From: Escherichia phage JLBYU08 | Reading direction: 5' to 3' (one strand) | DNA: 64,000 bases | Sequence record: OK272482.1 | Shown here: one piece after another, positions 1 to 64,000 of the stretch | Layout: each line of letters begins with the position of its first letter | How positions within the stretch are numbered: position 1 is the first letter of the stretch | The notes under the pieces: model-generated | Database searches by the model: none | Seen by the model: only the letters and a program-made list of their open reading frames with translations | What the model was told of the DNA's origin: nothing | Program-made: the position numbers and the translations under genes

Positions 1-309
1 ATGTACAAGCATTCCAGAGATCTTGAAAAAGATGCTGTGTTTGGCGACCAGATGAAGGAGCTGATCAAACTTATAGGTAGAATGGAAGATAAGTTTGACA
101 CTAAAATCTACATCGATAGCAAGATCTTCAACCACAAAATATGGACAAATGTGTGTGTTGGGCTACATGGTGATAAAGATATTGTAAATTTGGTTGTAAT
201 AAAGTTCATAGTGTGGCAGAATAGGACTATACGTTATTCCGATCCACACTTACTTGTTTATCCTATAAAAGACCTACTACAGAAGGAGGACTGCAATGCC
301 GTTATTTAA
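1..309 (+). CDS. hypothetical protein (may be 5'-truncated at window edge)
   Basis: Open frame from position 1, co-directional with downstream genes; no recognisable motif. Confidence 0.35.
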   Translation: MYKHSRDLEKDAVFGDQMKELIKLIGRMEDKFDTKIYIDSKIFNHKIWTNVCVGLHGDKDIVNLVVIKFIVWQNRTIRYSDPHLLVYPIKDLLQKEDCNAVI

Positions 310-565
310 TCTTGCTAAACCTGTAGAAGCACACCAGTTTGATGGAAGCTCTTCATCAGTATCTGATCTGCAACGGTGGATTGATACAGGTGTGTTTACA
401 TCGTCACCTGTTCGGACCAGAGATATTCGTCGCATGTGTGAGCTTGTTGAGCCGTTTGGCAACTTGGTTTTGTACCAGGGAGATTGGTTAGTTGACTTTA
501 TGGGAGACTGGTTGGTAATGAGTAAAGAAGAGATGTTTAAAATTTTTAAGGAAGAGGCCGAGTAA
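296..565 (+). CDS. hypothetical protein
   Basis: 89-aa ORF, stop overlaps ligase start (ATGA-type coupling). Confidence 0.4.
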   Translation: MPLFNLAKPVEAHQFDGSSSSVSDLQRWIDTGVFTSSPVRTRDIRRMCELVEPFGNLVLYQGDWLVDFMGDWLVMSKEEMFKIFKEEAE

Positions 566-1848
566 TGCATCAAATCAAAACAACACTGTACGCACTGAAC
601 AAAGATGGCAGCTACCAACAGTGGAAAGTATTCACTGATGGCGAAAAGGTTATCGTAGAGTTTGGCAAGCTTGACGGTAAATTGCAGTACAAAGAGACGG
701 TATGTACACCTAAAAACGTAGGTCGTGCCAACGAGACTACAGCTGAGCAACAGGCCGAGCTTGAGGCTATCAGCAAGTGGGAAAAACAAGTCCGTCTGGG
801 GTATGTTGAAAACATGGAAGATTGCGAGCAGGGTGTTGATCTTTTACCTATGCTGGTGCATGACTACCTGAAGCGTGGCAAGGCACTTAAATTACCTTGC
901 TGGATCTTGCGTAAGTTAGATGGCCTTCGTCTGCTTGTTGTTTTCCAAAATGGTGAGCCTAAATTTATTTCCCGTGGTAATAAGTCCTACCCTATTCAAG
1001 GAAAGCTTTTAGAGCAACTTCGTTCTTTCCATTCTACCACTGGGATTAAACAACTTGATGGGGAACTATACATTCATGGTCTTCCTTTGCAGAAAATAGT
1101 GTCTCTTGCTAAACGGTGGCGCACACAGGAAGAGATTCAGGCCGAGATCGATAAAGACTATGAGGCAGATAAAAAACGCCGTCATGCAGCAATTAAGGCA
1201 GGCTTATCAACATACAAAAACTTCAACAAGGTAGATATTCCTGTCGATGTTGAGCCTGTTCGTGATGATTTGCGTTACGGTGGATACTGTAGCTACGATC
1301 TGGAGTATCACATTTTTGATATTCCTAGCGACAAGGTGTGGTGGGATCCAGAAACAGAGTCTGGACGCTGCAAGGATCTTATGGATGCAGAGGATACCGT
1401 TACCACTCTGATGCTTGATCATATCAAGGTTGTTGACGCAGAGCTTGCGTACACAGTTGATCATTGCGAAGAATCTGTTGGTATATTCATGTCCGAAGGA
1501 TATGAAGGTACTATCATGCGTAATTTCTGCGGTAAATATGAGTATGGTCAGCGAACATCTGAAGCATTGAAATGGAAAAAGTTCAACGACGCAGAGGTGA
1601 AAGTTATTGACGTTGAGAAAGATAAGAATGATGAAGGTGTTCTTATCTGTGTTGACAAGGAAGGTGTTGTTGTTAAAATGAAGATGAAAGGCACGCACGA
1701 GGAGCGTAGCTATGACAGGATGCAGGAAATGATCGGCAAGTTTGTCACCTTCAAATACCAAGCAAGGACAGAAGACAACAACTACCAATTCCCTGTCGGT
1801 ATCTGCGTCCGAAATGTTAACCCAGACACTTGGGAGGTGCTTGAATGA
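565..1848 (+). CDS. ATP-dependent DNA ligase
   Basis: Adenylation motif I KxDGxR (LRKLDGLRLL); size and layout like T4/T7 ligases. Confidence 0.85.
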   Translation: MHQIKTTLYALNKDGSYQQWKVFTDGEKVIVEFGKLDGKLQYKETVCTPKNVGRANETTAEQQAELEAISKWEKQVRLGYVENMEDCEQGVDLLPMLVHDYLKRGKALKLPCWILRKLDGLRLLVVFQNGEPKFISRGNKSYPIQGKLLEQLRSFHSTTGIKQLDGELYIHGLPLQKIVSLAKRWRTQEEIQAEIDKDYEADKKRRHAAIKAGLSTYKNFNKVDIPVDVEPVRDDLRYGGYCSYDLEYHIFDIPSDKVWWDPETESGRCKDLMDAEDTVTTLMLDHIKVVDAELAYTVDHCEESVGIFMSEGYEGTIMRNFCGKYEYGQRTSEALKWKKFNDAEVKVIDVEKDKNDEGVLICVDKEGVVVKMKMKGTHEERSYDRMQEMIGKFVTFKYQARTEDNNYQFPVGICVRNVNPDTWEVLE

Positions 1849-1971
1849 TGTAGGAAGGTTCAGTAGGTAACGGTAGCCAATTGAATGATGGTTTTCAATC
1901 GGCACCTACATAACCACACTGTGTAGTGTTGTTGATCGTGTTAGTTATGAGTAAACTGGAGAGTATGAAAA

Positions 1972-2442
1972 ATGAAACTTGATAAAAATGTTCAACGAAA
2001 AGCTTTCTTGGACATGATCGCATATTCGGAAGGCACAGATAATGGTAGGCAACCCACTAAGGATCGGGGATACGATGTCATAGTTGGTGGCAAGCTGTTT
2101 AGCGATTACAGCAAGCATCCAGGTGTGTACGTTAAGCTAAATGCTAAACTTACCTCCTCCGCTGCTGGTCGTTACCAGGTTTTGGAGAAGTTTGCTAAAC
2201 ACTACATGGAACAGTTAGGATTGCCAGATTTTGGCCCCGCCAGTCAGGACAAGATTGCGTTGCAACTGATCCGTGAGTGCAAGGCTCTCGCCGACATTGA
2301 CGAAGGGCGTATCCACGAGGCTATCCATAAATGCCGTTCCCGCTGGGCTTCGTTACCTGGTGCTGGATATGGTCAGCATGAACAGAAGATCGAGAAGTTG
2401 ATCGAGGTGTTTAAAAAGGCAGGCGGTGTTGTCCTTGATTGA
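1972..2442 (+). CDS. endolysin, lambda R-like lytic transglycosylase
   Basis: Blocks QRKAFLDMIAYSEGTDNGRQ, GYDVIVGG, AGRYQVL, WASLPGAGYGQ match phage lambda R almost residue for residue. Confidence 0.9.
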   Translation: MKLDKNVQRKAFLDMIAYSEGTDNGRQPTKDRGYDVIVGGKLFSDYSKHPGVYVKLNAKLTSSAAGRYQVLEKFAKHYMEQLGLPDFGPASQDKIALQLIRECKALADIDEGRIHEAIHKCRSRWASLPGAGYGQHEQKIEKLIEVFKKAGGVVLD

Positions 2443-2505
2443 TCATTGACATAACCACACGGACGTGGTATTGTTACCTCATAAAATGTTTAGGAGGGCT
2501 TAACC

Positions 2506-2712
2506 ATGAAAGATTTTCTGTTGGCAATTTTGTTCATGGTAGCATGTCTGTCCTGTGGTGTCGTGTTTGCAGGTGAAACAGCGTATCTTGTCGATGTATA
2601 TCGGGACAATGGTAAACGTATTTGCCTTTATGAGACAAGTCAAGGTGAGCTCTACGAGCTTGTGAAACAAGGTGAGGCAGGTTCCTGCCCTCGCACCCAT
2701 TTCTTTGAATGA
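2506..2712 (+). CDS. small membrane/secreted protein next to endolysin (holin or spanin candidate)
   Basis: N-terminal hydrophobic segment LLAILFMVACLSCGVVFAG; immediately downstream of endolysin. Confidence 0.4.
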   Translation: MKDFLLAILFMVACLSCGVVFAGETAYLVDVYRDNGKRICLYETSQGELYELVKQGEAGSCPRTHFFE

Positions 2713-2740
2713 GGGAGAACACGTGGAAGACGGACGTTTA

Positions 2741-3187
2741 ATGAAGTCTGAACGCAGGCTTATTGTGCAACTGATCCCAGAAACAGCTTGGTATAATAAC
2801 CTCCGAAACGCTGTGAAGAAGAGTGAGTGGGATAAGATACGTAAGAAGTGCTATAGAGAAGCCAACTACACTTGTGAGGTGTGCGGCGGTAAAGGCAGCA
2901 AACACCCAGTGGAGTGTCATGAACTTTACACTTTCGAAGAGGGAGTGATCCGGCTTGTCGGACTGATAGCACTGTGCCCGGATTGTCACACATCGGTGCA
3001 TCCTGGGTTAGCAAATATCCGTGGAAAGTATGCTCAGGCAGTTAATCAGTTGGCTAAGGTGAATAAGATCACCAAGAGTATGGCAGAGGCGTATTACCGA
3101 GACTGCTTTGCAGAGTGGCGTGAGCTTAGTAAAGTTCCAGAATGGAAGACTGACTTTTCGTGGATAGAGGGTTACCTTGATGGCTAA
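2741..3187 (+). CDS. HNH-like zinc-finger endonuclease
   Basis: CxxC ... H ... CxxCH arrangement (CEVCGG, ECHE, CPDCHTSVH); start chosen at ATG 2741 to avoid overlap. Confidence 0.5.
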   Translation: MKSERRLIVQLIPETAWYNNLRNAVKKSEWDKIRKKCYREANYTCEVCGGKGSKHPVECHELYTFEEGVIRLVGLIALCPDCHTSVHPGLANIRGKYAQAVNQLAKVNKITKSMAEAYYRDCFAEWRELSKVPEWKTDFSWIEGYLDG

Positions 3188-3470
3188 GAGACCTGTAAAA
3201 GAGAAATTCGATAAGACAGCTTTTGTATTCGATACACCTCTGGACGACATCATTAGAGGTATGCAATCATTGTATCGGAAGGCTGAATCTGAGCAGCTGT
3301 CGGAATCAGAACTTTACTGGCTCGGTTGGTGGGAGTTAAACCTGCCTAAAGCTGAAAGTTCTTCTCTGAGAACTGTTAAAACGTGCGCCCAAGAAAACGC
3401 TGCACTTGGAATCTACCACAAAAGGAAAAGATCAACAAAAAGCTCTCCAAGAAAGACTAAAAAGTCTTGA
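3177..3470 (+). CDS. hypothetical protein, basic C-terminus
   Basis: 97-aa ORF, lysine/arginine-rich tail. Confidence 0.4.
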   Translation: MMAKRPVKEKFDKTAFVFDTPLDDIIRGMQSLYRKAESEQLSESELYWLGWWELNLPKAESSSLRTVKTCAQENAALGIYHKRKRSTKSSPRKTKKS

Positions 3471-3496
3471 CAAAAGTGTTATTAATCTGATATTAT
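3467..3496 (+). promoter_or_regulatory. sigma70-like promoter (TTGACA-N18-TATTAT)
   Basis: Consensus -35 and -10 hexamers upstream of RBS AGGAG and ATG 3530. Confidence 0.55.
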
Positions 3497-3529
3497 CGGT
3501 CAGATATCTATAAACTAGGAGAACTAGAT

Positions 3530-3838
3530 ATGCTTAAAATTTTTATTGTTGAAGATAAAGATATTGTCCAGTTGTATGCAAACGAGAATCATAAAGGTAT
3601 GATTCTGAAGAAGGCAAGCAACCTTCATGAAAACACAATTCAACCTGGCGATGTAATTAAGATCTGTGGTTATATGATACCAGACTCCTTGATGAAAATA
3701 ACCCACCACTGGGGGTCTAATCCGTTCCTTTTTGAAAAGTATTGGGATGTTGAGTCACTTATTGCAGAGAGTGATGATGCATTCCATTACAGCATCCAAC
3801 CATCTTGCAGAATAACTAACAGGAGGGTCTTTGAGTAG
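3530..3838 (+). CDS. hypothetical protein
   Basis: ORF with RBS (ctaggagaactagatATG) downstream of promoter. Confidence 0.5.
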   Translation: MLKIFIVEDKDIVQLYANENHKGMILKKASNLHENTIQPGDVIKICGYMIPDSLMKITHHWGSNPFLFEKYWDVESLIAESDDAFHYSIQPSCRITNRRVFE

Positions 3839-4970
3839 AGAATATCCACTTATTGAGTCCATAGATTGTCTGGCTGATCTTCTTGAACCTGACGCTATAG
3901 TTTATTATGACTTCGATCAGGTTGCATATCAAGCTGCAGCAAGTTGTGAAAAAAGGACAATTGAGGTAACACACAAAGCCTCCGGACGTAAGAAGATGTT
4001 TAAAACACGAACAGAGTTCTGGGGGCGGCAGAAGAACACAGTTGGTGGTTGGTTAAAAGCTGAGAATACCAACCGTGAAGCTGCATGTAAAAAGGCTGGC
4101 AAGGAGTTTATTCCGTGGACACGAGAAGATTTCGATGTCTTGGATATCCAAACCCCTGATCCTGTAGAGAACTGCTTGCACACAATTAAGTGTAAAGCGA
4201 ATGCAGTCCTTAATTATCTCGGTATTCCGGAAGATCGGTGCGTGGGGGTACTTGGAGGCACAGGTAATTTCAGACTAGATCTTCCCATGCCGGAAAGATA
4301 TAAAGCCAACCGTAACAATACTCTTCGACCACTGCTGCTTGGAGATGCAAGACAGTATCTCCAAAAGCAGTATAATGCTCAAGTGATCAACGGTATCGAG
4401 GCTGACGACTGGTTAGCTATCCAGCAATTTGAAGGTTGGAACCACTACCAAAAAACAGGTAAGTTCAACAAGTTTATTATCTCTATTGATAAGGACCAAA
4501 GAACACTGCCGGGGCTTGTGTTCGATCCCATGCGAAACGATAAGGGAGATTTTGTAAGGGAAACCCCCATGCTGATCGATAACGGTATGGGGAACATCTT
4601 CATGAAGCCTAATGGAGAGGTTGGTGGTTACGGAATGCTGTTCTTCGGATACCAAATGCTGTGTGGTGACTCTGCCGACAATATCAAGCCGTATCAAGGA
4701 CTTATCGGTAAGGGTAAGTTCGGGGATGCCTCAGCATTCTACCTACTGTCTCAGTGCAGCACTCCAAAGGAGATGTGGGTGGCTATTATTGATCAGTACA
4801 AGAAGTGGTTCCCGAAAGGTGTTGTTAAGTATACTGACTTCAATGGTGTTGATCGTAGAATTTCCGTAGGTCAATGGATGAGTATAATTTTTGACTGTTT
4901 GTATATGAAGCGAACATTCAATGATCAAACAAAACTTGTTAACGTTCTTAGAAATGTTGGAGCAATTTGA
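3831..4970 (+). CDS. 5'-3' exonuclease / flap endonuclease (T7 gp6 / T5 D15-like)
   Basis: FEN-family acidic motifs GIEADDW, ISIDKD, CGDSADNIKP. Confidence 0.75.
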   Translation: MSREYPLIESIDCLADLLEPDAIVYYDFDQVAYQAAASCEKRTIEVTHKASGRKKMFKTRTEFWGRQKNTVGGWLKAENTNREAACKKAGKEFIPWTREDFDVLDIQTPDPVENCLHTIKCKANAVLNYLGIPEDRCVGVLGGTGNFRLDLPMPERYKANRNNTLRPLLLGDARQYLQKQYNAQVINGIEADDWLAIQQFEGWNHYQKTGKFNKFIISIDKDQRTLPGLVFDPMRNDKGDFVRETPMLIDNGMGNIFMKPNGEVGGYGMLFFGYQMLCGDSADNIKPYQGLIGKGKFGDASAFYLLSQCSTPKEMWVAIIDQYKKWFPKGVVKYTDFNGVDRRISVGQWMSIIFDCLYMKRTFNDQTKLVNVLRNVGAI

Positions 4971-5302
4971 TGACTAAAAATTCTGTAGATAGTGCAATTA
5001 TGGAAGCTGTTTTTGAGGATGATCATACAACAGGGACACTTAAAACAAAAAATACATTCGTTGTTGCCACAGGTATGTGGCGGTTGTATGAAGATGACAC
5101 CATTTCATACATCCTGTACACTGATGATTACGCAGATGACCGTGTATGGTCTGCTGTTTTAAAAGAGGATTGTGAACTGATTGAGGGCGAGCGGTTATGC
5201 ATGTTCACCAGTGTGGAAACAGATGTTAAGCTTTGCTCTCTCGTCTTGTTCAAAGATAAGGCTTATGCTCCTGATGAAGGAGAGGAGGATGAGGAAGTAT
5301 GA
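4967..5302 (+). CDS. hypothetical acidic protein
   Basis: 111-aa ORF, acidic C-terminus (EGEEDEEV). Confidence 0.45.
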   Translation: MMTKNSVDSAIMEAVFEDDHTTGTLKTKNTFVVATGMWRLYEDDTISYILYTDDYADDRVWSAVLKEDCELIEGERLCMFTSVETDVKLCSLVLFKDKAYAPDEGEEDEEV

Positions 5303-5928
5303 GAGAGCGTCTATTATCCATAGACCAGTCGTTGACACACACAGCTTGCGTTGTATGGGACGATGGAAAGCCTGTTCATAAGGTTGTGTTACGAACTCAA
5401 AGCTCATCTGCAAAAGAGAAGAAACCAGGGACGGTTTCTTTTGCAACAGCTGCTGAGCGTATTGACTGGATCTGCAAACAGGTCAGATATTATATCCACA
5501 CGCACGGAGTTGACACCGTGGTTATGGAAGGACTTTCCTTCGGATCTCGCGGGGATGCCACACGTGAACTGGCTGGGTTGTTTTACGGTCTCGAAGTTAT
5601 GCTTTGGGATGCTTTAGCTGATTGTGAAAATGACGGCCTGTTTAAGGTTCACACAGTGACACCAACAACTGCCAAAAAGTTTGCTCGTAGTCATCTTCCT
5701 GAAGAACTTGCTTTTGAGGAGAAGAAAAAGCTTGACAAAAAGACAGGTAAAGAGCATACTGTGAAGAAACCTGTTACGATGGATAAAAAGTTGATGGTTA
5801 AGGCCTGCGAAGTATCTGAACCAGGGTTCCTAGATGGGATCAATTTGGTACAAGGTAAGGCCGATCTCGCAGATGCTTATTGGATAGGCAGGGCGCATCT
5901 GGAGGGGTTATCGCAAAGCGTAAAATAA
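5299..5928 (+). CDS. RuvC-like Holliday junction resolvase (putative)
   Basis: N-terminal LSIDQSLTHTA (catalytic Asp), VVMEGLSFG (Glu), ADAYWIG (Asp) in RuvC-like order. Confidence 0.5.
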   Translation: MRERLLSIDQSLTHTACVVWDDGKPVHKVVLRTQSSSAKEKKPGTVSFATAAERIDWICKQVRYYIHTHGVDTVVMEGLSFGSRGDATRELAGLFYGLEVMLWDALADCENDGLFKVHTVTPTTAKKFARSHLPEELAFEEKKKLDKKTGKEHTVKKPVTMDKKLMVKACEVSEPGFLDGINLVQGKADLADAYWIGRAHLEGLSQSVK

Positions 5929-6485
5929 GAAAGAAAGCTGTCAAAGCCCCCGTTCATAGCGGGTGGCTAAAAGATTCTAAGGACATAGCCAACTTTCGAA
6001 AAGAATTGTCAGAGGAGCAGGATGGTCTTGATCCGATCTTGTGCGAGCCACTTCGTAAGCCTTGTTTAGATCATGATCATCTGACTGGTCGTTGCAGGGG
6101 TGTTTTGTCTCAGTGCACTAATACCTTTGAGGGGTATGTGCTTAAATACTGGATGAAATACTGTAACGAGTATACAGATTGCAGTTTATCAGAGGCGTTG
6201 CGCCGGATGGCTGACTATCTGGAGAAAGACTACAGCGACTTCCCGCTCCACAAAAACTACAGAGATGATATGACAAAGTTCTTGAGGAGATGCTCTAAAG
6301 CTACGATTATTGCACGAGCAGAATCAGATCTCAATCTTGTCATTAATCCAGAGTGCACCAAGCATGAGGCTATTGAGTCCTACATGCAGGAGTTTATAAA
6401 GAAAACTGAGGAGAGAGATTTCTATGGGGATGAAAAAGGTATTCAATCCTTGCGACTCAGTCCTGATCAGGATGAAATACCGTAA
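5880..6485 (+). CDS. recombination endonuclease VII family protein
   Basis: CLDHDHLTGRCRGVL..CTN..EG zinc/His motif typical of T4 endo VII; true start uncertain (overlaps upstream gene). Confidence 0.7.
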   Translation: MDRQGASGGVIAKRKIRKKAVKAPVHSGWLKDSKDIANFRKELSEEQDGLDPILCEPLRKPCLDHDHLTGRCRGVLSQCTNTFEGYVLKYWMKYCNEYTDCSLSEALRRMADYLEKDYSDFPLHKNYRDDMTKFLRRCSKATIIARAESDLNLVINPECTKHEAIESYMQEFIKKTEERDFYGDEKGIQSLRLSPDQDEIP

Positions 6486-6645
6486 CTGGAAAGGTGTTGT
6501 TGCAGATCGCTGCGTTACTGAGCCTAATTTATGGTTTGGCTCTACAGAGTATCATAAAGAAGAGCAGTGGTTGATGCATGCCTTTGATGTAGACAAGGGC
6601 GAATATCGTGACTTCGCTTTAAAAGACATTCTTCAGTTTTACTAA
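6424..6645 (+). CDS. hypothetical protein
   Basis: 73-aa ORF, overlaps endo VII 3' end in another frame; may be spurious. Confidence 0.3.
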   Translation: MGMKKVFNPCDSVLIRMKYRNWKGVVADRCVTEPNLWFGSTEYHKEEQWLMHAFDVDKGEYRDFALKDILQFY

Positions 6646-6651
6646 GGAATT

Positions 6652-7641
6652 TTGACGATGATGACAAAGTTAACTCTTGAGCAAATTTTAACACTAAAGC
6701 AGCAGGGATACACTAATAGACAAATTGCTCGTGAATTTTTAGGCCGTGAGTCACGTGAGAGTTGGATCCGACTACAGCTTAAACGTGCACAAGAGAATAT
6801 GTCAGAGATTGTAGGAGAAGCAACGGAGCGCTTCCTTGAAGAACACAAAGGAGCTAAAGTTTGGGTGTATGATACAGAAACATCACCAACAAACGGCTGG
6901 TTCTTTGGGCACTATAAGACCAACATTCAAACCTGCGGTATTGAAATTATGCCCTATATGCTAACTTTCGCAGGTAAGTGGTTAGACAGTCCTAGTGTGG
7001 TTGACTGCGCTCTTCCCGATTACAAAATGTGGGATGAGGATATTCACAATGACCTCGAATTGATTCAGGACTTGTGGTATTATCTGGATAAATGTGATGT
7101 CGCAGTAGCCCACAATTCAGGTTTTGACTGTGGGTGGGCAAACCAACGATTTGCATTTCACGGGTTGCCTCCAACAAGCCCATACAAAGAGGTTGACACC
7201 CTTAAAATGATCAAGAAGGCATTCCGTTTGAATGCAAACACTTTGGAGTATGCATGCAAATACTTCCAACTTGCCAGACAGAAACTGATTGACCACACAT
7301 TTGAAATGTGGATCAAGTGTGTTCATGGTGATCTTGAGGCGTTTAAACAGATGCGGGAGTACAATGTTGGTGATATCCTATCTCTGGAAGGCCTGTATTT
7401 GCTGGCACGCCCGTTTGCTAAGCAGCACCCCAACATGTCATTGTACTACCAGGATGAGGAGCCAAAAGTTCGTTGCCCACGCTGCGGTGGAGAACACCTT
7501 CACGAGGAAGAAGCTTTGGCGTATACTCAACTGAGTGCATTTAAAACATATCGCTGCGAAGGTTGTGGATCTGTTGTTCGTGACCGTAACAACATCCGTA
7601 CCAGAGAAGAAATGAAAAACACCCTGATTAAGATAATCTAA
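6652..7641 (+). CDS. DnaQ-like 3'-5' exonuclease with C-terminal zinc ribbon
   Basis: VYDTETS (Exo I), VAHNSGFDCGW (Exo II), C-terminal CPRCGG...CEGCGS. Confidence 0.6.
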   Translation: MTMMTKLTLEQILTLKQQGYTNRQIAREFLGRESRESWIRLQLKRAQENMSEIVGEATERFLEEHKGAKVWVYDTETSPTNGWFFGHYKTNIQTCGIEIMPYMLTFAGKWLDSPSVVDCALPDYKMWDEDIHNDLELIQDLWYYLDKCDVAVAHNSGFDCGWANQRFAFHGLPPTSPYKEVDTLKMIKKAFRLNANTLEYACKYFQLARQKLIDHTFEMWIKCVHGDLEAFKQMREYNVGDILSLEGLYLLARPFAKQHPNMSLYYQDEEPKVRCPRCGGEHLHEEEALAYTQLSAFKTYRCEGCGSVVRDRNNIRTREEMKNTLIKII

Positions 7642-7650
7642 TCAAGTATA

Positions 7651-7678
7651 GGGAGGCTTGCGCCTCCCTTTTCCTTTT
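7651..7678 (+). terminator. rho-independent terminator
   Basis: Hairpin GGGAGGC-TTGC-GCCTCCC followed by TTTTCCTTTT. Confidence 0.7.
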
Positions 7679-7687
7679 GGAGGCACT

Positions 7688-8506
7688 TTGAGCAAGAAAG
7701 AGTCCAACGACAAATATTACACAAACCCTGAGTATGCAGAATATCTTGTTGGTAAAGTAAAAGATAAGTATGGAAATTGTGCATACGTTGAGCCTTCTGC
7801 TGGAAGGGGTTCTTTTTCAAAACTATTTTCAGAGATACTGTCTTACGATCTAGTACCAGATCCTGAATTTGAAGGACCAACACCGTGCATTCAGGCAAAC
7901 TTCTTGGAGGTGCATCCCAAGGCAGATGTCTTCATAGGTAACCCACCATTTGGCAAGAATTCATCTTTAGCTTGCAAATTCTTTAACCATTGTGCATCAT
8001 TGCTAGAGCTTGGAGGGGCTATAGCCTTCATCTTGCCACGGACATTTGAAAAAATATTTTTTGCAAACAAACTGGACATGTCGATGCACCTTGTCTACAG
8101 TGAAAGGTGCCCTAAGAACTCGTTTCTACTTAATGGCAAACCTTATGACGTGCCGTGTGTTTTCCAAATTTGGGAGAAAAAGGCGTGCAACAGGGATCCT
8201 GTAGAGATTGGGGAGAATAAGTTATTTTCTTTTAGCACTCCAGATGACTACGACTTCTGTGTAAGACGTGTTGGGTATAATGCTGGAAAAGTATTGGGGG
8301 AGGATGACCCAAAATCTGAAGAATCAACATATTTCATAAAATCTTTAGTTGACGGTGTTGACAGAGTGTTTGCTGAATGCTATTCTTCTTTTCAAGAAGA
8401 AGCAGGTAAGACTGCCGGAATGAAGAGTATAGGTAAGAAAGAACTACAATACATTTTGGAGACTAGGTATGATCAAAAGCATAGACTTGACCAAAGAACT
8501 TACTGA
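7688..8506 (+). CDS. DNA N6-adenine methyltransferase
   Basis: Motif I VEPSAGRGSF then motif IV FIGNPPFG; start set at TTG 7688 after GGAGG (track start 7658 lies inside terminator hairpin). Confidence 0.6.
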   Translation: MSKKESNDKYYTNPEYAEYLVGKVKDKYGNCAYVEPSAGRGSFSKLFSEILSYDLVPDPEFEGPTPCIQANFLEVHPKADVFIGNPPFGKNSSLACKFFNHCASLLELGGAIAFILPRTFEKIFFANKLDMSMHLVYSERCPKNSFLLNGKPYDVPCVFQIWEKKACNRDPVEIGENKLFSFSTPDDYDFCVRRVGYNAGKVLGEDDPKSEESTYFIKSLVDGVDRVFAECYSSFQEEAGKTAGMKSIGKKELQYILETRYDQKHRLDQRTY

Positions 8507-8927
8507 TGCAAAAGCTTTTGGTGAGACAGCGGTACAAAGGGGGCAGGCGATGGGACTGGCACTACCTTTCGTATTAAAAGAGCACTTTACAGATTTTCAA
8601 CTTATCAAGGGTGATAAGGGAATGCTTATCCTGGAGCATAAGTTGAGTAAGAAACGCTATAAAGTTGTTTTTAATTCTAAAGCTCCAACAAAACTGGGAT
8701 TCAGAACTTACAATCTTAACCCATCCTACACTAAGGGTGTTGGAAGGGTAGAACAACAGCATTTCAGTGCCAGAGCTTCTTTAGCCCCTTTGATGCTAAA
8801 TTTCTCAGGGGTGGCTTTAGGATACCTTGATAAGAAAAGAGTTCTTCATGTCCGTTTAACAGACTTTGTAACGCTTCTAGCCAACAACGAGGTTGATGAA
8901 AAGGGACGTGTAAAAACAAACTTCTAA
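8469..8927 (+). CDS. hypothetical protein
   Basis: 152-aa ORF, no recognisable motif. Confidence 0.4.
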   Translation: MIKSIDLTKELTDAKAFGETAVQRGQAMGLALPFVLKEHFTDFQLIKGDKGMLILEHKLSKKRYKVVFNSKAPTKLGFRTYNLNPSYTKGVGRVEQQHFSARASLAPLMLNFSGVALGYLDKKRVLHVRLTDFVTLLANNEVDEKGRVKTNF

Positions 8928-8954
8928 TAACGCATAGTATGATTGGAGAACGCA

Positions 8955-9146
8955 ATGACACTAAAGTTAACAATTCCAGACAGCTTTTCAGAAGACTTTA
9001 TCCCAGAAATGATGGGTAAGATGCGATCATTGCTTGATCAGATCGAGGAAGCTGTTTGGGAAGACGATGCTGTAGTGGCTAACGAGCTGGTAGATAAGTG
9101 TAAAAGTATTATTGATGCAGTTGAAGAATACCACGGAGGTTTTTGA
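8955..9146 (+). CDS. hypothetical acidic protein
   Basis: ATG 8955 in frame with track ORF 8943. Confidence 0.4.
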   Translation: MTLKLTIPDSFSEDFIPEMMGKMRSLLDQIEEAVWEDDAVVANELVDKCKSIIDAVEEYHGGF

Positions 9147-9760
9147 TGGATATTATTGTTCTTAACGCCCCACCCAGCAGTGGTAAGGATCACATTGCAG
9201 ATCTCTTGTTGGAAGCTATTCCTAACTCACACCACCGTGAGGTTAAGGAGATGCTCTTCAGTGTGGCAATTAAGGCAGCTGGTGTAACTCCTCAACTCTG
9301 GAATGCACTTTATGACCGCCACTACAAAGAAGAGCCTTGCCCTTTCTTAATGATAGACGGCAAGCATGTTTCTCCGCGAGAATGGATGATCCATTGTAGT
9401 GAAAATCTGATTAAACCTATCTTTGGTGAAGATGCTTTCGGTAAAGCCGCAGTCGCATCTTTGAAGAAAGATTTCCCTAAAGGTAAAGGGGTTGTTGTTT
9501 ACTCCGATGGTGGATTCAAAGAGGAGCTGGCATGCCTTAGCGAGTACGCGTACAGCACAGGTGGAGATCTGTTGTTGTTCCGTATTCACCGTGTCGGATA
9601 TGACTGGGGAAATGATTCCAGAACCTATCTAAGTCTGGAAAAGAACGGAATAAAAGGAATTGAGTTCGATGTTGTAAACCCTGAAGGTGCACCTTGGGAA
9701 TGTGCATCGGAGATTGTGTGCAAGTATATTGATGCTAAAGAGGCCCAAGAAGAATGTTAA
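9143..9760 (+). CDS. P-loop kinase, dNMP kinase-like
   Basis: N-terminal NAPPSSGKDHIADLL resembles T4 gp1 LSGVKRSGKDTTADF. Confidence 0.5.
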   Translation: MMDIIVLNAPPSSGKDHIADLLLEAIPNSHHREVKEMLFSVAIKAAGVTPQLWNALYDRHYKEEPCPFLMIDGKHVSPREWMIHCSENLIKPIFGEDAFGKAAVASLKKDFPKGKGVVVYSDGGFKEELACLSEYAYSTGGDLLLFRIHRVGYDWGNDSRTYLSLEKNGIKGIEFDVVNPEGAPWECASEIVCKYIDAKEAQEEC

Positions 9761-10347
9761 TCGGTATTGATGTAGATTTGACACTGGTAGATTCAGGAAC
9801 AGCATGGTGGGAGTGGTTGGAGCGTTTATATGGTCCAGCCAGTAAGACAGTCACTAAACCTTCTAATGGGTTAATGTATTACGATCTGTCAAAGTATTGG
9901 CCTGATCGCCCCAAAGAAAACATCATAGGGCCTTTTGATTTCTGGAGTGACCCGTTCCTCTACGACTTTCTTAAGCCTGAAGAGGGGGCTATTGAGGTTA
10001 TGAAAGATTTGGTGGCTCGTGGTCACAAGCTTGCATTTATCTCGGTATGCAAGAAAGGTCACCTTGCATCTAAATCAAGGTTCTTAAAGCGTTGGACTAG
10101 TGATTTTATGGATCTGGACGATCACACCCAGGGTCACGGCTTCTACGCCACGCATTTCAAGGGAAATGTGGCTGTAGATGTTATAATTGACGACAGGCAT
10201 GAATACCTGAACCAATTCGCTTCACGCCCTGAAGTTATTAAAATCCTAAAAGATACGCCTTATGAGCAATTTGAGGAGTTAAAGGTTAGTGTTGACTATA
10301 CCGCTAATAGCTGGTATAAAATAGGAAAGTTTTTAGAAGGTATTTGA
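9754..10347 (+). CDS. HAD-superfamily phosphatase, 5'(3')-deoxyribonucleotidase-like
   Basis: HAD motif I GIDVDLTLV at N-terminus, IIDDR motif near C-terminus. Confidence 0.6.
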   Translation: MLIGIDVDLTLVDSGTAWWEWLERLYGPASKTVTKPSNGLMYYDLSKYWPDRPKENIIGPFDFWSDPFLYDFLKPEEGAIEVMKDLVARGHKLAFISVCKKGHLASKSRFLKRWTSDFMDLDDHTQGHGFYATHFKGNVAVDVIIDDRHEYLNQFASRPEVIKILKDTPYEQFEELKVSVDYTANSWYKIGKFLEGI

Positions 10348-10348
10348 A

Positions 10349-10549
10349 ATGGGCAGATGTTCTAAAGGTGGCGATCCTGTAGTCAGATACGGTGACTGGC
10401 TAGAGGTGTATGATCTGGGAGGTAAGCTGGTGTATGCCTCCAGGATCACCCAAGACATGTGCTCCGATATGTTCAACAGATACCTTGCATTTAAGGCCAA
10501 CATAAACCCAGACGAAATTTCCAAAATTAAAACAAGGAGAGCTAAATAA
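10349..10549 (+). CDS. hypothetical protein
   Basis: 66-aa ORF, stop overlaps thyX start. Confidence 0.4.
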   Translation: MGRCSKGGDPVVRYGDWLEVYDLGGKLVYASRITQDMCSDMFNRYLAFKANINPDEISKIKTRRAK

Positions 10550-11532
10550 TGCTAAAACTGTGCACTGCAAAGATCATTGCTGACAGCATTTCCGAGAAAG
10601 GTAAGCGCATCACAACTTTTGAGCTAGAGTATCCTCGAATTATTCACTCAGAGCTTATGACGCACCGAGTGTTCAGCCGAAACGCCATGTCTTCCCGTGC
10701 AGTGCCTGTCGGAAAGATGCTACAACAGATTGTGGAGAATCCGGCAATGCCAGTTCGCTTCGGTGTAAATAAGCGAGGAATGGAAGATGGTGGGGAACAC
10801 GATCAAAAGATCCGTGTAGAGTACACTGATATGGAGCTAACTCCGGAAGAGTTTTGGAAAGAAGCTGCAAAAAACGCCGCTTGGCATGCAGAGAAGTTTG
10901 CCCTTGCTGGTTACCATAAGCAAGTATGTAACCGCTTAGTGGAGCCTTTTCAGCGCATGAAAACAGTTGTAACAAGCACCGAGTGGAATAATTTTTTCCA
11001 CCTCCGTTGCTGGCACGATGCGGATCCTACGATTCAGATGTTAGCTAATTGTATGTGGGAGGCTCTTGTGAATAGCACTCCTGAAATCCTTAAACCGGGT
11101 CAATGGCACACTCCATATGTAGAGCACGTTTATTTGGACGGGGAGTTTAACTACGCTGTACGTGACACAGAAGGAAAGCTCTGCATTCTCGATACTAAAG
11201 AAGCTCTGTCTATCAGTGCTAGTTGCTGTGCACAAGTATCTTATCGAAATATTGACAGCACGTTTGAAAAGGCAGACAGTGTGGCTAAAAAATTGATTGG
11301 TGGGGATCGTATTCATGCAAGCCCTTACGAGCACCAGGCAACACCTATGGATCACGATAACGCAATGGAACGTTTAAACTACTACCTGTCTTCATGTGAA
11401 ATCACACAAGACATCAGTACTTGGCAGGAAGGTGTAACCCATCAAGACCGTGATGGTAAATTCTGGTCTGCCAACTTTTGTGGGTGGGTTCAGCACAGAC
11501 AACTGCTTAATAACCACTTCGTGAAAGGTTAA
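10549..11532 (+). CDS. thyX: flavin-dependent thymidylate synthase
   Basis: ThyX signature RHRxxxxxxxS (ELMTHRVFSRNAMSSRA). Confidence 0.8.
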   Translation: MLKLCTAKIIADSISEKGKRITTFELEYPRIIHSELMTHRVFSRNAMSSRAVPVGKMLQQIVENPAMPVRFGVNKRGMEDGGEHDQKIRVEYTDMELTPEEFWKEAAKNAAWHAEKFALAGYHKQVCNRLVEPFQRMKTVVTSTEWNNFFHLRCWHDADPTIQMLANCMWEALVNSTPEILKPGQWHTPYVEHVYLDGEFNYAVRDTEGKLCILDTKEALSISASCCAQVSYRNIDSTFEKADSVAKKLIGGDRIHASPYEHQATPMDHDNAMERLNYYLSSCEITQDISTWQEGVTHQDRDGKFWSANFCGWVQHRQLLNNHFVKG

Positions 11533-11561
11533 TCCTATCACAGCGATAGGTAACTTTTGTG

Positions 11562-11590
11562 TTGACTAATAGTATTAGATAATCTATAAT
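11562..11590 (+). promoter_or_regulatory. sigma70-like promoter (TTGACT-N17-TATAAT)
   Basis: Consensus hexamers in thyX-downstream intergenic. Confidence 0.55.
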
Positions 11591-11618
11591 AATGGCTCAC
11601 TTTGTTGGTGAGCCAGAA

Positions 11619-12092
11619 ATGGAGACAGATATGAGTAATGTTATGATTCCTAAAAAGACATTTATTTCAGTTACTTTGGATTTCCTATCTACCGTTCCCG
11701 GGTTTAACGTTCGCACACGAAACGGTCTCCGAGCTGCACTCTTTGCCGTAGGGTTTGATTTAAAAAGTATTGATGTTCTTCGTGGAAAAAACGTTCGATG
11801 CAAAAATAAGCCAACACATTATCGAAAGGCAGATGTATTTGCTGGTGTCATGCGTGCAGACTTTAGATACCCGCAAATGTATAACGGTGTAGATATTTTA
11901 GATGTGGATAAAGCACCTGGTGAGGCAATGCTTGTTCAAGATCTTCCGTATGATATTCCTGTAGAGGATCGTGTTAATGTAAGAAAGTATACAAAACAAT
12001 CTGAAAAGGCTGAAGATATTCATATTGTTGATGAACCTTTCAATTTTGAAGATCTGCATCGCCTGGAAAAATTATTCGGTATTGAAAGCTAA
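11619..12092 (+). CDS. hypothetical protein
   Basis: ORF; start set at first ATG downstream of promoter (alternative 11631). Confidence 0.45.
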   Translation: METDMSNVMIPKKTFISVTLDFLSTVPGFNVRTRNGLRAALFAVGFDLKSIDVLRGKNVRCKNKPTHYRKADVFAGVMRADFRYPQMYNGVDILDVDKAPGEAMLVQDLPYDIPVEDRVNVRKYTKQSEKAEDIHIVDEPFNFEDLHRLEKLFGIES

Positions 12093-12102
12093 GGTGGTGA
12101 AG

Positions 12103-12333
12103 ATGAGTCATAACTCCAAGTGGAAGGATCTTGGTTTTGCAAGTCGGTCAGAGTATGTTGGTTGGCTTTGGTTCAACGGCCTGACAAACGATATTAAAAT
12201 GTATGATGATGTTTATTATGACGAGTATACAGGCAAAATTATAAATATCTCTGTAGAAGAGGATACCTTTATCCAGCAAGATACTGATACCTGCCTTGAT
12301 AAATACGTTGATGAAGTGGAGGAAGCAAATTGA
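12103..12333 (+). CDS. hypothetical acidic protein
   Basis: ATG 12103 preceded by GGTGGTGAAG. Confidence 0.4.
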   Translation: MSHNSKWKDLGFASRSEYVGWLWFNGLTNDIKMYDDVYYDEYTGKIINISVEEDTFIQQDTDTCLDKYVDEVEEAN

Positions 12334-14645
12334 TCACCAAGGTAATTAAAAGCAACGGATGTGAAGTGGCATTCGATCCAGAACGTTTAAATAAGGCAGC
12401 TATTTTCGGTGACGACGGTAACGGCAATTGGTCACATATTGCACTGGATGCATACAAACGACTGTATGATGGATGTACAACCAAAGAAGTTAACCAAGCT
12501 ATCATAGACTCCTGTGTTAGCCGTAAAGACGAAGCACATTCCCGTATGGCTGGTCGTGTTCTTATTGGTCAGATTTATAAAGAGGCTTTTGGAGGGTTTA
12601 CAAAGATCCCTTCCTTACCATCATTTTACAACGACATGGTTGAGAAAGGGTATTGGGAGGATATGGGATATAGCTTTACCGAGCTAAACACTTTAGACGC
12701 TGTTATTGACCACAGTAAAGATCTCGGTTATGGCTATGCAGTCCTTAAACAGTTTCGCGACAAATACGGGATCAAGGATACTCTTAAAGACACCTTGTTT
12801 GAATCTCCCCAGATGATGTTTATGGGGATAGCAATGGCTGTCATGAAGAATATGCCGAAAGAACGTCGTATCAACGATGTTGTAAAATTATACACTTATC
12901 TGTCCGACTTAAAGATCAATGCCCCGACACCGTACTTAAACGGGCTGCGCACAGGTAAGACAGGGTATGCATCTTGTTGTGTAATAAAAGCTGACGATAC
13001 AGCAAAATCTATTGGTGTGGCACGTGAAGTTGCGTACACAATGACGGTTAACCAAGCAGGTATCGGCTACTATTTATCATCAAGATCTGCAGGTGATGGT
13101 GTTCGCGGTAACACTATTAAACACATGGGTAAGATTCCATATTATCGAGGTATTGATGCTGGTGTTAAGGAGAACAGACAACAATCACGTGGCGGTTCTG
13201 CAACAGTATCATTCCTTGCACTGGACCCGCAGATTGATGAGCTAATCCGTTTGAGAAACCCTATGACTGTTGCTTCAAAAAGAATCAACACCATGGACTA
13301 CTCCATCGGTATTAATAGGTCGTTTATCAACCGTGTGGCTAAGAATTTAGATTGGATGCTTGTTTCTTATAAGCACGCTCCTCAACTGCATGAGGGTATC
13401 TTCACCATGTCTATGGAGGAGTTCGATGCAGAGGTTGAGCGTATTGCTAAAGATGACAGTATTCCTAAGACATGGATCCGGGCTAGAGATCTTGCTGTTG
13501 AGCTGATCACGCAGCGTACTGAGGTGGGAAGGCTGTACGTATACTGGACAGATGAGATGAATAGACATACACCTTTTAAAGATGTGATCTATTCAAGCAA
13601 CCTGTGTGCAGAAATAGCCCTCCCGACAAAAGGCTATTCAGATATGCGTAATATCTTCAAGTACGATGTTGATGATGGTGAGGTTGCATTGTGCTTCCTG
13701 TCATCTCTTGTAGCTGGAAGGGTTACCCCAGAGGAGTATGAGGATGTTGCATACTACACGGTGCTTATGATTGACAATGTTATGGAAATCATGACATATC
13801 CGTATGAAAACATGGAGAGTACTGTTAAAAAACGCAGATCCATCGGGGTTGGCCTTACCAATGTTGCACATTTTATTGCCAGCCACAAGGTTACTTACGG
13901 ATCTCCTGAAAGTAAACAGCTTGTTCACGATCTTGCAGAACTTCACAGCTACAGCTTGCATAAGGCAAGTTTACGGTTGGCAAAAGAGCGTGGTGTCTGC
14001 GAGTGGATGTATAAAACAAAATATCCAGAAGGTTGGTTACCAATCGACACTTATAACAAAGAGGTCGATAGTGTGGTGAAAGATCCTTCTCTTAAACAGG
14101 ATTGGGAAGGGTTACGTAAAGAAATCATTGAAAATGGTGGGCTACGTAATAGCGTTCTTGAAGCATATATGCCTAATGAAAGCTCTTCGCTGGCAACAAA
14201 CACCACTAACGGGGTTTATCCTGTCCGTGAGCACATTATCTTTAAAAAGTCGCCACAAGGGCAGGTGCTGTTTATCGTTCCTGAATACGATGAGTTGAAA
14301 GAGTATTACACTTCGGCTTGGGACGTTGATACTAACGACATGATCGATATGTATGCTGTGATTCAAAAATTCACAGGTCAGGCAATCAGCGCGGATTTAT
14401 ACATAGACTACACCAAGTTGAAAGATGGTAAAATTTCAATGAAGGAGCAGCTAGGGTACCTTATCCGTGCCACTAAATTCGGGATGAAGACATGGTATTA
14501 TTTAAACTCTAGGGTTGGTGCTGGTGACTCCTTGGCAGAGGAACTTCATGCCAAGAAACAGGCTGAAGATGAAACCAGAAAGAACTATCCTTTGATTGCA
14601 GATAGTTCAGTTGAAGATCCGTATTGCGAAAGCTGTGCACTATAA
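12330..14645 (+). CDS. nrdA: ribonucleotide reductase class Ia large subunit
   Basis: ATP-cone at N-terminus, NLCAEI active-site block, C-terminal tail with Cys pair (CESCAL). Confidence 0.9.
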   Translation: MITKVIKSNGCEVAFDPERLNKAAIFGDDGNGNWSHIALDAYKRLYDGCTTKEVNQAIIDSCVSRKDEAHSRMAGRVLIGQIYKEAFGGFTKIPSLPSFYNDMVEKGYWEDMGYSFTELNTLDAVIDHSKDLGYGYAVLKQFRDKYGIKDTLKDTLFESPQMMFMGIAMAVMKNMPKERRINDVVKLYTYLSDLKINAPTPYLNGLRTGKTGYASCCVIKADDTAKSIGVAREVAYTMTVNQAGIGYYLSSRSAGDGVRGNTIKHMGKIPYYRGIDAGVKENRQQSRGGSATVSFLALDPQIDELIRLRNPMTVASKRINTMDYSIGINRSFINRVAKNLDWMLVSYKHAPQLHEGIFTMSMEEFDAEVERIAKDDSIPKTWIRARDLAVELITQRTEVGRLYVYWTDEMNRHTPFKDVIYSSNLCAEIALPTKGYSDMRNIFKYDVDDGEVALCFLSSLVAGRVTPEEYEDVAYYTVLMIDNVMEIMTYPYENMESTVKKRRSIGVGLTNVAHFIASHKVTYGSPESKQLVHDLAELHSYSLHKASLRLAKERGVCEWMYKTKYPEGWLPIDTYNKEVDSVVKDPSLKQDWEGLRKEIIENGGLRNSVLEAYMPNESSSLATNTTNGVYPVREHIIFKKSPQGQVLFIVPEYDELKEYYTSAWDVDTNDMIDMYAVIQKFTGQAISADLYIDYTKLKDGKISMKEQLGYLIRATKFGMKTWYYLNSRVGAGDSLAEELHAKKQAEDETRKNYPLIADSSVEDPYCESCAL

Positions 14646-14652
14646 TTTTAAA

Positions 14653-14672
14653 GGGGCTTCGGCCCCATTTTA
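14653..14672 (+). terminator. weak terminator/attenuator between nrdA and nrdB
   Basis: Hairpin GGGGC-TTCG-GCCCC then ATTTTA. Confidence 0.4.
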
Positions 14673-14683
14673 GAGGTAGAATA

Positions 14684-15772
14684 ATGGCTGTATTTAATGC
14701 TGAGAACACCGCTCATAAAACTGGTGACTATCCGCTGTTTCTGGGACAGCAAATGGGTATGTACGACTCTATCAACAAAAAATATCCACAACTGTTTGAA
14801 CTATACAAAAAACAAAAAGAGCAAGATTGGGCAGAGGATGAAGTGGATTTGTCGCAATCTATTTCAGATTTTGTAACATGCTCAAAGTCAACTTATGACG
14901 TGATGGTGCAGACCTTGATGTGGCAATGGGAGGCTGATAGCGTTGCGGCAAGATCGATCATCTGCCTCTTTTCACCATTCATCACTAATAGTGAGCTTTT
15001 CACTCTATTGATGAAACAGTCAGAGATTGAAGTTCTTCACGCACTAACTTACTCAGAGATTGTTAGACAATGCCTCCCCAATGCCCGTGAGATTATAGAA
15101 GAGATTCAGGAAAACCAAAACGTTCTGAGCAGATCCGGCGTTATTGTCAAATACATGCAAGAGCTTGAGGTTATTGGTGCAAAATACCGACTGGATCCTT
15201 CTAGTGTTGAAGAAGATATTGTGCGGAAATGCATTCTTAGAGCGCTTTTTGCACTTTTAGCCCTGGAAAGTATTGAGTTTATTGCAAGTTTTGCATGCAC
15301 TTTCGCAGTAGCTGAACAGGGTATTTTTGTTCAGGTGGCGCAGCTTGTTCAAAAAATCATGCTTGACGAAATGCTACATTCGAAAGGTGATTTTGCCATC
15401 ATTGATATCTTGCTTAACGATCCCGCATGGGAGAAAAGCTTCCTGGAGATAAAAGGGGAGTTAAAAGAGATTCTTGATGAAGTACGAACCAAAGAGTACG
15501 GTTGGAGTGACTATATTTTCAGCGAAGGAAGAGCGATTATAGGTCTTAACTCACCGTTGCTTAAAGAATGGGTTGACTATAACTGTTCACCGATTTATGA
15601 TTACTACGACATCGACAAAGACTTTGTGCCGCCAACAAAGGACCCGCTACCGTTTATGCAGGTGTGGATGAAACCTTCATTGCAACAGACGGCGAACCAA
15701 GAAATGTCGAACACTGACTACCGCGTCAACACAACTGTTAACGACGCTGAAGAAGAAATTTGGGAGTTTTAA
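14684..15772 (+). CDS. nrdB: ribonucleotide reductase class Ia small subunit
   Basis: Ferritin-like di-iron protein follows nrdA; RBS GAGG before ATG 14684; C-terminal acidic tail (EEEIWEF). Confidence 0.85.
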   Translation: MAVFNAENTAHKTGDYPLFLGQQMGMYDSINKKYPQLFELYKKQKEQDWAEDEVDLSQSISDFVTCSKSTYDVMVQTLMWQWEADSVAARSIICLFSPFITNSELFTLLMKQSEIEVLHALTYSEIVRQCLPNAREIIEEIQENQNVLSRSGVIVKYMQELEVIGAKYRLDPSSVEEDIVRKCILRALFALLALESIEFIASFACTFAVAEQGIFVQVAQLVQKIMLDEMLHSKGDFAIIDILLNDPAWEKSFLEIKGELKEILDEVRTKEYGWSDYIFSEGRAIIGLNSPLLKEWVDYNCSPIYDYYDIDKDFVPPTKDPLPFMQVWMKPSLQQTANQEMSNTDYRVNTTVNDAEEEIWEF

Positions 15773-15775
15773 TAT

Positions 15776-16054
15776 ATGAGCTGCGAAAAATCTTTTTTCA
15801 TCATCATTTACGGTAAGGATAACTGCCCACATTGTGTCAGAGCAAAAGAATTTGCAATCAGCAAAGGTCTGCCTTTTGTATATAAGACACTTGGCGAGGG
15901 ATACACAAAAGAAGAGCTTATTGAGAAGTGTAGTCCAATCGTCCCCAGAACGTTGCCGCAGATCTTCTTAGAAAGCGATCTTGACAGTATCCATATAGGC
16001 GGTGCCGACGATTTCATCTCTTTTGTTAAGAATGGTTTTGGAGAGAAAAAGTGA
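15776..16054 (+). CDS. glutaredoxin/thioredoxin-like redoxin
   Basis: CPHC active site in MSCEKSFFIIIYGKDNCPHCVRAKE; sits between nrdB and nrdD. Confidence 0.75.
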   Translation: MSCEKSFFIIIYGKDNCPHCVRAKEFAISKGLPFVYKTLGEGYTKEELIEKCSPIVPRTLPQIFLESDLDSIHIGGADDFISFVKNGFGEKK

Positions 16055-18174
16055 AAGTTGTAAAACGGGACGGTAGAGAAGAGTTCTATAACGGAATTAA
16101 GGTGATCAAGGCGGCAGAGTCCGCCTTACTTGAGTCTGGACATACTGAAGAAGAAGCTTACCGGATCGCTTGTGCGGTTAATGAAGTTGTTGCTAACAAT
16201 CTACCAACCGACCAGTGCACGATCTCTGTAAAAAATATCCATATCCTTGTTGAAGATGCTCTTATGGATATGGGTTTAAAATGTGCAGCCAGAGAATACA
16301 TCCAGTATAGACAGACAAGAGATAATAACAGAGAGGCAGGTGGAAAACTGCTTGCAGATATTAGTGGCTTCTTGGATCGAACTTGTGATGAATTTACAAA
16401 AGAAAACGCAAATAAGCCTACCAATCATGTACACACTCATCGTGACCTGCTTGCAGGCATCCTTAGCAAACACCTTGCATCAACACAGATCCTGCCAGAC
16501 CGTGTCTCAGAAGAGCACAATAAAGGCTTCATCCATGTGCATGATCTTGACTACTTGATCAGTCCGTTAACAAACTGTTGTTTGGTAAATTATCCAGATA
16601 TGTTGGAAAACGGATTCAACATTGGTAACGCCCATGTCAGTAAGCCGAAGTCAATAGGGGTTGCAACAACAATCCTTAGCCAAATCTCTAGTGCGGTAGC
16701 TAGTGCTCAATATGGGGGTCAGACTATGAGCCATATTGATCATTATCTGGCACAGTATGCTGAGGCGACTTATGAGAAGAACCTTAAATTTTGCCAGGAA
16801 CATTGGTTGCCAGATGCTGAGACTGTTGCAATGCAGATGACAGATAAAGACGTATTTGACAGCATGCAGACTTTACTCTATCAAATCAATACGTTAACTT
16901 CTGTCAACGGGCAAACCCCATTCATCACATTAAGTTTAGGTCTGGACACCTCAGTCTTTGGTAGAATGATTACCAAAAACTACTTGAAAGTCCACAAAAT
17001 GGGTCTTGGTGAAGAACGTATCACACCTGTGTTCCCTAAAGTGTTGTTCTTCCTAGAAGAGGGTGTCAACATGAACCCTGGAGATCCTAACTATGATTTG
17101 AAACGATTAGCTCTGGAATGCTCTGCAGAGCGGATTTATCCTGACTTTGTTTCTGTTCCACTAAATCGTAAAGTGACAGGCTCGACAGATGGTAAAGTAA
17201 CGAGCATGGGTTGCCGGAGTTTTCTTAGCAAATACAATGACTTGGAAACAGGCGAGGAGAAATACCTTGGCAGATTTAACTTAGGCGTTGTTAGCCTTAA
17301 TCTGCCAATGATTGCGGCAAAAGCTAAAACGGAAGGTGTTGATTTCTTTGCAGTTCTTGACGAATACCTAGATCTTGCATACGAGGCTCACCTTGTAAGG
17401 GTTGATCGTCTAAAAGGGACAAAGGCAGGGCAGAACCCTATCATGTGGTGTGAAGGCGCTCTTGCTCGCCTGGACCCTGAAGAGAGTATTGATAAACTCT
17501 TCTACGACGGGTACGCTTCCATCAGTATTGGGTATATTGGTGTGTATGAAACCTGTCAGATTTTGGGCAGGGAGGGTGACAAGGCTTTAGCTCTTGGAAT
17601 ACTTCAGCACATGAGAGATGCTTGTGAGAGATACAAGAAGGAAAGTAGACTAGCGTTTAGCTTGTACGGCACCCCTTCTGAGAGTCTATGCTATAAAGCT
17701 GCAACCTGTCTGGATCGTGAATATCCTGAAGTGTTGAAGCACGAGCATGAATATCTCACCAACAGTTTCCATCAGCCAGTATGGATCAATAGCTCTCCTT
17801 TTGATAAGTGGGAGTATGAGGAAGGTTTTGCTATGATCTCCTCTGGTGGCAACATCGGATACGTAGAGACACCAAATCTGAAAAAAAACTTAGATGCTTT
17901 GGAAGCTCTTGTTGATTTCGGATATAAACACATTATGTATTTTGGTATCAACCAGCCTGTGGATAAATGTCTCAAGTGTGGTTTCTCTGGTGAGTTCAGT
18001 GCAACAGCTAAAGGCTTTGTATGCCCAGAGTGTGGAAACCATGAAGAGGGAACGATCAGCGTAATTCGACGTGTGTCTGGATACCTTTCCAGTCCTAACT
18101 CTCGTCCTTACAATAAAGGTAAGCAAGCGGAAGTTATCGAGCGAGTTAAGCACTACGGAAGTTGTGGTTGCTGA
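16051..18174 (+). CDS. nrdD: anaerobic ribonucleotide reductase class III
   Basis: N-terminal ATP-cone, C-terminal glycyl-radical motif RRVSGYL and zinc ribbon CLKCG...CPECG. Confidence 0.9.
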   Translation: MKVVKRDGREEFYNGIKVIKAAESALLESGHTEEEAYRIACAVNEVVANNLPTDQCTISVKNIHILVEDALMDMGLKCAAREYIQYRQTRDNNREAGGKLLADISGFLDRTCDEFTKENANKPTNHVHTHRDLLAGILSKHLASTQILPDRVSEEHNKGFIHVHDLDYLISPLTNCCLVNYPDMLENGFNIGNAHVSKPKSIGVATTILSQISSAVASAQYGGQTMSHIDHYLAQYAEATYEKNLKFCQEHWLPDAETVAMQMTDKDVFDSMQTLLYQINTLTSVNGQTPFITLSLGLDTSVFGRMITKNYLKVHKMGLGEERITPVFPKVLFFLEEGVNMNPGDPNYDLKRLALECSAERIYPDFVSVPLNRKVTGSTDGKVTSMGCRSFLSKYNDLETGEEKYLGRFNLGVVSLNLPMIAAKAKTEGVDFFAVLDEYLDLAYEAHLVRVDRLKGTKAGQNPIMWCEGALARLDPEESIDKLFYDGYASISIGYIGVYETCQILGREGDKALALGILQHMRDACERYKKESRLAFSLYGTPSESLCYKAATCLDREYPEVLKHEHEYLTNSFHQPVWINSSPFDKWEYEEGFAMISSGGNIGYVETPNLKKNLDALEALVDFGYKHIMYFGINQPVDKCLKCGFSGEFSATAKGFVCPECGNHEEGTISVIRRVSGYLSSPNSRPYNKGKQAEVIERVKHYGSCGC

Positions 18175-18237
18175 TTCTTGACAAAAGCCACAAGGATGTG
18201 GCATATTATTGACACACAGTGAGCTAGGAGGTGCAGT

Positions 18238-18354
18238 ATGTCATCAGGTATTTATAAAATTTGCAAGTGCGGCTGTAGTTGTAATCTTCGTTGGTGCAAG
18301 GCACTAGACGATTTTATTTGGCATTGCCCTAAATGTGATGCGGAGTATCTATGA
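18238..18354 (+). CDS. 38-aa zinc-ribbon micro-protein
   Basis: Strong RBS AGGAGG 8 nt before ATG; CKCGCSC...CPKCD; stop overlaps nrdG start (ATGA). Confidence 0.45.
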   Translation: MSSGIYKICKCGCSCNLRWCKALDDFIWHCPKCDAEYL

Positions 18355-18824
18355 ACATTGCTGGATACACAGAAATATCTTACACCGAAGGACCAGGTAT
18401 TAGAACTGCCTTGTGGGTATCTGGGTGCCCACACGCTTGCCATGGTTGCTTTAATCAGGCATTTTGGTCAAAAGATAAGGGGAGGAAGTTCACTGAAGAA
18501 GACTTGCAAAAAATCTTGTCAGATTTAGATAACCCGTTTGTGTGCGGTATCTCTCTACTGGGTGGAGAACCCTTAGCATACTATAATGAGCCAGATATTA
18601 TTAGCCTGATGGAGAAAATTAAGGAAAAATTTGGTGACAAGAAAACTATTCTTGTATATACTGGGTTCACATTTGACCATATCTCTAGTGATGTTCTTAA
18701 ACTGGCTGATATCATCATTGACGGTAAGTATGTAAAAGATTTACCAACCAAGAAACCGTTCCGAGGCAGTGATAACCAAAGAATGTTTAAAAAAGTATCA
18801 GGCGGTTGGGTTCAGGTAGACTAG
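18351..18824 (+). CDS. nrdG: anaerobic RNR activating enzyme (radical SAM)
   Basis: CPHACHGCFN cluster motif; directly after nrdD. Confidence 0.85.
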   Translation: MNIAGYTEISYTEGPGIRTALWVSGCPHACHGCFNQAFWSKDKGRKFTEEDLQKILSDLDNPFVCGISLLGGEPLAYYNEPDIISLMEKIKEKFGDKKTILVYTGFTFDHISSDVLKLADIIIDGKYVKDLPTKKPFRGSDNQRMFKKVSGGWVQVD

Positions 18825-18827
18825 TTG

Positions 18828-18857
18828 TTGACAAAGCTTTGTTGAGTTGGTTATAAT
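18828..18857 (+). promoter_or_regulatory. sigma70-like promoter (TTGACA-N17/18-TATAAT)
   Basis: AGTTGTTGACA -35 context shared with promoter at 20219. Confidence 0.55.
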
Positions 18858-18886
18858 TGCCGTAATGAAAGCAGAGGAGGTGCCAA

Positions 18887-19000
18887 ATGGCTAAAAAAGC
18901 CTTGAAGAAGGCGTACAAGAAAGAGATTGCGCTTGAGCTTAAGAAAAAACACAAGCGCGAAAAGAAACATCATGAAGATGAAGAGGGGGTGCAACAGTGA
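18887..19000 (+). CDS. small basic protein (37 aa)
   Basis: RBS GAGGAGG before ATG 18887; MAKKALKKAYKK... Confidence 0.4.
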   Translation: MAKKALKKAYKKEIALELKKKHKREKKHHEDEEGVQQ

Positions 19001-19347
19001 CACAAGAACGTATCGATTTGGCTAATAAGTTTGTAGATCTCATTTTGCCACGGTTAGTTACTCAACATGCAGATGCTATTTCTACTAATCTTGATGGCTT
19101 ACGCCTAATGCTGAATCGCACAGATGACCCTCGTATTCGGGCTGATTTAGAAGCCTCTGCCAACAAACTGGAAAAGTTCTTGCAAGTAGACACGCAAGAA
19201 GCCTTGCACAAGATTATGGTGGAAGGTTTCTCTAAAGAATTTACCATTAAAGAGCTTAAGGAGCTGATCCACCAAGAAGAGATGAATATCCGAGTTCAGG
19301 CTGTTGCAAGCAGCATGGAAGCGGCTATTGAAAAACTGTTGCAGTAA
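18997..19347 (+). CDS. hypothetical protein
   Basis: 116-aa ORF, predicted helical. Confidence 0.45.
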   Translation: MTQERIDLANKFVDLILPRLVTQHADAISTNLDGLRLMLNRTDDPRIRADLEASANKLEKFLQVDTQEALHKIMVEGFSKEFTIKELKELIHQEEMNIRVQAVASSMEAAIEKLLQ

Positions 19348-19385
19348 AAGTACTTGGCACATCTCAATCTGAAAGGAGTCCCAAC

Positions 19386-20174
19386 ATGGGTCGAGCTAAA
19401 GAAACAAAACGCATGCGTGATGAAGCTAGAGAGGCTCGCAAATCTGATCGCCTGCGTAAGGCTGCTGAGAAATTTGCTGACGAAAGAGAGCACACCGCTC
19501 CAGCTCTCCGACCAATGAATAAGAAGCAGCAAAAGTATCTTGATTATCTAGGGTCACGTAAGATTATTATTGTAAACGGTGTGTTTGGATCCGGTAAGAC
19601 ATTCATGGCATCTGCATATGCAGGTGATCTTCTGCGTAAGAACGAGATTGATAAGATTATTGTTGCACGTCCTTACGTTCAGACAGGAAAGACTTCAGGA
19701 TTTAAACCTGGAAATGCAATGCAGAAACTGTGGCCCTATCTTCGAAGCATGATGGACACGATTTGTCGTCGTGTTGGCAAAGGTGCTTTTGCCGCAATGC
19801 TGGGAGACGGTCAGAACAGCCGTATCGAGATTTGTGAAGTTGAAAGCATTCGTGGTCGTAGTTTCGATGAGCGATGCTTTGTCCTGATTGACGAGGCACA
19901 GCAAACTAACCCTGAAGAAATGTTGTCAATTATCACAAGGATCTCTGATCAAGCCACCCTTGTAATTATGGGTGATAATAGCCAACGTGACATCCCTGGT
20001 AAATCTGGCCTTGCATGGGTGACGGATTTCTTTACTCGTCATCCAGATCCTGAGGTTGGAATGATCAGCTTTGATAGTCCAGACGATGTCGTTCGTTCTG
20101 GGTTGGGTCGTCAGATCGCACTCAATCTTATTGAGGATCGTGCAAATCATATTTGGACCCCTGTTTCCGAGTAA
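19386..20174 (+). CDS. phoH: PhoH-like ATPase
   Basis: Walker A GVFGSGKTF and PhoH-like layout. Confidence 0.85.
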   Translation: MGRAKETKRMRDEAREARKSDRLRKAAEKFADEREHTAPALRPMNKKQQKYLDYLGSRKIIIVNGVFGSGKTFMASAYAGDLLRKNEIDKIIVARPYVQTGKTSGFKPGNAMQKLWPYLRSMMDTICRRVGKGAFAAMLGDGQNSRIEICEVESIRGRSFDERCFVLIDEAQQTNPEEMLSIITRISDQATLVIMGDNSQRDIPGKSGLAWVTDFFTRHPDPEVGMISFDSPDDVVRSGLGRQIALNLIEDRANHIWTPVSE

Positions 20175-20218
20175 TACAGAAGGGTGGTTATTCCACCCTT
20201 AAATATCTAAAACAGTTG

Positions 20219-20247
20219 TTGACAAATAGGTAAGCTTTAGATATTAT
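20219..20247 (+). promoter_or_regulatory. sigma70-like promoter (TTGACA-N17-TATTAT)
   Basis: Consensus hexamers after PhoH stop and hairpin 20181-20199. Confidence 0.55.
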
Positions 20248-20275
20248 TATCGGACAAAACAGAGAGAAGGACAGT

Positions 20276-20587
20276 ATGGCTACAATACAAGAGAAACTGA
20301 ATAAAATATACTGCCTGTTTGTCTATAACGGCGAGACAATTTTGGCAAATAAGGGATCCAAGAATGTGTGGACCAAGGACAGCGGTGGTAATATAATTAA
20401 CTTAGCGTTGCTACGTGAGCGCCGACACAGATTCTTTATCGAGTCTCGAATTATTGAAAGCAGCACTTGCTACAGAACAGGCGATAAAGTAATTGTTGAC
20501 AATGATACGTGGTATGTGGTAGACTGGCAATCATTGAGTTGTGATGCTTCTGACAATCGTAAGTATTCCATAGTGATTGCTAAATAA
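20276..20587 (+). CDS. hypothetical protein
   Basis: 103-aa ORF downstream of promoter. Confidence 0.5.
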   Translation: MATIQEKLNKIYCLFVYNGETILANKGSKNVWTKDSGGNIINLALLRERRHRFFIESRIIESSTCYRTGDKVIVDNDTWYVVDWQSLSCDASDNRKYSIVIAK

Positions 20588-20647
20588 AGGTAAATGTGAA
20601 TCAGGTTTAAATAAATAGCTTTCAACTTCCAATATTAAGGATTTCTC

Positions 20648-21697
20648 ATGAATTTAACACCTCGCAGAACCATGGTACACGGCATGAAAGAAAAACAGAA
20701 CGGTTTCGAACCTATGAGTAATAAAATGTTTGGTATGCCGGGCGGTATCATGGAAACATACAGCTACCCAACACCTGTTGTTGACCACGTTCTTTATATC
20801 GACGATTTGGAAGACTTACAAGATCATATGTCTCGTCTGCAGACGATCCGTATGGCTCAGCCGGAAGAAAGCATTCGGGTGATCATCAATAGCACTGGGG
20901 GTTGCGTGCACATTGCAATGGCTTATCTGCAGGCATTCCGAGAGTCTCAGGCAAGCGTTGTTGCACATGCTGAAGGGATGTGCTGCTCTGCTGGAACAAT
21001 CTTATGGCTTGGTTGTAAAGAACGTACTGTGGCTCCGGACACAGAGTTTATGTTCCACTACTATCAAGGTGGCACTTATGGTAACGGTGTGAACATGAAT
21101 ACTCAGGTCAGCTACTGGAAAAAACGTTTTGAACGCCTGATCGAAAAATACTACGGTGGGGTGCTGACAGAAGATGAGATCGCATCCATCACAGCTGGTG
21201 GCGAAGTGTGGTTGGACGGAGAAGAGCTGGCAGCACGCACTGGAGCTATTATTCTGGATGAAGGCAACATACAACGCATCCAGAACGGACAAAAACCGAA
21301 AAATCTTCTGGCAAAAGGTGATGAAGAAGGCGTGTTAGGTGAAGCAGGTCTTCCGGAGATTCACCAGTGCACATCTTTAGATGAGTTAGTTCATGCTGTT
21401 GAATCTGCAAAAGCGGGTGGTTCGAAAGGTGATGTTCACACTGTGTTCCTGAATCTGCAGATGGAAAGTGGCGAGACCGTCAGAATTGCCCTGAGTGAGA
21501 TTACTTCAGAAGATCTGCAGAGATTCTCTGTCGTTGAACTTCAGGATATTCTGTCTCAATTGAAGACTACTCTGAACGGCGGTGAAGAGGTTAAGGTGAA
21601 AGATAAGACTCGCAAGCGTCTGGTGGACAATATTATTAAAACAGCAAAAGAGCTCAATGAAAAAATCCTGGGTGCAGGAATTGTCGAAGAAGCTTAA
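20648..21697 (+). CDS. ClpP-like serine protease with C-terminal extension
   Basis: GMCCSAGT (ClpP Ser block GQAASMG analogue) and FMFHYYQGG (His block); about 150 aa acidic C-terminal extension. Confidence 0.6.
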   Translation: MNLTPRRTMVHGMKEKQNGFEPMSNKMFGMPGGIMETYSYPTPVVDHVLYIDDLEDLQDHMSRLQTIRMAQPEESIRVIINSTGGCVHIAMAYLQAFRESQASVVAHAEGMCCSAGTILWLGCKERTVAPDTEFMFHYYQGGTYGNGVNMNTQVSYWKKRFERLIEKYYGGVLTEDEIASITAGGEVWLDGEELAARTGAIILDEGNIQRIQNGQKPKNLLAKGDEEGVLGEAGLPEIHQCTSLDELVHAVESAKAGGSKGDVHTVFLNLQMESGETVRIALSEITSEDLQRFSVVELQDILSQLKTTLNGGEEVKVKDKTRKRLVDNIIKTAKELNEKILGAGIVEEA

Positions 21698-21748
21698 ACA
21701 TTAATTCTAAAGCCCTCTTCGGAGGGCTTTTATGATCTGGAGATTTGC

Positions 21749-22282
21749 ATGACTTGTGCTAGAAAACCTGATGAACAACGTAACGCCTACGATGAGTATG
21801 TGACACCGGAGTGGTGTGCAGAAGGGCTGTATGACCTTATTCCGTTCCCAGAAGACTGGACCTACTTAGAGCCTTGCAGGAATAGTGCCTCAGGTGTGTT
21901 CTACTCCCGTATGCCGTTAGGATCTGCATGGGGAGAAATACAAGAAGGTGTTGACTATCTGAATACAGAATACAACCATGTTGACTGTATTATCACCAAC
22001 CCACCATACAGCCTGGCTCGTGAGTTTGTAGACAAGGCGTTGAAAGATGCTGACGTAGTTATTATGCTTTTGCGTCTTAATTTTCTGGAAAGCAAAGCCA
22101 GATTTGAATGGTGGCTTGATAATGCACCTACTACTGTGATCACAATATCTAAGCGTCCATCATTTCAATCAAACGGCAGAACTGACGGGCAAGCATATGC
22201 ATATTTTGTGTGGGATAAGAAAAACCGTTTAGACTTGCCGCCGTTTATGTGGTTGGCACCCCCAGAGGTAGACCTGAAATGA
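21749..22282 (+). CDS. phage-type DNA N6-adenine methyltransferase
   Basis: DCIITNPPYS catalytic motif in a small (177 aa) protein. Confidence 0.6.
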   Translation: MTCARKPDEQRNAYDEYVTPEWCAEGLYDLIPFPEDWTYLEPCRNSASGVFYSRMPLGSAWGEIQEGVDYLNTEYNHVDCIITNPPYSLAREFVDKALKDADVVIMLLRLNFLESKARFEWWLDNAPTTVITISKRPSFQSNGRTDGQAYAYFVWDKKNRLDLPPFMWLAPPEVDLK

Positions 22283-22563
22283 AAATGAGTGCTAAGGACA
22301 AATTACACCAGTTAGCGCTAAAACGCCCTGTAACGCTCCCTGACGAGCTTAACTCCATTTATGATGCGATTGTAGGGGAGATACAAAATAAAGCGTTAGC
22401 AGGCTTTCTGGGGTGCGGATTTTCGATAAATCTACCCTCGCATCTCTCAGATTACTTCCCGCACATTGTTGGAGATTTAAGGGCAGGAGGTCTGCAGGTA
22501 GATGTTGTTGGCATCTCCCCAGAGAAAAATAATACGGTTGCCTACTTGACAGTAACCTGGTAG
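22279..22563 (+). CDS. hypothetical protein
   Basis: ATG 22279 overlaps MTase stop (ATGA). Confidence 0.45.
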   Translation: MKMSAKDKLHQLALKRPVTLPDELNSIYDAIVGEIQNKALAGFLGCGFSINLPSHLSDYFPHIVGDLRAGGLQVDVVGISPEKNNTVAYLTVTW

Positions 22564-22599
22564 TTGTGTATTGTTGTTTTCAACAAGAGGGGGTCATTT

Positions 22600-22839
22600 A
22601 TGTACAAGTCATTTTCAATCTACTCAAGACAGGCGAAACACTACACAGAGATCCTGATCACTCAGAAAAAATCTGTGGAAGGTGAGTGGGAATATCACCA
22701 TAAAATGTTGCGTCCAGACTGGGTTTTTGATAGACTTATTGCTATGATCCCTCTCGGAGAAGTATACCCTCTGACAGCCCATCGCGATGCTTGGGATTTA
22801 ATTGATTACATAGATTCATTTAAGGAGCCTAGATTATGA
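22600..22839 (+). CDS. hypothetical protein
   Basis: ATG 22600 after GAGGGGG. Confidence 0.45.
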   Translation: MYKSFSIYSRQAKHYTEILITQKKSVEGEWEYHHKMLRPDWVFDRLIAMIPLGEVYPLTAHRDAWDLIDYIDSFKEPRL

Positions 22840-23234
22840 AGATTGAGATTACTAAAGAAGGTAAGAAAGTGTCCGGCAACTATGCAACAGTAATTCGGGA
22901 TTTAATGTTTGAAGCCACCAAGATCGGTACATCTAAAGTTGGTCAAACTGTTAGTGTGAAAAGTAATATCTCCACAGGAGAGAAGGTATTCATTGTGGTC
23001 AAAGGGCAGGATCCCGTGGAAGGAACAGTGGGCCGAGGTGGCTACCTGTGCATTTCTGAAGAGCCGCGTATGTTAGTGGCTGACGCTACTATGGGTGGGA
23101 AACGTGTGTGCGAGGCGGATGAGGTAATGATTATCCAACCTGTTGATCCAGATGACCCAGCAACTTGGGTGGTAGGAAATGAAATCTTCTCTTTAGAAGA
23201 GTTATCCTTCCCAGCACCGCGCTCTGTTCAGTAA
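22836..23234 (+). CDS. hypothetical protein (MKIEIT family-like N-terminus)
   Basis: 132-aa ORF; N-terminus MKIEITKEG resembles the small acidic paralog family. Confidence 0.45.
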   Translation: MKIEITKEGKKVSGNYATVIRDLMFEATKIGTSKVGQTVSVKSNISTGEKVFIVVKGQDPVEGTVGRGGYLCISEEPRMLVADATMGGKRVCEADEVMIIQPVDPDDPATWVVGNEIFSLEELSFPAPRSVQ

Positions 23235-23271
23235 TAATTTATCTTACCAGGGACGGTAGGTAGGAGGTAGC

Positions 23272-23505
23272 ATGAAAGTTAAATTTCTTACAGATTTAGG
23301 GTACCCTTCCTTGGTTGACTGTGTTGGTAAAATTGTGGAAGCAAAACGGCTATCTGCAAACGAGAATGTTGTCCTGGTTAAAGGGAAGGATTTACTAGCT
23401 GCAGGTGCAGAGTCTGGCAGGATCTCTCCTGATTATATGTATTACCTATCTTTAAGTAATCTGCCAGAGCGAGGCGGTAAAGGCCTTGAAGTTGTGGAGG
23501 AGTGA
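23272..23505 (+). CDS. small acidic protein, MKVK paralog family
   Basis: MKVKFLTDLGYP...GKDLLAAGA...EVVEE; same pattern as 26922 and 27139. Confidence 0.5.
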   Translation: MKVKFLTDLGYPSLVDCVGKIVEAKRLSANENVVLVKGKDLLAAGAESGRISPDYMYYLSLSNLPERGGKGLEVVEE

Positions 23506-23510
23506 CAGGT

Positions 23511-24047
23511 ATGCTTCTGATTAACTGGGAAGACCTCTATGGGGACAAAGACCCTGTTGCGTTTGTTGATCGTAGGTGGAGATACACTGAAGAACAACTG
23601 GCGGCAAAAAATTTAACTGCAAAACGCAGAAAGATCATCCAGTGCAAGTACAAATACGCACAGTTTGCTGCAAAAGTGTCTCCACAAATCGAGAGCTTTG
23701 TGCTTAAATTGTATGACGAGTACCTCAAATTCAAATTGGATTTTGTGCAGGTGTACCGTGCACAGGTACGACCAGATACCAACATATGTAGATGGAAGGT
23801 TGTTTGTGAAGGTAAAGATTTGCCGCTCAGCTTGACAATTGAGTGGCGTTATGGGTATCATGAGTGTGGTCTGTATGATATTTGGGATGTCATTGTAGAT
23901 CCTGCTAAGCATCTGAACACAGAGGAGCTGGAATATATCAATAAGGTTATTCTCGATATGTTTTTCAGCTACACACATGAAAACTCTGAGAAAGAACGGG
24001 ATAATTTTCTTGACACCCTCAGCGACCATTTGCAGTGTACAATTTAA
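23511..24047 (+). CDS. hypothetical protein
   Basis: ATG 23511 in frame with track ORF. Confidence 0.45.
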   Translation: MLLINWEDLYGDKDPVAFVDRRWRYTEEQLAAKNLTAKRRKIIQCKYKYAQFAAKVSPQIESFVLKLYDEYLKFKLDFVQVYRAQVRPDTNICRWKVVCEGKDLPLSLTIEWRYGYHECGLYDIWDVIVDPAKHLNTEELEYINKVILDMFFSYTHENSEKERDNFLDTLSDHLQCTI

Positions 24048-24065
24048 CCTACAAAGGGAGGACCA

Positions 24066-24293
24066 ATGAGTATAAATGTTGTGCTAATAGCTTACCTGGT
24101 AATGTCCGTTATAACAGCGGTATTCTTGACAGGTGTATGCATCGTGTCCAGACGAAGGGTGAAGTTTGATGATTTTATCACCATCATTACTGCTGCACCT
24201 TTTTGGCCTGTTGTTATCTTCATCGTAATAATGTGCCTAGTTTATTACTACAAGAATATCAGGAAGGAGAGTAGAGATGGAGACCGCACCTAA
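24066..24293 (+). CDS. small membrane protein (2 TM)
   Basis: Two hydrophobic segments. Confidence 0.45.
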   Translation: MSINVVLIAYLVMSVITAVFLTGVCIVSRRRVKFDDFITIITAAPFWPVVIFIVIMCLVYYYKNIRKESRDGDRT

Positions 24294-24512
24294 AACTATC
24301 TATACTGTTCTTAAAGAGATTGCGTTCTACGCAGATCTTAGCCAGGCACCTTTATGGGAAAAGAGCATGTATTTAAAATGGTGCGTTAATTTAGGGAGAC
24401 CTTCTAGTGTTTCAAGCCATGTTTATTGAGATGCTATCTGGGATATTGTTACTGGTAGCCATCTTAGGTGGTGCAGTTCTGATGTATAACTATCTTGAAA
24501 AAGGAGACAGCA

Positions 24513-24698
24513 ATGGCAAAAAATAAATCTTTAGAGCAGGCTGAAAACCTTCTCCACGAGCTGGTAAAGGAGTGGAAAGTTGAATACTTAGATTTTAATG
24601 CACGAGAGGGTGAAGATTATTGGCCTACGGAGCGCTCAGAGGGCGAATGGTATCAAGATTTCATAGAGTGGTTATATCAGACGTGCGATGAGGGGTGA
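24513..24698 (+). CDS. hypothetical protein
   Basis: RBS AAGGAGA before ATG 24513. Confidence 0.45.
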   Translation: MAKNKSLEQAENLLHELVKEWKVEYLDFNAREGEDYWPTERSEGEWYQDFIEWLYQTCDEG

Positions 24699-25156
24699 CG
24701 ATGTTTGTTAAATATGTAAAAACGTGCCTCAACAATCTTGGTAGAGAGCATTGGTACACCTTGCTTGAAAAAGGAGAAATTTTAACAAAATCTGGAAAGA
24801 TAACTTTAATACCCTTGGACGATAAAGACCCGTCACTACTTATCATAGATGATTACGTTACAGGTGTGTCGTACGAGGTCTCTGTGGGGAGGTTAATACG
24901 CAGATCTGGAGGTCCTTATGACCGAAGAGAGTATGTTTTCGATTCTATTACAGAGAAGGAAGATCCGTCTCTAATGTTTAGGATGGTAATCAGAGATATG
25001 AAATCATCTATAAATAGGATCGTAAAGGACATTAAGGAACCTTTTAGAGTAAAAGTTAAGAAGTTTTTCGATTCTAAGATTAACATACTCGCCGTTGCAC
25101 TAGGTGTAGTTCAACTTCTGTTAATTTTGCACTATTTTGGACTACTATTTAAGTAG
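24695..25156 (+). CDS. hypothetical protein with C-terminal TM anchor
   Basis: 153 aa; C-terminal hydrophobic segment. Confidence 0.45.
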   Translation: MTMFVKYVKTCLNNLGREHWYTLLEKGEILTKSGKITLIPLDDKDPSLLIIDDYVTGVSYEVSVGRLIRRSGGPYDRREYVFDSITEKEDPSLMFRMVIRDMKSSINRIVKDIKEPFRVKVKKFFDSKINILAVALGVVQLLLILHYFGLLFK

Positions 25157-25218
25157 TGGTTGAGATATGGCACAAAGGATGTGCCATAGTGAAATAAACT
25201 AAGAAAGAGGTAGAGAGA

Positions 25219-25566
25219 ATGCCAAAGATTAAAACGTTATTAATGTGGGTAGCTGTTTTAGCTTTTATAGGGTACTGGACTTGGGAAACTGAATTAAAAG
25301 ATATCGGATATACCAGTCTTGAGAGCAAGGCGTGCATTGGTATAACCGATGCATTCAGGCAAAATGCTATGGATCACGAATGTGTTGATGCAGATATAGA
25401 TGAGAAACTGTCTAAGGACAAGGATTTTTACCATGGGCATGCTTTGCTTGATAGTGGTGACACTGTAGAGTTCTGGTCGTGGTTCCGTGAAGATGGAACA
25501 ATAAAAACAGCAGTAAAGATCTCTAACAAAGAGTTAATGCTGTTGCAGCAGAAGGAGGCTCAATGA
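25219..25566 (+). CDS. hypothetical membrane-anchored protein
   Basis: N-terminal TM (LMWVAVLAFIGYW). Confidence 0.45.
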   Translation: MPKIKTLLMWVAVLAFIGYWTWETELKDIGYTSLESKACIGITDAFRQNAMDHECVDADIDEKLSKDKDFYHGHALLDSGDTVEFWSWFREDGTIKTAVKISNKELMLLQQKEAQ

Positions 25567-25850
25567 TCTGGATATCCTATACTGATGGCACCATGCTGTA
25601 TACTGCAGGTACCCGATATGAGGTTCAGGAGGACGATAAAAAATTTATCGTAAAAACATTTGACAAGGACGACAACCTTTTGCTAGAATTGACTTACAAG
25701 GTTGGAGAGGTATCCGATATCCAATTGGATTGTGGTCATAAAGATAATCCACTCAAAAAACCTGGAATAGGCAAGGCTTCAGAAGAACGTTTGTCTCGTA
25801 TTGCAGAAAGCGTTTCTCCCCAAAAATCTAAGAAGAGGAGTAGAAAATGA
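25563..25850 (+). CDS. hypothetical protein
   Basis: 95-aa ORF, overlapping stop/start with neighbours. Confidence 0.45.
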   Translation: MIWISYTDGTMLYTAGTRYEVQEDDKKFIVKTFDKDDNLLLELTYKVGEVSDIQLDCGHKDNPLKKPGIGKASEERLSRIAESVSPQKSKKRSRK

Positions 25851-26047
25851 GTGACAAAATTCTTAAATTTAATACCTACTATGAGAATGATTTGAACGAT
25901 CTGTATTATATAGTGCGTAGCGAAAACCCGAATGTAGTACTGTTTTGCCGAGAACCTTTCAAAGGAGAGGAGATTGAATCTACCATGAATGTGGATCAGA
26001 TTTCACACCTGCTGCTCCTTGGATCATTAAAAGAGGCAGTATTCTAA
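25847..26047 (+). CDS. hypothetical protein
   Basis: 66-aa ORF. Confidence 0.4.
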   Translation: MSDKILKFNTYYENDLNDLYYIVRSENPNVVLFCREPFKGEEIESTMNVDQISHLLLLGSLKEAVF

Positions 26048-26066
26048 ACCAGGATGGAGGGTTTTT

Positions 26067-26252
26067 ATGAAGCACTATTGTCTGTCTGGTAGGATGGGTG
26101 CAGATTGTGATTGGGTTTTCTTAAAACTTGTCAGTATTCGAGAGTTCATTCCAGAGGAAGAGCAAGAAAGTGAGCTGATGTCATGGATCAACCATTACGG
26201 TAACACTTTTCGGCATGTTAAGGTGGAAGAGTTGCCAAGCGAGGCTGATTGA
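26067..26252 (+). CDS. hypothetical protein
   Basis: 61-aa ORF. Confidence 0.4.
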   Translation: MKHYCLSGRMGADCDWVFLKLVSIREFIPEEEQESELMSWINHYGNTFRHVKVEELPSEAD

Positions 26253-26347
26253 CTATGATTGCATCAATATTAACGTTTATGGGTGGCGTGGCATTCGGAT
26301 TCATTGTTTGCCTGTTTATAGTGATTATGTCTATGCGAGGCTGAATT

Positions 26348-26641
26348 ATGAAACTTTTTGAGTGGTTTAAAAAGTTTAAATATAAAGCTGTAGCCATCGT
26401 GCCGTGGTCCATTCAGTGGGTGGACGATGATGGATTACCAATTCCAGGTGATAAAGACACGGGATACTGGATCATGCTTGAGAACGGGTTCGGTAAACGG
26501 AAATATTCCTGCACGGATACCTCAGGAGCATCTTTTAGGAGAATTCCTGGGTATAAATGTATGATTGTGTGGAAGATGTCTGGTGTACCTCCGGCCAATG
26601 CACAATATCTTACTACCAATCCAACCACAGAAGAGGACTAG
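26348..26641 (+). CDS. hypothetical protein
   Basis: 97-aa ORF. Confidence 0.45.
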   Translation: MKLFEWFKKFKYKAVAIVPWSIQWVDDDGLPIPGDKDTGYWIMLENGFGKRKYSCTDTSGASFRRIPGYKCMIVWKMSGVPPANAQYLTTNPTTEED

Positions 26642-26643
26642 TA

Positions 26644-26925
26644 ATGAAAAAGATTTGCGATACAGATGTGGAGTTCAAGGTGTGTAGTAAGGAGACCTAT
26701 TGGGAAGTGAGACAAAAGGTATATTTGTTTGGACTTATCCCATATTGGTCTAAATTCTACTGGGGAGCAGATGAATTAGGGAGATATGCCACCAAAGCTA
26801 TGGCGCTTATAGGTATAGCTGAATATATTGCTGCTAGGGACAGGGCTGGAAAAACCTGCTACTACACTGCTGACGAGATTCGTAACAGTGTTTACGTCCC
26901 ACAACCACCTGATGGAGACCGTTGA
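26644..26925 (+). CDS. hypothetical protein
   Basis: ATG 26644 right after upstream stop. Confidence 0.45.
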   Translation: MKKICDTDVEFKVCSKETYWEVRQKVYLFGLIPYWSKFYWGADELGRYATKAMALIGIAEYIAARDRAGKTCYYTADEIRNSVYVPQPPDGDR

Positions 26926-27149
26926 TGAAAGTTAAAGTTTTAGATTCAAGCTTCTATATTGGTCAGGAGCCTTTAGTAGGGAAAGTGTTTACTGCTGTCC
27001 CTAACGAAGATTACCCTGACCTTTTAAAAATAAAAGGGGCAGATCTTATTGCCGCTGGTGCATCTCAGGACTGCTTTGACAGCCAGTGGGACTACAACTT
27101 TGCCCTAGGTGAGGATGTAGAGATAGTGGAGGACGATCATGAAGGTTAA
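26922..27149 (+). CDS. small acidic protein, MKVK paralog family
   Basis: MMKVKVLDSSFYIGQ...LIAAGA...VEIVEDD. Confidence 0.5.
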   Translation: MMKVKVLDSSFYIGQEPLVGKVFTAVPNEDYPDLLKIKGADLIAAGASQDCFDSQWDYNFALGEDVEIVEDDHEG

Positions 27150-27393
27150 AATTCTTGATTCTAACGTCTACTTGGGGCAATCCTTCCTGAAAGGAAAGGT
27201 CGTCCCTGCGGTATACTTTGAAGGGTTGCCGTGGGATGATCCTGTGCGGCAACATCACAGTTATGTAGGCCACAACGTGGTGTTTATTTTAGGATCAGAC
27301 CTGATCACCGCTGGTGCACCTGAATATTATTTCGGGGAAGAGTCCTATTATGCCTTTGGGGTAGGGTCAGATGCAGATATTGTAGAGCTGTGA
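27139..27393 (+). CDS. small acidic protein, MKVK paralog family
   Basis: MKVKILDSNVYLGQ...LITAGAPE...DIVEL; paralog of 26922. Confidence 0.5.
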   Translation: MKVKILDSNVYLGQSFLKGKVVPAVYFEGLPWDDPVRQHHSYVGHNVVFILGSDLITAGAPEYYFGEESYYAFGVGSDADIVEL

Positions 27394-27405
27394 TGGGTAA
27401 CCGTT

Positions 27406-27804
27406 GTGAAAAATAAACTGTTCAAAGTTACAATGAAAATTCGCGGAGCTTGGAGCGTAAAGCAAGGGCGTATCCCAGAATTTGAGAAAGACTTCTACGT
27501 AGTCTCCACCTCGGAGGAGGCTGCATGCTGGCAGGCTGGCTATGCCTATGCAAGAACCTGGTACGAAGGATACCAGACTGGGGGCTATGACGGAGAAATT
27601 GTCAGCAAGGGTGTAGAAGAAATTAATGTGTTGACAAGTGAAAAAGTTTTTGTTATAGTGCATCCAGATTCCAGAGTGAAGCATTACTGGAATGCCAGAA
27701 CAAAAACTTGGACACCGTTTGCAGATTCTGCTACTCCACTTTTAAACCAGAAAGCTCTTGACTCTACCCCAAGTTATGGGGTTGTTGAAGAAAAGCTAAA
27801 CTGA
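27406..27804 (+). CDS. hypothetical protein, paralog of 29615..30010
   Basis: Shares HPDSRVKHYWNARTKTWTP versus HPHSNIAYYWDVLNNEWTP; GTG start assumed. Confidence 0.45.
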   Translation: MKNKLFKVTMKIRGAWSVKQGRIPEFEKDFYVVSTSEEAACWQAGYAYARTWYEGYQTGGYDGEIVSKGVEEINVLTSEKVFVIVHPDSRVKHYWNARTKTWTPFADSATPLLNQKALDSTPSYGVVEEKLN

Positions 27805-27821
27805 AACAGTGAGGTGTCACC

Positions 27822-28112
27822 ATGATGGATTTAATTCTAAATATTGATAACGCAGGAGAGTTTAAAGACGATGGTGTAACAAGCATGGACAAACCCTGCT
27901 CTGCTAAGGTTGACTCAAAATGGACCTATAAGTTTGATGGAGAGATCTTCGCAAATGATGAGAAGGTTGTAGATGCTGCAGCCATTTTGAACGCTCTAGG
28001 TTACGACCCTGTGAATTCTTTGATCAAGGATCCTGTTGAGTTTGCGGAGTATGTTCGAAAAATGGCAGATCTTGCTGTAGATATTTTAAAAACTATCGAC
28101 AACAAGCTATAA
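27822..28112 (+). CDS. hypothetical acidic protein
   Basis: 96-aa ORF. Confidence 0.45.
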   Translation: MMDLILNIDNAGEFKDDGVTSMDKPCSAKVDSKWTYKFDGEIFANDEKVVDAAAILNALGYDPVNSLIKDPVEFAEYVRKMADLAVDILKTIDNKL

Positions 28113-28117
28113 AACTG

Positions 28118-28146
28118 TTGACACAATGCTTCAGCTATAGTATTAT
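28118..28146 (+). promoter_or_regulatory. sigma70-like promoter (TTGACA-N17-TATTAT)
   Basis: Consensus hexamers immediately upstream of the HPF homolog. Confidence 0.55.
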
Positions 28147-28198
28147 TGTTTTCAAAGAGAGATGGTTGTTACTCTCTCTTCCTTAAAAGGAGCACGTT

Positions 28199-28516
28199 AT
28201 GCAAATTGAAATCACTGGCAACGTAGAAATCACTGAAGGTATGGTGTCTTTCATTTCCCACAAAATGTCTAAGCTGGAGCGTTTGCACCCCTCTGCCAAC
28301 TATGCACGTGTGAGTGTAAAAGTTGAAAATGATCACCAGGAAGTTATGGCGTTCATTTTTGACAATTCTGGAAAAGAAGTTATTGCCAAGGCTAAAGGCA
28401 GTGATGCTTACGAGGCAACTGACCGTATGGTAGATGTTGCAGCACGTCAGCTGGCTAAATGCGGTGGAAAGAAAGGTAAGGGGAAAGGCAAAGTAAAGAT
28501 TGACTTTGGAGAATGA
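28199..28516 (+). CDS. hpf: ribosome hibernation promoting factor / RaiA-like protein (S30AE family)
   Basis: MQIEITGNVEITEGM...KLERL...VKVEN...GKEVIAKAKGSDAYEATDRMVDVAARQLAK aligns along its length with E. coli HPF; own promoter and RBS AAAGGAG. Confidence 0.7.
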   Translation: MQIEITGNVEITEGMVSFISHKMSKLERLHPSANYARVSVKVENDHQEVMAFIFDNSGKEVIAKAKGSDAYEATDRMVDVAARQLAKCGGKKGKGKGKVKIDFGE

Positions 28517-28653
28517 GGTGCTACAATGGGTGTGATTAAGAAATTAGCCCCAAATGTAGAGATTGCATGCTTTGAAATTATGTTTGCAATCGCAGTTGTA
28601 GTTAATGTGTTAGGTTACGGCTATTAATATCAAATAATTGAGGAGACCTCTAA

Positions 28654-28923
28654 ATGAAAATTAAATTATTCCAAACTGAGCTGGCAGACAAAAATTGTGG
28701 ACTGGTTGAAGGCATGATTGTTGAAGCACAACCAGTGGACTATATGAAGGTGGTTCGTGATGCCCTAGGTGAAGGTTTTGATCTGATGGAGCCAGCTCTG
28801 CGAGAAGATGTTATCGAGATGGCTAAAAAGCACACACCTGAAGGTTTGGTGGTGTTTGTTGCACCGGGTAACGGAGAAGAGTTGATTGTAACTCCCGATG
28901 TGTATGAGATTGTAGAGGAATAA
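28654..28923 (+). CDS. small acidic protein, MKxK paralog family
   Basis: MKIKLFQTEL...YEIVEE. Confidence 0.5.
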   Translation: MKIKLFQTELADKNCGLVEGMIVEAQPVDYMKVVRDALGEGFDLMEPALREDVIEMAKKHTPEGLVVFVAPGNGEELIVTPDVYEIVEE

Positions 28924-29014
28924 TCCTGCTTGGATTAGCATACTTCCTCGCTAAGGAAGATTTGTAATTATTTGTGGGAAAGGAGTCCCAATCTCTTACC
29001 AGAGGTGATACTAT

Positions 29015-29278
29015 ATGATTGTTTATTTTAAAACTTCAGGTGGATACCCTGATTCTCAAAGCTTGATCGGAAAAACGTGCACAGCATACTCACCTCTTGA
29101 TGAGGAGGTAAGCGATATTTTACGAAATATGTATCGGATTGACCCCCAAGAAGCCTTTGATCAAAACCTTGTATTTGTCAAGGGCTCGGATATGAAGTCT
29201 TTGGGAGCATTCCCTGAAGCAGATGATGATGCCGTTTATTCGTTCATGACTCCTTTTGAAGCTATGGTTGTTGGGTGA
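29015..29278 (+). CDS. small acidic protein, paralog family
   Basis: ...FVKGSDMKSLGAFPEADDD...; related to 23272 and 26922. Confidence 0.45.
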   Translation: MIVYFKTSGGYPDSQSLIGKTCTAYSPLDEEVSDILRNMYRIDPQEAFDQNLVFVKGSDMKSLGAFPEADDDAVYSFMTPFEAMVVG

Positions 29279-29282
29279 TAAT

Positions 29283-29615
29283 ATGAAAGTACGCTTTATT
29301 GGTGAAACAATTCCTGTGCATCTCCGGTCGCCTGAGGATTCTGCAGATCTTGCATCTCAAAAGGCGAGAGGTTATGATAAGAAAGTAACCTCAACCGATG
29401 TAGTGCTTGAGGCTACTAGTCTACCTGACCCTGCTGCATTCTTTAATCATTATGGGTACTATTTCAGCAATCTGATGAATATCGGTGAGCTTGTGTTTAT
29501 TAGTGGTGGAGAAATTGTTAGCAAGCTTGGCGGCGATCCGGATATCTTTCATGAAACCTGTCCTTTTGCATTTGTGGTAGGTTCAGATGTGGAAGTTATT
29601 GAGGAGGTGCGGTAA
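29283..29615 (+). CDS. small acidic protein, paralog family
   Basis: MKVRFIGE...VEVIEEVR; ATG 29283 chosen. Confidence 0.45.
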   Translation: MKVRFIGETIPVHLRSPEDSADLASQKARGYDKKVTSTDVVLEATSLPDPAAFFNHYGYYFSNLMNIGELVFISGGEIVSKLGGDPDIFHETCPFAFVVGSDVEVIEEVR

Positions 29616-30010
29616 TGGTAAGCCTATACCGTGTTGAGTATAGCTCAGATACTGTATACAACGTAAGAAGCAAAGATCGCAGCGACAGAGTGCAAGAAAT
29701 GTATGTTCTTGCCGACAGTCCGTTATCTGCAGCGTTCAAGGCAGGGGCTCTTGCATCTCGTTGGAAATTTGAAGGTGGATCTTCCTATGAAGAAACCCTT
29801 GAAGATTCTGTTGTTATTTCTTCTGTAGAGGTTTCAGATGACTACGAAGGGAAAAAGTTCGTAATGCGGCACCCACACAGCAACATTGCGTACTACTGGG
29901 ATGTTCTGAACAACGAGTGGACCCCAGATCTTCAGAAGGCTACTGTGCTAACACCGTTTTTGGCAGATAAGTTCCCACCAGAAGGTAATTTATCCGCACT
30001 GTTTCAGTAA
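29615..30010 (+). CDS. hypothetical protein, paralog of 27406..27804
   Basis: Shared HPxS...YYW...WTP block. Confidence 0.45.
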   Translation: MVSLYRVEYSSDTVYNVRSKDRSDRVQEMYVLADSPLSAAFKAGALASRWKFEGGSSYEETLEDSVVISSVEVSDDYEGKKFVMRHPHSNIAYYWDVLNNEWTPDLQKATVLTPFLADKFPPEGNLSALFQ

Positions 30011-30089
30011 TTTTCTTGCACACAGGTGTTGACAACGCCAACCCTGTGTGAAATAATACCTTCATCTTAATAAGACAGGGGACCGATTG

Positions 30090-30347
30090 ATGAAGATTAA
30101 ATTGAAAAACCTTGAAACGGCAGAGATTCAGGACGGTGTTGATTTCCGTTCTAAAGATGGTGACATCTTAGAGGTAAATATTCCAACCTACGAGCTGATT
30201 AAAGGTTTTGGCAACGTTCCGGAAGAGGATATTACAGAAATTCTTATGATGTTGATTCTTGACGGAACTGTGTTTGTAGGTGAAGGTGAGAACGCTATTG
30301 CAATCCCAGGCCATTTTTATGAAGTAGTTGACGAAGAGGTGCTGTAA
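30090..30347 (+). CDS. small acidic protein, MKxK paralog family
   Basis: MKIKLKNLE...YEVVDEEVL. Confidence 0.5.
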   Translation: MKIKLKNLETAEIQDGVDFRSKDGDILEVNIPTYELIKGFGNVPEEDITEILMMLILDGTVFVGEGENAIAIPGHFYEVVDEEVL

Positions 30348-30698
30348 ATGAAAGTAGAAATTACCGGTTTTGATGTGAATGTGGTTCCGGAAGATATTTT
30401 AGCTAAACTTCCAGAAGGTTTTGGTAACGGCGTTGTGGTGGATGCTGTTCCTCCTACCAAAGACATTCTGCTGCAGTATGGTGTAGCAGAGGAAGATGTC
30501 GATAAAGTTCTTACAATGATGGCAATCGATCGTGTTGTCGTTGTTAAAGGTCTCGATAATTTTGAGAGTGATCCCCTGATTATTCGTGGAGATGACTACA
30601 AAATCATCGATAATGAAGGCCAAGAGTTCTATGAACCTTGTGCAGAAGATATTCTTAACTTATTACTGGAAGCAGGTACCGAAGAGGAGGACGAATAA
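30348..30698 (+). CDS. small highly acidic protein, paralog family
   Basis: MKVEITGFD...; C-terminal EAGTEEEDE. Confidence 0.5.
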   Translation: MKVEITGFDVNVVPEDILAKLPEGFGNGVVVDAVPPTKDILLQYGVAEEDVDKVLTMMAIDRVVVVKGLDNFESDPLIIRGDDYKIIDNEGQEFYEPCAEDILNLLLEAGTEEEDE

Positions 30699-31027
30699 TG
30701 AAGATTGACCCGTTACTGAAGGCTCGTGCAGAAAAAGCGTACACCATTAAGCTGACCAACCTGGTTCCTACTTGTCATCCAGATGTAGGTTGGCCTGAAG
30801 GTCTGGTAGAGGGGACTGTAACAGCTGCATACCTCCCTAACATCAAATACCTTATGGAAATCTTGGAGCTGGATGAGGAAACGGCAGAAGAGTTCCAGTT
30901 GGACATGAAACAAAGTGGGACTCTGGTTATTCACGGGTGGTATAATACTAAAGACGCAGAAGACCCTCTTGTAACTTCTAATCTGGCATATGAAATCTTA
31001 GGACCTTTGAACCTGGGGGAAGACTAA
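30698..31027 (+). CDS. hypothetical acidic protein
   Basis: 109-aa ORF. Confidence 0.45.
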   Translation: MKIDPLLKARAEKAYTIKLTNLVPTCHPDVGWPEGLVEGTVTAAYLPNIKYLMEILELDEETAEEFQLDMKQSGTLVIHGWYNTKDAEDPLVTSNLAYEILGPLNLGED

Positions 31028-31314
31028 TGAAAGATCTGGTTAAGATTAAGATTAAAGATACCAACGGCGAACTCAGCCATTTTGGAATTAATGATGGTGA
31101 CGAGCTGATCGCACACCTGCCTACCAAGGAAGTTGTAAGCAAAGCAGTTGCCGGAGAAGAAGATGCAATGCAGGCTGCAGGTGTGGATGAAAACTATGTA
31201 GCCATGTGCATGTGCCGAGACCAGGTTGTTCTGTATAAAGCGTATCGACCAAACGGAGCCACGGAGTGGCTTGTATTCCGACCCGAAGGATATGAAATCT
31301 TAGAGGCACTATGA
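31027..31314 (+). CDS. hypothetical protein
   Basis: MKDLVKIKIKD...YEILEAL. Confidence 0.45.
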   Translation: MKDLVKIKIKDTNGELSHFGINDGDELIAHLPTKEVVSKAVAGEEDAMQAAGVDENYVAMCMCRDQVVLYKAYRPNGATEWLVFRPEGYEILEAL

Positions 31315-31403
31315 TAAATCTTGCCAAGGTTGCAACGGCACTGTTAATTATTTGCTGGTCAGTAACCTTAACACTGTGTCTTGTATTTCAGTAAGGTGCT
31401 TAT

Positions 31404-31667
31404 ATGAACATCCTGATGTGGGTTGTAGCAGTGGCGTTTGTTGCATGTTTTTGCTGCTGGGTTGCGGTGAGGATTTCTGTAGCTACCCTTCGGAAGTTGG
31501 GGTTCTCAGAGTGGGATATTAATATCCTTTCTTTTCGCAATGAAACAATCTCAGCCGCCCTGCTCTGTAAGAAATTCAAGTGGGAACCTTGCGAGGTCAT
31601 GAACTATCTAAGAACGGGAGATATCCCTGAAAGATTTAAAAAAGTTCTTGACGACAAGGATAAATGA
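31404..31667 (+). CDS. small membrane protein
   Basis: N-terminal TM MNILMWVVAVAFVACFCCWVAV. Confidence 0.45.
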   Translation: MNILMWVVAVAFVACFCCWVAVRISVATLRKLGFSEWDINILSFRNETISAALLCKKFKWEPCEVMNYLRTGDIPERFKKVLDDKDK

Positions 31668-31822
31668 TAGTATAGTGACTAACAAGAGGTGAGGAATGAC
31701 TGATTTTACTGAAGCTTTAATGATGGCCTTGTCTGTTTTAGCGCTATCGGTGTGTTTTGGGGCGTTATTCACATCTCTGGTTAAAGTTTTACATACAGTA
31801 TTATTACCCAAGGAGCGCAGTA

Positions 31823-32074
31823 ATGATGAAGATTGACTTAAATGCCGGAGACCATGTTGTTGTCAAATGCATCGGAGATTATCTTGGATTCACAATCGGC
31901 AATACTTACGAGGCGGTAGTGGCGAAGGTTTACCATGATAAAGTCCTCAGTCTTGTATTTGACTGCGATGATGATGGGGATGACCGATACGTCTGTGAGG
32001 TGCTGGCACGAGACGATAGTGAAGACCAGAAATTCCTGGTTATTGAACTGAACGGTATTTTTGTAGAACGTTAA
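31823..32074 (+). CDS. hypothetical acidic protein
   Basis: RBS AAGGAG before ATG 31823. Confidence 0.45.
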   Translation: MMKIDLNAGDHVVVKCIGDYLGFTIGNTYEAVVAKVYHDKVLSLVFDCDDDGDDRYVCEVLARDDSEDQKFLVIELNGIFVER

Positions 32075-32102
32075 TTTAAAACAACATAAGGAGACTCTTA
32101 CT

Positions 32103-32408
32103 ATGGCTAAATCTAAAGTTGAACTGTTCACCTCTCTTCCTTCTGACACTGCAGAACGTGATCGCCTTCGCAAAACAATCGAAGAACTGGTGGAACTCCA
32201 ACTTCAGATTAAAGATCTGAAAGATGCCATCAAGGATATCATTCTTGTTGAGAAGCAGGATCATCTGTATTCTCCTAAATTCATCAAATCTCTGGTGGCT
32301 ACCGAGTTCGATATTCGATATGAGGCTGAAAAACGTCGAGCTAAAATCGAAGAAGAGGTTGAGCACATGTCCGAGGCAGACATTCTGTTCAAACGCTCTG
32401 TAGAATAA
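32103..32408 (+). CDS. hypothetical coiled-coil protein
   Basis: RBS AAGGAGA; helical, charged. Confidence 0.45.
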   Translation: MAKSKVELFTSLPSDTAERDRLRKTIEELVELQLQIKDLKDAIKDIILVEKQDHLYSPKFIKSLVATEFDIRYEAEKRRAKIEEEVEHMSEADILFKRSVE

Positions 32409-32463
32409 TGACAAAGAGAGGGGCTTGGGCCCCTCTTTTTACTATCTATGAAGGAGATTTGAG

Positions 32464-32790
32464 ATGGGTATACCGATCACTGTAAAAGAATTGAATGAAC
32501 GTGATGCAGGCGGTCTATGGCCTGCACGAAAAATACGCTGTGTCTACATGAAAGAGAATCTTGAACATCTTGATCAACAGATCAAGGTCGGTGATATTTT
32601 CGAGGTCTTCTATTCCAATCGTCGCAACTGGGAAACCATTCAACCTTCTGGTTTTGTTCTTGCCAAACTTGACACTGGAGAAGTGATTATCCCAGGGTTG
32701 GATATTGTCTTCGAAATTATCCAGGAGTGGGATCCGGATAAGATTAGATACGAAGAGTTATTCGGTAAAGGTATTATCAAACCTGCGTGA
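32464..32790 (+). CDS. hypothetical protein
   Basis: RBS GAAGGAG before ATG. Confidence 0.45.
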   Translation: MGIPITVKELNERDAGGLWPARKIRCVYMKENLEHLDQQIKVGDIFEVFYSNRRNWETIQPSGFVLAKLDTGEVIIPGLDIVFEIIQEWDPDKIRYEELFGKGIIKPA

Positions 32791-32798
32791 GGTGGATT

Positions 32799-33098
32799 AT
32801 GTCTACAAAGGCGGCTAAATACTCCTACATGCCATCAACCTCTGCAGAGGTAGACTTTAGTTTCGATGTGTTTCCACTGTTTGAGGTGGTTCTGGCATAC
32901 CCAACAATACTATCTACTCCCGAATCACTTGTGCCTGTTAAGTTGCAGAACGCTATGCATTCTATGCACTACAACAATAAATGTAGGCACAGATGGTGTC
33001 AGGACGGGGAAAAAGATCTGGATAGTTTGAGAGATTTTGACAGTCACCTTTTGACACCTTTCAGCTACTCCAACCTTGATAAGCCCTCGTGGGTATAG
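32799..33098 (+). CDS. hypothetical protein
   Basis: ATG 32799 in frame with track ORF. Confidence 0.4.
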   Translation: MSTKAAKYSYMPSTSAEVDFSFDVFPLFEVVLAYPTILSTPESLVPVKLQNAMHSMHYNNKCRHRWCQDGEKDLDSLRDFDSHLLTPFSYSNLDKPSWV

Positions 33099-33123
33099 CA
33101 AAATATCAAATTTAAGACACCTA

Positions 33124-33150
33124 GGACGCTCTGTGGCGTCCTTTTCTTTA
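33124..33150 (+). terminator. rho-independent terminator
   Basis: Hairpin GGACGC-TCTGTG-GCGTCC followed by TTTTCTTTA. Confidence 0.65.
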
Positions 33151-33311
33151 TCTAGTGCACGATTGCATACCTTGGACAGGTAATCTCATTACAGAGCGTT
33201 TAAGAGCTTTCTGCAAACAACTCCATATTTCGAGCGTAGCGAGAACGCACGTCCGTTTTGACCCAAATCACCATACGCTCGGATTTTAACCAAACCCTCG
33301 CGGCGTTTCTG

Positions 33312-33340
33312 TTGACACATTACCGCCCTCGTGATATTAT
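33312..33340 (+). promoter_or_regulatory. sigma70-like promoter (TTGACA-N17-TATTAT)
   Basis: Consensus hexamers. Confidence 0.55.
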
Positions 33341-33458
33341 CCACACATCGTTTAGAGAATATAGGATACACAATGAGAACATTGTCCGAAGTTTTAGTGG
33401 TGATCCTGATGATCATTACGTCCATAGCGGCTGTTGCCGGAATACTCACGGGTGGAAC

Positions 33459-33671
33459 ATGATCAACACACCTGTATCTGAAGAGACATTCAAAGAAGTG
33501 ACCATATGTCCCTTGGCTGAGCCAGGGAAAGAGGAAAACTTCGATTCTGAAGATTCTCCATCTTCGCTACAGGTAGATCCTGAGGCTGATGACCTGACGT
33601 GGGAGGACATCGTAGATATCTGGTTCTCTATTATGCCTGAGCACGAAGAGTTCAGGGGTGGTAGACTATGA
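33459..33671 (+). CDS. hypothetical acidic protein
   Basis: ATG 33459 downstream of promoter; track ORF start lies upstream of promoter. Confidence 0.4.
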   Translation: MINTPVSEETFKEVTICPLAEPGKEENFDSEDSPSSLQVDPEADDLTWEDIVDIWFSIMPEHEEFRGGRL

Positions 33672-33791
33672 AGCACCGAGCACACACAGGTTCCTCATGC
33701 TAAAGCATGGCCTGAAGAGGCAAACGTGCATAATTCCTGTGCATTGTGACGTATAAAACCCGTCCACACTCTCATTTTCAGAGGAGATTTC

Positions 33792-34007
33792 ATGAAGATA
33801 GAAATATTTGGTGGAGCTGACAACACTCGTGGCCTGATTTACCTTGAATTCGATGAATCATACCTGCCAGAGGTGTTAAATATAGACTCTGTTGCGGAGG
33901 CTTTGGGAGTAAACCCTAAAGAACTCCACTCTTGTGCTGAGATCGATGGTTGGGAAGAGACCATGAACATTGATTTCAGTGAAGTAGAGGATGAACCGCT
34001 GGACTGA
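33792..34007 (+). CDS. small acidic protein, MKIEI paralog family; last gene of plus-strand arm
   Basis: RBS AGAGGAGA; MKIEIFGGAD... Confidence 0.5.
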   Translation: MKIEIFGGADNTRGLIYLEFDESYLPEVLNIDSVAEALGVNPKELHSCAEIDGWEETMNIDFSEVEDEPLD

Positions 34008-35536
34008 CACACAATTAGCTGCCCGGCTAAAGTGCTGGAAGCACCTATAACACATCTTTCAACTAAATTTCCTACAACCACAATCACTTACCTCCCACAC
34101 ATGACTGTTTGCTTGTTTAGTGAGCAGTCATGCCTTGACATTCTTGCCTATCCTGATAAAATTAAGTTCTTCTCTTTTCTTTTACCGAGTAATTCGGGTT
34201 TTCTGTTCTCTTCGGTTTGAAGGGGTATGGAGATACACCTGAGTGAACAGGGTGAACAACCGAACATTTGGCTATGGCATTAGCATGGCGAAGCGGACGG
34301 GTGACGAAAGAGGGGCCGGAGGACACCAGTCACTGCCATATGATATATGGGTGATAACCTGAAGAGTCTGAATAAGTGTTTAAGTACCAGTCAGAGGAAA
34401 AGGTGAATGGTAGCCGAAGGGGGAGGGGGGGTTTCTTGTATCTTTAATTTGTATATTATGTATACACTTGTAAACCAATCTCATTTGAATTTGTTTACCA
34501 CACAAAGGGGATAGAGACAAATATTATCTATTAAACTTGAATTATTTATAGAAAATACCACAACACCACTTAAGTCTTTGATTTTACACACAAATCCTAC
34601 AGATATTCACCCTCCATATTTAACATACCTGTAACATATTCCATACCCTACCTGTCTGATCAATTCACCCAACCACACCCTCCATATTTTCCCTGTCTGT
34701 ACCACCCCTGCCCCGCCGGGAGTCCCGTCATATCTGGCTTTCCAGCAAATATCACACCCACAAATATCATTGCCTGAAGAGGGTTTCATCCCATAATACC
34801 TGCCTTACCTGAAGAGCGCTTCATATACCCCGTAAATTTTTTTAATTGACCTCCTCCCCGCCGCCGGAGGGGTCGGCTTTTCCCACACAGGCCTGAAGAG
34901 TCAGCCAGAAATATTTGAACAGGTCCAGTTATACCACGATTTTGACCTGACCGACAGGGAGGCCCGAAGGGTCTAGCTTTCAGCTAGAGTCCTTGCAGGA
35001 CCTACAGGAGCGCTGCCAGGCGGACGAAATGGGAATACTTCTCATTCTTATAACAATTCTCAAATATCAAGGCAGTGAGGCAAATTAATAGGTGAGGCCG
35101 TTCACATAGTGGCACAACATTTGCAATCTATTTTGTGTGGGGGAATGAGAATACATATCATTGTGAGAACCATTATCATTACGGGCAATTTAACATAATA
35201 CCCATTATACGCACCACTGACGATACATACAGGGATTGATAACATGGGTTACTGTTTACGCATATAACAATTATATTTCTTACTATTTGTGTGGGATATA
35301 GTTAGCAGCCGATAGATTAGATATTGACCTGCGGACTTCTGACCGTCTAGACGTCTAAACGCCCACACAACAAGGCTTATACATACATCGCTGAATGTAA
35401 ACAGGGCCGCAAAAATGCTACCATACCAGATTGTAAATTTTTCATGCAGCACTTGACAAAGAGGAGAAAAACTTGTCTGACACAATATGACATACTGGGC
35501 ACATTAAACACACTTTAGACTTAATTGACATGCCTG

Positions 35537-35660
35537 ACTGTTTACGCTGTCACTATTCACGCTATTACTATTCACTCCCTTTACTGTTCACGCTCTTACT
35601 GTTTACATGCTTAATGGTTTACATGCTTAATATACTGCATGTCTAATAGTTTACATAGCT
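35537..35660. repeat. iteron-like array, about 7 tandem copies of CT(G/A)TT(T/C)AC(R) with alternating 14/16-bp spacing
   Basis: ctgtttacgct / ctattcacgct / ctattcactcc / ctgttcacgct / ctgtttacatgcttaat / tggtttacatgcttaat / tagtttacatagc read directly. Confidence 0.6.
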
Positions 35661-36509
35661 AACTATTTATACAGATATGATAAGCCATGCCATTCGTTTG
35701 CATGTTAATAATTTATGACATAATATAAAAGCAGGGCAACTATTAGCAGATCTATAGTTGCCTTGCTTGTCATGTCATGATTAACTAAATACAAGGCAAC
35801 TATGATCTGATTAATAGTTTGCAGACAAACTATCACGGGGGTGATGGTTACTGCTTTTATATTATGTCGCGACTCCGTCGCGCCATGCCATTCGTTTGCA
35901 TAGTTGCCTTATTGTTACAGATAAAATAATTGTATTGTTAATTATTTCTTATCTTTCTCTTAGTCATCTAATGATTCCAGTTAGTATAGTAATGTACAGT
36001 AAACATTAGACGACTAAAGATTTATATGCTTATAATAACTTACAGTGACAATTTCGGACTGTTTACGAAAAATGTTGACACCTGAGCCGATTTATGTTAT
36101 GCAGTTTACACGAATAATTATTTTATGCAGGTATTGACTATTCCGTTATTCCATGGTTGGAATAAATACTTAGCAGTCTATAGAATGGTGACGCTACGTG
36201 AATTCTGGAATTTAGTGGCTATAGTTATACTCGATTTTTCACGTAGAACACGCTTTTGTTAGTGTGTAAGTGTATGACTTATAAAGATTTTTAGTTGTTG
36301 ACAAGATACTGAAGATATGCATCAGGTTAAATTTTGTGCAATAGCGGCATTACGTGCAATTTTGGGAGAGAAAACGGGCAAAAATGGCCTTGCTACCACA
36401 CAATGAAAAATTATGCAATAGTTATTTTCCATGTATATTTGTACAGTGTGTGGGATTAATGGCTAGTCAATTATTCCACTTGCCAGGTAGGGCCGTTTAT
36501 GGTAGGAGA

Positions 36510-36542
36510 AGAGCAGACAAAAAGAAAGGGGCCTAAGCCCCT
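36510..36542 (-). terminator. rho-independent terminator ending the minus-strand arm
   Basis: Hairpin AGGGGC-CTAA-GCCCCT; on minus strand followed by TTTCTTTTTGT. Confidence 0.65.
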
Positions 36543-36561
36543 TGATAATTCAGTTAAAAAA

Positions 36562-36981
36562 TTATAATGATTCGTATATTTCAAAAATCCGATTTGCCAG
36601 GTCGTTACGGTAGCGGAATTTTTCCTCACGTTTGATCATAAGATCTTTATAGCCGTACTCTTTAAGCACTTCATTAACTTTATGGCGGCATACTTTCATA
36701 TTATCCTGCGCGTCACCAATAAATCTGTTGCTATGGTGCATGGCTTTAATTTCTTCTTCCAGGACCAGGGCAACTATGCGGACCGGATCAAGCTGATAGG
36801 CGGTAACATCCATGCGGCATTGTAGACGGCTTTTAACGTCCGCCACCGGATATACTGCAACCTCTTCCCCGTCAACATTGACAATAATTAGTTTACCATC
36901 GATTTCGAATCCTTTCGCCGCCGGACCGTGACAAAAAGCGTTATCAAAGCTATATGCCGGATTATCAGATTTAATGTTCAT
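36562..36981 (-). CDS. hypothetical protein
   Basis: 139-aa ORF with RBS GAGAGG; promoter at 37033-37061. Confidence 0.5.
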   Translation of the reverse strand: MNIKSDNPAYSFDNAFCHGPAAKGFEIDGKLIIVNVDGEEVAVYPVADVKSRLQCRMDVTAYQLDPVRIVALVLEEEIKAMHHSNRFIGDAQDNMKVCRHKVNEVLKEYGYKDLMIKREEKFRYRNDLANRIFEIYESL

Positions 36982-37032
36982 GGTGTTTTTTTACCTCTCA
37001 GTTAATTTTCTTACAACTTCCCTTCAAAAAAG

Positions 37033-37061
37033 AATATAGCAAAACTGCCGATCCCTGTCAA
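37033..37061 (-). promoter_or_regulatory. sigma70-like promoter (TTGACA-N17-TATATT)
   Basis: Read on minus strand: TTGACAgggatcggcagttttgcTATATT. Confidence 0.5.
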
Positions 37062-37127
37062 CCAAGGATAGCATAATTTTTATGTGATCAAGGGGCTTTA
37101 TTGCCCCTGACCATGTAACTTGTTGTA

Positions 37128-37391
37128 TTATTTGTTGCTCATCCAGTTTTCCCAAGCTGCCTGATAATCTGCCTCACTACGGCGGATCTCTTCTTGTTCT
37201 TCAAGTCGGATCTCTTCTTCCAGGTACCCCAAGATGTCAGCCTTTTTGGTCTGGCGTAGCATCCAGTCATCTTTTTTGCGGGTAAAGATCTTATAAGCTT
37301 TCTCGCAAACCTCTTTTTTGCTACCTTTCTGGACTTCCAGAACACGATAAGCCATATATTGAACTAGTTTGAGCTGGTCAAGACGTTTCAT
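37128..37391 (-). CDS. hypothetical protein
   Basis: 87-aa ORF. Confidence 0.45.
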   Translation of the reverse strand: MKRLDQLKLVQYMAYRVLEVQKGSKKEVCEKAYKIFTRKKDDWMLRQTKKADILGYLEEEIRLEEQEEIRRSEADYQAAWENWMSNK

Positions 37392-37453
37392 GATGTTTTT
37401 CCTCTTTATGTGGTTTTTGTTTAGTGGGCCTTTTGGCCCGTGTCATTATCTTA

Positions 37454-37726
37454 TTACTTACGGCGGCAGAATTCAAGCGTTTTTAATTGATAATCTTCCT
37501 CAGCCTGGAGTACAACCGCCTCGATCATTTCGTTGGCATTGTTGAAGCCATACCCTTTAGCGAACTCATCCGCACCACCTTCGTGATCATGTTCTGCGTT
37601 CATCGCTTCCACGAAATGGAATTCAAGATTATTGAGATAAGGGCTTGATGTTCCGTCCTCTTTTTCGATGAGATCCCAAATAGCATTAAAACGTGATTCG
37701 ACTTCTTGATTAATCCAGCTTGACAT
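37454..37726 (-). CDS. hypothetical acidic protein
   Basis: 90-aa ORF. Confidence 0.45.
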   Translation of the reverse strand: MSSWINQEVESRFNAIWDLIEKEDGTSSPYLNNLEFHFVEAMNAEHDHEGGADEFAKGYGFNNANEMIEAVVLQAEEDYQLKTLEFCRRK

Positions 37727-37945
37727 AATGTTTTCCTCTCTTCTGGTTGTTGTGTGGGCACTTTTGCCCCTTCAAGATAAATGTTACCCCACCACCTGGC
37801 AGATGTCAACGGTTTTTATAGTTCTTATATGACAGGCAGGCCCGGTGATTGTCTCCCCCTGTTCCCAAGTGCCGCCCGTTTAATAAGAATAGCAAAAGGG
37901 GCCGAACAAGTCAACCCCCAAAATCAGTACCAAAACACTTTTTAT

Positions 37946-38257
37946 TTATACGGTCCGATCATTGGCCTTTGTCCAGGACCTGGCGATCCGTTTCCCGGTC
38001 ACCTGGAACGGAGACTGCATTGTGTGTAAGGAGTCCAGCGTAAGGGAGGACCGTTTACGGCGTATCTTCAGGATCGCTAACGTATTGTCCATCTCACGGC
38101 CAGGCCCTGGGCGGTATGGTGTGCCTCCAGCGTTAAGGTTGATGATCTCATGTATTGAGATCCGGCGTTGTTTTGCTTCCGCATCTTTGAAGATAGCCAG
38201 CGGAGGAGCTATGCGTTGCCGATACCAATCTAAAACGGTTGGCGTAATAGCGATCAT
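37946..38257 (-). CDS. hypothetical protein
   Basis: 103-aa ORF. Confidence 0.4.
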   Translation of the reverse strand: MIAITPTVLDWYRQRIAPPLAIFKDAEAKQRRISIHEIINLNAGGTPYRPGPGREMDNTLAILKIRRKRSSLTLDSLHTMQSPFQVTGKRIARSWTKANDRTV

Positions 38258-38445
38258 ATTTTACCCCCTATGTAGTCCGGTCGGTTTTTCTCTGTCATGC
38301 GCTTAAGCAATTCTTGCATATGGCTGATAGCTTGTAGCGTGTCTTCTTCCAGGCTTGAATCTACATAATCAGGATCGTCTATGACCTTTCTATGATTATG
38401 ATAACGCAGTACCGCCAATACCTTTCTAACTTGTTCAGTATTCAT
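38254..38445 (-). CDS. hypothetical protein
   Basis: 63-aa ORF. Confidence 0.4.
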   Translation of the reverse strand: MNTEQVRKVLAVLRYHNHRKVIDDPDYVDSSLEEDTLQAISHMQELLKRMTEKNRPDYIGGKI

Positions 38446-38461
38446 TTTACATCTCCCTTAC

Positions 38462-38752
38462 TTATTGTTGGCGGTTTACGTAAGCTTTACCGTTTACGGT
38501 GATGGGCAGATCTTCCAGGTCTGGATCTTCCTTAAGGTCGCGAGCAAGCTCACCGCACCGGATACCCTCAAATCCGTAGTACTCTGTTGTACCGTCATTA
38601 AAAGTTTTAGTGGCAAGGCATAAGCGATAAGTAACCCCGATTCGATTGACGGCATGAATATCCGTTAGATTAACCTCTTTTGCCAGCTCATTAGCCATTG
38701 CAGGCGCACTAAGTCCAACAACCAGGGCAACCACTGCGATCATCTTTTTCAT
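38462..38752 (-). CDS. secreted/periplasmic protein
   Basis: Signal peptide MKKMIAVVALVVGLSAPAMA. Confidence 0.5.
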   Translation of the reverse strand: MKKMIAVVALVVGLSAPAMANELAKEVNLTDIHAVNRIGVTYRLCLATKTFNDGTTEYYGFEGIRCGELARDLKEDPDLEDLPITVNGKAYVNRQQ

Positions 38753-38843
38753 TGTGTCTATCCTCTTTCTGCTACGTTTAAGGCGGCGGTAACCGCCTGT
38801 TTATGCTTTGTTGGTTAATTTTCGGGTATCGGTATAAATTAAA

Positions 38844-39059
38844 CTATGCTGTACGCTCAACTATAACAACGGTTTGGGGGATCTCCCCTTCCACCACTAG
38901 TAAGGCCTTTTTCTGCGTGATAGATATCTTTACCCGTTGCAGCGTGGCGGTGAAGTCTTTCATTTCGTCACGCGGTGTTTTAGTGCAGTACCAGATCTCA
39001 GGCTTGCCGATCTGTAAGTTGCGTAAAAATTCTGTTTTGCCTGTTTTGTTAGTGATCAT
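38844..39059 (-). CDS. hypothetical protein
   Basis: 71-aa ORF. Confidence 0.4.
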   Translation of the reverse strand: MITNKTGKTEFLRNLQIGKPEIWYCTKTPRDEMKDFTATLQRVKISITQKKALLVVEGEIPQTVVIVERTA

Positions 39060-39068
39060 TTGCCAACC

Positions 39069-39173
39069 TCACCCGATACCGTTGGAAGACAAGATCATAT
39101 TAGACATGGTTGCAATCAGGCCAATACCCAGGGCAATAACCAAGATCACTGCATCGATTAATTTCTGTTTCAT
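39069..39173 (-). CDS. 34-aa hydrophobic micro-protein (putative)
   Basis: MKQKLIDAVILVIALGIGLIATMSNMILSSNGIG; below ORF-track cutoff. Confidence 0.3.
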   Translation of the reverse strand: MKQKLIDAVILVIALGIGLIATMSNMILSSNGIG

Positions 39174-39250
39174 AGTGTTTATTCTCTTCTGTTAGTAACC
39201 TTATTCATGGGGCCGCTACCACAGCCCCAGGGTAAGGCGGCTATGTGCTT

Positions 39251-39496
39251 TTAGTGTTTCATTCCAACCATCGCGGCACGGATCGCCGTAGTGCTGTACT
39301 TGAAGCCGTCCGGGGTCTTATCTTGTCCGGTTAGCTCCAGAAAAAGCATCATATCCCGCGCCGCATCATTACGATCAGCATTAGCGTTAATAAATCCTTG
39401 GGCCAACCGGTACAATGACTCATCGTTATTAATCCAAAGGCTTACATTCCAATGAGTTTTGTTTTTGTAACCGTTATAACCTTTATTGCTTTTCAT
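39251..39496 (-). CDS. hypothetical protein
   Basis: 81-aa ORF. Confidence 0.45.
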   Translation of the reverse strand: MKSNKGYNGYKNKTHWNVSLWINNDESLYRLAQGFINANADRNDAARDMMLFLELTGQDKTPDGFKYSTTAIRAAMVGMKH

Positions 39497-39587
39497 GGTG
39501 TTTACCTCTTCTTTGTTCCGGGTGGCGGATCATTCCACCACCTTATGTATTATGCTTTGTTAGATGGTTGTTTGTTGTCAAACTATT

Positions 39588-39767
39588 TTAACGATAATCA
39601 TCGTACGCTTTATTAACCTGGCGAATATAACATTCAAAAGCTAGATCAATAGATTCATATTCACGGATATACTCACCATAGGAAACCACATACATTTCTA
39701 TAACTTCCTCATATGCGAGGAGAATAGAATCTAAGCCTACGATCTCGGTCTTTGCAATAATAGCCAT
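39588..39767 (-). CDS. hypothetical protein (59 aa)
   Basis: ORF just below track cutoff, preceded by promoter-like TTGACA and hairpin. Confidence 0.35.
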   Translation of the reverse strand: MAIIAKTEIVGLDSILLAYEEVIEMYVVSYGEYIREYESIDLAFECYIRQVNKAYDDYR

Positions 39768-39843
39768 GATTTTTTATCCTCTTTGTGGTTGGTGGGGCTT
39801 GTTGCCCCCTTTGATTTATATACTACAGTTTTATATGGTCATG

Positions 39844-40077
39844 TCAACTATTTTCAAAAAATTTTTCTGCTGTAATATTTTTCCCGGTAGGGTTCGCTAC
39901 TTTCAAAATTTTATCATGCACTGGACGCCCAAAAGAATAAGCGCCGTACACAGTGCACCAATAATCGCCGTCAGGCTGTACTATTACAGCCGCATAGGGT
40001 ACGCCTTTTTCGTTTTTGCTGACAAAATAGATCACGTTGCCATTAATAGCCTCGGCGCGTTTAATTTGTTCCATCAT
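39844..40077 (-). CDS. hypothetical protein
   Basis: 77-aa ORF. Confidence 0.45.
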   Translation of the reverse strand: MMEQIKRAEAINGNVIYFVSKNEKGVPYAAVIVQPDGDYWCTVYGAYSFGRPVHDKILKVANPTGKNITAEKFFENS

Positions 40078-40132
40078 GATGATTTGCCTCTCTTTATTTT
40101 CATAATTGGGGGCCTTTTCGGCCCCGCCAGGT

Positions 40133-40417
40133 TTATTTATTGATAGCGTGCAGCGGGAAAGGTACGCCAGGTTGATAGATAACTTTTACAACCTCATCAG
40201 AGCAAAAGAAATTACAAAATTCACCCTGATAAGCCTCATCCTCTTTTAATTCTTCATCAACATACTGGAAAAAGTAGTCAATGCTTGGATAATCCTGACC
40301 GGGATTATATTCAACCATGGTTAATAACAATTCTTGATCATTCCGTATGATATGCATACCAGCTTTTAAGTATTTGGCTTCCATTTCTACTACATCGCCA
40401 ACGGTAACAATAGCCAT
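40133..40417 (-). CDS. hypothetical acidic protein
   Basis: 94-aa ORF. Confidence 0.45.
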   Translation of the reverse strand: MAIVTVGDVVEMEAKYLKAGMHIIRNDQELLLTMVEYNPGQDYPSIDYFFQYVDEELKEDEAYQGEFCNFFCSDEVVKVIYQPGVPFPLHAINK

Positions 40418-40547
40418 GGTTTTAACTCCTATCTATCCGGTTAATGATTGGAGGCCTCACCGCCCCCGACACCCTTTATTATCCATATTGTAGGACTTGA
40501 TGCAAGTACTTCTTTAAAAATTTTTTAAGCGCCTTGGGGGCCGCTGT

Positions 40548-40587
40548 AACGCCAAAATAATAAAGGCTATGCAACCGCATAGCCTTT
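40548..40587 (-). terminator. rho-independent terminator
   Basis: Hairpin AAAGGCTATGC-AACC-GCATAGCCTTT; minus strand followed by ATTATTTTGG. Confidence 0.55.
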
Positions 40588-40622
40588 ATGTGATTATATC
40601 GCTGCAGGCCCTGCCAGGGACC

Positions 40623-40973
40623 TTATTTTGCATTCTTTCCTATATTGCCGCTACGGTACCAGCGTTTACGGTGAAAATGGTAATAATCACCATCGGCATT
40701 GAACATCAGATGATTTTCAATAACCAGCTTACGAAGGTGGGCCGGATCTTGTTCCATTCTTGCCAGATTCTGGCGGCTGTTACGTAAGCGGATAAATTCT
40801 ATATTCAGGCCGTTGATTGCAGCATGGATGTCAAAGTAACCACCTTTGAGACGTTCACGCATGGCGTTAAGCTCAACACAATATACAGATTTCTCACAAA
40901 TCAAGGTATTAGCCAGGGCGCGGACCTGGGCAAGGGGGTTAAGCTCATTAAGGTAATATAGTTTTACTTTCAT
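40623..40973 (-). CDS. hypothetical protein
   Basis: 116-aa ORF. Confidence 0.45.
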   Translation of the reverse strand: MKVKLYYLNELNPLAQVRALANTLICEKSVYCVELNAMRERLKGGYFDIHAAINGLNIEFIRLRNSRQNLARMEQDPAHLRKLVIENHLMFNADGDYYHFHRKRWYRSGNIGKNAK

Positions 40974-40990
40974 AAAATCACCTGCTGAAA

Positions 40991-41296
40991 TTAGTTTGAG
41001 AAAACATCGTTCACAATAGCGATCACAATGCCGCCCACCTTGTCACGGTCAACAATGCACAAATCACCATAGATCATGTGGTAGTCTGGATGATCTTTGA
41101 CGGAATAGTCGATAAGTGTTTTCTTGTCATCCAGCTTACTAACTTCCATTCTCATAACGATATGAGAATCATCAAAGGCATTATTCCGAAAAGTCATAAC
41201 CTGACCGCCAGGGCACCCGGTGATTTCCACCTCCACGCCGTCTACGATCTGACCATCAAAGAAATAAAGATTATTAGCCTGGATAAACATGATCAT
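40991..41296 (-). CDS. hypothetical protein
   Basis: RBS AAAAAGGAG before ATG 41296. Confidence 0.45.
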   Translation of the reverse strand: MIMFIQANNLYFFDGQIVDGVEVEITGCPGGQVMTFRNNAFDDSHIVMRMEVSKLDDKKTLIDYSVKDHPDYHMIYGDLCIVDRDKVGGIVIAIVNDVFSN

Positions 41297-41334
41297 TACT
41301 CCTTTTTGCACTGATTATTTTAACAAGGTTTAAA

Positions 41335-41378
41335 TTTACTTTATTGATGGCCCTGGAGTCAAGGCCATCTAAAAATAA
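41335..41378. repeat. 44-bp intergenic palindromic element, copy 1 of 3
   Basis: TTTACTTTATTGATGGCCCTGGAGTCAAGGCCATCTAAAAATAA. Confidence 0.7.
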
Positions 41379-41381
41379 ATT

Positions 41382-41582
41382 TTACAGGCCTACAATCTCT
41401 TTAATTCGTTTTACTGCTGCCTCAGCGCCTTGAGGGTAAAAATTATGGTAACCAATCACGCGAGTGATACTAATCGCCGTTTGATGATCTTCATAATCAC
41501 CTTTAAAGATTTCTTGACCGTCAATCAGCACGGCAATTTTTTCTTCTTTTTTGAAGTTAATAACGCGGATATTGTTGCTCAT
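41382..41582 (-). CDS. hypothetical protein
   Basis: 66-aa ORF. Confidence 0.4.
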   Translation of the reverse strand: MSNNIRVINFKKEEKIAVLIDGQEIFKGDYEDHQTAISITRVIGYHNFYPQGAEAAVKRIKEIVGL

Positions 41583-42063
41583 TTTGTTTCTCCTTTTGGA
41601 ACTTTGTCTATGCGGTGGGGAGTGTCTCCCCGTTGATTGTTATTATCCATATTCTGGATCGGATTGCAACACTCAGGGAGAAAAAAATTTGAAAAGTTAG
41701 GCCCCCATGATCGGGGGGCCGTTCTTAGTTACTTACAGCGATAAAGTACATCCCTACGCCTAGCAATATTTCAAGGGCGATAATCTCAAGCCATACCATA
41801 ACGCGGCGCACCTTATCGGTGCATGGCTTATCCTTGGTTGTCATCGTCTCCCCCTTTCCTTCTGGTAGTAGTGACGCGATCTACAATGGCCCCCAGGAGT
41901 CCTATCCCGACACACACCACAAGAAAAATTATCTCCGCTGTTGTTCGATCCATTGTTATAAAATTCCTCAAGATCAGGCCTGAAAATAAAGCGTTCGTTA
42001 TTGAATCCATCCCGCCAGGCGGCTGGCTTCAAATCTTCACTAAAGGGATTAATTAACGTGGCA

Positions 42064-42435
42064 TTATTTAAACGGCTGGTCCACATATTTTCTATTCCTC
42101 TCAAATAGGCGATCCGCCTCAGTTAAACAAATCTCATGGGCGTGATCTCTGGTTTTAGCTTCATCGAAAACCTGTTGTGCAAGGCTGCAACGTAGGGAGA
42201 CTGGAAGATCACTATAATAGGCGTTGACAAACGTTTGAGCGTCGTACAGGTCTGAAAATACTTTACCCTTTCTATTATTCCCCTTGTCAACAATTGCAAG
42301 GATAACCAATACAATAGTTGCAACCACCCCCAGGAAAATAGATATAATAAACCATAAAAAGGCGGATCTTCCCATCTTGCCAGCGATCCAGGCGTTAAAC
42401 AAGGCAACCAATACAGCCAAAATAATAAATTCCAT
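42064..42435 (-). CDS. membrane protein
   Basis: Two TM segments; RBS AAGAGG before ATG 42435. Confidence 0.45.
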   Translation of the reverse strand: MEFIILAVLVALFNAWIAGKMGRSAFLWFIISIFLGVVATIVLVILAIVDKGNNRKGKVFSDLYDAQTFVNAYYSDLPVSLRCSLAQQVFDEAKTRDHAHEICLTEADRLFERNRKYVDQPFK

Positions 42436-42499
42436 TCTATGTACCTCTTTTACAGTTCTGATTAACAATAAGGCGGCAAATATGCCGCCTGCTACCTGA

Positions 42500-42880
42500 T
42501 TAAAAATTATCGCCGTAAATCTTTCCGCTTTCTACCCATACCACCACGCGAGGCATACTATCCCACACGTCTTGTTTTAGATTGAGCGCGTGCAATTCTT
42601 CGGTGGTGCTCATACCGGGCACGGGCTGATTGTATACTGCAAAACGACCGCCTGCATAATCATAGGCCAGGGTTAAATCACACTGGATCATCTTTTTGAT
42701 CATGGTATTAAGCATGGCGTTAGCCGCATATTGATCACGTTTTAAAGGCAACTCTTTGATTAGTTTGCGATAGTTTTCGATATGGTCGCACACTGTTTCA
42801 CGAGGAAGATCTTTCATATCTTCACGGAATGTAACCAGGTTAAACATAACGGTGTCAATAGCCTTGGTAGTGTTTTTCAT
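42500..42880 (-). CDS. hypothetical protein
   Basis: 126-aa ORF. Confidence 0.45.
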   Translation of the reverse strand: MKNTTKAIDTVMFNLVTFREDMKDLPRETVCDHIENYRKLIKELPLKRDQYAANAMLNTMIKKMIQCDLTLAYDYAGGRFAVYNQPVPGMSTTEELHALNLKQDVWDSMPRVVVWVESGKIYGDNF

Positions 42881-42970
42881 GATGTTATCCTCTTTGTTTT
42901 GTGTTGGGGCAAACGTCTTGCCCCCTTGAGTTTTAATATAGCAGGTTTTTAGGTTATTGCAACACTTTAT

Positions 42971-43594
42971 TTATGAAAAAGTCATCTCACCATATTCATC
43001 GACATCAAACCGCCAATCATTGGCCTCGATAAGGCCGATCAGGTTTTCTGCGGTGAACTGTTCTAGATAGGCCTCCTCCAGGTCTACGTAAACCTTGCGG
43101 GATAGCTCCCGTACCGTCTCGGTGATCAGTTCTTCCAGGTCTTCCACTTTGTTTTCTTGTTTGGCGGTCAGATCTAGCCAAGTGGTATCAATGTACCCGC
43201 TTACAGTGTTTTCATGGCTGTAATGGCTGTACTTGTCGCGTTCAACACTGGCTGATAACTCGCCATCGTGCATTGTGCCGAACAAGTGACGAATTGATCG
43301 GAACTTGGTCAGGGCCTTTACTTTACGCAAAAATTTTTCTAAATCCACGTTTTCAGCACTGATTGACGCGCCGTCACCCTGGCACCAAAAGCCTGACCAA
43401 TGTACTTCGGTATCTTCAAGGCCATACTCTGGAAAAACATATTCTTTATAGTATTCAATTACACTTTCTGCAAAAAAGTTATCCCCGCTGTGTTCTTCTC
43501 TTTCGCGGACCATTTCAACGGCTTTTTCTTTTTGTTCGTCGGTCAGCACGTCGAAAGATAAATTGTAACCTGCGGTAATGTTAACGGTGGTCAT
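42971..43594 (-). CDS. hypothetical acidic protein
   Basis: 207-aa ORF; promoter and hairpin upstream. Confidence 0.5.
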   Translation of the reverse strand: MTTVNITAGYNLSFDVLTDEQKEKAVEMVREREEHSGDNFFAESVIEYYKEYVFPEYGLEDTEVHWSGFWCQGDGASISAENVDLEKFLRKVKALTKFRSIRHLFGTMHDGELSASVERDKYSHYSHENTVSGYIDTTWLDLTAKQENKVEDLEELITETVRELSRKVYVDLEEAYLEQFTAENLIGLIEANDWRFDVDEYGEMTFS

Positions 43595-43651
43595 GATATT
43601 TTCTCCTATTTTCTTTGTTAGTGGCGGGAAGTTTTCCCGCCTGTGTGTTTA

Positions 43652-43679
43652 AGTATACTTATTGAGGCTTACTTGTCAA
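43652..43679 (-). promoter_or_regulatory. sigma70-like promoter (TTGACA-N16-TATACT)
   Basis: Minus-strand hexamers followed by hairpin GGCGGGAAAACTTCCCGCC in the leader. Confidence 0.45.
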
Positions 43680-43929
43680 CACTATTTTTTAAATTATTGT
43701 GGCGCAAAATGTTTAAAATCTCCTCAACGTCATCAACACGGCGGCAATTTTTAAACGCTACCAATTGCCCCATGATTTTAATCACTGGGCGGCCTTGCCA
43801 GTGCCCTTGAATAAAGCGCGCCTTAACCTTATCGGTGGAACTATCCCGCCACCAAACGGCTTTATTATTGCAGTAGTAAAAATTATTTAGGACAACATCG
43901 ACTTTATCAAAATTTTTCAATTTACGCAT
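43669..43929 (-). CDS. hypothetical protein
   Basis: 86-aa ORF. Confidence 0.4.
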   Translation of the reverse strand: MRKLKNFDKVDVVLNNFYYCNNKAVWWRDSSTDKVKARFIQGHWQGRPVIKIMGQLVAFKNCRRVDDVEEILNILRHNNLKNSVDK

Positions 43930-44112
43930 GGCGTTTACCCCCCTTACTTCTCGCTTTGATGTGATTAGTATAGCTAACCTGTTGACGATGTCAATGATAT
44001 TTTTAACGCCATGAAACGGCCCTGGGCGATGTTTTCAGGTTAAAGGGGGCGATTGCATAGGTGGGGGCCTTTTTGGCGCTTACAGGGCCAACCAGGGGCG
44101 CTATTCGTAGGA

Positions 44113-44144
44113 TAGAAATAAAAAGCCCCGCACAATGGCGGGGC
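44113..44144 (-). terminator. rho-independent terminator
   Basis: Hairpin GCCCCG-CACAATGG-CGGGGC; minus strand followed by TTTTTATTT. Confidence 0.7.
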
Positions 44145-44152
44145 GTTGGTTG

Positions 44153-44374
44153 TTATTTGTCTTTATGGCGGTATCGTTCTGCCTGTCGTTCACGTTCCAA
44201 AAGTAGGCCGGGCAATTTACGATCATAATGATTACGCCAGATCTTCCCAAACCTTTTTGGCTTATTCAGTTTATTGTTACGCTGGCGGCGTTCTGGCAGC
44301 TCTTCGGAATCATGAGGGCGCTTTACAATTTTCTCGAAATTAATTTTCATATATTCCCCCCTTGCTAACTTCAA
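44153..44374 (-). CDS. small basic protein
   Basis: 73 aa, Arg/Lys-rich. Confidence 0.4.
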   Translation of the reverse strand: MKLARGEYMKINFEKIVKRPHDSEELPERRQRNNKLNKPKRFGKIWRNHYDRKLPGLLLERERQAERYRHKDK

Positions 44375-44693
44375 TATTGGCCTGAATAGCCCGGATACGG
44401 CGCTTTATAACTTCCTGATCTGTGTGGTCGTATCCCCAAAAGTCTACAATTTTTGCGCCCCCCGCCTCCAGGCGGTATAGTGTTTCCTGCATTTTGTAAG
44501 CCGGGATCGGTCGCGGTGTTACTTGGTCACCTTCTTTATTTTTATACTTTATAATATAATCTTCGTTATCGTTGAATGCCCAAAATGGATATTCTGCAAG
44601 GGCGGTACTTCCTCTTTCCTTTTTATCCTGGATCTTATTTACAATTAAAGCCGTAGCAATAGCGCCAATAATAAAACTTGCCCCGCTGATCAT
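44340..44693 (-). CDS. membrane-anchored protein
   Basis: N-terminal TM ISGASFIIGAIATALIV. Confidence 0.45.
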   Translation of the reverse strand: MISGASFIIGAIATALIVNKIQDKKERGSTALAEYPFWAFNDNEDYIIKYKNKEGDQVTPRPIPAYKMQETLYRLEAGGAKIVDFWGYDHTDQEVIKRRIRAIQANIEVSKGGIYEN

Positions 44694-44767
44694 GTACTTT
44701 CTCCTTTCATGGTGTTAATAAATTATCTTTATAGATGGCCCTGCAACCAGGACCACCGAAAAAATAA

Positions 44768-45013
44768 CTATTTCACAATGCCTACAAAACAGATCCCGCC
44801 TTCACCTATATAAGCAATATCGGTCACTTTATAACTTGTCAAGATCTGCTTATTTAGTTCATTAATAAAATCGGTCATTGCGTTGGTGTAGTTGTCTTCC
44901 GTGTCTAAGGCATAATCCCAGGTGTACACCTTTTTACGTCCGAAGCCTTTTACCATGATACGGGCGCTTTTGGTGTTGGTAGGGGCATAATATTTGGTGA
45001 TTAGTGCTGCCAT
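44768..45013 (-). CDS. hypothetical protein
   Basis: 81-aa ORF. Confidence 0.45.
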   Translation of the reverse strand: MAALITKYYAPTNTKSARIMVKGFGRKKVYTWDYALDTEDNYTNAMTDFINELNKQILTSYKVTDIAYIGEGGICFVGIVK

Positions 45014-45046
45014 GGTTTTAACTCCTATGCATTAGTTCAGTGTTAA

Positions 45047-45090
45047 CAGTATAAAGTTTACTTTATTGATGGCCCTGGTGTCAAGGCCAT
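45047..45090. repeat. 44-bp intergenic palindromic element, copy 2 of 3
   Basis: TTTACTTTATTGATGGCCCTGGTGTCAAGGCCATCTAAAAATAA. Confidence 0.7.
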
Positions 45091-45102
45091 CTAAAAATAA
45101 GC

Positions 45103-45444
45103 TTACTCGTTTTCTTCCAGCTCCGCAAGCTCTTCTTTTGCTTCTTCTAACTCTGTCTGTAATTCCTGGTATTCTTCATCGTCCTCAATATCCAGGCTGT
45201 CGATGTAGTCGCTAAATCCGCAGCGGTAAGCGATAGGATCTAGCTCCTTGAGGATACGCGACGGAAGAAAAGAAATGTTTCCGATCATAATTTCGCCGTA
45301 GATCTCGTCTAACCATTCATCATAGTTTTCGTCGTACTTGTCCTCGTCGATTTCAAAGTTATCGATCTTATTCTCAAGGTCTGCGATCTGTTTTTTCAGT
45401 TCAGCGATCTGCATAGCTTTTTCTGAGGCGGTCATAGTAGTCAT
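45103..45444 (-). CDS. highly acidic coiled-coil protein
   Basis: 113 aa, strongly acidic (DIEDDEEYQELQTELEEAKEELAELEENE). Confidence 0.5.
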   Translation of the reverse strand: MTTMTASEKAMQIAELKKQIADLENKIDNFEIDEDKYDENYDEWLDEIYGEIMIGNISFLPSRILKELDPIAYRCGFSDYIDSLDIEDDEEYQELQTELEEAKEELAELEENE

Positions 45445-45495
45445 GGTGTTTTTCTCCTTTTGTGTGTTCTGGGAAGTTTTCCCGTTTATGTGCTT

Positions 45496-45523
45496 ATTAT
45501 ATCGATTTAAGTTAGCTTGTCAA
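45496..45523 (-). promoter_or_regulatory. sigma70-like promoter (TTGACA-N16-TATAAT)
   Basis: Minus-strand consensus hexamers; hairpin GGGAAGTTTTCCC in leader. Confidence 0.5.
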
Positions 45524-45643
45524 TTAAAAGTTTAAGAAAAATTTTGCGACACCGTTGGCGCTACCCATCAACATTTGCGCCAGGATGTACCCAATGATGC
45601 AAACGATGATGGTTACCTTTGTGTGCTGGCGTGTAGTGCTCAT
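45524..45643 (-). CDS. 39-aa hydrophobic micro-protein (putative)
   Basis: MSTTRQHTKVTIIVCIIGYILAQMLMGSANGVAKFFLNF. Confidence 0.3.
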   Translation of the reverse strand: MSTTRQHTKVTIIVCIIGYILAQMLMGSANGVAKFFLNF

Positions 45644-45677
45644 CTTTAAGCCTCCTTTTCCGCTCAACTGTGGTTAG

Positions 45678-45721
45678 TTTACTTTATTGATGGCCCTGGT
45701 GTCAAGGCCATCTAAAAATAA
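45678..45721. repeat. 44-bp intergenic palindromic element, copy 3 of 3
   Basis: Identical to copy 2. Confidence 0.7.
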
Positions 45722-45723
45722 AC

Positions 45724-46119
45724 TCAATAAGTTTTTAGTACTTTCCCGTCCAATCTGTCAAGCTGGATCTCGATAGCTGCAGAAAACCTATTGTAAACCA
45801 CATCGCCCAGGGAGTCCAGCCAATCTATGACGTTATATACCTGCTCTTTATTCTTGCAAGTCCGGATCCGTTTCATTACGTAAGACGGATCAATATTAGC
45901 GCTCTCGTTGTTGTGGTCCTGCGCCTGGCCTGCTGCGCTAGTTATAGATTTTACAACCACCTGAAAGGGCTTTAAGGTGCCTTTTGCGTTCATCTCACGC
46001 GCTTTTGCGGCGCGGTTGTTATATGTTACACAACGGCGGCAAATGTTGACCAAATGCATATCAATAATTTTTTCATCGTTTGCCAGTTCGTTCATGATGC
46101 GGCGTACGTTCTTATTCAT
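45724..46119 (-). CDS. hypothetical protein
   Basis: 131-aa ORF. Confidence 0.45.
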   Translation of the reverse strand: MNKNVRRIMNELANDEKIIDMHLVNICRRCVTYNNRAAKAREMNAKGTLKPFQVVVKSITSAAGQAQDHNNESANIDPSYVMKRIRTCKNKEQVYNVIDWLDSLGDVVYNRFSAAIEIQLDRLDGKVLKTY

Positions 46120-46201
46120 GATCTTTTTCCTTTGTGCTGGCGGGAAACATTCCAGCCTTTTGTGTCTAGTTTACTTAAATTTTGCAGCGTGTCAATGATT
46201 T

Positions 46202-46600
46202 TTATTCGTGGGCGCATGTTACAATGTGTTTTTTATAGCCCAGGTGGTCAGCAAGTGCCGACAAAAACTCTTCTTCGTAGATCCAGCCGTCGGCAGTGAT
46301 CCCCATAGCATTTAATGCGCTCTCAAGTGCTGCGTTAGCTTTATCGTAACCGTGACCGCTCGCCTTGCCGCCAGTATAACCGTACTTATTGTTCTTGTTG
46401 TCGTGAATCCAAAACACGCAGTAGTGAGTGTTCCCGCTGGCGGCGGCATAATACCGGATCTCAGCTACTTCGTGCAAATTATTGTCATCGTCCAGGCCCA
46501 CCAGATTATAAGCCTTGTAAAATCCACGATCACGGCGGCAGTTCTTGACATCAGAAAAAGAAAAGTCTGCATTATCAAAATTAAAGGTAGTGGTTTTCAT
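46202..46600 (-). CDS. hypothetical protein
   Basis: 132-aa ORF. Confidence 0.45.
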   Translation of the reverse strand: MKTTTFNFDNADFSFSDVKNCRRDRGFYKAYNLVGLDDDNNLHEVAEIRYYAAASGNTHYCVFWIHDNKNNKYGYTGGKASGHGYDKANAALESALNAMGITADGWIYEEEFLSALADHLGYKKHIVTCAHE

Positions 46601-46664
46601 GATTTTATCCTCTTAGTGTCTTTTGTGCTTTTAGTGTATTTGGTGTCGGACTGTATGTCAATAC

Positions 46665-46862
46665 TTATTTTTTATTAAACCAGTGGTTGATCTGACCTTT
46701 TGTCAGGGCGCAACGATTAAGCTGTTGCAGGGTATAGCTATGACCGCGACGAAATTTATAAAGGCCTTGCCCGTTGTTGATGGTTACATCCACCCGGCAA
46801 ATCACTTGATTGGTGACCACCTGGCGAGTGTTGCGACGTACTTTGATCCCGTATGCGTTCAT
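46665..46862 (-). CDS. small basic protein (possible DNA-binding)
   Basis: ATG 46862 with RBS AAAGAGGA; first gene after the 47-48 kb gap. Confidence 0.4.
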   Translation of the reverse strand: MNAYGIKVRRNTRQVVTNQVICRVDVTINNGQGLYKFRRGHSYTLQQLNRCALTKGQINHWFNKK

Positions 46863-46912
46863 AAATTTATCCTCTTTACTGGTTAGTGCGGTGTTGTTCA
46901 CCTTGTAGGGTA

Positions 46913-46940
46913 ATAATACCATGATTAACCTTGTTGTCAA
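46913..46940 (-). promoter_or_regulatory. sigma70-like promoter (TTGACA-N16-TATTAT)
   Basis: Minus-strand consensus hexamers. Confidence 0.5.
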
Positions 46941-47257
46941 CGACTATTTTAAATTATTTTTATGATAGAATCCACCTGCCGTCCCCGCCAGGTTAACCAC
47001 CATTTTTCGTACTCTTCTTTATGTTCCAACGCTCCCGCCATAGCCTTTTCAACCAGGGCGATAGCCTCAGAGTCATTAATAGCTACATTTTCCAGGGGGG
47101 ATCATATCATTTTTGTACCTCCTCTTCAATTGTTACCTATCCTGTAGCATAGGCCCACCAGGTTTACAAGCCTTCATTCTCCCCTACCTGGTCAGTTAGG
47201 TCCTGCCAGGCTGGCCCCGCCAGGTGGCACAATATACCTATCGAAAGGACGGCAGGC

Positions 47258-47475
47258 ACCGGTGACGGGGGAGACAACCACCGGGGATGGGCGCTGCATA
47301 AAATGAGAACGGTTATCATTATCATTTAAAAATTTATGCAAAAAAAAAAATCCTTGCTTTCTTTGTCCTGTGTGATACTATAATAACAAGCCGGGGCAAC
47401 AGGGGCCGGGAGACAATCACCGGGCCTGCCCGTTATTCTGCAAACGAGAATGATTATCATTCAAAATTCTAAATG
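47258..47475. repeat. two about 75-bp direct repeats sharing core GGGAGACAAYCACCGGG and GAGAAYGRTTATCATT
   Basis: Copies at about 47258-47335 and 47399-47475; inverted core copy at 37838-37872. Confidence 0.55.
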
Positions 47476-47578
47476 AGAACTCCTCGCATTTAATAAATTT
47501 AATTAGCACGCTAATTACCCTCCGTAACAATTTACTATAAAATAGTATCCACTAAAATATTCCCATATAGAAATTTTA

Positions 47579-47761
47579 AAAATCCATTTCTGAAAACGAA
47601 AAATCGATTTCGTCCCCAAAAATTTCAGGTTGAGAGCCGGAACGATTTCCAGAAAATCCGATTCAGAAAACGAAAAACAGATCGAGTACTGAGAAATTTA
47701 TCGAGAAAAATTTTCAGAAAATCCAAGCCCTGAAATGAAAAGTAGATCGAGTACCTGGAAA
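47579..47761. repeat. degenerate tandem repeats (CAGAAAAYCC ... AGATCGAGTAC units)
   Basis: TTCAGAAAA(C/T) four times and AGATCGAGTAC twice at about 65-bp spacing. Confidence 0.5.
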
Positions 47762-48066
47762 GCTGCACCGCAACTTCAAGATAGCGGTTAGATTGTTACC
47801 ATAGAAGGTCAAGGGTAAGTGGAGGAAGTTCTAGTAGAGAGAGGTTAGCATGTGTGGGAAATCTATAATGGTGGCCTGGAATATGGTGCAAACGATAGGA
47901 TGAGTTATTCAGCTTGTCGCGCCTACTCTGAAAAATCCATTTTAGTTTTCGATCCATTTTCTGATTTTCTAAGAATTTTAAAATATCCAGCCCGGTGAAA
48001 TATCAAAAGGAGGAAATCCATTTTAGAAATCCCCCTTATACTTGATATGCCAGAAATTTTCAAGTA

Positions 48067-48396
48067 TCAGTTGTCTTTGTTTTTAGGTTTGTACATGCGC
48101 AGAGGTATGGTCTTTGTAACATTCCATTTCCTCAACCCTTCCCAGCTCCAGTTGTGGGCGTGGTATCCGGTTATGCATGCACTACTGGAGTGATCGTAAG
48201 CATAAGAGAACGCTAAGCGCACCAGGTGGGGCCAGTCCTTCCATGGTTGTGGACCGTAAGCTTTTCTCCAACACCGACACAAACTAAATGTCTCAAGGAT
48301 AGGAAGGATAACAAACCCATACACTGTCACCAAAATAGCCAGTGCAATGATTGTCAGGAATACATACCCTGCAGTTGAAATGATGATCTCTGTCAT
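48067..48396 (-). CDS. membrane protein
   Basis: N-terminal TM. Confidence 0.45.
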   Translation of the reverse strand: MTEIIISTAGYVFLTIIALAILVTVYGFVILPILETFSLCRCWRKAYGPQPWKDWPHLVRLAFSYAYDHSSSACITGYHAHNWSWEGLRKWNVTKTIPLRMYKPKNKDN

Positions 48397-48656
48397 TTGT
48401 CCTCCCCTTTCTTACGAATATAGATGTGAGATCCTGCCTGTATATAAATTTCTCGACCATCTTCTGCAAAGATATGAAATACACGATCACCTTCGTACTC
48501 GATACGAGATATTTTCATAATGGTCTTTCCACCTGGGATACGGATCTCGTCCCCCACAGCGATGTTCCATGCAGATTTAAGCTTAAACATCTGCACCTTC
48601 CTTTGGGAGCTCGAACTCTGGCATAGCCATATACGCCACAACAGGGTTGTAATCAA
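48393..48656 (-). CDS. hypothetical protein
   Basis: 87-aa ORF. Confidence 0.4.
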   Translation of the reverse strand: MITTLLWRIWLCQSSSSQRKVQMFKLKSAWNIAVGDEIRIPGGKTIMKISRIEYEGDRVFHIFAEDGREIYIQAGSHIYIRKKGEDK

Positions 48657-48828
48657 AGTAGAAATGACCGTTAATTATCCCAGTTTTGTGAGCATAGTCA
48701 CCAGATCCTGCAAGAACAACCTCGCAAACTCCGAAATCAACCTTGCCATTCTCATCTGCCATGGCTACAATATACTTTCCTAGAGGCATGTTTTTAACGC
48801 CGTCTACAAATGTCCACCCTTTGTTCAT
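48583..48828 (-). CDS. hypothetical protein
   Basis: 81-aa ORF, overlaps neighbour; start uncertain. Confidence 0.35.
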   Translation of the reverse strand: MNKGWTFVDGVKNMPLGKYIVAMADENGKVDFGVCEVVLAGSGDYAHKTGIINGHFYFDYNPVVAYMAMPEFELPKEGADV

Positions 48829-48849
48829 AACTTTATCTCCTGGACTTTC

Positions 48850-49182
48850 TTAAGGTAACCAGTAAACAATTTCGCCTTTCAGTTCCATGTCGTTACCGAC
48901 ATAGATTTTCCAGCCATCCATTTTAGCCACTGCAGGAGTGAAGTCCGAAGAACCACTAACCTCTTTCCAAGTCCCGTAGTCAGGTTGCCAGATATAGAAT
49001 CCACCTTCCTTGTCCCATGCTCCATATACCACATCGAGCAGGTTGCCCATTGCAACAATAGTAGGCCGTGGGAATAATACACCTACAGATGCACCACAAT
49101 TTCGGGTAGATTTTAAATTACAATCCCAAAAGATGTCTGCCAGTGTGGCGGCAATAGCTTTACGTCTTTCCAATGTTACCAT
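48850..49182 (-). CDS. hypothetical protein
   Basis: 110-aa ORF. Confidence 0.45.
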   Translation of the reverse strand: MVTLERRKAIAATLADIFWDCNLKSTRNCGASVGVLFPRPTIVAMGNLLDVVYGAWDKEGGFYIWQPDYGTWKEVSGSSDFTPAVAKMDGWKIYVGNDMELKGEIVYWLP

Positions 49183-49192
49183 GGCACGATAC

Positions 49193-49384
49193 TCACTTGT
49201 TGTTAAGAAGTTCTAAAACTTTCTGTTTTACTTTGTCAAGGTCTGTGGATTCAAAAACTGTACGATATCCCCAACTTTGCCCATAGGAGTGACTGCAATC
49301 CCCGTAGCACCATTGCTCAATTTGATAGTATTCAAGGAAGGGGTGCTGTCTAACTATGATACCATCCCGGTTAAAAATTACCAT
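49193..49384 (-). CDS. hypothetical protein
   Basis: 63-aa ORF. Confidence 0.4.
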   Translation of the reverse strand: MVIFNRDGIIVRQHPFLEYYQIEQWCYGDCSHSYGQSWGYRTVFESTDLDKVKQKVLELLNNK

Positions 49385-49447
49385 AATACATCACTCTCTG
49401 TTAGTTTATGCATATATTATACACTGCAGTTTTCAGATGTCAATCTT

Positions 49448-49699
49448 TTACAGGTTACTCCAGTATAATCGGCATTTACATTTTGGGCAATGAGGTTCTT
49501 TTATGTAATAACCATCAGTCTTTGGAACACTTTTTGGTGCAGTTTTAAGATTGTACCTGGTAAAACATCGGAAGCAGGTTACCTCTCCCACCTGTTGATC
49601 GTTGATCCACTCACCAGAGTAAAGCTCTTTCTTGTTTCTCATAATTCTCTCCCAAATCCTCTGCAATCTTATACCAAAATCTCCAGCCAGAAAGCACAC
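49448..49699 (-). CDS. zinc-ribbon protein
   Basis: CFRC ... CPKCKC Cys pairs. Confidence 0.4.
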   Translation of the reverse strand: MCFLAGDFGIRLQRIWERIMRNKKELYSGEWINDQQVGEVTCFRCFTRYNLKTAPKSVPKTDGYYIKEPHCPKCKCRLYWSNL

Positions 49700-49893
49700 G
49701 GGAACACCTTGAGGATTGAATCTTTACTTGGCTCGGAAGTTCTTTTTCCGTATGGTAGGTAGAAATACCCCCCTGCAGATTCGAATATAGCTCCTTCGGT
49801 TGTATCTACCACAGCAAGAATTAAGATTTTAGTCTCCACAGTGCTCTCCTCTCTTAGTTGTTGTGGAAACTATATCACCTCAGAAGATGGTCG

Positions 49894-50352
49894 TCAACAC
49901 TTTTTGTACTCTACTACAACCACATCAATATCTGTGGTTGCAAGATTAATTACATCTTCTACATGTTCCCACTTTAGACCGCCAATACCGCATCCAATTT
50001 TAGGAATGTAGAACGGCAATGACACACCTTTGAATACCTCGTTGACTCGCTCAAAACCTTTCATTATTGAGAAGTATTCAGCATTGGGCCCTGGGTAGAA
50101 CTGGGTATACAGGTTGATTCCATATACGACCCTGTTCTTGGCAAAATGCTCCCAACAAGAAAACATACCCAGCTTGTCCAGATTACCATAGGCAGTCTCT
50201 TTGTCGGCTGCCAGTGCTTGAGGGAACTCACGGGCAATATCTTTCGCTATGCCTGCACCCATTGTATGAAAGCAGTTACAACCGTGGATCAGGTGACCAG
50301 CACCGCTCTTAAAAAGGGAGATTAAATCTCCCGCTACAGTATCAATAATCAC
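49894..50352 (-). CDS. macro-domain protein (ADP-ribose binding/hydrolase-like)
   Basis: IHGCNCFHTMGAGIAKDI and IPKIGCGIGGL blocks fit macro-domain glycine-rich motifs. Confidence 0.55.
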   Translation of the reverse strand: MIIDTVAGDLISLFKSGAGHLIHGCNCFHTMGAGIAKDIAREFPQALAADKETAYGNLDKLGMFSCWEHFAKNRVVYGINLYTQFYPGPNAEYFSIMKGFERVNEVFKGVSLPFYIPKIGCGIGGLKWEHVEDVINLATTDIDVVVVEYKKC

Positions 50353-50767
50353 GGTATGTTAGCTCCTCTTCCGCAATTTCAAAAAACTCATCCCAACCTT
50401 GTGGCATATTTGAGTTGCCGAAGTGGCTTTCATAGTAAAGGTTCTCACCACTTGGGAGATAGAAATCTGTTACCTCGTAGAATCCACAATCGTCGCACTC
50501 GCCTTCTTCAAACTTGGCCTCAACCTTAATACCTAGGAAGGTGAAAAGTTTATGGATATCTTCAGTTTCGAACTCCCAGAAGATATTGTTTTCCGCATCG
50601 GTGTAGAACTGGATCAGCAGACCATTATCCAGTTTACCAAAATATTCTGTGAAGTAACTACCTTCCCAGAAATCTTTATGACAAATAATATCCATGCGCT
50701 TGCCCATGATAAAGGTGTGGGCGTTTTGGGCATCGTCACGAATCAGTTTTGGCATTTCATAGATCAT
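50342..50767 (-). CDS. hypothetical acidic protein
   Basis: 141-aa ORF. Confidence 0.45.
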   Translation of the reverse strand: MIYEMPKLIRDDAQNAHTFIMGKRMDIICHKDFWEGSYFTEYFGKLDNGLLIQFYTDAENNIFWEFETEDIHKLFTFLGIKVEAKFEEGECDDCGFYEVTDFYLPSGENLYYESHFGNSNMPQGWDEFFEIAEEELTYRDY

Positions 50768-50835
50768 CTTAGTTCTCCGGGTTCAACAGGTGGGGGTGCT
50801 ACAGGAAGATCATAAAACATAGCTATCACAGTCTC

Positions 50836-51033
50836 TTACACAGGAATTGCTTCAAACAGGCCGTTATCTATACCGTCCTTCAGATAGAGATTATATTCTA
50901 TGTCGGTATCTGTATAAAGGGCAGCATCCAGCATTCTATCTGTGAGTCCATCCATTGGGTGGAGAAACCACCACCCACGCCAGTCAAAGTAACAGCCTGG
51001 TGCATCTTCTCTTACACGGATTCGATAAATCAT
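50836..51033 (-). CDS. hypothetical protein
   Basis: 65-aa ORF. Confidence 0.4.
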   Translation of the reverse strand: MIYRIRVREDAPGCYFDWRGWWFLHPMDGLTDRMLDAALYTDTDIEYNLYLKDGIDNGLFEAIPV

Positions 51034-51129
51034 GGGCAGTGGCCTCCTGTTAGTTATACATCCCAGTTTTCTTCGTTCATCACGTCCTCCCGTTCTATGA
51101 AGTTATAATTGCACACCTTTCCACCTGTG

Positions 51130-51546
51130 TCAACAGAAAACTTCAACAAACTCTTCCACAGTTTTAATGTCGTGGGAAAAAGGTTTACGGCTATAACGGG
51201 CAATAGCACTATCAACCACCGCCCGGTACTCCAAATCTTCAGAATATTTCATGAAGCATTGCAGCGTCTCTGGGCAGATAGCTAAATAGCTCCACCACCC
51301 TTCTTCAGATTGGTAGTCGAATCCCATACTTTCCAACCATGAAGCATATACTCCTGCACCCTCAAGCCAGTGAGTATTTTCATCCAGAAACTTGTTAATA
51401 GACATGTGAGCTTCTAAGCATTTATCCAGCTCTTTTCCGTTAACCAGCCACGCACTGACCGTGGCGCATCCAAGGTCTACAGATTGAGTTGACAGGTTGT
51501 ATTGGTCATAGTTCTCAGGTTTAACAATGATATCTTCTAATGTCAT
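51130..51546 (-). CDS. hypothetical protein
   Basis: 138-aa ORF. Confidence 0.45.
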   Translation of the reverse strand: MTLEDIIVKPENYDQYNLSTQSVDLGCATVSAWLVNGKELDKCLEAHMSINKFLDENTHWLEGAGVYASWLESMGFDYQSEEGWWSYLAICPETLQCFMKYSEDLEYRAVVDSAIARYSRKPFSHDIKTVEEFVEVFC

Positions 51547-51608
51547 TTTTTAGATCTCCTTATACAAAAATGCCCCACCCTTTCGGGCAGGGCTATGTTA
51601 ACTAAATG

Positions 51609-52835
51609 TTAAAATGGGATGTCATCATCAAAGACGTACTGTGCTGGATTCTGATCCATTGGGTCATCTTCCGCATCATTTACAGGAGGAGCGTCTACAG
51701 TGTTTTGCTGTGGAGCTGCTTCCTGTTTGGCAGCCTGAGGTTCTTGATGGTCAGTGGACTCAGCACCGTTCTTGATCCAATCGTACAACGGCTCAGCTAG
51801 ATTAGTCAAGACATCTTTTGCTTCTGCAGTAATTGCCACTGCAAAATCATCAACTTTCGTTTTCTTGTCAATACGGCGACAAGCGTTCAACACCGCATTA
51901 CCGACACTGGCACCTACTTCATCTTCAGTTCGGTTGGTGGCTTGAGCATACTCTTTCTTAAGCTCAATGGTGACTACGTGCAGTGTTTTAGCCACGCCCA
52001 GTGGGTCGTCTACCTTAAACCCGCGATCCAGGATGATCTGCAACGCATTGATGCTATGCCCCGTTTCCACACCGATAGGGTCGTAAGAGGATTTACGCTT
52101 GCCACCAGAGCCTTGAGTGCCGTTCTCTGCCTTAGGGGGATAGGCCTTGAAACCACTGATAATGTTTCCGGTGTCTTTGTCAACAATGGCTGCAACACGA
52201 CCACCTACCACCAGGTCTTTAAGCTGCTCATCAGTTACAACCATAGCACCTTCGCCAATCTTGTGGTCATTAACAGTAACCACGTTGCCAACAATCTGAG
52301 TCACATCACCATAGATGCGTAAAACGTCCTGATTGGCATTCTGCTGAGGTTTCTGCTTCTGGCCTTGTGATTGTGCACCTTGTTGCTGTTTTTGCTGCTG
52401 AGTCGCTGCTGGAGCCTCTCCTGCACCCAGCTTAACCATCTTAGCCAGTGAGCCCTTGTAATAGGTCTTACCGTTATGCTCGTTTGCCTTCAAAGGGATA
52501 TTTACGATCCATCCTGGCGTTACGGTTTCCCACTTGTCATCAATCTTAACAGAGACAGAGTCTTGATGACCTGGTTTAAGCAGCTTATCACCCATGCTGA
52601 TCCAGACTTCTTCACCACCTTGAAGCAGGTTATCAGAGGAATCCAGTTCAGAAATCAGTAAAGAGATGGTGTGGCTGGATTCAATTTTCTTACCTTGCCA
52701 CACAGTGGTTTTAATACCTGTTGTAGGATCAGCACCTTTGATAGGCTTAATGCTAACACGTTTAATCATGCCGTGAGCCAGTAAAACAGTTTCACGCGGA
52801 TTCATTGGGTTAGCGAATTGTTGAATAACGCTCAT
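51609..52835 (-). CDS. ssDNA-binding protein-like, with bacterial SSB C-terminal tip DDDIPF
   Basis: Gln/Gly-rich linker, acidic tail ending ...FDDDIPF identical to the E. coli SSB tip; sits beside Pol A and primase-helicase. Confidence 0.5.
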   Translation of the reverse strand: MSVIQQFANPMNPRETVLLAHGMIKRVSIKPIKGADPTTGIKTTVWQGKKIESSHTISLLISELDSSDNLLQGGEEVWISMGDKLLKPGHQDSVSVKIDDKWETVTPGWIVNIPLKANEHNGKTYYKGSLAKMVKLGAGEAPAATQQQKQQQGAQSQGQKQKPQQNANQDVLRIYGDVTQIVGNVVTVNDHKIGEGAMVVTDEQLKDLVVGGRVAAIVDKDTGNIISGFKAYPPKAENGTQGSGGKRKSSYDPIGVETGHSINALQIILDRGFKVDDPLGVAKTLHVVTIELKKEYAQATNRTEDEVGASVGNAVLNACRRIDKKTKVDDFAVAITAEAKDVLTNLAEPLYDWIKNGAESTDHQEPQAAKQEAAPQQNTVDAPPVNDAEDDPMDQNPAQYVFDDDIPF

Positions 52836-53200
52836 TATTTATCTCCTTGTTCTTCGTTAGTGTTTGCCGTGTGTGCAAACCCTGCTTGAATTAATTTGTC
52901 CTGAACTTGAGCCAACAGGCCCATTGCAAAACTTGTGGTCCCAGAGAGGGCCATTAGCATATCTCGTTGTTGAGCTACCCAACCTAAGGCATAGTCCAAA
53001 CGACGATATTTTTCTTCTTCGCGCAGAGCCTGAAATAATTGTTCAGCCTCCGGTTGTTGTGTGAGCTCCTGAAGTCTTCCCATGAAAGAAGAAAGCACTA
53101 GCAAAAGAGACACTTGATCTTTACTTAACCCTAAGAAAAATTCTTGAGGTTGTTCTTGCTCGTTCATCGCAACCGACTCTTGATCGTTCATTTGTTCCAT
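52835..53200 (-). CDS. hypothetical acidic protein
   Basis: 121-aa ORF. Confidence 0.45.
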   Translation of the reverse strand: MEQMNDQESVAMNEQEQPQEFFLGLSKDQVSLLLVLSSFMGRLQELTQQPEAEQLFQALREEEKYRRLDYALGWVAQQRDMLMALSGTTSFAMGLLAQVQDKLIQAGFAHTANTNEEQGDK

Positions 53201-53283
53201 TATGGAATCTCCGATTTTATTTGAACAACATAGAAGGAGACACTATTTTAGCATCCCCTTCTGTAAATTACAATAGGTATTTG

Positions 53284-53529
53284 TTAGTCAATCACTTCAA
53301 AAGTTCCCCAATTCCCGTCCAGCAGGCAGGTGATCGGATCCCCATCGTCGTCAAAGATTTCAAAGTTCTCAGCATCCAGGATGTGGCCCTCGAACACAAT
53401 ACTTTCGTCGCCACCACCAGAAATAACAGCGTATTCCTTACCTTGAGTCAAGTTTTGACATCCTTTGCCACCAAAACCTACTTCAACACAACGTACTTTC
53501 TGTCCTGCGCGAGCAACTACTTCAGTCAT
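53284..53529 (-). CDS. hypothetical protein
   Basis: 81-aa ORF. Confidence 0.45.
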   Translation of the reverse strand: MTEVVARAGQKVRCVEVGFGGKGCQNLTQGKEYAVISGGGDESIVFEGHILDAENFEIFDDDGDPITCLLDGNWGTFEVID

Positions 53530-53546
53530 CTTAAGGTCTCCTGATA

Positions 53547-53867
53547 TTAATCGTCAAGTTCAAAATAGATTTTAACAGCTTCATCAAAGATTGGAATCCC
53601 GATGTTGTTGATAAGCTGCCAAACTACCATATCTTTGCCTGGGTCTGGGAGAATGTCAACCTTTCTCCATGCGCTGTATATCCAGTTTGGACCACCTTCT
53701 GCACTAACTGGCAGATTTTCACCAGCCTCCTGCAGATACTTATACAGCAAAAGATATTCTGGATACTCTAGAACACTGTCCTCTGTAGTATATAGCAGTT
53801 CACGGTATACTTTTAAGAACCCTGCTGGGGTGATGTTTTCAGTCTTCATTTGCTGCTTCTCCCGCAT
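53547..53867 (-). CDS. hypothetical protein
   Basis: 106-aa ORF. Confidence 0.45.
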   Translation of the reverse strand: MREKQQMKTENITPAGFLKVYRELLYTTEDSVLEYPEYLLLYKYLQEAGENLPVSAEGGPNWIYSAWRKVDILPDPGKDMVVWQLINNIGIPIFDEAVKIYFELDD

Positions 53868-54231
53868 TCATCAGATCTGCCATAGCGTCACCCACGAAGA
53901 GAACAACCACATCGTTTACCGCGTCAGCATCATCTTTGTTGACGTTGCTGAATTTAGGACACACAGCAATAATCATATAGACACCGTTACCAACCTGAAC
54001 TGTCCGTGTGGTGCACATCATGGTGGTATTTGTGCCTTCTTTGAAGGCGAAGCCTTGAAGACGCTCCTCTAAAGTGTTACCGGTAGATTTCAGAAGCGCC
54101 AGCTCGTCCAAGGCATAGATGATATCTCCGGAAGTTAGTGTTGCCTTGCCATCAGACACCATAATAACTCCATCAGCACCGTCAAGCTTAGAGGCTTCAA
54201 AGATATCAATATCCCAAATATTTTTCATCAC
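53839..54231 (-). CDS. hypothetical protein
   Basis: 130-aa ORF. Confidence 0.45.
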   Translation of the reverse strand: MMKNIWDIDIFEASKLDGADGVIMVSDGKATLTSGDIIYALDELALLKSTGNTLEERLQGFAFKEGTNTTMMCTTRTVQVGNGVYMIIAVCPKFSNVNKDDADAVNDVVVLFVGDAMADLMNAGEAANED

Positions 54232-54548
54232 GCTTCCTCGTCGTCTAAAGAGTTGAAGATTTCACCGAAGTATTCTAAGACTTCTAGCTCCCGTGTGGTG
54301 CAGAAAACACAGTCACCGTTGTCATCCTCGATAACGGCCTCTTTACCCAGCACATCTACTTCAAGTTTATCGTTCAACAGGACAGCCCCTGTGTAAACTT
54401 TGTCGGCTGTGCAGTCCCGAAAAGCAGAGTCTTTCTCCAGATAGTCTGGCTTAACCTTGGCTTTAATTCGTTGGTATTGTTTGGTCATTGCTGTGGTCCC
54501 CTTTCGTTTTGATAGGGCCATTATATTAGGCTCCATCACTGTTGTCAA
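54228..54548 (-). CDS. hypothetical protein
   Basis: 106-aa ORF. Confidence 0.45.
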   Translation of the reverse strand: MTTVMEPNIMALSKRKGTTAMTKQYQRIKAKVKPDYLEKDSAFRDCTADKVYTGAVLLNDKLEVDVLGKEAVIEDDNGDCVFCTTRELEVLEYFGEIFNSLDDEEA

Positions 54549-54551
54549 GTA

Positions 54552-54779
54552 TTAATGTTCAGGTTTTACAAAAACTACTTCATTAACAGTGCACCAGACA
54601 GAGTCTCCTTCATCATCTTTAAAGGTAAGGCACTGTGCTGAGTTTTCCAGCTCATCGATCTCTTCTTGTGATAAAGGGGCCCCTTCTTCCAGGAGGGCTT
54701 TTACCAGGGGGGTTCTCACAAAACTCTGCTTCATAAATTGCACCGACTGTGCAATCTTTAAAAGCTCGGTCATTTGCAA
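54552..54779 (-). CDS. hypothetical protein
   Basis: 75-aa ORF. Confidence 0.4.
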   Translation of the reverse strand: MQMTELLKIAQSVQFMKQSFVRTPLVKALLEEGAPLSQEEIDELENSAQCLTFKDDEGDSVWCTVNEVVFVKPEH

Positions 54780-54883
54780 CGCATTCTGACTTCAAAGTAA
54801 TTTTCATCTTGGCAGTCTCCTTAGTTATTTAAAAATCAACGCTCTGTTTGTGTGAAACATCTTATATCTAATCTTACTTCTTG

Positions 54884-55282
54884 TCAATGACTATTTTCAA
54901 TCAGCCACACAGGGTCGAGGTAAATTTGTTGGCGTGTTGCCCAATGACAAACTTCATTGTACATCTGAACCTCTTTGTCTGTCAATTCACGAATAGGCTC
55001 ATCTATACCCTCATTTTTGTGGTAATCCCAGTCGGCATCGATTTCCCACAGCCATGACTTGTTGTCACCACGCTTACGCACACAGAAGTCACCAGGACGG
55101 CCTGCCAGTGCATTTAAGAACTCGTTCTCTGCTCGCTCCTGAAGAATGCTAAGGAGCAAAACGTTAGAACATGACCGTAGAATATGCTTCAGCTCACAAT
55201 CATCAATCTCAACTTCAATACGCTGTTTGACTGTGTGAGTACCTTTTACTAACATCCTGCCTCCCCTATACAAACTCTGCAA
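54884..55282 (-). CDS. hypothetical protein
   Basis: 132-aa ORF. Confidence 0.45.
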   Translation of the reverse strand: MQSLYRGGRMLVKGTHTVKQRIEVEIDDCELKHILRSCSNVLLLSILQERAENEFLNALAGRPGDFCVRKRGDNKSWLWEIDADWDYHKNEGIDEPIRELTDKEVQMYNEVCHWATRQQIYLDPVWLIENSH

Positions 55283-55460
55283 GTGTTGTGTTGTTCACTG
55301 CACCGCAGTAAATGGAGTATCCCAGCCCATTAAAGTGCAGAAACCACGGCGTGCCGGAATTATCTTTCACGTAGACATCGCCGTTGCTTGTAAAGGGCCA
55401 ATATTCTTCACCAAGGGTGAAATACCTACTCATACCCTCAGCCAGATACTTTACTTTCAT
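55266..55460 (-). CDS. hypothetical protein, member of a three-gene paralog run
   Basis: GTPWFLHFNGLGYSIY block. Confidence 0.45.
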   Translation of the reverse strand: MKVKYLAEGMSRYFTLGEEYWPFTSNGDVYVKDNSGTPWFLHFNGLGYSIYCGAVNNTTLAEFV

Positions 55461-55684
55461 AGGCCCTCTTCAACAGCTACAAACTTGGCAAGCAGGGTGG
55501 TTCCGTAGATATGATACTCACCGTTTGCCAGATGGGAGATAAACCAGGCAATCCCTTCCTCGTCTTTAATCATCTTGTTTGCACGATTTTTATCGTAATA
55601 AACCTCGTAGGTCTTTCCTTCTTTAAAGAATGACAGGTCTGTCATCTTTTCTTCTACAAAGGTAGCTTTAACCAAAGTCGTCAT
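55457..55684 (-). CDS. hypothetical protein, paralog
   Basis: GIAWFISHLANGEYHIY block. Confidence 0.45.
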   Translation of the reverse strand: MTTLVKATFVEEKMTDLSFFKEGKTYEVYYDKNRANKMIKDEEGIAWFISHLANGEYHIYGTTLLAKFVAVEEGL

Positions 55685-55998
55685 TGATCGGTCTCCTTCT
55701 TGTTAAGTCTGAATACTGCAATAATAGCATTCCCAAGGTGCAGTGTCAAGTCATTTCCAAGATACCACAGCATCCCACGGTCATCTTTAATGAAAGGGTA
55801 ACAATCTGGTGCCTTCCAGACATTGTACACTTTCCCAACCTGAAAGAAATCAGGCCCTGTTGGGATTTTGGTGCCAGGCCACACTTGAGATACCTGAACA
55901 CACTCCACCTGCATAATAACAGGAATGGTCATGGATGTAAATGTTTTTGTTGGCTCTACTACCATAAAAGTCTCCTCTTTGCTCAACAACACTTCCAT
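55681..55998 (-). CDS. hypothetical protein, paralog
   Basis: GMLWYLGNDLTLHLGNAI block; start moved to ATG 55998 to clear Pol A exon 2. Confidence 0.4.
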   Translation of the reverse strand: MEVLLSKEETFMVVEPTKTFTSMTIPVIMQVECVQVSQVWPGTKIPTGPDFFQVGKVYNVWKAPDCYPFIKDDRGMLWYLGNDLTLHLGNAIIAVFRLNKKETDQ

Positions 55999-56014
55999 GT
56001 GTTGATAGTTTACA

Positions 56015-56368
56015 TTAGTGACAATCACCCCAATTACGACCACACAAGTATTCACCTGTGATCTGGAACGGGACTCCCATCATTTTAGAAGCTTGCCAGA
56101 AGCAATGTACCACCATTTCGCCCACAGGACTCCAGATAAGTTCAAGCTTTCCGTCATCGTTCAAGATAGGATCGTACACCGTGTTTCCGTCTCTGTCAAC
56201 CACTTCGTTTCCGTTTTCATCCTTGCGTGCCTTTTTGTACTTATGACCGTCGAACACATGAAGTTTGGCCTCCTGCTCTGCCTTAAATGCTTCCAATTCT
56301 TCAATTGTGTCGAAGGTGTACACAGTCTTATACTTCGGTGTGTCAGGTACTTGAAGCTGATATTCATC
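56015..56368 (-). CDS. DNA polymerase family A, exon 2 (C-terminal part including motif C Asp-Glu)
   Basis: Begins DEYQLQV and ends ...GEYLCGRNWGDCH, like the T7 gp5 C-terminus ...TEGKMGPNWAICH. Confidence 0.65.
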   Translation of the reverse strand, partial: DEYQLQVPDTPKYKTVYTFDTIEELEAFKAEQEAKLHVFDGHKYKKARKDENGNEVVDRDGNTVYDPILNDDGKLELIWSPVGEMVVHCFWQASKMMGVPFQITGEYLCGRNWGDCH

Positions 56369-56697
56369 CATCTGTTCAGGTAGGTCGTTAAGCTACCCCG
56401 CACCATTACGTGCATAGCCATACAGTTTCCTGTATGGATCGGACTACCTCACTGCCTTGGTAACAAGGCACCTCCCATTTCGACCGCACTTGCTGGCCTA
56501 CTCTACTCGCTTCTTCACACCAACCTATGTTGGAGCTATGCTTTCGATAGTCTCTGAACGTTCATCCTCTCGGATGCTTCGCTGCGGATTAGCATATTGA
56601 GCTTTTACCATACTCAGGTGTAAAAGTCAACTTAGCTTTCCCGTCAATTAAAGAGGTTATTCGACATAGATCACTCTATGAAGCCACAATGTTATTT
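56369..56697 (-). other. group I self-splicing intron (no internal ORF)
   Basis: Minus-strand core elements P AATTGACGGGAAAGC, Q AATCCGCAGC, R GTTCAGAGACTA, S GTAGTCCGATCC; exon 1 ends in U, intron ends in G; boundaries inferred. Confidence 0.7.
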
Positions 56698-59121
56698 ATG
56701 GTAATAGATAATACGACGGACACCTTCATCGTACCACCCACGCTTCACCATTTGGTGGTGCATGAGTATCCCAACTAAGTCACACAACGATGCACCACCA
56801 TTTTGTTGGTATGCATTAAGTAAAGAGTGTTTAGATCGGGTCCAGATGGCATGACCATCAAAAGAGTATATAAACTTCTTACCAGTTGCTTCCCAGAATT
56901 TCTCCAGATCCTCTTTACGCCCCTTAAGACCAGGGTTGGCATCCCAAAGCGCATCGATTACCCTTTGCCCCAACTCTGGAGAGATATCCAGCATGTCTGC
57001 AACTTTATCTTTTTGTGCCCCGTACATAACCCCATACGTGATAGGTTTACCGTCGTTACGGGACACCTCTCTGCCTGCTACTTTTGTATATGCCTCAGCA
57101 TTGTTTTGGTGTGCGTCCCCGTTACTTACAACATCATAATACAAGCCGTTGTCGAACTCAAAGGCACCCCAAGCCCCGATAAGCTGCTCTAAGTTGGACC
57201 CGTCAATACCGATCTCAAAGTATCCTGGAGGAACACCCCACAGACTACGCATCTCTTTACCCATAACCACTTTAGGAGATGGTTTAGGCATGTTTGCACA
57301 AATACTGTGTTTCTGTCGGGAAGTGTTTGTTAGCCCAGAACTTTTAGCAGGAAGCTTATGGTCAATCTTCAAACGTGGGTGATTAAGAAGACCAGTATCA
57401 ACCTTATCCTCCTTGATTGGATCAAGGACCGATCTGCGGTTTCGCAATGATAACCACAAGACGATATCTTTAGCCATCTCTCCGTTCAATTTTTCAAGAT
57501 TTGGGCATAGGTGTCCAAACGTATCTTTCAGCTGCGGAGAAGTAATAAGTGCTCTGGCTTTTCTACGTATTTTCCCGAATACTTCCTTTTTAATCCTTTC
57601 GGAGTTAGGAAAGCTTCGGAACTTGTGCACGGTTGTCTGAAACTTAGCATCAGTTTTGTTCCAGAAGTTGATAATCAGGTCACAATACTCTGACTCTAAA
57701 AGCTCGTCCATGTATGCATATACTCGTGCATCAACATCTGCATCAGGTAGAGCTTTCTTCTTGCTGTCTTTAGTTACATCCTTAGTTCTCCACATTGTCG
57801 GAAGCCAACCAGCACTGATCAGGTATCGCTTAATGTCGTCCTGATTGCTGATTTTCATAGGTATCTTGCAGTCCGGCATTCGCTTCTGCTGTAGATCACT
57901 TATTGCCTGATCCATCAGCTCTTTAGGTAAAGGTTGTGGTGTGGAAGTGCCCTTAATATAGCCTCTCAAGAAATCAGCCATCTTATCAGGGTCTTTGCAG
58001 CCCATCTCTTCACACCATTTTATCCCCATCTTGCTGACATCTCCTGTGGAGGTAAATGCTCGCTTAGGCGGGGCTTTGAACTCCAAAGCACTCATGTCCA
58101 CAGGATAGCCAAGCTTATCTTTTAACCATTTCCAACCATTGTTGGAGATTGTCCCATCTTGGTTAAACGGCTTTTCAGGGAACTTGGGCCGCTGAGACAT
58201 TGACAGCTCTTTTAAAGGAAGTTGAGGTTCAACACGATCAGCGATTTCTTTCATCCACGCATCGCAACGGTCACGTAAAGCAATAGCTCCATCTATGTCG
58301 AAGTATACACCCTGACGGGCCTGCAGCTCCATCAGGAAGTGCTGCAGCATGCCTCGACGTAGTGCGTTCTTCCAGGTGATCTTCTTGAACCCTTTCGGCT
58401 TCTCTTTGGCTGGATCGTACATAAAGTTCTGCATGTCAGATTTGCCGTAGAATACACCTTTTGATTCCGCTACCAGCTCTTTCCAGAGCAGCTCCTGGAT
58501 GATAACGTCCTCGAATACACGATCCACATACTTCCACAACGGAAGATCGCGCCAGTCATCAATTTGAACTTTCTGGTTACCAAGGGCGTAGCCCCATGCC
58601 ATAAGGCCGTGAGGACCAACAGGCTGCATTTTCTTAGTAACCGGGTTGAATACAGAGTCCGGACAACCTTTTGGTAAAGGGCGATCAGGCCACAAGATTC
58701 GGCTCATCGCCAACGTATCAAACAGGTTAACCTGGTGGTCGTTGATAGTCCCCATACATTTAGGATCACGGAACATATCAAAATGAATACCGGATAATCT
58801 CTCCATCAGCATAAAGTCATAACTGTAGCAGTTATGGCAGTTCAAAGCTGTTGGTGACCAGTCGGAATTGCCTGTAAGCCAACCCTCCAACTCTGAAAAA
58901 TCTGCTATGCGAACTTCAAAATCTTTATAAAAAGTTTTCTTTGCCAGAATAAAGTTCTTAGCCTTCTCTATATCCTCTTCGGAGTAGTGTGTGCGGTCAT
59001 TTAGAGGAAGGAACAGCATAAAACGGTTCTTATTCAGCTCTTTAAACAGGCCGCAGTGATAATAAAGATCTGGGTCTTCCAGCAAACCGGATGACTCAAA
59101 ATCGAACGACCACATGCTCAT
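56698..59121 (-). CDS. DNA polymerase family A, exon 1 (3'-5' exo and polymerase domains to the His of motif C)
   Basis: Exo I DFESSG at N-terminus, motif B KPITYGVMYGAQ; uninterrupted frame would stop 2 codons after the inferred splice site. Confidence 0.8.
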
Positions 59122-59179
59122 ATACAGTTCTCCTTAAAGGGGAGGTGGTTGTACTACCCCTCCCACTCTTTGTTAAACA

Positions 59180-61258
59180 TTAAAAAGGTGTTTCATCATC
59201 CTCAAAACCAGGGACCGGATCAGAGGATGGATCATCGTATTGGAGGTCTTCCTGCGTGTCAATAGGCTTGACAGTGGGTGTTACAACCTTATCAGCCACA
59301 ACCTTGCCCATAGGTGTTTCTACAACTGCATGCTCCTGATCCTCAAACATAGCCTGAGGTCTCCAAACAACCTCCCCACCTTCTCCGTCTGTGAACATCT
59401 GCATTTCTTTGTCCCAGTACCAATTACTGGCATCATAGAACTTACCTGTATGCGGATCCATAACTAAAGTGTCAGCAATACCTAAAGTTTTTGCTGGACG
59501 GTTTTTAAGACCTACCAGACGGACACGTCCACGAGAACGATCCACCATTTCTTCGGCCTCGACACCTATGACTACCCAACTCAACTGTTCAAGCCCAGCC
59601 GATCCTCGCAAATTCTCTTTTCGCACAGGATACCAGAAAGGTAATGGGTTACCATCCTTGTCCTTAGGGGGCACAATCTCTGTACGTTTGAGGTGAGCGA
59701 TCACCAAGATAAACACGTTAAACTGCTTACAAAACGCAGCCAGTTGGGTCATAGCCATGTCCAGTTCTTTTCGCTCATCCTTAACATTAAGCCCTGAAAT
59801 TACCATGGACAGGTGATCCAGCACAATATAACGACAATGGTACAGGCAAACCATTTGCTTAAGCTTGGTAATCAACTCGTCCACTGGAATAGACCCGAAA
59901 TGTTTGAACACTTTGATTTTTCCAGCTTTTGCCCATGATTGGTGAATCTCTGCGTGTTCTTGATCAGTTAAAAACTGGCTAGGATCTTCAACAAACTCTT
60001 TAACATCAAACCCTAACTGGTTTGCATACAAGGAGTTAATTGCTTCCTCTGGGTCCTCCTCAAGATGAATCATGCATAGACGATCATCCTCTTCATAGTC
60101 ATCGGCCTTCGGGCATGTCGGGTCCATTAGGTATCTTGCAATACAGTGTTCCAGTTTTTTAGCCACGGTTGTTTTACCGCCGCCTGATGGACCTGTAAGC
60201 ATTACAAGTGTCCCTTTGTGCAAGCCTTTTAGCATTTTTTGCAGTTTTGGGAACTCTGCACTGATATCTACCCCGTTGGAAGTCTTTTTCCGCAAAGACT
60301 CGATAGAGAAGTCTTCTAAATCCGACACAGCATCAGGCACATATTTAACAGGGTGCCGGAACATGTTGACAATATCTTCCAGCTTTTTAGCCTTCAGCAT
60401 GTCTCGGATATCTTTTACACCGTCAGGGTCATTTACTTCACCAGGGTATTCTACGTGGTAAACGTTATCAGCCATCAAAAATGCTGCGATATTGTGCGTG
60501 GCCTCAACACCTTTAATGACGTGTTTTTGCTTCTCTACCTCGTTAGCTGCATCGTTATCCATTGCCAGCACAACTGTTCCATAGCTACGGATAAACTTCT
60601 CATTGTTTGCAAAAGTATCTACTGCGTTTGCACATCCACAGTTAATTCCAACAAAAGGCAGGCAGGGTTTTCCTGCCAGATCACCACCGTTGATAACTGC
60701 GTCGATCCCGTCCTGGACCTCTTTAGCCCACTGCTTCACCTTTGCCGGGGCTTTAGCGTTGGTGAGAATCCCTTTTACTTGTATCTGATATGCAGCCTGC
60801 CATGCTGCAATAACATCACCTTCTCCCTCACAAACGTTAATCTGCTTACGGTTGTTGGAAGATGCACACAGCTTTTGACCAAACATCTGGGAGTTGGCCT
60901 TTACGATACCAACAACGGAGAAATGGCCCCTTTGCTCTTTAGGAATAGTCCAGTCACGCTTTTTGAAACCAGACAGATTTCCGTAGCGGTCGTAATATGG
61001 GAAATATGTTGCAGTGACTGTCACACCGTCTTCTTGGGACAATGCTGATCGCACACCAAAATATTGTGCAGCCATCAGACCGATATTTTGTTGTGGGACA
61101 GGGACAATTTTAGTATTTTCTAAAACAGTCTCTACAGTTTCAACTTCTTTTTCATCACGATAGTCTCGTTTCACACTTCCCCCACTTTTATACTTAGTTT
61201 CTTTCGGGTTTGGCTCACCGAAACGGTTGTATGCAGATGCCATAAATTTACTTCCCAT
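59180..61258 (-). CDS. DNA primase-helicase (T7 gp4-like)
   Basis: TOPRIM CEGEGD and MDNDAANE, Walker A LTGPSGGGKTT, Walker B IVLDHLSM. Confidence 0.85.
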   Translation of the reverse strand: MGSKFMASAYNRFGEPNPKETKYKSGGSVKRDYRDEKEVETVETVLENTKIVPVPQQNIGLMAAQYFGVRSALSQEDGVTVTATYFPYYDRYGNLSGFKKRDWTIPKEQRGHFSVVGIVKANSQMFGQKLCASSNNRKQINVCEGEGDVIAAWQAAYQIQVKGILTNAKAPAKVKQWAKEVQDGIDAVINGGDLAGKPCLPFVGINCGCANAVDTFANNEKFIRSYGTVVLAMDNDAANEVEKQKHVIKGVEATHNIAAFLMADNVYHVEYPGEVNDPDGVKDIRDMLKAKKLEDIVNMFRHPVKYVPDAVSDLEDFSIESLRKKTSNGVDISAEFPKLQKMLKGLHKGTLVMLTGPSGGGKTTVAKKLEHCIARYLMDPTCPKADDYEEDDRLCMIHLEEDPEEAINSLYANQLGFDVKEFVEDPSQFLTDQEHAEIHQSWAKAGKIKVFKHFGSIPVDELITKLKQMVCLYHCRYIVLDHLSMVISGLNVKDERKELDMAMTQLAAFCKQFNVFILVIAHLKRTEIVPPKDKDGNPLPFWYPVRKENLRGSAGLEQLSWVVIGVEAEEMVDRSRGRVRLVGLKNRPAKTLGIADTLVMDPHTGKFYDASNWYWDKEMQMFTDGEGGEVVWRPQAMFEDQEHAVVETPMGKVVADKVVTPTVKPIDTQEDLQYDDPSSDPVPGFEDDETPF

Positions 61259-62042
61259 TAATTCTGCTCCTTACTGCAGGCTCGTTTGCTAAGAATACGG
61301 CTTTTGCCCAGCCACGTGGTGTGAGGCTTCGGATCATCTTCGTTCTTGCACTCTTTCCACCCAGCTTGGCGTGTTGCATGGAATACCCGCTAACCGCGTC
61401 AACTATTTGCTGGACAGGTTTTGTGGCCGGGATTATAAATCCATTACCTATCCAGCCGCAAGTTATTTTTGGATAGGCATCACGTGGAGCTATAAATTCA
61501 GGAAACCAGGGGTTTACATCATCCTCCGGTAAATACCCGCCATAGTCAGAAGGGTGAAAACGGTAATCAGGTTTGCGCCACAGTGTGGACATAACACCCA
61601 CAGGATTCTCTACATGCCACGGGCAATCGTAAATCTCTCCCAACTCTTCTGCAACCCGAGCATCCTTTACAGCATTAATCTGGATCAGCGGGTCCTTAGC
61701 CAGCTTCTTCTTAAAGTGTGCAGCACCTGACACCGCTAAGTGGGTGCACGGAGGAAATGCAAGAACAAAGTCCGGAGCTGGGTACATGCAGAAAGTTTCC
61801 TGAGGGAACCATGGATCAATCCAATAATCTACATAGTGAATATTTGGATGATCGGTGATCACCTCTGCATAACTGCCGTGGTCAGCACCTTCTGCGTTAA
61901 AGCACAGGCACAGATATCCAGCTTTTGCCCAGTCAATGACTGCACCGCCAGATCCGTCAAATAGACTCCACACAACACCTTTGTGGTAGTGTTCTTTATA
62001 GATAAATTTCAATTTGCTGTCTCCTAATGCAAAAAGCCCCAC
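61248..62042 (-). CDS. DNA cytosine-C5 methyltransferase-like protein
   Basis: Motif I LFDGSGG, PC motif FPPCTHLAVSG, ENP motif VENPVG; short for a C5 MTase so assignment is tentative. Confidence 0.45.
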   Translation of the reverse strand: MGLFALGDSKLKFIYKEHYHKGVVWSLFDGSGGAVIDWAKAGYLCLCFNAEGADHGSYAEVITDHPNIHYVDYWIDPWFPQETFCMYPAPDFVLAFPPCTHLAVSGAAHFKKKLAKDPLIQINAVKDARVAEELGEIYDCPWHVENPVGVMSTLWRKPDYRFHPSDYGGYLPEDDVNPWFPEFIAPRDAYPKITCGWIGNGFIIPATKPVQQIVDAVSGYSMQHAKLGGKSARTKMIRSLTPRGWAKAVFLANEPAVRSRINGK

Positions 62043-62063
62043 CCTTTCGGGCAGGGCCTAGTG

Positions 62064-62546
62064 TTAAACCCGGATACCTATTGTATACTCGGTGGATACC
62101 AATGTCAAATCTAAATTTAAAATTTCTTGCATCTCATAGTATGCATCCAGGGTGAGATACATTTCCCCATCCTTTTCTACATACTTGTCAAGGTGTTTGA
62201 GGCACTTTGGATAACTATTAAGGGCAGCCTTTAGGCACTCAAACTCTGTGCTGTTGATGAATCCTTCCATCTTGGCTACCCGTTCTGGGGTAACGATAGC
62301 ACTGTAGTGAGATTTAGCTTCCTGAATGCAATGGGTCCAAGCATCAACTTTCTCTTCGAAAAGTCCGAAGAACTTCTTTTTGGTGAGCTTCAGATTCTTT
62401 AAGTGCTTAAGCACTCGGTTGCCGATCACAGATACATCACGAAACTTAAAGATCACTTTGTCAATATCCTCGCGGCCTATTTTTACAAAGCAAGCCTCGC
62501 ACATTTCAGGAGAGGCATAACCTACTTTCCACATAAAATCTGACAT
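62064..62546 (-). CDS. hypothetical protein
   Basis: 160-aa ORF. Confidence 0.45.
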   Translation of the reverse strand: MSDFMWKVGYASPEMCEACFVKIGREDIDKVIFKFRDVSVIGNRVLKHLKNLKLTKKKFFGLFEEKVDAWTHCIQEAKSHYSAIVTPERVAKMEGFINSTEFECLKAALNSYPKCLKHLDKYVEKDGEMYLTLDAYYEMQEILNLDLTLVSTEYTIGIRV

Positions 62547-62558
62547 AACACTCTCTCC

Positions 62559-62954
62559 TTATTCCTGAAAAGCAACGATATCATATGCACTTACCAATGA
62601 TTCCGGTGAAGAATGACTCCAGTCCAGGTTATCAGAGTATCCAGCGTGCTGTGCACCGCTACGTAGTTTGTATTTTACCCACTTACCTGGTGCAGGGTTT
62701 TCACCACCTTCCCATGCTTCCCAGTCTTCTGACAGGCCGTCCTGAGAGCAGTCATCCACTTCACTGATAATCTTAGGGTTTGGCACCAAGATCCCTGCAG
62801 GCTCCTCCTTCCGGATAAGTGTCCACACAGCGTAGGTGTCTGAGCAGGCGCATGATAGCAAAGTATATCCACTATTTAGAACTTCTGCAAGCTCTTTTTC
62901 AGCATCTTCCAATTTGGTTAAGTGGTATTGGATAATCTTCACACCTGTAATCAT
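62559..62954 (-). CDS. hypothetical protein
   Basis: 131-aa ORF. Confidence 0.45.
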   Translation of the reverse strand: MITGVKIIQYHLTKLEDAEKELAEVLNSGYTLLSCACSDTYAVWTLIRKEEPAGILVPNPKIISEVDDCSQDGLSEDWEAWEGGENPAPGKWVKYKLRSGAQHAGYSDNLDWSHSSPESLVSAYDIVAFQE

Positions 62955-63298
62955 CAGAAACCTCCCACTTCTTCAGCAAATGCAGCTGCTGTCGTCGCTG
63001 CATCCAGATAGGACTCTAGTTCACGAGCTGCACGTTTGTAAATTGAGTGGCGAATATCGTTTGGCAGTTGGTGGAAGTCCACCTCTTCACCGTTGCGGTA
63101 AACATGCACATCAGTGATCTGTCTAAATCCGTAATAGTCAACATCAGAATCACGGCACTCCGGGTCTGGCAACTGGACAACTGCCTGAGCTTCTACAGTG
63201 AACATATCGTCAAGTTCGAAATCGATTTCAAAAGTGTATGGTTTATAACGTTTCATCATTTGATTGTACTCTTTATTGATCAGACTTATCTTTCGCAA
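62954..63298 (-). CDS. hypothetical protein
   Basis: 114-aa ORF. Confidence 0.45.
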   Translation of the reverse strand: MRKISLINKEYNQMMKRYKPYTFEIDFELDDMFTVEAQAVVQLPDPECRDSDVDYYGFRQITDVHVYRNGEEVDFHQLPNDIRHSIYKRAARELESYLDAATTAAAFAEEVGGF

Positions 63299-64000
63299 TT
63301 AAGGTCGGGGCAAGTTTGTAATAACGGAAGCCACCACCACCTTGCCAGTTTACAGACTTAGAAATACCACCTTGATCTTCACCGTCGATCACTTTTTCCA
63401 AGCGCGGAATAATATGGGTATGACAATGATCACCTAGCTCGATTGAGATCCAACATCTTTTCATCTTGTGAGCTACAGCGGCGGTAGTTCCCGAACCACC
63501 GAATGAATCCAATACCAAATCACCTTCTCGCGTACACATTTCGAAAATCCGCTTCAAAAGCGCTTCCGGTTTTTTCCCATTTTTGAAACTAACGCCGCCT
63601 TCATTTGCTATTCCATTCCAACTAATGTCTGTCCAAACATCAGTTATCAGTTCCGCAGGTTGCATCTCACCATCAATTTCCAAAAGCCTGTTGGAGTAAA
63701 AGACCATTTGCCTACCATTTGCGATATAAAATCCTTCAACATCCTCATTTGGATGTACATAAACCTTATCTCTATCTTTCTTTGACTTCTCTATAGTTTC
63801 TTTTCTCTTTATTTTAGCACCACCACCAATTGCAACAGATTGAAATACACGTTCTGCATTATCAATTGCGAATTGTGCTAATTCATCATCGAATGTATTA
63901 GGCAGTTTTTTCTTGGCTTCTTTTGCATCTTTATAGCCATTGGCCTTTGCAAACGCATCGGCAATACCGCACCACGTCCAATTTTTATAATGGTCGTCCG
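63273..64000 (-). CDS. beta-class DNA methyltransferase (N4-C/N6-A), 5' end beyond window
   Basis: KPEALLKRIF...LVLDSFGGSGTT (motif I at C-terminus); frame stays open to position 64000. Confidence 0.6.
   Translation of the reverse strand, partial: DDHYKNWTWCGIADAFAKANGYKDAKEAKKKLPNTFDDELAQFAIDNAERVFQSVAIGGGAKIKRKETIEKSKKDRDKVYVHPNEDVEGFYIANGRQMVFYSNRLLEIDGEMQPAELITDVWTDISWNGIANEGGVSFKNGKKPEALLKRIFEMCTREGDLVLDSFGGSGTTAAVAHKMKRCWISIELGDHCHTHIIPRLEKVIDGEDQGGISKSVNWQGGGGFRYYKLAPTLIAKDKSDQ

Follow-up and report, generated by a model that had tools for sequence, protein, structure and literature searches.

The locus considered here raises the question of whether a very short open reading frame, lying between the genes for an anaerobic ribonucleoside-triphosphate reductase and its activase, encodes a protein and, if it does, whether that protein serves the neighbouring enzyme. 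It is located in a stretch of 64,000 nucleotides from Escherichia phage JLBYU08 (sequence record OK272482.1), which is referred to as the window. The window stems from an rV5-like myovirus of the genus Vequintavirus. Over positions 17600-19000, it shares 99.9% identity with Escherichia phage EdH4 and 96-98% identity with dozens of further rV5-like records. As evident from Table 1, the layout is as originally predicted: an open reading frame for 38 amino acids, hereafter termed micro-ORF, is preceded by an AGGAGG ribosome-binding site, and its stop codon overlaps the start codon of nrdG in an ATGA motif. All of these elements were read directly from the sequence.

Table 1. Features of the micro-ORF locus (positions are those of the window).
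Feature	Positions	Strand	Description and basis
nrdD, anaerobic ribonucleoside-triphosphate reductase	16051..18174	+	ORF and annotation of homologous records
Sigma-70-like promoter candidate	18178..18207	+	TTGACA, 18 nt, CATATT; TG before second hexamer
Stem-loop GCCACA-AGGA-TGTGGC	18187..18202	none	6-bp stem, between the two hexamers of the candidate promoter
Shine-Dalgarno sequence AGGAGG	18226..18231	+	Read from sequence; 6 nt 5' of micro-ORF ATG
Micro-ORF	18238..18354	+	ATG start, 38 codons, product MSSGIYKICKCGCSCNLRWCKALDDFIWHCPKCDAEYL; seven invariant cysteines; member of phrog_20137
GGAG in micro-ORF codons Ala35-Glu36	18342..18345	+	5 nt 5' of nrdG ATG
ATGA start/stop overlap of micro-ORF and nrdG	18351..18354	+	TGA at 18352-18354, nrdG ATG at 18351-18353
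nrdG, class III RNR activase (radical SAM)	18351..18824	+	Fer4_12 E = 4e-42; Radical_SAM E = 1e-9; phrog_626

Both the AGGAGG sequence and the block containing the candidate promoter were kept in rV5 and L006 as well as in the window. In typing phage 14 (TP14), which carries a homing-endonuclease-like gene upstream, AAGGAG was found in place of AGGAGG. The candidate promoter begins 4 nt past the stop codon of nrdD and matched the consensus at 10 of 12 positions in a consensus scan. At the position of the stem-loop, L018, a member of a related lineage, has TGCACA-AGGA-TGTGCA followed by CTTTTT. Comparison of TGCACA/TGTGCA in L018 with GCCACA/TGTGGC in the window indicated that the stem was kept via paired changes. 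At the other end of the micro-ORF, the junction ATGA(A/C/T)AT was common to three nrdG alleles and a DNA ligase gene. Judging from its sequence and position, the GGAG in the last codons of the micro-ORF is probably the ribosome-binding site of the gene downstream. It is annotated as the nrdG ribosome-binding site in the record of Murica phage, and it is also retained in copies of the micro-ORF that are coupled to the DNA ligase gene, where the codons are ACGGAGTAT. Translational coupling to nrdG had been predicted as well. The layout that this requires is in place, the ATGA overlap being accompanied by a GGAG 5 nt before the ATG; the coupling itself is what we infer from that layout.

The micro-ORF is a genuine phage protein gene and is strongly conserved. 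A selection test compared ten different DNA versions, which came from phages in GenBank, from IMG/VR, from metagenomes, and from Logan assemblies. Pairwise dN/dS values (Nei-Gojobori) ranged from 0.03 to 0.28, and the differences were mostly synonymous, third codon positions accounting for 21 of the 33 variable sites. For the most divergent copy, L005, dS was saturated and dN did not exceed 0.12. With ratios this low and change that was mostly synonymous, the claim of a real micro-protein gene was upheld. The seven cysteine residues were invariant across 12 variants of the micro-protein, as were N16, L17, R18, W19, D24, D25, W28, P31, E36, Y37, and L38. The N terminus was variable: forms of 36, 38, and 41 amino acids were observed in addition to a form of 53 or 54 amino acids with a Lys/Glu-rich extension. 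An RNA element rather than a gene was considered and rejected. No Rfam family matched over the micro-ORF region, and the RNA fold of the region was no better than that of shuffled sequence (z = -0.37).

The micro-ORF had been thought to be unannotated. This was not the case, since an identical protein is already present as a CDS in many GenBank entries under the name “hypothetical protein” (e.g. bas49_0184, QXV78086.1, of phage EmilHeitz). The protein matched phrog_20137 (PHROGs v4) over residues 1-38 versus profile positions 1-38 of 38 with an E value of 4.7e-30, and many of the deposited CDSs of Vequintavirus genomes are 100% identical to it. UniProt entry A0A9E7SGM6 from phage A51.2 belongs to the same family, and a homologue of 94% identity is contained in UniProt/BFVD. 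The label “ribonucleotide reductase” assigned by PHROG and RefSeq was unsupported by our searches and looks like a name transferred from the neighbouring genes. Some records list “putative minor capsid protein” CDSs over the same stretch, which we take to be a possibly equally unsupported label. The micro-ORF is therefore ordinary as a gene, given that the identical protein has been deposited many times and a PHROG family exists, and the window adds no new element. It is catalogued already. A literature search, which included rV5 together with nrdG, Vequintavirus transcriptomes, small phage zinc ribbons, and ZifS, revealed no paper on the micro-ORF, and the literature searched contained neither an experiment on the micro-protein nor a proteomic hit or a ribosome footprint for it.

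The family proved to be small. An alignment-based protein search returned 13 close family members and nothing else. With an HMMER profile run against 1.84 billion representative proteins, the family was recovered together with one spurious tandem-repeat protein of 248 amino acids. No relative of the micro-protein was detected in bacterial and archaeal genomes (one each for 185,579 species). A scan of JGI metagenomes located the family on five rV5-like contigs and on no others. A metagenome match on a high-GC bacterial contig was false, being out of frame inside larger ORFs.

The position of the gene suggests that the micro-protein might work with NrdG, either that of the phage or that of the host, as an accessory subunit or as a regulator, for example by docking in the manner of the Zn(Cys)4 ribbon at the C terminus of NrdD or by competing with this ribbon. 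In NrdD, this ribbon adjoins the glycyl-radical loop. NrdD of the window has its own C-terminal CxxC...CPxC zinc ribbon (region 17957-18043, CLKCG...CPECG), the coding sequence of which precedes the micro-ORF by about 200 bp within their common operon. In agreement with a role of this kind, the micro-ORF was always situated between nrdD and nrdG in the approximately 119 Vequintavirus records, and junction-specific searches showed it to be ATGA-coupled to nrdG in 85 records. Using hhalign, both knuckles of the micro-protein were paired with those of the NrdD ribbon at a probability of only 10.7% and an identity of 25%, a likeness at the level of motifs only. Derivation of the micro-protein from the NrdD ribbon is unsupported at this hhalign probability, and no sign of competition was seen either.

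The distribution of the micro-ORF argued against an NrdG partner. By tblastn, the micro-protein was detected in 121 of 50,697 phage records, all of which were Vequintavirus except two records of the Vectrevirus ACG-C91. An NrdG homologue is encoded in 2,113 phage records, of which only about 119, all from one genus, carried the micro-ORF. Among 53 diverse nrdG loci from IMG/VR, the micro-ORF was present in just two, both Vequintavirus; in most of the other loci, nrdD abutted or overlapped nrdG directly. L018 and L020, which represent a related uncultured 139-kb lineage with an NrdG of 63-64% identity, showed the order nrdD, hairpin, Shine-Dalgarno sequence, nrdG, and the nrdD-nrdG interval was devoid of the micro-ORF. 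One group among the other nrdG loci (L044-046) had a Cys-rich ORF, distinct from nrdD, coupled to nrdG, and in one further locus a small Cys-rich ORF was located 143 nt upstream of nrdG. These cases gave no specific sign that zinc-ribbon ORFs accompany nrdG in general, L044 itself containing several such ORFs.

The junction-specific searches also revealed 33 Vequintavirus records, rV5 among them, with an rV5-type arrangement, in which the micro-ORF is not coupled to nrdG. In rV5, the micro-ORF is intact and 92% identical and terminates with TAA. Next come ORF115, ORF116, and a different nrdG allele with only 53% identity, which is ATGA-coupled to ORF116 instead of the micro-ORF. Conservation upstream of nrdG in related phages, proposed as a check of the original prediction, was seen in the approximately 119 Vequintavirus records; the coupling was missing from 33 of them, and the related lineage L018/L020 was without the micro-ORF altogether. 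Moreover, the micro-protein was 84-97% identical beside three NrdG alleles that were only 53-57% identical to each other. As it stayed nearly constant beside such divergent alleles, there was no co-variation with NrdG.

Further evidence came from the podoviruses. Vectrevirus ACG-C91, an SP6/K1E-like podovirus, encodes a homologue of the micro-protein with 36 amino acids. The gene is located between those for a nucleotide kinase and a DNA ligase and is ATGA-coupled to the latter. No ribonucleotide reductase gene is annotated in the complete genome of ACG-C91. Further sequencing runs yielded podovirus contigs, 44-45 kb in length, with a two-residue variant of this micro-protein. In the two contigs examined, L070 and L071 (Logan assemblies of two runs), the ligase-coupled arrangement matched that of ACG-C91 over 6 kb. 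Compared with ACG-C91, the ligase gene showed 92% nucleotide identity, and the micro-ORF differed by three synonymous and two non-synonymous codons. From this divergence it is deduced that the micro-ORF was kept while the podovirus sublineage diverged. The similarity between the myovirus and the podovirus copies extended from the ATG to ATGAAYAT. The micro-ORF has moved between phage families.

Other Vectreviruses carry a different 38-aa CxxC...CxxC ORF in the same slot, e.g. UTI89UKE2_025, MTCPNCGSKETEHVVMSDTYHFYFCHSCDTTIEEEEAV. This K1E/SP6-type ORF resembles the rV5 type in its length class, its slot between kinase and ligase genes, and its ATGA overlap with the ligase start, but it has four cysteines compared with seven in the rV5-type protein. 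It gave sub-threshold matches to generic zinc-ribbon models and to models of the Lar type (TIGR03655/PF14354; E = 4e-4 and 20.6 bits with a cut-off of 39.6), whereas the rV5-type protein gave none, also when compared specifically with the Lar-type restriction alleviation models TIGR03655/PF14354. Homology between the two slot-mates is unsupported, just seven columns being aligned by hhalign. In ACG-C91 and in L070/L071, the rV5-type protein replaces the K1E-type ORF, ORF for ORF.

Because the micro-ORF also precedes genes other than nrdG, the micro-protein is probably not a dedicated NrdG partner. A member of the class III RNR system would be expected to co-occur with nrdG, to be present solely where the enzyme is encoded, and to be coupled to nrdG throughout, and the micro-ORF showed none of the three. 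E. coli encodes its own nrdDG, so the podovirus copies of the micro-protein could act on the host enzyme. With the family nearly confined to one genus of NrdG-encoding phages, uncoupled from nrdG in 33 records, and coupled to ligase where RNR is unannotated, the proposed accessory subunit or regulator of NrdG is improbable.

The nrdD-nrdG interval is a hotspot for mobile elements. Directly 5' of the micro-ORF, TP14 carries a homing-endonuclease-like gene of the T5orf172/DUF723 type (386 aa) and L005 carries an HNH_3 homing-endonuclease gene. In EmilHeitz, a homing endonuclease gene resides within an intron of nrdD. The micro-ORF came through each of these rearrangements intact; its upstream region was new, and it had a Shine-Dalgarno sequence of its own. 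Such surroundings suggest that the micro-ORF might be mainly selfish, a passenger of this hotspot of recombination, which would be spread by homing endonucleases or protect against them and bring little benefit to the phage. The endonuclease genes would be in line with this idea, as would the mosaic of nrdG alleles around the micro-ORF, its exchange, exactly ORF by ORF, between phage families that are unrelated, and the difference of its 5' end and N-terminal tail between copies that follow an endonuclease gene and copies that do not. However, the micro-protein has no nuclease domain, and the micro-ORF was present in all Vequintavirus records found. In ACG-C91, it adjoins the nucleotide kinase gene, with no endonuclease gene immediately upstream. 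Furthermore, the strong purifying selection on its amino acids points to a function of the micro-protein itself. A selfish passenger is thus considered very unlikely.

The micro-protein was originally described as having four cysteine pairs. It actually contains seven cysteine residues, C9, C11, C13, C15, C20, C30, and C33, with CPKC as the sole canonical CxxC knuckle. This second knuckle is invariant, whereas the first reads CKC in the window and CK[HD]C in the variants of 41 and 53/54 amino acids. The whole N-terminal motif is CxCxCxC in the window form and CxxCxCxC in the longer variants. Since His29 alternates with Tyr, it is not an obligatory ligand. Three cysteines are in excess of the need of a Cys4 site.

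Fold and metal binding were deduced from a shallow alignment of 12 close relatives. AlphaFold2 models based on the family alignment predicted a beta-hairpin core, both for the 38-aa form (pLDDT 64.7) and for the 41-aa CxxC form (pLDDT 78.3, core approximately 85). The solved structures nearest to the predicted fold were zinc ribbons, i.e. ASFV C122R/Rpb9, the C-terminal ribbons of topoisomerase I, ZifS, TFIIS, and L37Ae, with Z values not above 3.6 and E values above 1. Scores for a protein of 40 residues are inevitably weak, and the zinc-ribbon fold is therefore plausible, not proven. The predicted beta-hairpin core with its CPxC knuckle superposed at 1.0-1.8 Å over 27-35 residues on those of Rpb9/TFIIS/ASFV C122R, topoisomerase I ribbons, L37Ae/eL43, and ZifS (TTHA0897, PDB 8yoz). 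The second knuckle of one eL43 sequence is identical to the IWHCPKC segment of the micro-protein; a profile search of the PDB (E up to 10) resulted in motif-level matches only, of which this ribosomal protein is an example. The micro-protein differs from the ribbons of nucleic-acid enzymes in the lack of a profile match, in the CxC of its first knuckle in the window form, in three extra invariant cysteines, and in being free-standing at 38 amino acids. We know of no binding of the micro-protein to a polymerase or ribosome.

Searches up to E = 10 yielded no Pfam family for the micro-protein and L37ae as the sole NCBIfam entry (E = 4.7); no curated zinc-ribbon model was matched. In view of this result and of the atypical first knuckle, the micro-protein is described as zinc-ribbon-like, with no Pfam assignment. 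It probably binds a metal, which is likely to be zinc.

A redox-active protein of the rubredoxin-like Fe(Cys)4 or small Fe-S type, delivering electrons to the radical-SAM enzyme or another redox enzyme, was also considered. The micro-protein shares with rubredoxins its small size, a CxxCG knuckle (in the 41- and 54-aa variants), a CPxC knuckle, and an aromatic residue before the second knuckle. The CxxCG...[W/Y]-x-CPxC knuckles and the segment DD-x-IW-x-CP resemble the C-terminal motif of rubredoxins. Seven cysteines exceed the need of one zinc site, and the cluster of the neighbouring NrdG requires one-electron reduction. These features are opposed by the searches, as neither the rubredoxin family PF00301 nor any other such family in Pfam or NCBIfam was matched even at E = 10. 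In addition, the loop between the knuckles is shorter, with a spacing of about 18-19 residues (18 from C11 to C30) compared with about 29 in rubredoxins, and extra cysteines are present. The same protein occurs beside DNA ligase in phages without annotated RNR, and rubredoxins do not figure among its nearest structures, which are the zinc ribbons of enzymes acting on nucleic acids. A redox carrier is consequently regarded as highly improbable. A mere translational leader, which would deliver ribosomes to the downstream gene and whose peptide would be irrelevant, could explain why an ATGA overlap and an internal GGAG precede both nrdG and DNA ligase, but it is close to refuted by dN/dS values far below 1, by the invariance of seven cysteines and 16 other residues, and by the 33 genomes in which an intact micro-ORF has TAA as its stop codon and no gene begins there.

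The reading that we prefer, with a probability of roughly 0.55, is that the micro-ORF constitutes a phage gene in its own right, autonomous and horizontally portable, which encodes a metal-binding micro-protein of 36-54 residues whose partner is not specifically NrdG. The coding and portability components of this reading are close to certain. The micro-protein would consist of a zinc-ribbon-like beta-hairpin core, in which the C9/C11 knuckle and the CPxC knuckle with C30 and C33 probably provide a Cys4 site. C13, C15, and C20 could form a second or a shared metal site. Most likely, it would act as a small module binding a partner that E. coli offers to an rV5-like myovirus and to an SP6/K1E-like podovirus alike. 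This partner might be a host protein or an enzyme handling nucleic acids rather than the phage NrdG specifically, although this is a guess. Expression would be driven from the strong Shine-Dalgarno sequence of the micro-ORF itself within an operon for nucleotide metabolism that is presumably early or middle. With its terminal GGAG and its stop/ATG overlap, the cassette can precede a gene without blocking the translation of that gene. This layout would explain its position before nrdG in most Vequintaviruses and before DNA ligase in a Vectrevirus sublineage.

A broader proposal is that there is a class of interchangeable zinc-ribbon micro-genes of 36-54 codons, with the seven-cysteine micro-protein as one example. 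Such genes would pass from one coliphage to another, unrelated one as precisely delimited ORFs, dock by ATGA on the start codons of genes of nucleotide or DNA metabolism, supply the ribosome-binding site, and share a target in the host or in replication. This generalisation is tentative and on the whole unlikely. A sharper version of it, according to which the micro-protein would mimic the C-terminal zinc ribbon of NrdD and modulate the activation of class III RNR including that of the host, is less likely still.

For annotation, the value of the case is that the neighbourhood alone would wrongly suggest an NrdG subunit. If the partner is identified, the micro-protein would represent a compact binder that is easy to synthesise. 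In evolutionary terms, a myovirus genus and a podovirus genus exchanged a gene of 110 bp whose start and stop codons mark the limits of the exchange. On the podovirus side, it took the place of a different zinc-ribbon micro-ORF, and its stop codon still overlaps the start of the gene that follows. The most interesting point is this ORF-precise exchange of a micro-gene cassette between unrelated coliphages.

The gene coupled to nrdG by an ATGA overlap in rV5-type genomes is ORF116, and the slot just 5' of nrdG therefore holds differing small genes across genomes. Podoviruses of the K1E/SP6 type carry a 38-aa CxxC...CxxC micro-ORF of their own, whose stop overlaps the DNA ligase start in the same ATGA fashion; models for Lar-type restriction-alleviation proteins and for generic zinc ribbons both matched it, below threshold in each case. 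In the Vectrevirus ACG-C91 and the Logan podovirus contigs L070 and L071, this micro-ORF is replaced by the rV5-type ORF. The nrdD-nrdG interval of some relatives contains homing-endonuclease genes, and in phage EmilHeitz such a gene lies in an intron that splits nrdD itself.

Two damaged copies of the seven-cysteine micro-protein were also observed. The variant P0013, from an ENA contig of 1,473 bp, is a chimera in which residues 1-20 of the micro-protein run into the C-terminal end of a protein resembling rV5 ORF116. In P0003, from phage vB_Eco_Alma, a frameshift after ...CPECDA yields a 25-residue tail instead of the C-terminal EYL.

The PHROG label of phrog_20137, to which the micro-protein belongs, is "ribonucleotide reductase", and features bearing this name or "putative minor capsid protein" overlie the micro-ORF in some phage records (matches H36, H55, H72, H87, and H113). 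Neither name found support in the searches run, and both appear to have been transferred from adjacent genes. Eighteen records (MG065635, MG065653, MG065658, and 15 others) are titled "Campylobacter phage" with C. jejuni as host; over the nrdD-nrdG region they are 96-98% identical to the E. coli rV5-like phages. These records appear to be mislabelled or to derive from contaminating coliphages.

A stem-loop enclosed by a promoter-like site follows nrdD. Its counterpart in the related lineage L018 reads TGCACA-AGGA-TGTGCA followed by CTTTTT; because the arms are GCCACA/TGTGGC in the window and TGCACA/TGTGCA in L018, the stem has been retained via paired changes. The structure could serve nrdD as a terminator or attenuator, or it could be an operator.

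Beyond nrdG and a candidate promoter, the stop of the 37-aa micro-ORF overlaps the GTG start of the 116-aa ORF, and the two would constitute another coupled micro-ORF pair. The 64-aa cysteine-rich ORF on the opposite strand matches Phage_zn_bind_2, and thus more than one small zinc-binding protein is predicted to be encoded in this genome.

Features at and around the nrdD-nrdG region, and small cysteine-rich ORFs elsewhere
Feature	Source	Coordinates	Remarks
Promoter-like site	Window	18178-18207	Directly 3' of nrdD
Stem-loop, GCCACA-AGGA-TGTGGC	Window	18187-18202	6-bp stem; between -35 and -10 hexamers
Stem-loop counterpart	L018	1423-1445	
nrdG allele	Window	18351-18824	
nrdG allele	rV5 (L004)	2002-2475	
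nrdG allele	Relative L005	3111-3584	
Candidate promoter	Window	18828-18857	Perfect consensus (TTGACA, 18 nt, TATAAT); 3' of nrdG
Second micro-ORF, 37 aa	Window	18887-19000	Lys/Glu-rich; phrog_7670
116-aa ORF	Window	18997-19347	GTG start; phrog_7650
64-aa ORF (CFRC...HCPKCKC)	Window	49448-49642	- strand; PF23903, E = 8e-23; phrog_4864
ORF116, 78 aa	rV5 (L004)	1769-2005	phrog_3249; "putative minor capsid protein"
38-aa CxxC...CxxC micro-ORF	Vectrevirus UTI89UKE2 (L008)	1590-1706	ATGA-coupled to DNA ligase
T5orf172/MUG113 + DUF723 gene, 386 aa	Typing phage 14 (L003)	279-1439	nrdD-nrdG interval
HNH_3 gene, 169 aa	Relative L005	2411-2920	nrdD-nrdG interval
Homing-endonuclease gene	EmilHeitz (L001)	2102-2635	Intron in nrdD

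The three nrdG alleles compared are 53-57% identical in their N-terminal two-thirds and near-identical over the last ~30 residues. This divergence at one end and near-identity at the other point to recombination breakpoints inside nrdG; on sequence comparison, the gene is a mosaic within the genus.

Follow-up and report, generated by a model that had tools for sequence, protein, structure and literature searches.

The protein studied here is a ClpP-like protease of Escherichia phage JLBYU08 with a long C-terminal extension, and the position of its gene, away from the capsid genes, raises the question of what the phage uses it for. The original prediction allowed for either a prohead protease whose gene has moved out of the structural module or a protease with a regulatory role, and the public databases favour an ATP-dependent protease. 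The window analysed is a stretch of 64,000 nucleotides from the sequence record OK272482.1; many Escherichia phages of the rV5 type (Vequintavirus) match it at 98.5–99.9% identity, and its coordinates equal those of rV5 (NC_011041) minus ~69,990. The gene occupies positions 20648–21697 of the + strand and encodes 349 residues from an ATG start, with an AAGGA ribosome-binding site, as read from the sequence, 6 nt upstream of the ATG (20637–20641, + strand). It corresponds to rV5 gp117 (ORF122) and belongs to PHROG 5410, the profile of which matches the protein over nearly its full length, the C-terminal extension included (E = 1.8e-154; residues 24–345 aligned with positions 4–322 of 323).

The gene has been annotated already. 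The 2013 rV5 genome paper describes gp117 as a ‘ClpP (ATP-dependent) protease subunit’, and more than 100 public records give an ATP-dependent protease label to proteins of this type. What is added here is a case against both the head-protease and the ATP-dependent labels, together with a description of an orphan C-terminal module. The literature on phage ClpP-like proteins, members of the present clade among them, was found to hold annotations only and no functional study.

The ClpP-like core and its catalytic residues

Several lines of evidence place the central part of the protein in the ClpP fold. The Pfam family CLP_protease (PF00574) matches residues 59–168 with E = 1.2e-11 and 45.3 bits, against a cutoff of 20.2, and ClpP chains in the PDB match the protein at E ~1e-6 in HMMER local alignment. 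An AF2 monomer model, built from 13 family sequences, is confident over residues 44–212 (pLDDT 84–90) and is superposed by Foldseek on solved ClpPs over ~167 residues, with TM ~0.65–0.72 and E ~4e-10. From the model and this superposition the core is taken as residues 44–204 (20777–21259, + strand), with a handle helix at residues 150–169.

The Ser of the ‘CCSAG’ segment and the His of ‘MFHYY’ align with the catalytic Ser and His of ClpP, so that the ClpP-type blocks seen in the original prediction are borne out in a proper profile alignment. Ser114 (codon at 20987–20989, + strand), the predicted nucleophile, is equivalent to Ser97 of E. coli ClpP, and His137 (21056–21058, + strand) is equivalent to His122; neither residue varies among the 13 family members (13/13) or in the wider clade (27/27). 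The GG motif of the oxyanion region is also retained. Placing the third residue of the triad required more care, because a global MAFFT alignment with cellular ClpPs wrongly paired the C-terminus of ClpP with the far end of the extension; the HMMER local alignment and the secondary structure of the model were used instead. These place Glu186 (21203–21205, + strand) opposite Asp171 of E. coli ClpP; in the model, this Glu opens the strand 186–190 after the helix 175–182.

The protein thus does not have the Ser-His-Asp triad of ClpP. Across the clade the third position is D, E or Q: Gln in most Vequintavirinae, Glu in Vequintavirus, in the locus L019 and in Pakpunavirus K8, and Asp in the outgroup (non-Vequintavirinae) lineages with the exception of K8. 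From the Asp of the outgroups it follows that the clade stems from a canonical triad. As far as the residues themselves can indicate, a Ser-His-Glu triad could be functional, and the Gln of most Vequintavirinae could mean low or partner-dependent activity. Listeria ClpP1, which has Asn at this position, is inactive alone. Taken with the Gln of most Vequintavirinae and the Glu found here in place of Asp, this might suggest that the protein has little or no activity of its own and, as a mimic of ClpP, alters proteolysis in the host instead of degrading substrates itself, for instance by entering mixed assemblies with host Clp components or by titrating them. We consider such a mimic very unlikely: the invariant Ser and His and the retained GG motif argue that catalysis has been preserved, the triad of the outgroups is completed by the canonical Asp, and the surface on which host partners would dock is not conserved.

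Relationship to cellular and phage proteases

Cellular ClpP (MEROPS S14; PF00574; E. coli ClpP, PDB 1TYF/2FZS) shares with the phage protein the fold over ~167 residues (TM ~0.7), the handle helix, the nucleophile Ser and general-base His at equivalent positions, and the GG of the oxyanion region. The differences are nevertheless considerable: identity in the core is only 16–23%, Asp171 is replaced by Glu (Gln in relatives), the docking pocket is polar or charged, the N-terminal region is unrelated, and there is a C-terminal extension of ~145 residues. The ClpP equivalog TIGR00493 (NCBIfam) gave 29.5 bits against a cutoff of 308.6, and the protein fails this model. The best match among curated profiles was to the ClpP-related head-maturation model NF045542 (E = 7e-16), again a failure at 58.6 bits against a cutoff of 120; the protease–capsid fusion model NF045540 and the PHROG head-maturation families 1684, 94, 2976 and 133 were matched as well. 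The profile scores therefore lie nearer to the ClpP-related head-maturation proteases than to cellular ClpP, both being far below cutoff, and on the strength of these scores the protein may have evolved from a phage head protease.

Closer relatives are gp211 of ICP1, the ClpP of KVP40 and K8_046 of Pakpunavirus K8 (PHROG 1827), which fall with the present protein in one ClpP-like clade (family HMM E-values of 1e-40 to 4e-26). They share the invariant Ser and His, a Glu at the position of ClpP M92, and surroundings of nucleotide-metabolism or early genes. They differ in that ICP1 and KVP40 have the canonical Asp at the third triad position (K8 has Glu), and in their tails, which are short (17–63 residues) or, in ICP1, 149 residues long, unlike the ~145-residue extension described here. 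As judged by these profiles, the protein falls in an uncharacterised clade of phage proteins (PHROGs 5410 and 1827) and is not a demonstrable member of either the cellular ClpP family or a head-maturation family.

The unfoldase docking surface and the ATP-dependent label

It has been shown that the IGL loops of ClpA bind in a hydrophobic pocket of ClpP formed by A52, L48, F49 and F82 of one protomer, to which the adjacent protomer adds L23, Y60, Y62, I90, M92, F112, L114, L189 and the C-terminal strand (10.1101/820209). In the alignment, L48, F49 and F82 correspond to Q65, T66 and E99 of the phage protein; L23, Y60 and Y62 to P43, R77 and I79; and I90, M92, F112 and L114 to H107, E109, T127 and A129. 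The phage protein thus does not have the hydrophobic IGF/IGL docking pocket of ClpP. The substituted residues are mostly invariant within the Vequintavirinae, and E109, which aligns with M92, is shared by every member of the clade (27/27). At the positions of Y60 and Y62, some outgroup members retain Tyr or Phe. Tyr has been lost from both in Vequintavirinae and ICP1, the two lineages whose extensions are long, and Tyr, Phe or His is kept at them in most lineages with short tails; the correlation with tail length is weak because L026/L027 are an exception.

This argument is made from the sequence alignment and the monomer model, and on that basis the replacement of the IGF/IGL pocket by conserved polar or charged residues means that the protein probably works without the host unfoldases ClpX and ClpA. 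It also makes the label ‘ATP-dependent protease’ doubtful. Among the rV5 proteins annotated as ATPases, no unfoldase of the Clp/Hsp100 type was found. The opposing view is that the protein is a true ATP-dependent ClpP core that replaces or supplements host ClpP and is powered by host ClpX or ClpA; it has in its favour the complete ClpP fold, handle included, a Pfam CLP_protease score above the cutoff, and the >100 public records that name an ATP-dependent protease. We regard it as unlikely, given the altered pocket (R77, I79, E99, H107, E109, T127, A129), an axial-loop region that is unrelated to that of ClpP and predicted to be disordered, the low TIGR00493 score, and an extension of ~145 residues that emerges at the docking face itself.

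The terminal regions

Residues 1–43 (20648–20776, + strand) precede the core and are predicted to be disordered (pLDDT <50); the Pfam match begins only at residue 59. The region carries conserved FG-x-PG ... YSYP motifs (F28, G29, G33, Y40, P41) and bears no resemblance to the axial loops of ClpP.

The final ~150 residues were originally described as an acidic, helix-rich extension. A long extension (~145 residues, 205–349) is indeed present, and its acidity proves to be mild: it contains 17% D+E, with a net charge of -7 and a pI of 5.05, compared with 14% D+E, a net charge of -11 and a pI of 4.78 for the ClpP core, so that its composition is close to that of the core and is not distinctively acidic. 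Helices are likewise present, but the extension is not purely helical, as it also contains a disordered linker (residues ~215–243) and a β-hairpin. Three parts can be distinguished. The first is a conserved post-core helix, recognised from family conservation and the AF2 model, at residues 205–214 (21260–21289, + strand; the helix boundary in the model is 205–212), in which N207, I208 and G214 are invariant and R210 and Q212 are at least 90% conserved. It is followed by a variable, indel-rich linker at residues 215–243 (21290–21376, + strand) that is largely predicted to be disordered (pLDDT <50 for residues 222–241); compared with genera other than Vequintavirus its identity is 0–14%, and ~17 residues are deleted in those genera. 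The third is a C-terminal domain, residues 244–342 (21377–21673, + strand), predicted to consist of a helix, a β-hairpin (strands 267–271 and 277–281) and three helices, with F293, E297 and R322 invariant.

The conserved pattern of this domain, F.V.EL..IL...G...R..LI, has a spacing like that of SAP/HeH motifs. Matches to SAP and HeH profiles were sub-threshold and were obtained in three of ten members (3/10); since they are sub-threshold and the domain is net acidic, a nucleic-acid-binding role is not supported. A phmmer search with the extension against 1.8 billion representatives returned one family member and three spurious or low-complexity matches (P0013–P0015) only, and Foldseek with the domain against BFVD returned members of its own family only, scaffolds and other viral proteins being absent from the matches. 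When 5.8 billion proteins were searched with a profile of the domain, P0016 was the single match. It was considered as a stand-alone copy of the domain and turned out to be a Mydovirus ClpP-like gene that had been called in truncated form. The tail of ICP1 gp211 has no similarity to the extension detectable with the family HMM. The C-terminal domain is an orphan, without relatives outside its own family.

Genomic context and expression

The gene was originally placed between phoH and a methyltransferase gene rather than beside capsid genes, and this is correct, with one small open reading frame intervening on the upstream side. The PhoH-like ATPase gene lies at 19386–20174 (+ strand; Pfam E = 3.6e-47), and the small DNA methyltransferase gene at 21749–22282 (+ strand; PHROG 799, E = 8e-67). 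Between phoH and the protease gene is an ORF of 103 residues (20276–20587, + strand; rV5 gp116, phrog_5456), and upstream of both the ORF and the protease gene is a σ70-type promoter-like site, TTGACA-17-TATTAT, with 11/12 matches to the consensus (20219–20247, + strand), which corresponds to the annotated promoter P121 of rV5. No convincing + strand terminator was found between this site and the end of the protease gene, and the 103-residue ORF and the protease gene probably share one transcript.

The arrangement is widely kept. Among 19 Vequintavirinae-type loci, a gp116 homolog precedes the protease gene by 58–490 nt in 17/19, and the methyltransferase gene likewise starts 0–52 nt downstream in 17/19, being displaced to 674 nt downstream, behind an inserted HNH gene, in the other two (2/19). 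A similar neighbourhood is found in Klebsiella KNP2 (Mydovirus-type) and Pectobacterium CB7. The close clade set used for context comprises 26 loci, from Vequintavirinae, ICP1, KVP40-like phages, jumbo phages and unclassified contigs; genes for PhoH, NrdA/B, NrdD/G and ThyX recur upstream in these loci, and in none of them (0/26) is there a head gene of the rV5 type within ±10 kb of the ClpP-like gene. The KVP40 locus (L032) has its clade member beside NrdD/NrdG, and the K8 homolog, K8_046, which is short (182 residues), lies among ligase and dCMP-deaminase genes. For ICP1, RNA-seq has shown that the capsid cluster gp122–126, including the predicted protease gp125, is late, and that a nucleotide-metabolism subset within gp176–gp211 peaks at 12 min (PMC7567579). 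The ClpP-like gp211 is the last gene of this non-late block, gp176–gp211.

PhoH is a recurrent neighbour. It lies 0.5–2 kb upstream in 18/19 Vequintavirinae-type loci and 0.9 kb upstream in ICP1 (PhoH is gp208, the ClpP-like protein gp211); in two unclassified contigs the distance is 1.9 kb. In Alteromonas phage V22 the PhoH gene, CDS-146, directly adjoins the Clp gene, CDS-147 (PMC7289586), and both genes are present in all of 115 Rheinheimera phage records (115/115). This recurrence could be taken to indicate a two-component phage machine in which the neighbouring PhoH-like P-loop ATPase partners the protease. The co-occurrence is not exclusive, however: the ~3,056 phage records with PhoH far outnumber the 836 with the ClpP-like protein, which makes it clear that PhoH works without the latter, and no PhoH lies within 10 kb or nearby at the KVP40-like, jumbo-phage and Pakpunavirus loci. 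The synteny is perhaps simply inherited, as these myoviruses have further modules in common, and there seems to us little prospect that the two proteins form one machine.

The head module and the prohead-protease question

The capsid gene has been located in rV5: the head module lies ~35 kb from the ClpP-like gene, on the opposite strand, and its order is terminase, portal (gp064), gp063, gp062, decoration protein (gp061) and capsid (gp060). The product of gp063 matches the Pfam family Peptidase_S78_2 (XkdF-type phage serine protease) above cutoff, with E = 1.1e-17. In related IMG/VR loci, a gp063-type protease gene has the portal gene immediately upstream in 52 of 53 cases and the capsid gene downstream in 44/53, the remaining contigs being incomplete; the motifs DAHGEWM, NLFH and G.S, which contain the His and Ser, are invariant across all 53. 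Homologs of gp063 are annotated as ‘prohead protease’ in the BASEL phage EmilHeitz and as ‘capsid protease’ in ICP1. A sequence search of the PDB with gp063 gave no match, and the assignment as a protease is made from Pfam and the conserved motifs. On these grounds the head protease of rV5 is gp063, which is not a DNA methyltransferase. Of the Vequintavirinae-type contigs, 14 gave a locus of the gp063 type, and every one of these also has the ClpP-like gene (14/14).

In RefSeq and in PHROG-derived annotation, gp063 is mislabelled as a ‘DNA methyltransferase’.

Felix O1 provides a useful comparison, its portal and capsid being homologous to those of rV5 (E = 3e-42 and 3e-22). Its head protease, gp56, is a fusion of an S49 protease with a scaffold (448 residues), and the similarity of the ClpP-like protein to gp56 is only a trace, at 5.6 bits. 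The possibility that the former is a relocated ortholog of gp56 is ruled out by this score.

Head proteases often exit the capsid, and absence from virions is for that reason weak evidence against a head role. With this reservation, and given that the data come from finished virions and not from proheads, mass spectrometry detected CB7_5, the CB7 counterpart of gp063, in CB7 virions; CB7_184, the ClpP-like protein, is missing from the same table, and ORF122 is missing from the list of 19 proteins of the rV5 virion. Virion proteomics therefore lends the prohead role no support.

The ClpP-like protein does resemble the ClpP-related head-maturation proteases (NF045542; PHROGs 1684, 94 and 133) and the S49 fusions (Felix O1 gp56, lambda C), which are phage-borne and ATPase-independent, in having a C-terminal non-catalytic domain, as is common among them. 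It differs from them in that its gene lies away from portal and capsid genes, in a non-late context, and in that an S78_2 protease already occupies the slot in the head module. T4-type phages mature their heads with gp21, and the clade is also represented in the T4-type KVP40. A head-maturation protease, or a second one, might still be encoded off the head module, with the C-terminal domain serving as a scaffold-like signal for targeting into procapsids; this would account for the curated profiles matched best (NF045542, NF045540 and PHROGs 1684, 94, 2976 and 133) and is in keeping with the scaffold domains at the C-terminus of many phage ClpP and S49 head proteases, of which Felix O1 gp56 is an example. 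We nevertheless think it improbable in view of the occupied portal–capsid slot, the NF045542 score of less than half the cutoff, the 26 clade loci without head genes within 10 kb, the σ70-type promoter and nucleotide-metabolism neighbours, the non-late ICP1 block that ends at gp211, the failure to detect the protein in rV5 and CB7 virions, the presence of the clade in KVP40, and a C-terminal domain that matches no scaffold or other viral structure in BFVD. That the gene encodes a displaced prohead protease, as originally suggested, is not supported, because the head module has its own S78_2 protease, the protein is absent from virions and none of the 26 loci is near head genes. The other suggestion, a protease with a regulatory or non-structural role, is the best reading, in that the context fits it; a regulatory role as such is not proven.

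A proposed role

We propose, with moderate confidence, that the protein is a non-structural, cytoplasmic serine peptidase of the ClpP fold, made from a σ70-type promoter together with nucleotide-metabolism and early/middle genes, in which the C-terminal domain serves for recognition or gating. Host RNA polymerase would transcribe the gene from the σ70-type promoter, alongside the nucleotide-metabolism and other early/middle genes. The product would assemble, as ClpP does, into a self-compartmentalising ring with an internal proteolytic chamber, and would act in the cytoplasm of the infected cell on host proteins, early phage proteins or both. In the model, the extension leaves the core where the C-terminal strand of ClpP lines the docking pocket; seven copies of it per ring, each consisting of the helix, the flexible linker and the orphan domain, may therefore crown the axial face. 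There the C-terminal domains might take the place of the AAA+ partner, by recognising substrates or partners or by gating access. As far as the monomer model can guide us, built-in recognition or gating is the most plausible role for the extension.

A bolder version is that the whole clade constitutes a phage ‘mini-proteasome’, either ATPase-independent or coupled to PhoH, with the ClpX/ClpA docking pocket lost from the ring and the C-terminal domains as substrate receptors or gates, that would remove specific host proteins, or early phage proteins that have served their purpose, during the early and middle stages of infection. We give this version little credence. If it were true, the targets would be proteins of host takeover or anti-defence, or spent early phage proteins, and, were PhoH the partner, this would be the first function for a phage PhoH.

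Implications

Hundreds of virulent myovirus genomes, including those of rV5-like therapeutic candidates, ICP1 and KVP40, carry a gene labelled ‘ATP-dependent Clp protease’. The present analysis corrects what is likely to be an over-annotation on three points, in that the product is almost certainly not the capsid protease, does not have the unfoldase docking pocket and bears a lineage-specific orphan domain; the mislabelling of the rV5 head protease, gp063, is corrected at the same time. The proposed role in turn raises the question of what benefit a phage would derive from a chambered cytoplasmic protease of its own.

Annotation of related genes and records

The gene named 'DNA methyltransferase' in RefSeq as gp063 of the Vequintavirus rV5 (NC_011041 55883–56455, minus strand, corresponding to L002:5883–6455 in the locus compared here), which lies outside the window and bears the same label in PHROG 1530, is, contrary to that name, a head protease of the Peptidase_S78_2 (XkdF-type) family. 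The first ~50 residues of the annotated protein are not conserved and overlap the portal gene, and the start codon has therefore probably been over-called. A second gene call concerns the orphan C-terminal domain of the ClpP-like protein, for which P0016 (133 aa; L054:3703–4104, on an ENA metagenome scaffold) appeared to be a stand-alone version. This was rejected: the call for P0016 is truncated and belongs to a ClpP-like gene of the Mydovirus type, the 500 nt upstream of it having been left uncalled. It should also be noted that 19 GenBank records (MG0656xx) titled 'Campylobacter phage', of which 17 give C. jejuni as the host, share 98.5–99.9% identity with rV5-like phages of E. coli across window positions 19386–22300; mislabelling or assembly of a contaminant is the probable explanation.

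Other features of the window

The anaerobic ribonucleotide reductase gene nrdD (16051–18174, plus strand) is intact and encodes 707 aa, whereas in two close relatives (L007 and L010) it is in three to five pieces, which is consistent with insertion of mobile introns or homing endonucleases. About 2.5 kb of the window (~34000–36550) is poor in genes, with no ORF above 82 aa, and has no matches in Rfam; this stretch coincides with a GC-skew sign change and a strand switch, and its rV5 counterpart is an unannotated gap (104013–106618). A cluster of repeats inside the stretch (35684–35917) includes a direct repeat of 20 nt and an inverted repeat of 18 nt, both perfect, together with four to five copies of the motif AAGCAGGGCAACTAT/ATAGTTGCC. 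The stretch may be a replication origin or a regulatory region.

Neighbours of the ClpP-like gene

Downstream lies a small adenine-methyltransferase-like gene (21749–22282, plus strand). In 17 of the 19 Vequintavirinae-type loci, 0–52 nt separate its start from the protease stop codon, a spacing that suggests that the two genes are tightly co-expressed; in the other two loci an inserted HNH gene separates them by 674 nt. Directly upstream, a 103-aa ORF (phrog_5456; 20276–20587, plus strand), with no matches in Pfam or NCBIfam, is likewise retained in 17/19 loci and shares a sigma70-like promoter (20219–20247) with the ClpP-like gene. Its product could regulate the protease or act as its partner.

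Follow-up and report, generated by a model that had tools for sequence, protein, structure and literature searches.

Three old, duplicated families of small proteins in the accessory operon of an rV5-like coliphage as candidate host-specific effectors

Are the small genes packed between positions 26,925 and 31,314 of this phage DNA copies of one gene, and what might their products do for the phage? The window, i.e. the whole stretch of 64,000 nucleotides analysed here, derives from an rV5-like coliphage (Vequintavirus) and is 95-98% identical to rV5-like phages. The initial annotation had described a single family of small acidic proteins with at least ten adjacent genes and had suggested anti-defence functions such as DNA mimicry. 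Comparisons by blastp, HMM searches and hhalign demonstrate paralogy well beyond compositional bias, but not a single family: 12 small genes in the window fall into three old duplicated families, A (five genes), B (two) and C (five).

Gene order and family membership

The array is a section of a long Vequintavirus accessory operon, and the three families in it encode small cytoplasmic proteins. It runs in the order A ... A-A-B, an unrelated gene, a ribosome hibernation factor (HPF), a gene for a small membrane peptide, C, A-A-B and C-C-C-C. The small genes, named here by their start positions, all lie on one strand (the plus strand, as do all features below unless noted) and are tightly packed: stops overlap with the starts that follow, and the ribosome-binding sites are good. 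Gaps in the array hold predicted strong sigma-70-type promoters. One of these (TTGACA-17-TATTAT, 28118..28146) precedes the HPF gene and corresponds to the predicted rV5 promoter P144; the other, with an extended -10 element (30029..30057), precedes the run of C genes and corresponds to P150. Each matches 11 of 12 consensus positions, and expression is probably early and driven by such host-type promoters. Many of the array proteins are indeed acidic (pI 4.0-4.7), but the description does not extend to 27406 (pI 7.8) and 28199 (pI 8.7).

Family A comprises 26925 (26925..27149, 74 aa, pI 4.05), which opens the first block, 27139 (27139..27393, 84 aa) in the same block, 29015 (29015..29278, 87 aa, with a helical insert), which opens the second block, 29283 (29283..29615, 110 aa, with the longest insert) as the second gene of that block, and 23272 (23272..23505, 77 aa) away from the main array. 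Within the family, blastp gives E values of 1e-14 to 1e-3 and hhalign probabilities of 69-99% for most pairs. The closest link is between 27139 and 26925 (blastp E 1e-14, hhalign 99%), two genes that overlap by 11 nt and differ by an insert of about 15 residues between strands 2 and 3 of 27139. 29283 matches 27139 over the C-terminal half (hhalign 92%), and 23272 matches 26925 with E 1e-6. Iteration of the family A HMM recovers 29015 (E 2e-35) and 29283 (E 1e-31) and closes at exactly five of 468 ORFs. Natural chimeras (P0014 and P0018) combine the N-terminus of 26925 with the C-terminus of 27139.

In the PHROGs collection 23272, 26925 and 27139 match phrog_5009 with E 1e-32 to 1e-38 (8e-36 for 23272), whereas 29015 and 29283 are placed apart from it, in phrog_13920 and phrog_13661. 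In an alignment of the five A copies of the window with wider relatives, 57 of 58 sequences match phrog_5009, to which phrog_13367 and phrog_8603 are related. Members of the phrog_5009 type have 65-90 aa and the consensus MKVKxL..GY.G....GKvV.A....v.I.G.ELI..GA....F.....Y.F..G.E.EIIE. The PHROGs entry is of unknown function, with no function, fold or paralogue expansion on record, and family A is without a Pfam family. Elsewhere family A occurs as a single-copy gene or as two to three repeats inside one protein, in contrast to the five copies found here. 23272 clusters with a homologue from a temperate phage (P0031, bootstrap 92%); its orthologues are rV5 ORF127 and, as assigned from gene order and matching ORF lengths, bas54_0166 of the Vequintavirus Bas54.

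Family B, which is unrelated to A and C, consists of the two genes that close the blocks, 27406 (27406..27804, 132 aa; phrog_7379, E 2e-73) and 29615 (29615..30010, 131 aa, pI 4.7; phrog_7379, E 5e-65), the latter starting in overlap with the stop of 29283. The two proteins align with E 8e-8 and 27% identity over 118 aa. This alignment includes the HPxS...YYW...WTP motif and bears out the earlier observation that the third block members share it. Homologues of 27406 are confined to Vequintavirus records. The recurrence of a three-gene block likewise holds as A-A-B twice (26925/27139/27406 and 29015/29283/29615), but its origin in a single segmental duplication finds no support in the tree: the positional pairs reach 5-8% bootstrap, and 29015 groups with 29283 at 60%.

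Family C is made up of 28654 (28654..28923, 89 aa) and the run of 30090 (30090..30347, 85 aa), 30348 (30348..30698, 116 aa with 29 Asp/Glu and an acidic tail), 30698 (30698..31027, 109 aa) and 31027 (31027..31314, 95 aa). Blastp links 30348 to 30090 with E 2e-4. In a leave-one-out profile test by hhalign every member matches the other four over its full length, with probabilities of 72-87% and E values of 4e-6 to 3e-5 (28654, 83%, E 9e-6; 30348, 85%; 30698, 85%, E 6e-6; 31027, 87%, E 4e-6), and all 16 control proteins stay at or below 6.5%. The rV5 record divides the orthologue of 31027 between two ORFs. The orthologue of 30698, rV5 ORF152, is listed there as a structural protein with MS evidence, which would fit a model where some array proteins travel inside the phage particle and enter the cell together with the DNA, like the internal proteins of T4. 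We regard this as extremely unlikely: the assignment goes back to just two low-scoring, single-spectrum, non-tryptic peptides (XCorr about 1.8-1.9), no other member was detected, and the gene lies within a non-structural operon.

Interspersed with the families are genes that belong to none of them. 27822 (27822..28112, 96 aa, acidic) matches phrog_12029 only and none of the A, B and C profiles. 28199 (28199..28516) encodes the ribosome hibernation factor (HPF/RaiA; PF02482, E 1.8e-12, above the cut-off), in line with the annotation of its counterparts in many relatives. 28526 (28526..28627) encodes a hydrophobic peptide of 33 aa (MGVIKKLAPNVEIACFEIMFAIAVVVNVLGYGY); its rV5 counterpart, ORF145, is entered as a membrane protein that has one transmembrane domain. 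Of three outliers previously counted with the family, 23272 is a true A member, but 22836 (22836..23234; phrog_5748 only, profile matches of at most 1.4%) and 33792 (33792..34007; phrog_12108 only, alignment with family C limited to the first 11 residues) are non-members by sequence. An MK[VI]x[hydrophobic] start is also present in the non-homologous 22836, 31826, 33792 and, on the minus strand, 40973 and 55460. The N-terminal motif marks a first β-strand rather than a family.

Predicted fold of families A and C

AlphaFold models of 26925 (pLDDT 90) and 30090 (pLDDT 82.5) predict that A and C proteins adopt SH3-like five-stranded β-barrels. In the models the conserved MK(V/I)K start forms the first strand and the (Y)E(I/V)VE end the last. 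The common start and acidic C-terminus proposed earlier as the mark of one family are thus present in A and C as terminal strands, but do not define a single family. Most of the variation among copies lies in the loop that joins strands 2 and 3, where inserts of 0-45 residues occur; in C this loop carries two helices, and the inserts of the long A copies are found at the matching place. For 29015, BFVD gives a hit to an 87-aa protein of Shigella phage CM1 (TM 0.81). For no member was a curated family, a PDB sequence relative or a named structural neighbour found. Compared with known SH3-like small barrels (SH3, KOW/Spt5, PsaE), the phage proteins have no SH3 or KOW match in Pfam, and the helix after strand 3 with the conserved ELIxxGA as well as the large loop inserts are peculiar to them.

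The models raise the question whether A and C form one diverged superfamily, with ten genes from one ancestor and C being an A-type barrel with a two-helix loop. Many PDB neighbours are common to both models, strand order and insert site are identical, the MKxK and YEIVE-type terminal strands recur in genes that are adjacent, and the two profiles resemble each other weakly over strands 1-2 (hhalign 20.7%, E 1e-3, 31 columns). However, profile probabilities between A and C range from 6 to 21% and are confined to the first 27-31 columns, i.e. the first third, the HMM of either family misses the other within the window, and SH3-like barrels are very common and have originated repeatedly. A common origin of A and C is therefore a tentative reading that we consider somewhat doubtful; even if true, it leaves out B, 27822, HPF, 22836 and 33792.

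Age and conservation of the array

The genes had been viewed as rapidly duplicating, which our data contradict. The paralogues are 25-49% identical, and a divergent relative keeps the gene order with array orthologues of 29-66% identity, next to some neighbours of 85-97%. dN/dS values of 0.05-0.16, as in neighbouring genes, show that the array is under purifying selection. The low identity between paralogues indicates that the duplications are old. The array is fixed across about 118 genomes, with block 2 DNA present in 118 of 118 records; one viable natural isolate, EduardKellenberger, lacks window positions 23908-27718 and with them block 1.

Host-dependent requirement and proposed function

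To relate the array to phenotypes we used the HIDEN-SEQ supplement for Bas54, which reports transposon depletion from one host (bioRxiv 10.1101/2025.11.20.689424), and assigned window genes to Bas54 from their order and from identical ORF lengths, anchored at the HPF gene. On E. coli K-12 all array orthologues are classified as Non-essential or Intermediate, the latter applying to bas54_0151, 0152 and 0153 (bioRxiv 10.1101/2025.11.20.689424), showing that the array members are dispensable on this host. On the clinical isolate CFE311 counts for bas54_0152 (29015) fall from 142 to 0 (log2FC -7.16), bas54_0151 (29283) drops with log2FC -6.17, and bas54_0150 (29615), hit at 25 of 25 TA sites on K-12, yields no reads (log2FC -6.77), all with an adjusted p of 0 (bioRxiv 10.1101/2025.11.20.689424). 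Block 2 orthologues thus appear to be needed only for infecting CFE311. The other B gene, bas54_0157 (27406), shows an approximately 4-fold drop (log2FC -2.14, adjusted p 0), the two A genes upstream of it show no effect (-0.30 and +0.98), and the value for bas54_0153 (28654; -2.78) is not significant (bioRxiv 10.1101/2025.11.20.689424). In this supplement no phenotype on CFE311 is seen for family C, block-1 A or 23272 orthologues. The anti-defence idea of the initial annotation thus gains indirect support for block 2 and 27406, but not for these other genes.

Could the depletion be an artefact of polarity, a library bottleneck or mislabelling, with the array being ordinary accessory 'dark matter'? 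The effect comes from just one condition, the sheet title names CFE303 while the command line names strain 311, the following sheet repeats identical numbers, the block 2 genes are translationally coupled and may exert polar effects on one another, and the preprint authors neither discuss nor validate them (bioRxiv 10.1101/2025.11.20.689424). Nevertheless, reads are absent from 59 TA sites across three neighbouring genes, and the flanking 0149 and 0154 are unchanged (bioRxiv 10.1101/2025.11.20.689424). The silent insertions in the block-1 A genes argue against simple polarity on 0157, polar effects are not widespread according to the authors, and the validated genes 0063 and 0140 follow this pattern in the same table (bioRxiv 10.1101/2025.11.20.689424). 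We therefore consider an artefact unlikely. One of the two validated genes, bas54_0140, is an anti-DS-28 gene, confirmed by knockout against a cloned defence system (bioRxiv 10.1101/2025.11.20.689424). It maps to window positions 32799-33098, 1.5 kb downstream of the array in the same operon, and is likewise dispensable on K-12 and similarly depleted on CFE311; it differs in being unrelated in sequence to A, B and C and in its validation, the array genes having not been followed up by the authors.

A conditional requirement need not equal anti-defence. The proteins could instead be auxiliary parts or regulators of phage replication, recombination, transcription or translation, host dependence reflecting physiology and not immunity. 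SH3-like and KOW-like domains often serve in such machineries, array genes stand on both sides of the ribosome hibernation factor, and in unrelated phages family A is found within early replication or recombination modules, in one with a primase-polymerase on one side and a RecA-like ATPase on the other, and in another between recombination genes and lysis genes. The Intermediate class of the three genes on K-12 points in the same direction. Against this, there is no KOW or other Pfam match, the acidic pI speaks against nucleic-acid binding, most members are fully dispensable on K-12, an isolate without block 1 is viable, and total loss on one clinical strain only looks more like a strain-specific barrier. 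Overall, a role in the phage machinery seems improbable.

With the DNA-mimic anti-restriction proteins Ocr and ArdA the array proteins have in common small size, strong acidity and dispensability under laboratory conditions. The earlier suggestion was DNA mimicry, in which acidic surfaces would pose as DNA and titrate restriction enzymes or other defence proteins that bind DNA. Net charges of -11 in 26925 (74 aa) and -21 in 30348 (116 aa), a pI around 4 and the conditional requirement of one block on a wild host would agree with this, and DNA mimics are known in several different folds. Structure prediction, however, yields a small β-barrel for A and C and not the helical fold of Ocr, and in the Pfam search no family, Ocr and ArdA included, reached the cut-off for the array families. 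Furthermore, acidity is widespread among the small proteins of the phage (many with pI 3.6-5 in rV5 Table S3), and family B includes the non-acidic 27406. Vequintavirinae are also reported to be exceptionally sensitive to restriction-modification systems, without effective protection (PMC8594841). Taken together, Ocr-like mimicry is very unlikely.

We favour, with moderate confidence, that the array encodes host-specific accessory or counter-defence effectors from three diverged families. Large lytic phages of the T4 type carry clusters of small early host-takeover genes that are individually dispensable and some of whose products bind host proteins. The array resembles these in its many small dispensable genes behind host-type promoters and differs in that a large share belongs to three internally duplicated families, with one three-gene unit repeated. 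By this reading the A, B and C proteins would act as protein-binding accessory effectors and not as enzymes or DNA binders. Two A proteins and one B protein probably work jointly, and the duplicated blocks have probably diverged towards different targets. At least the second A-A-B block would be needed for growth on certain wild hosts and not on laboratory E. coli; in the wild hosts it would most likely neutralise a strain-specific barrier, for example a defence system.

Paralogous families in the array

All-against-all blastp, combined with HMM iteration over the window's 468 ORFs of at least 40 amino acids and with profile-profile comparison, demonstrates that the paralogy in the array is real, but that it falls into three families rather than the single MKVK/MKIEI family proposed in the initial annotation. 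Family A comprises genes 23272, 26925, 27139, 29015 and 29283 (named by start coordinate), with pairwise E-values of 1e-14 to 1e-3, and the HMM iteration converges on exactly these five members. Family B consists of 27406 and 29615 (27% identity, E 8e-8), and the HPxS...YYW...WTP motifs noted earlier for the third gene of each block are indeed common to both. Family C contains 28654, 30090, 30348, 30698 and 31027, which resemble one another only weakly in pairwise comparison (E 2e-4 to 0.3). Against a profile built from the remaining four members and their orthologues, each C protein is matched over its full length with 72-87% probability (E 4e-6 to 3e-5), while none of 16 control proteins from this region exceeds 6.5%.

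Profile comparison of A with C yields 6-21% probability, confined to the first 27-31 columns, and the two may be distant relatives. Family B and the genes 27822, 28199, 22836 and 33792 are unrelated to these. Gene 28199 encodes the ribosome hibernation factor HPF/RaiA (PF02482, E 1.8e-12; score 48.3 bits, cut-off 23.7), and 27822, 22836 and 33792 have no match among the A, B and C profiles. From the outlying genes that had been grouped with the array, 23272 is thus retained as a member of family A, while 22836 and 33792 are not. A search of the whole window, which took in the minus-strand ORFs 40973 and 55460 with their MKVK starts, found no further A, B or C members. An N-terminal MK(V/I)x(hydrophobic) motif is concentrated in the 22.8-34 kb region (11 of 13 examples in the window); because unrelated proteins carry it too, it does not mark a family.

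With the family-A profile, a full HMMER search through 1.84 billion representative proteins recovered 62 clusters. The majority are free-standing proteins 65-90 amino acids long, a few carry two or three repeats per chain, and one is a fusion with DUF3310, the sole Pfam family matched among the family-A relatives. When the five A copies of the window are aligned with the wider relatives (58 sequences), 57 match phrog_5009, which has no assigned function. The match is full length for 23272 (E 8e-36), 26925 (E 6e-38) and 27139 (E 3e-32); 29015 matches with E 1e-4, and 29283 enters only via the iterated window HMM. Family-A homologues are located in the nin-like region of the temperate phages mEp554 and mEp013 and, in a 42-kb phage, between a primase-polymerase and a RecA-like ATPase.

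Families B and C were seen only in Vequintavirus-type genomes. Word-indexed protein searches with A, B and C returned orthologues only, on Vequintavirus-size contigs, and a scan of IMG/VR that started from the hibernation factor yielded just two close relatives. Pfam has no family above cut-off for the 12 A/B/C proteins (ten in one scan, 30698 and 31027 in another that also covered neighbouring genes). Pfam, NCBIfam and PHROGs provide no functional name for any A/B/C protein scanned, and PDB sequence profiles gave nothing below E 0.1 for A, B or C.

Predicted folds and DNA mimicry

In the predicted structures A and C are SH3-like barrels, with five antiparallel strands forming a small barrel. 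The C model places two helices within the loop between strands 2 and 3, the site at which 27139, 29015 and 29283 carry inserts. The MKVK-type start and the acidic end motifs of the initial annotation would correspond to the first and last barrel strands of the models. Canonical SH3 and KOW Pfam models match neither the A/B/C proteins nor the family-A relatives scanned. A fold search of BFVD using the A model retrieved uncharacterised small phage proteins only, and neither curated families, PDB relatives nor named structural neighbours pointed to a function.

The acidic composition had earlier been taken to fit DNA mimics. Structure prediction, however, returned barrels for A and C: an Ocr- or ArdA-type mimic would be expected to show an elongated helical fold with DNA-like rows of carboxylates, whereas the A and C models are compact β-barrels. 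The Ocr and ArdA Pfam families match none of the A/B/C proteins or the 58 family-A relatives, and acidity is widespread among the small proteins of the rV5-like phage. In addition, the BASEL study found the Vequintavirinae exceptionally sensitive to restriction-modification systems (PMC8594841). On these grounds we consider Ocr-like DNA mimicry very unlikely. The idea that an array member is a virion protein is also improbable, the evidence for it consisting of two poor peptides.

Duplication history and genomic setting

The order A-A-B is found twice, at 26925, 27139 and 27406 (block 1) and at 29015, 29283 and 29615 (block 2), each of the two B genes lying directly downstream of two A genes. 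The recurrence of a three-gene block is therefore confirmed with respect to gene order, but not as a one-step block duplication. In a neighbour-joining tree the positional pairs are left without support (bootstrap 5% for 26925 with 29015 and 8% for 27139 with 29283), and 29015 pairs with 29283 at 60%. Thus, a single three-gene duplication is not demonstrated; the data are equally compatible with duplication of an A-B pair and later, independent duplications of A genes, or with gene conversion.

In a divergent 128-kb relative (L004) the array order is the same, with array orthologues 29-66% identical and some neighbouring genes 85-97% identical. In this genome the position of the first B copy is taken by an unrelated 96-aa gene, and an extra 98-aa gene matching Phage_P22_Y8K6 (PF27050) is located at 9092-9388, between the second B copy and the C run. 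Across the genus, the A, B and C genes have dN/dS values of 0.05-0.16, no different from those of neighbouring genes, and block 2 is found in 118 of 118 records with 93-99.8% nucleotide identity. The duplications are old and the array is stable, so that the earlier description of these genes as rapidly duplicating is not supported. Some turnover is nevertheless seen, in the form of chimeric proteins and a natural deletion. Recombination between paralogues is suggested by the chimeric family-A proteins P0014, P0018 and P0028 from metagenomes: P0014 and P0018 combine a 26925 N-terminal half with a 27139 C-terminal half, and the chimeras include a temperate-phage-type N-terminus followed by the C-terminus of 26925. 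Neither paralogues nor duplication are mentioned anywhere in the rV5 genome paper, and a literature search on Vequintavirus paralogues found nothing.

Phage EduardKellenberger (MZ501061) carries a clean natural deletion of 3.8 kb, corresponding to window 23908-27718 and spanning the short imperfect repeat GTAGATCCTGCTA / GCAGATTCTGCTA. Some 14 small genes are lost, those of block 1 among them, and the 23502 gene is joined in frame to the last 29 codons of 27406; the fusion is annotated 'putative glycosidase'. In the rV5 record (NC_011041, 9026-9296) the orthologue of 31027-31314, intact in the window, is broken into two overlapping ORFs, the cause being a frameshift mutation or else an error in sequencing. 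Eighteen MG0656xx records named 'Campylobacter phage', with Campylobacter jejuni as host, are ~95-98% identical to the array region; their host labels look wrong, or the preparations contaminated.

About 115 rV5-like E. coli phages of the genus Vequintavirus match 26-32 kb of the window full length with 95-98% identity, and nearly all array genes are annotated as hypothetical in them, the exception being the ribosome hibernation factor. Between 20.6 and 34 kb the genes lie on the plus strand, have good ribosome-binding sites and frequently show stop/start overlaps. Strong sigma-70-type promoters are predicted in the intergenic gaps at 28118-28146 and 30029-30057, equivalent to P144 and P150 predicted in the rV5 paper. 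Among promoter-like sites scoring 11/12 between 20000 and 36000, eight of eight contain a perfect TTGACA and eight of eight are on the plus strand; the total count of promoter-like sites there is not above that of shuffled sequence. Early expression of the array genes is what we infer, since a literature search found no Vequintavirus transcriptome.

A gene for a 33-aa hydrophobic peptide (28526-28627, plus strand) separates the hibernation-factor gene from the first C gene; the rV5 annotation lists its product as a one-pass membrane protein, and phage Bas54 can do without it. Further downstream, ~34010-36000 comprises about 2 kb without convincing genes, which divides the plus-strand from the minus-strand gene clusters and coincides with the cumulative GC skew maximum. 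The equivalent region is non-coding according to the rV5 paper and tolerates zero insertions in the HIDEN-SEQ study (bioRxiv 10.1101/2025.11.20.689424), suggesting an essential non-coding element.

Probable host-specific requirement for one A-A-B block

HIDEN-SEQ is a transposon-insertion study of the Vequintavirus Bas54, and the supplement of the preprint (bioRxiv 10.1101/2025.11.20.689424) carries gene tables. We mapped Bas54 genes to the window by gene order, matching ORF lengths and the hibernation factor as anchor. Family C corresponds to bas54_0146 to 0149 (31027, 30698, 30348 and 30090) and bas54_0153 (28654). Block 2 is represented by bas54_0150 (29615, B), bas54_0151 (29283, A) and bas54_0152 (29015, A), and block 1 by bas54_0157 (27406, B; later annotated start, 372 nt vs 399 nt), bas54_0158 (27139, A) and bas54_0159 (26925, A). 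The remaining A gene, 23272, is bas54_0166.

On K-12 every mapped A/B/C orthologue is classed Non-essential or Intermediate. In the comparison of K-12 BW25113 with one clinical isolate, insertions in bas54_0150, 0151 and 0152 drop to zero reads on the isolate (log2FC -6.77, -6.17 and -7.16, adjusted p 0), and those in bas54_0157 are depleted as well (log2FC -2.14, adjusted p 0). The genes flanking block 2, the other C genes, the A genes of block 1 and bas54_0166 show no change. By these transposon data, the block-2 orthologues appear dispensable on K-12 and needed on one clinical host. Polar effects within the block might account for the loss of all three genes together; since both A genes that precede bas54_0157 tolerate insertions without harm, simple polarity is unlikely. 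The main text of the preprint does not mention bas54_0150-0152 or 0157, for none of which the authors made knockouts, and the phages covered by a second transposon study do not include the Vequintavirus group.

We read the depletion data as belonging to isolate CFE311. The sheet (Extended Data Table 8, Data S6) is titled K-12 vs CFE303, but its own command line names a strain-311 file. In it bas54_0063 and bas54_0140, validated against a CFE311 defence system, are depleted, and bas54_0108, depleted on CFE303 according to the Methods, is not. The sheet after Data S6 contains identical numbers, and the CFE303 results therefore seem to be absent from the file.

By order and identical length of 300 nt, bas54_0140 corresponds to the 99-aa gene at 32799-33098 (plus strand), 1.5 kb downstream of the array and unrelated to A, B and C. 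It has been validated as required against the predicted defence system DS-28 of E. coli CFE311 (bioRxiv 10.1101/2025.11.20.689424).

One A-A-B block is thus a good candidate, as yet unvalidated, for a module of host-specific counter-defence or of host adaptation. A more specific reading, which we regard as possible but rather doubtful, is a new three-protein counter-defence module of two SH3-like A adaptors and B, directed against a barrier in uropathogenic E. coli, with the other block and the five C genes as diverged spares aimed at other barriers. The variable loop of each A adaptor would set the target, and the adaptors would act with the B protein to disable the host barrier. If this is true, family A (phrog_5009), present across many phage types, would be a widespread, unrecognised anti-defence domain.

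Their broad host range has made phages related to rV5 components of cocktails for phage therapy and food safety, yet most of their genes are unannotated. Here, twelve "hypothetical" genes resolve into three families, two of them with a predicted fold, and one block is tied to a host-specific requirement that had gone unnoticed in a public dataset. The requirement for block 2 gives a starting point in the search for new phage and host partners in conflict, and an initial clue to what a protein family of many phages may do.
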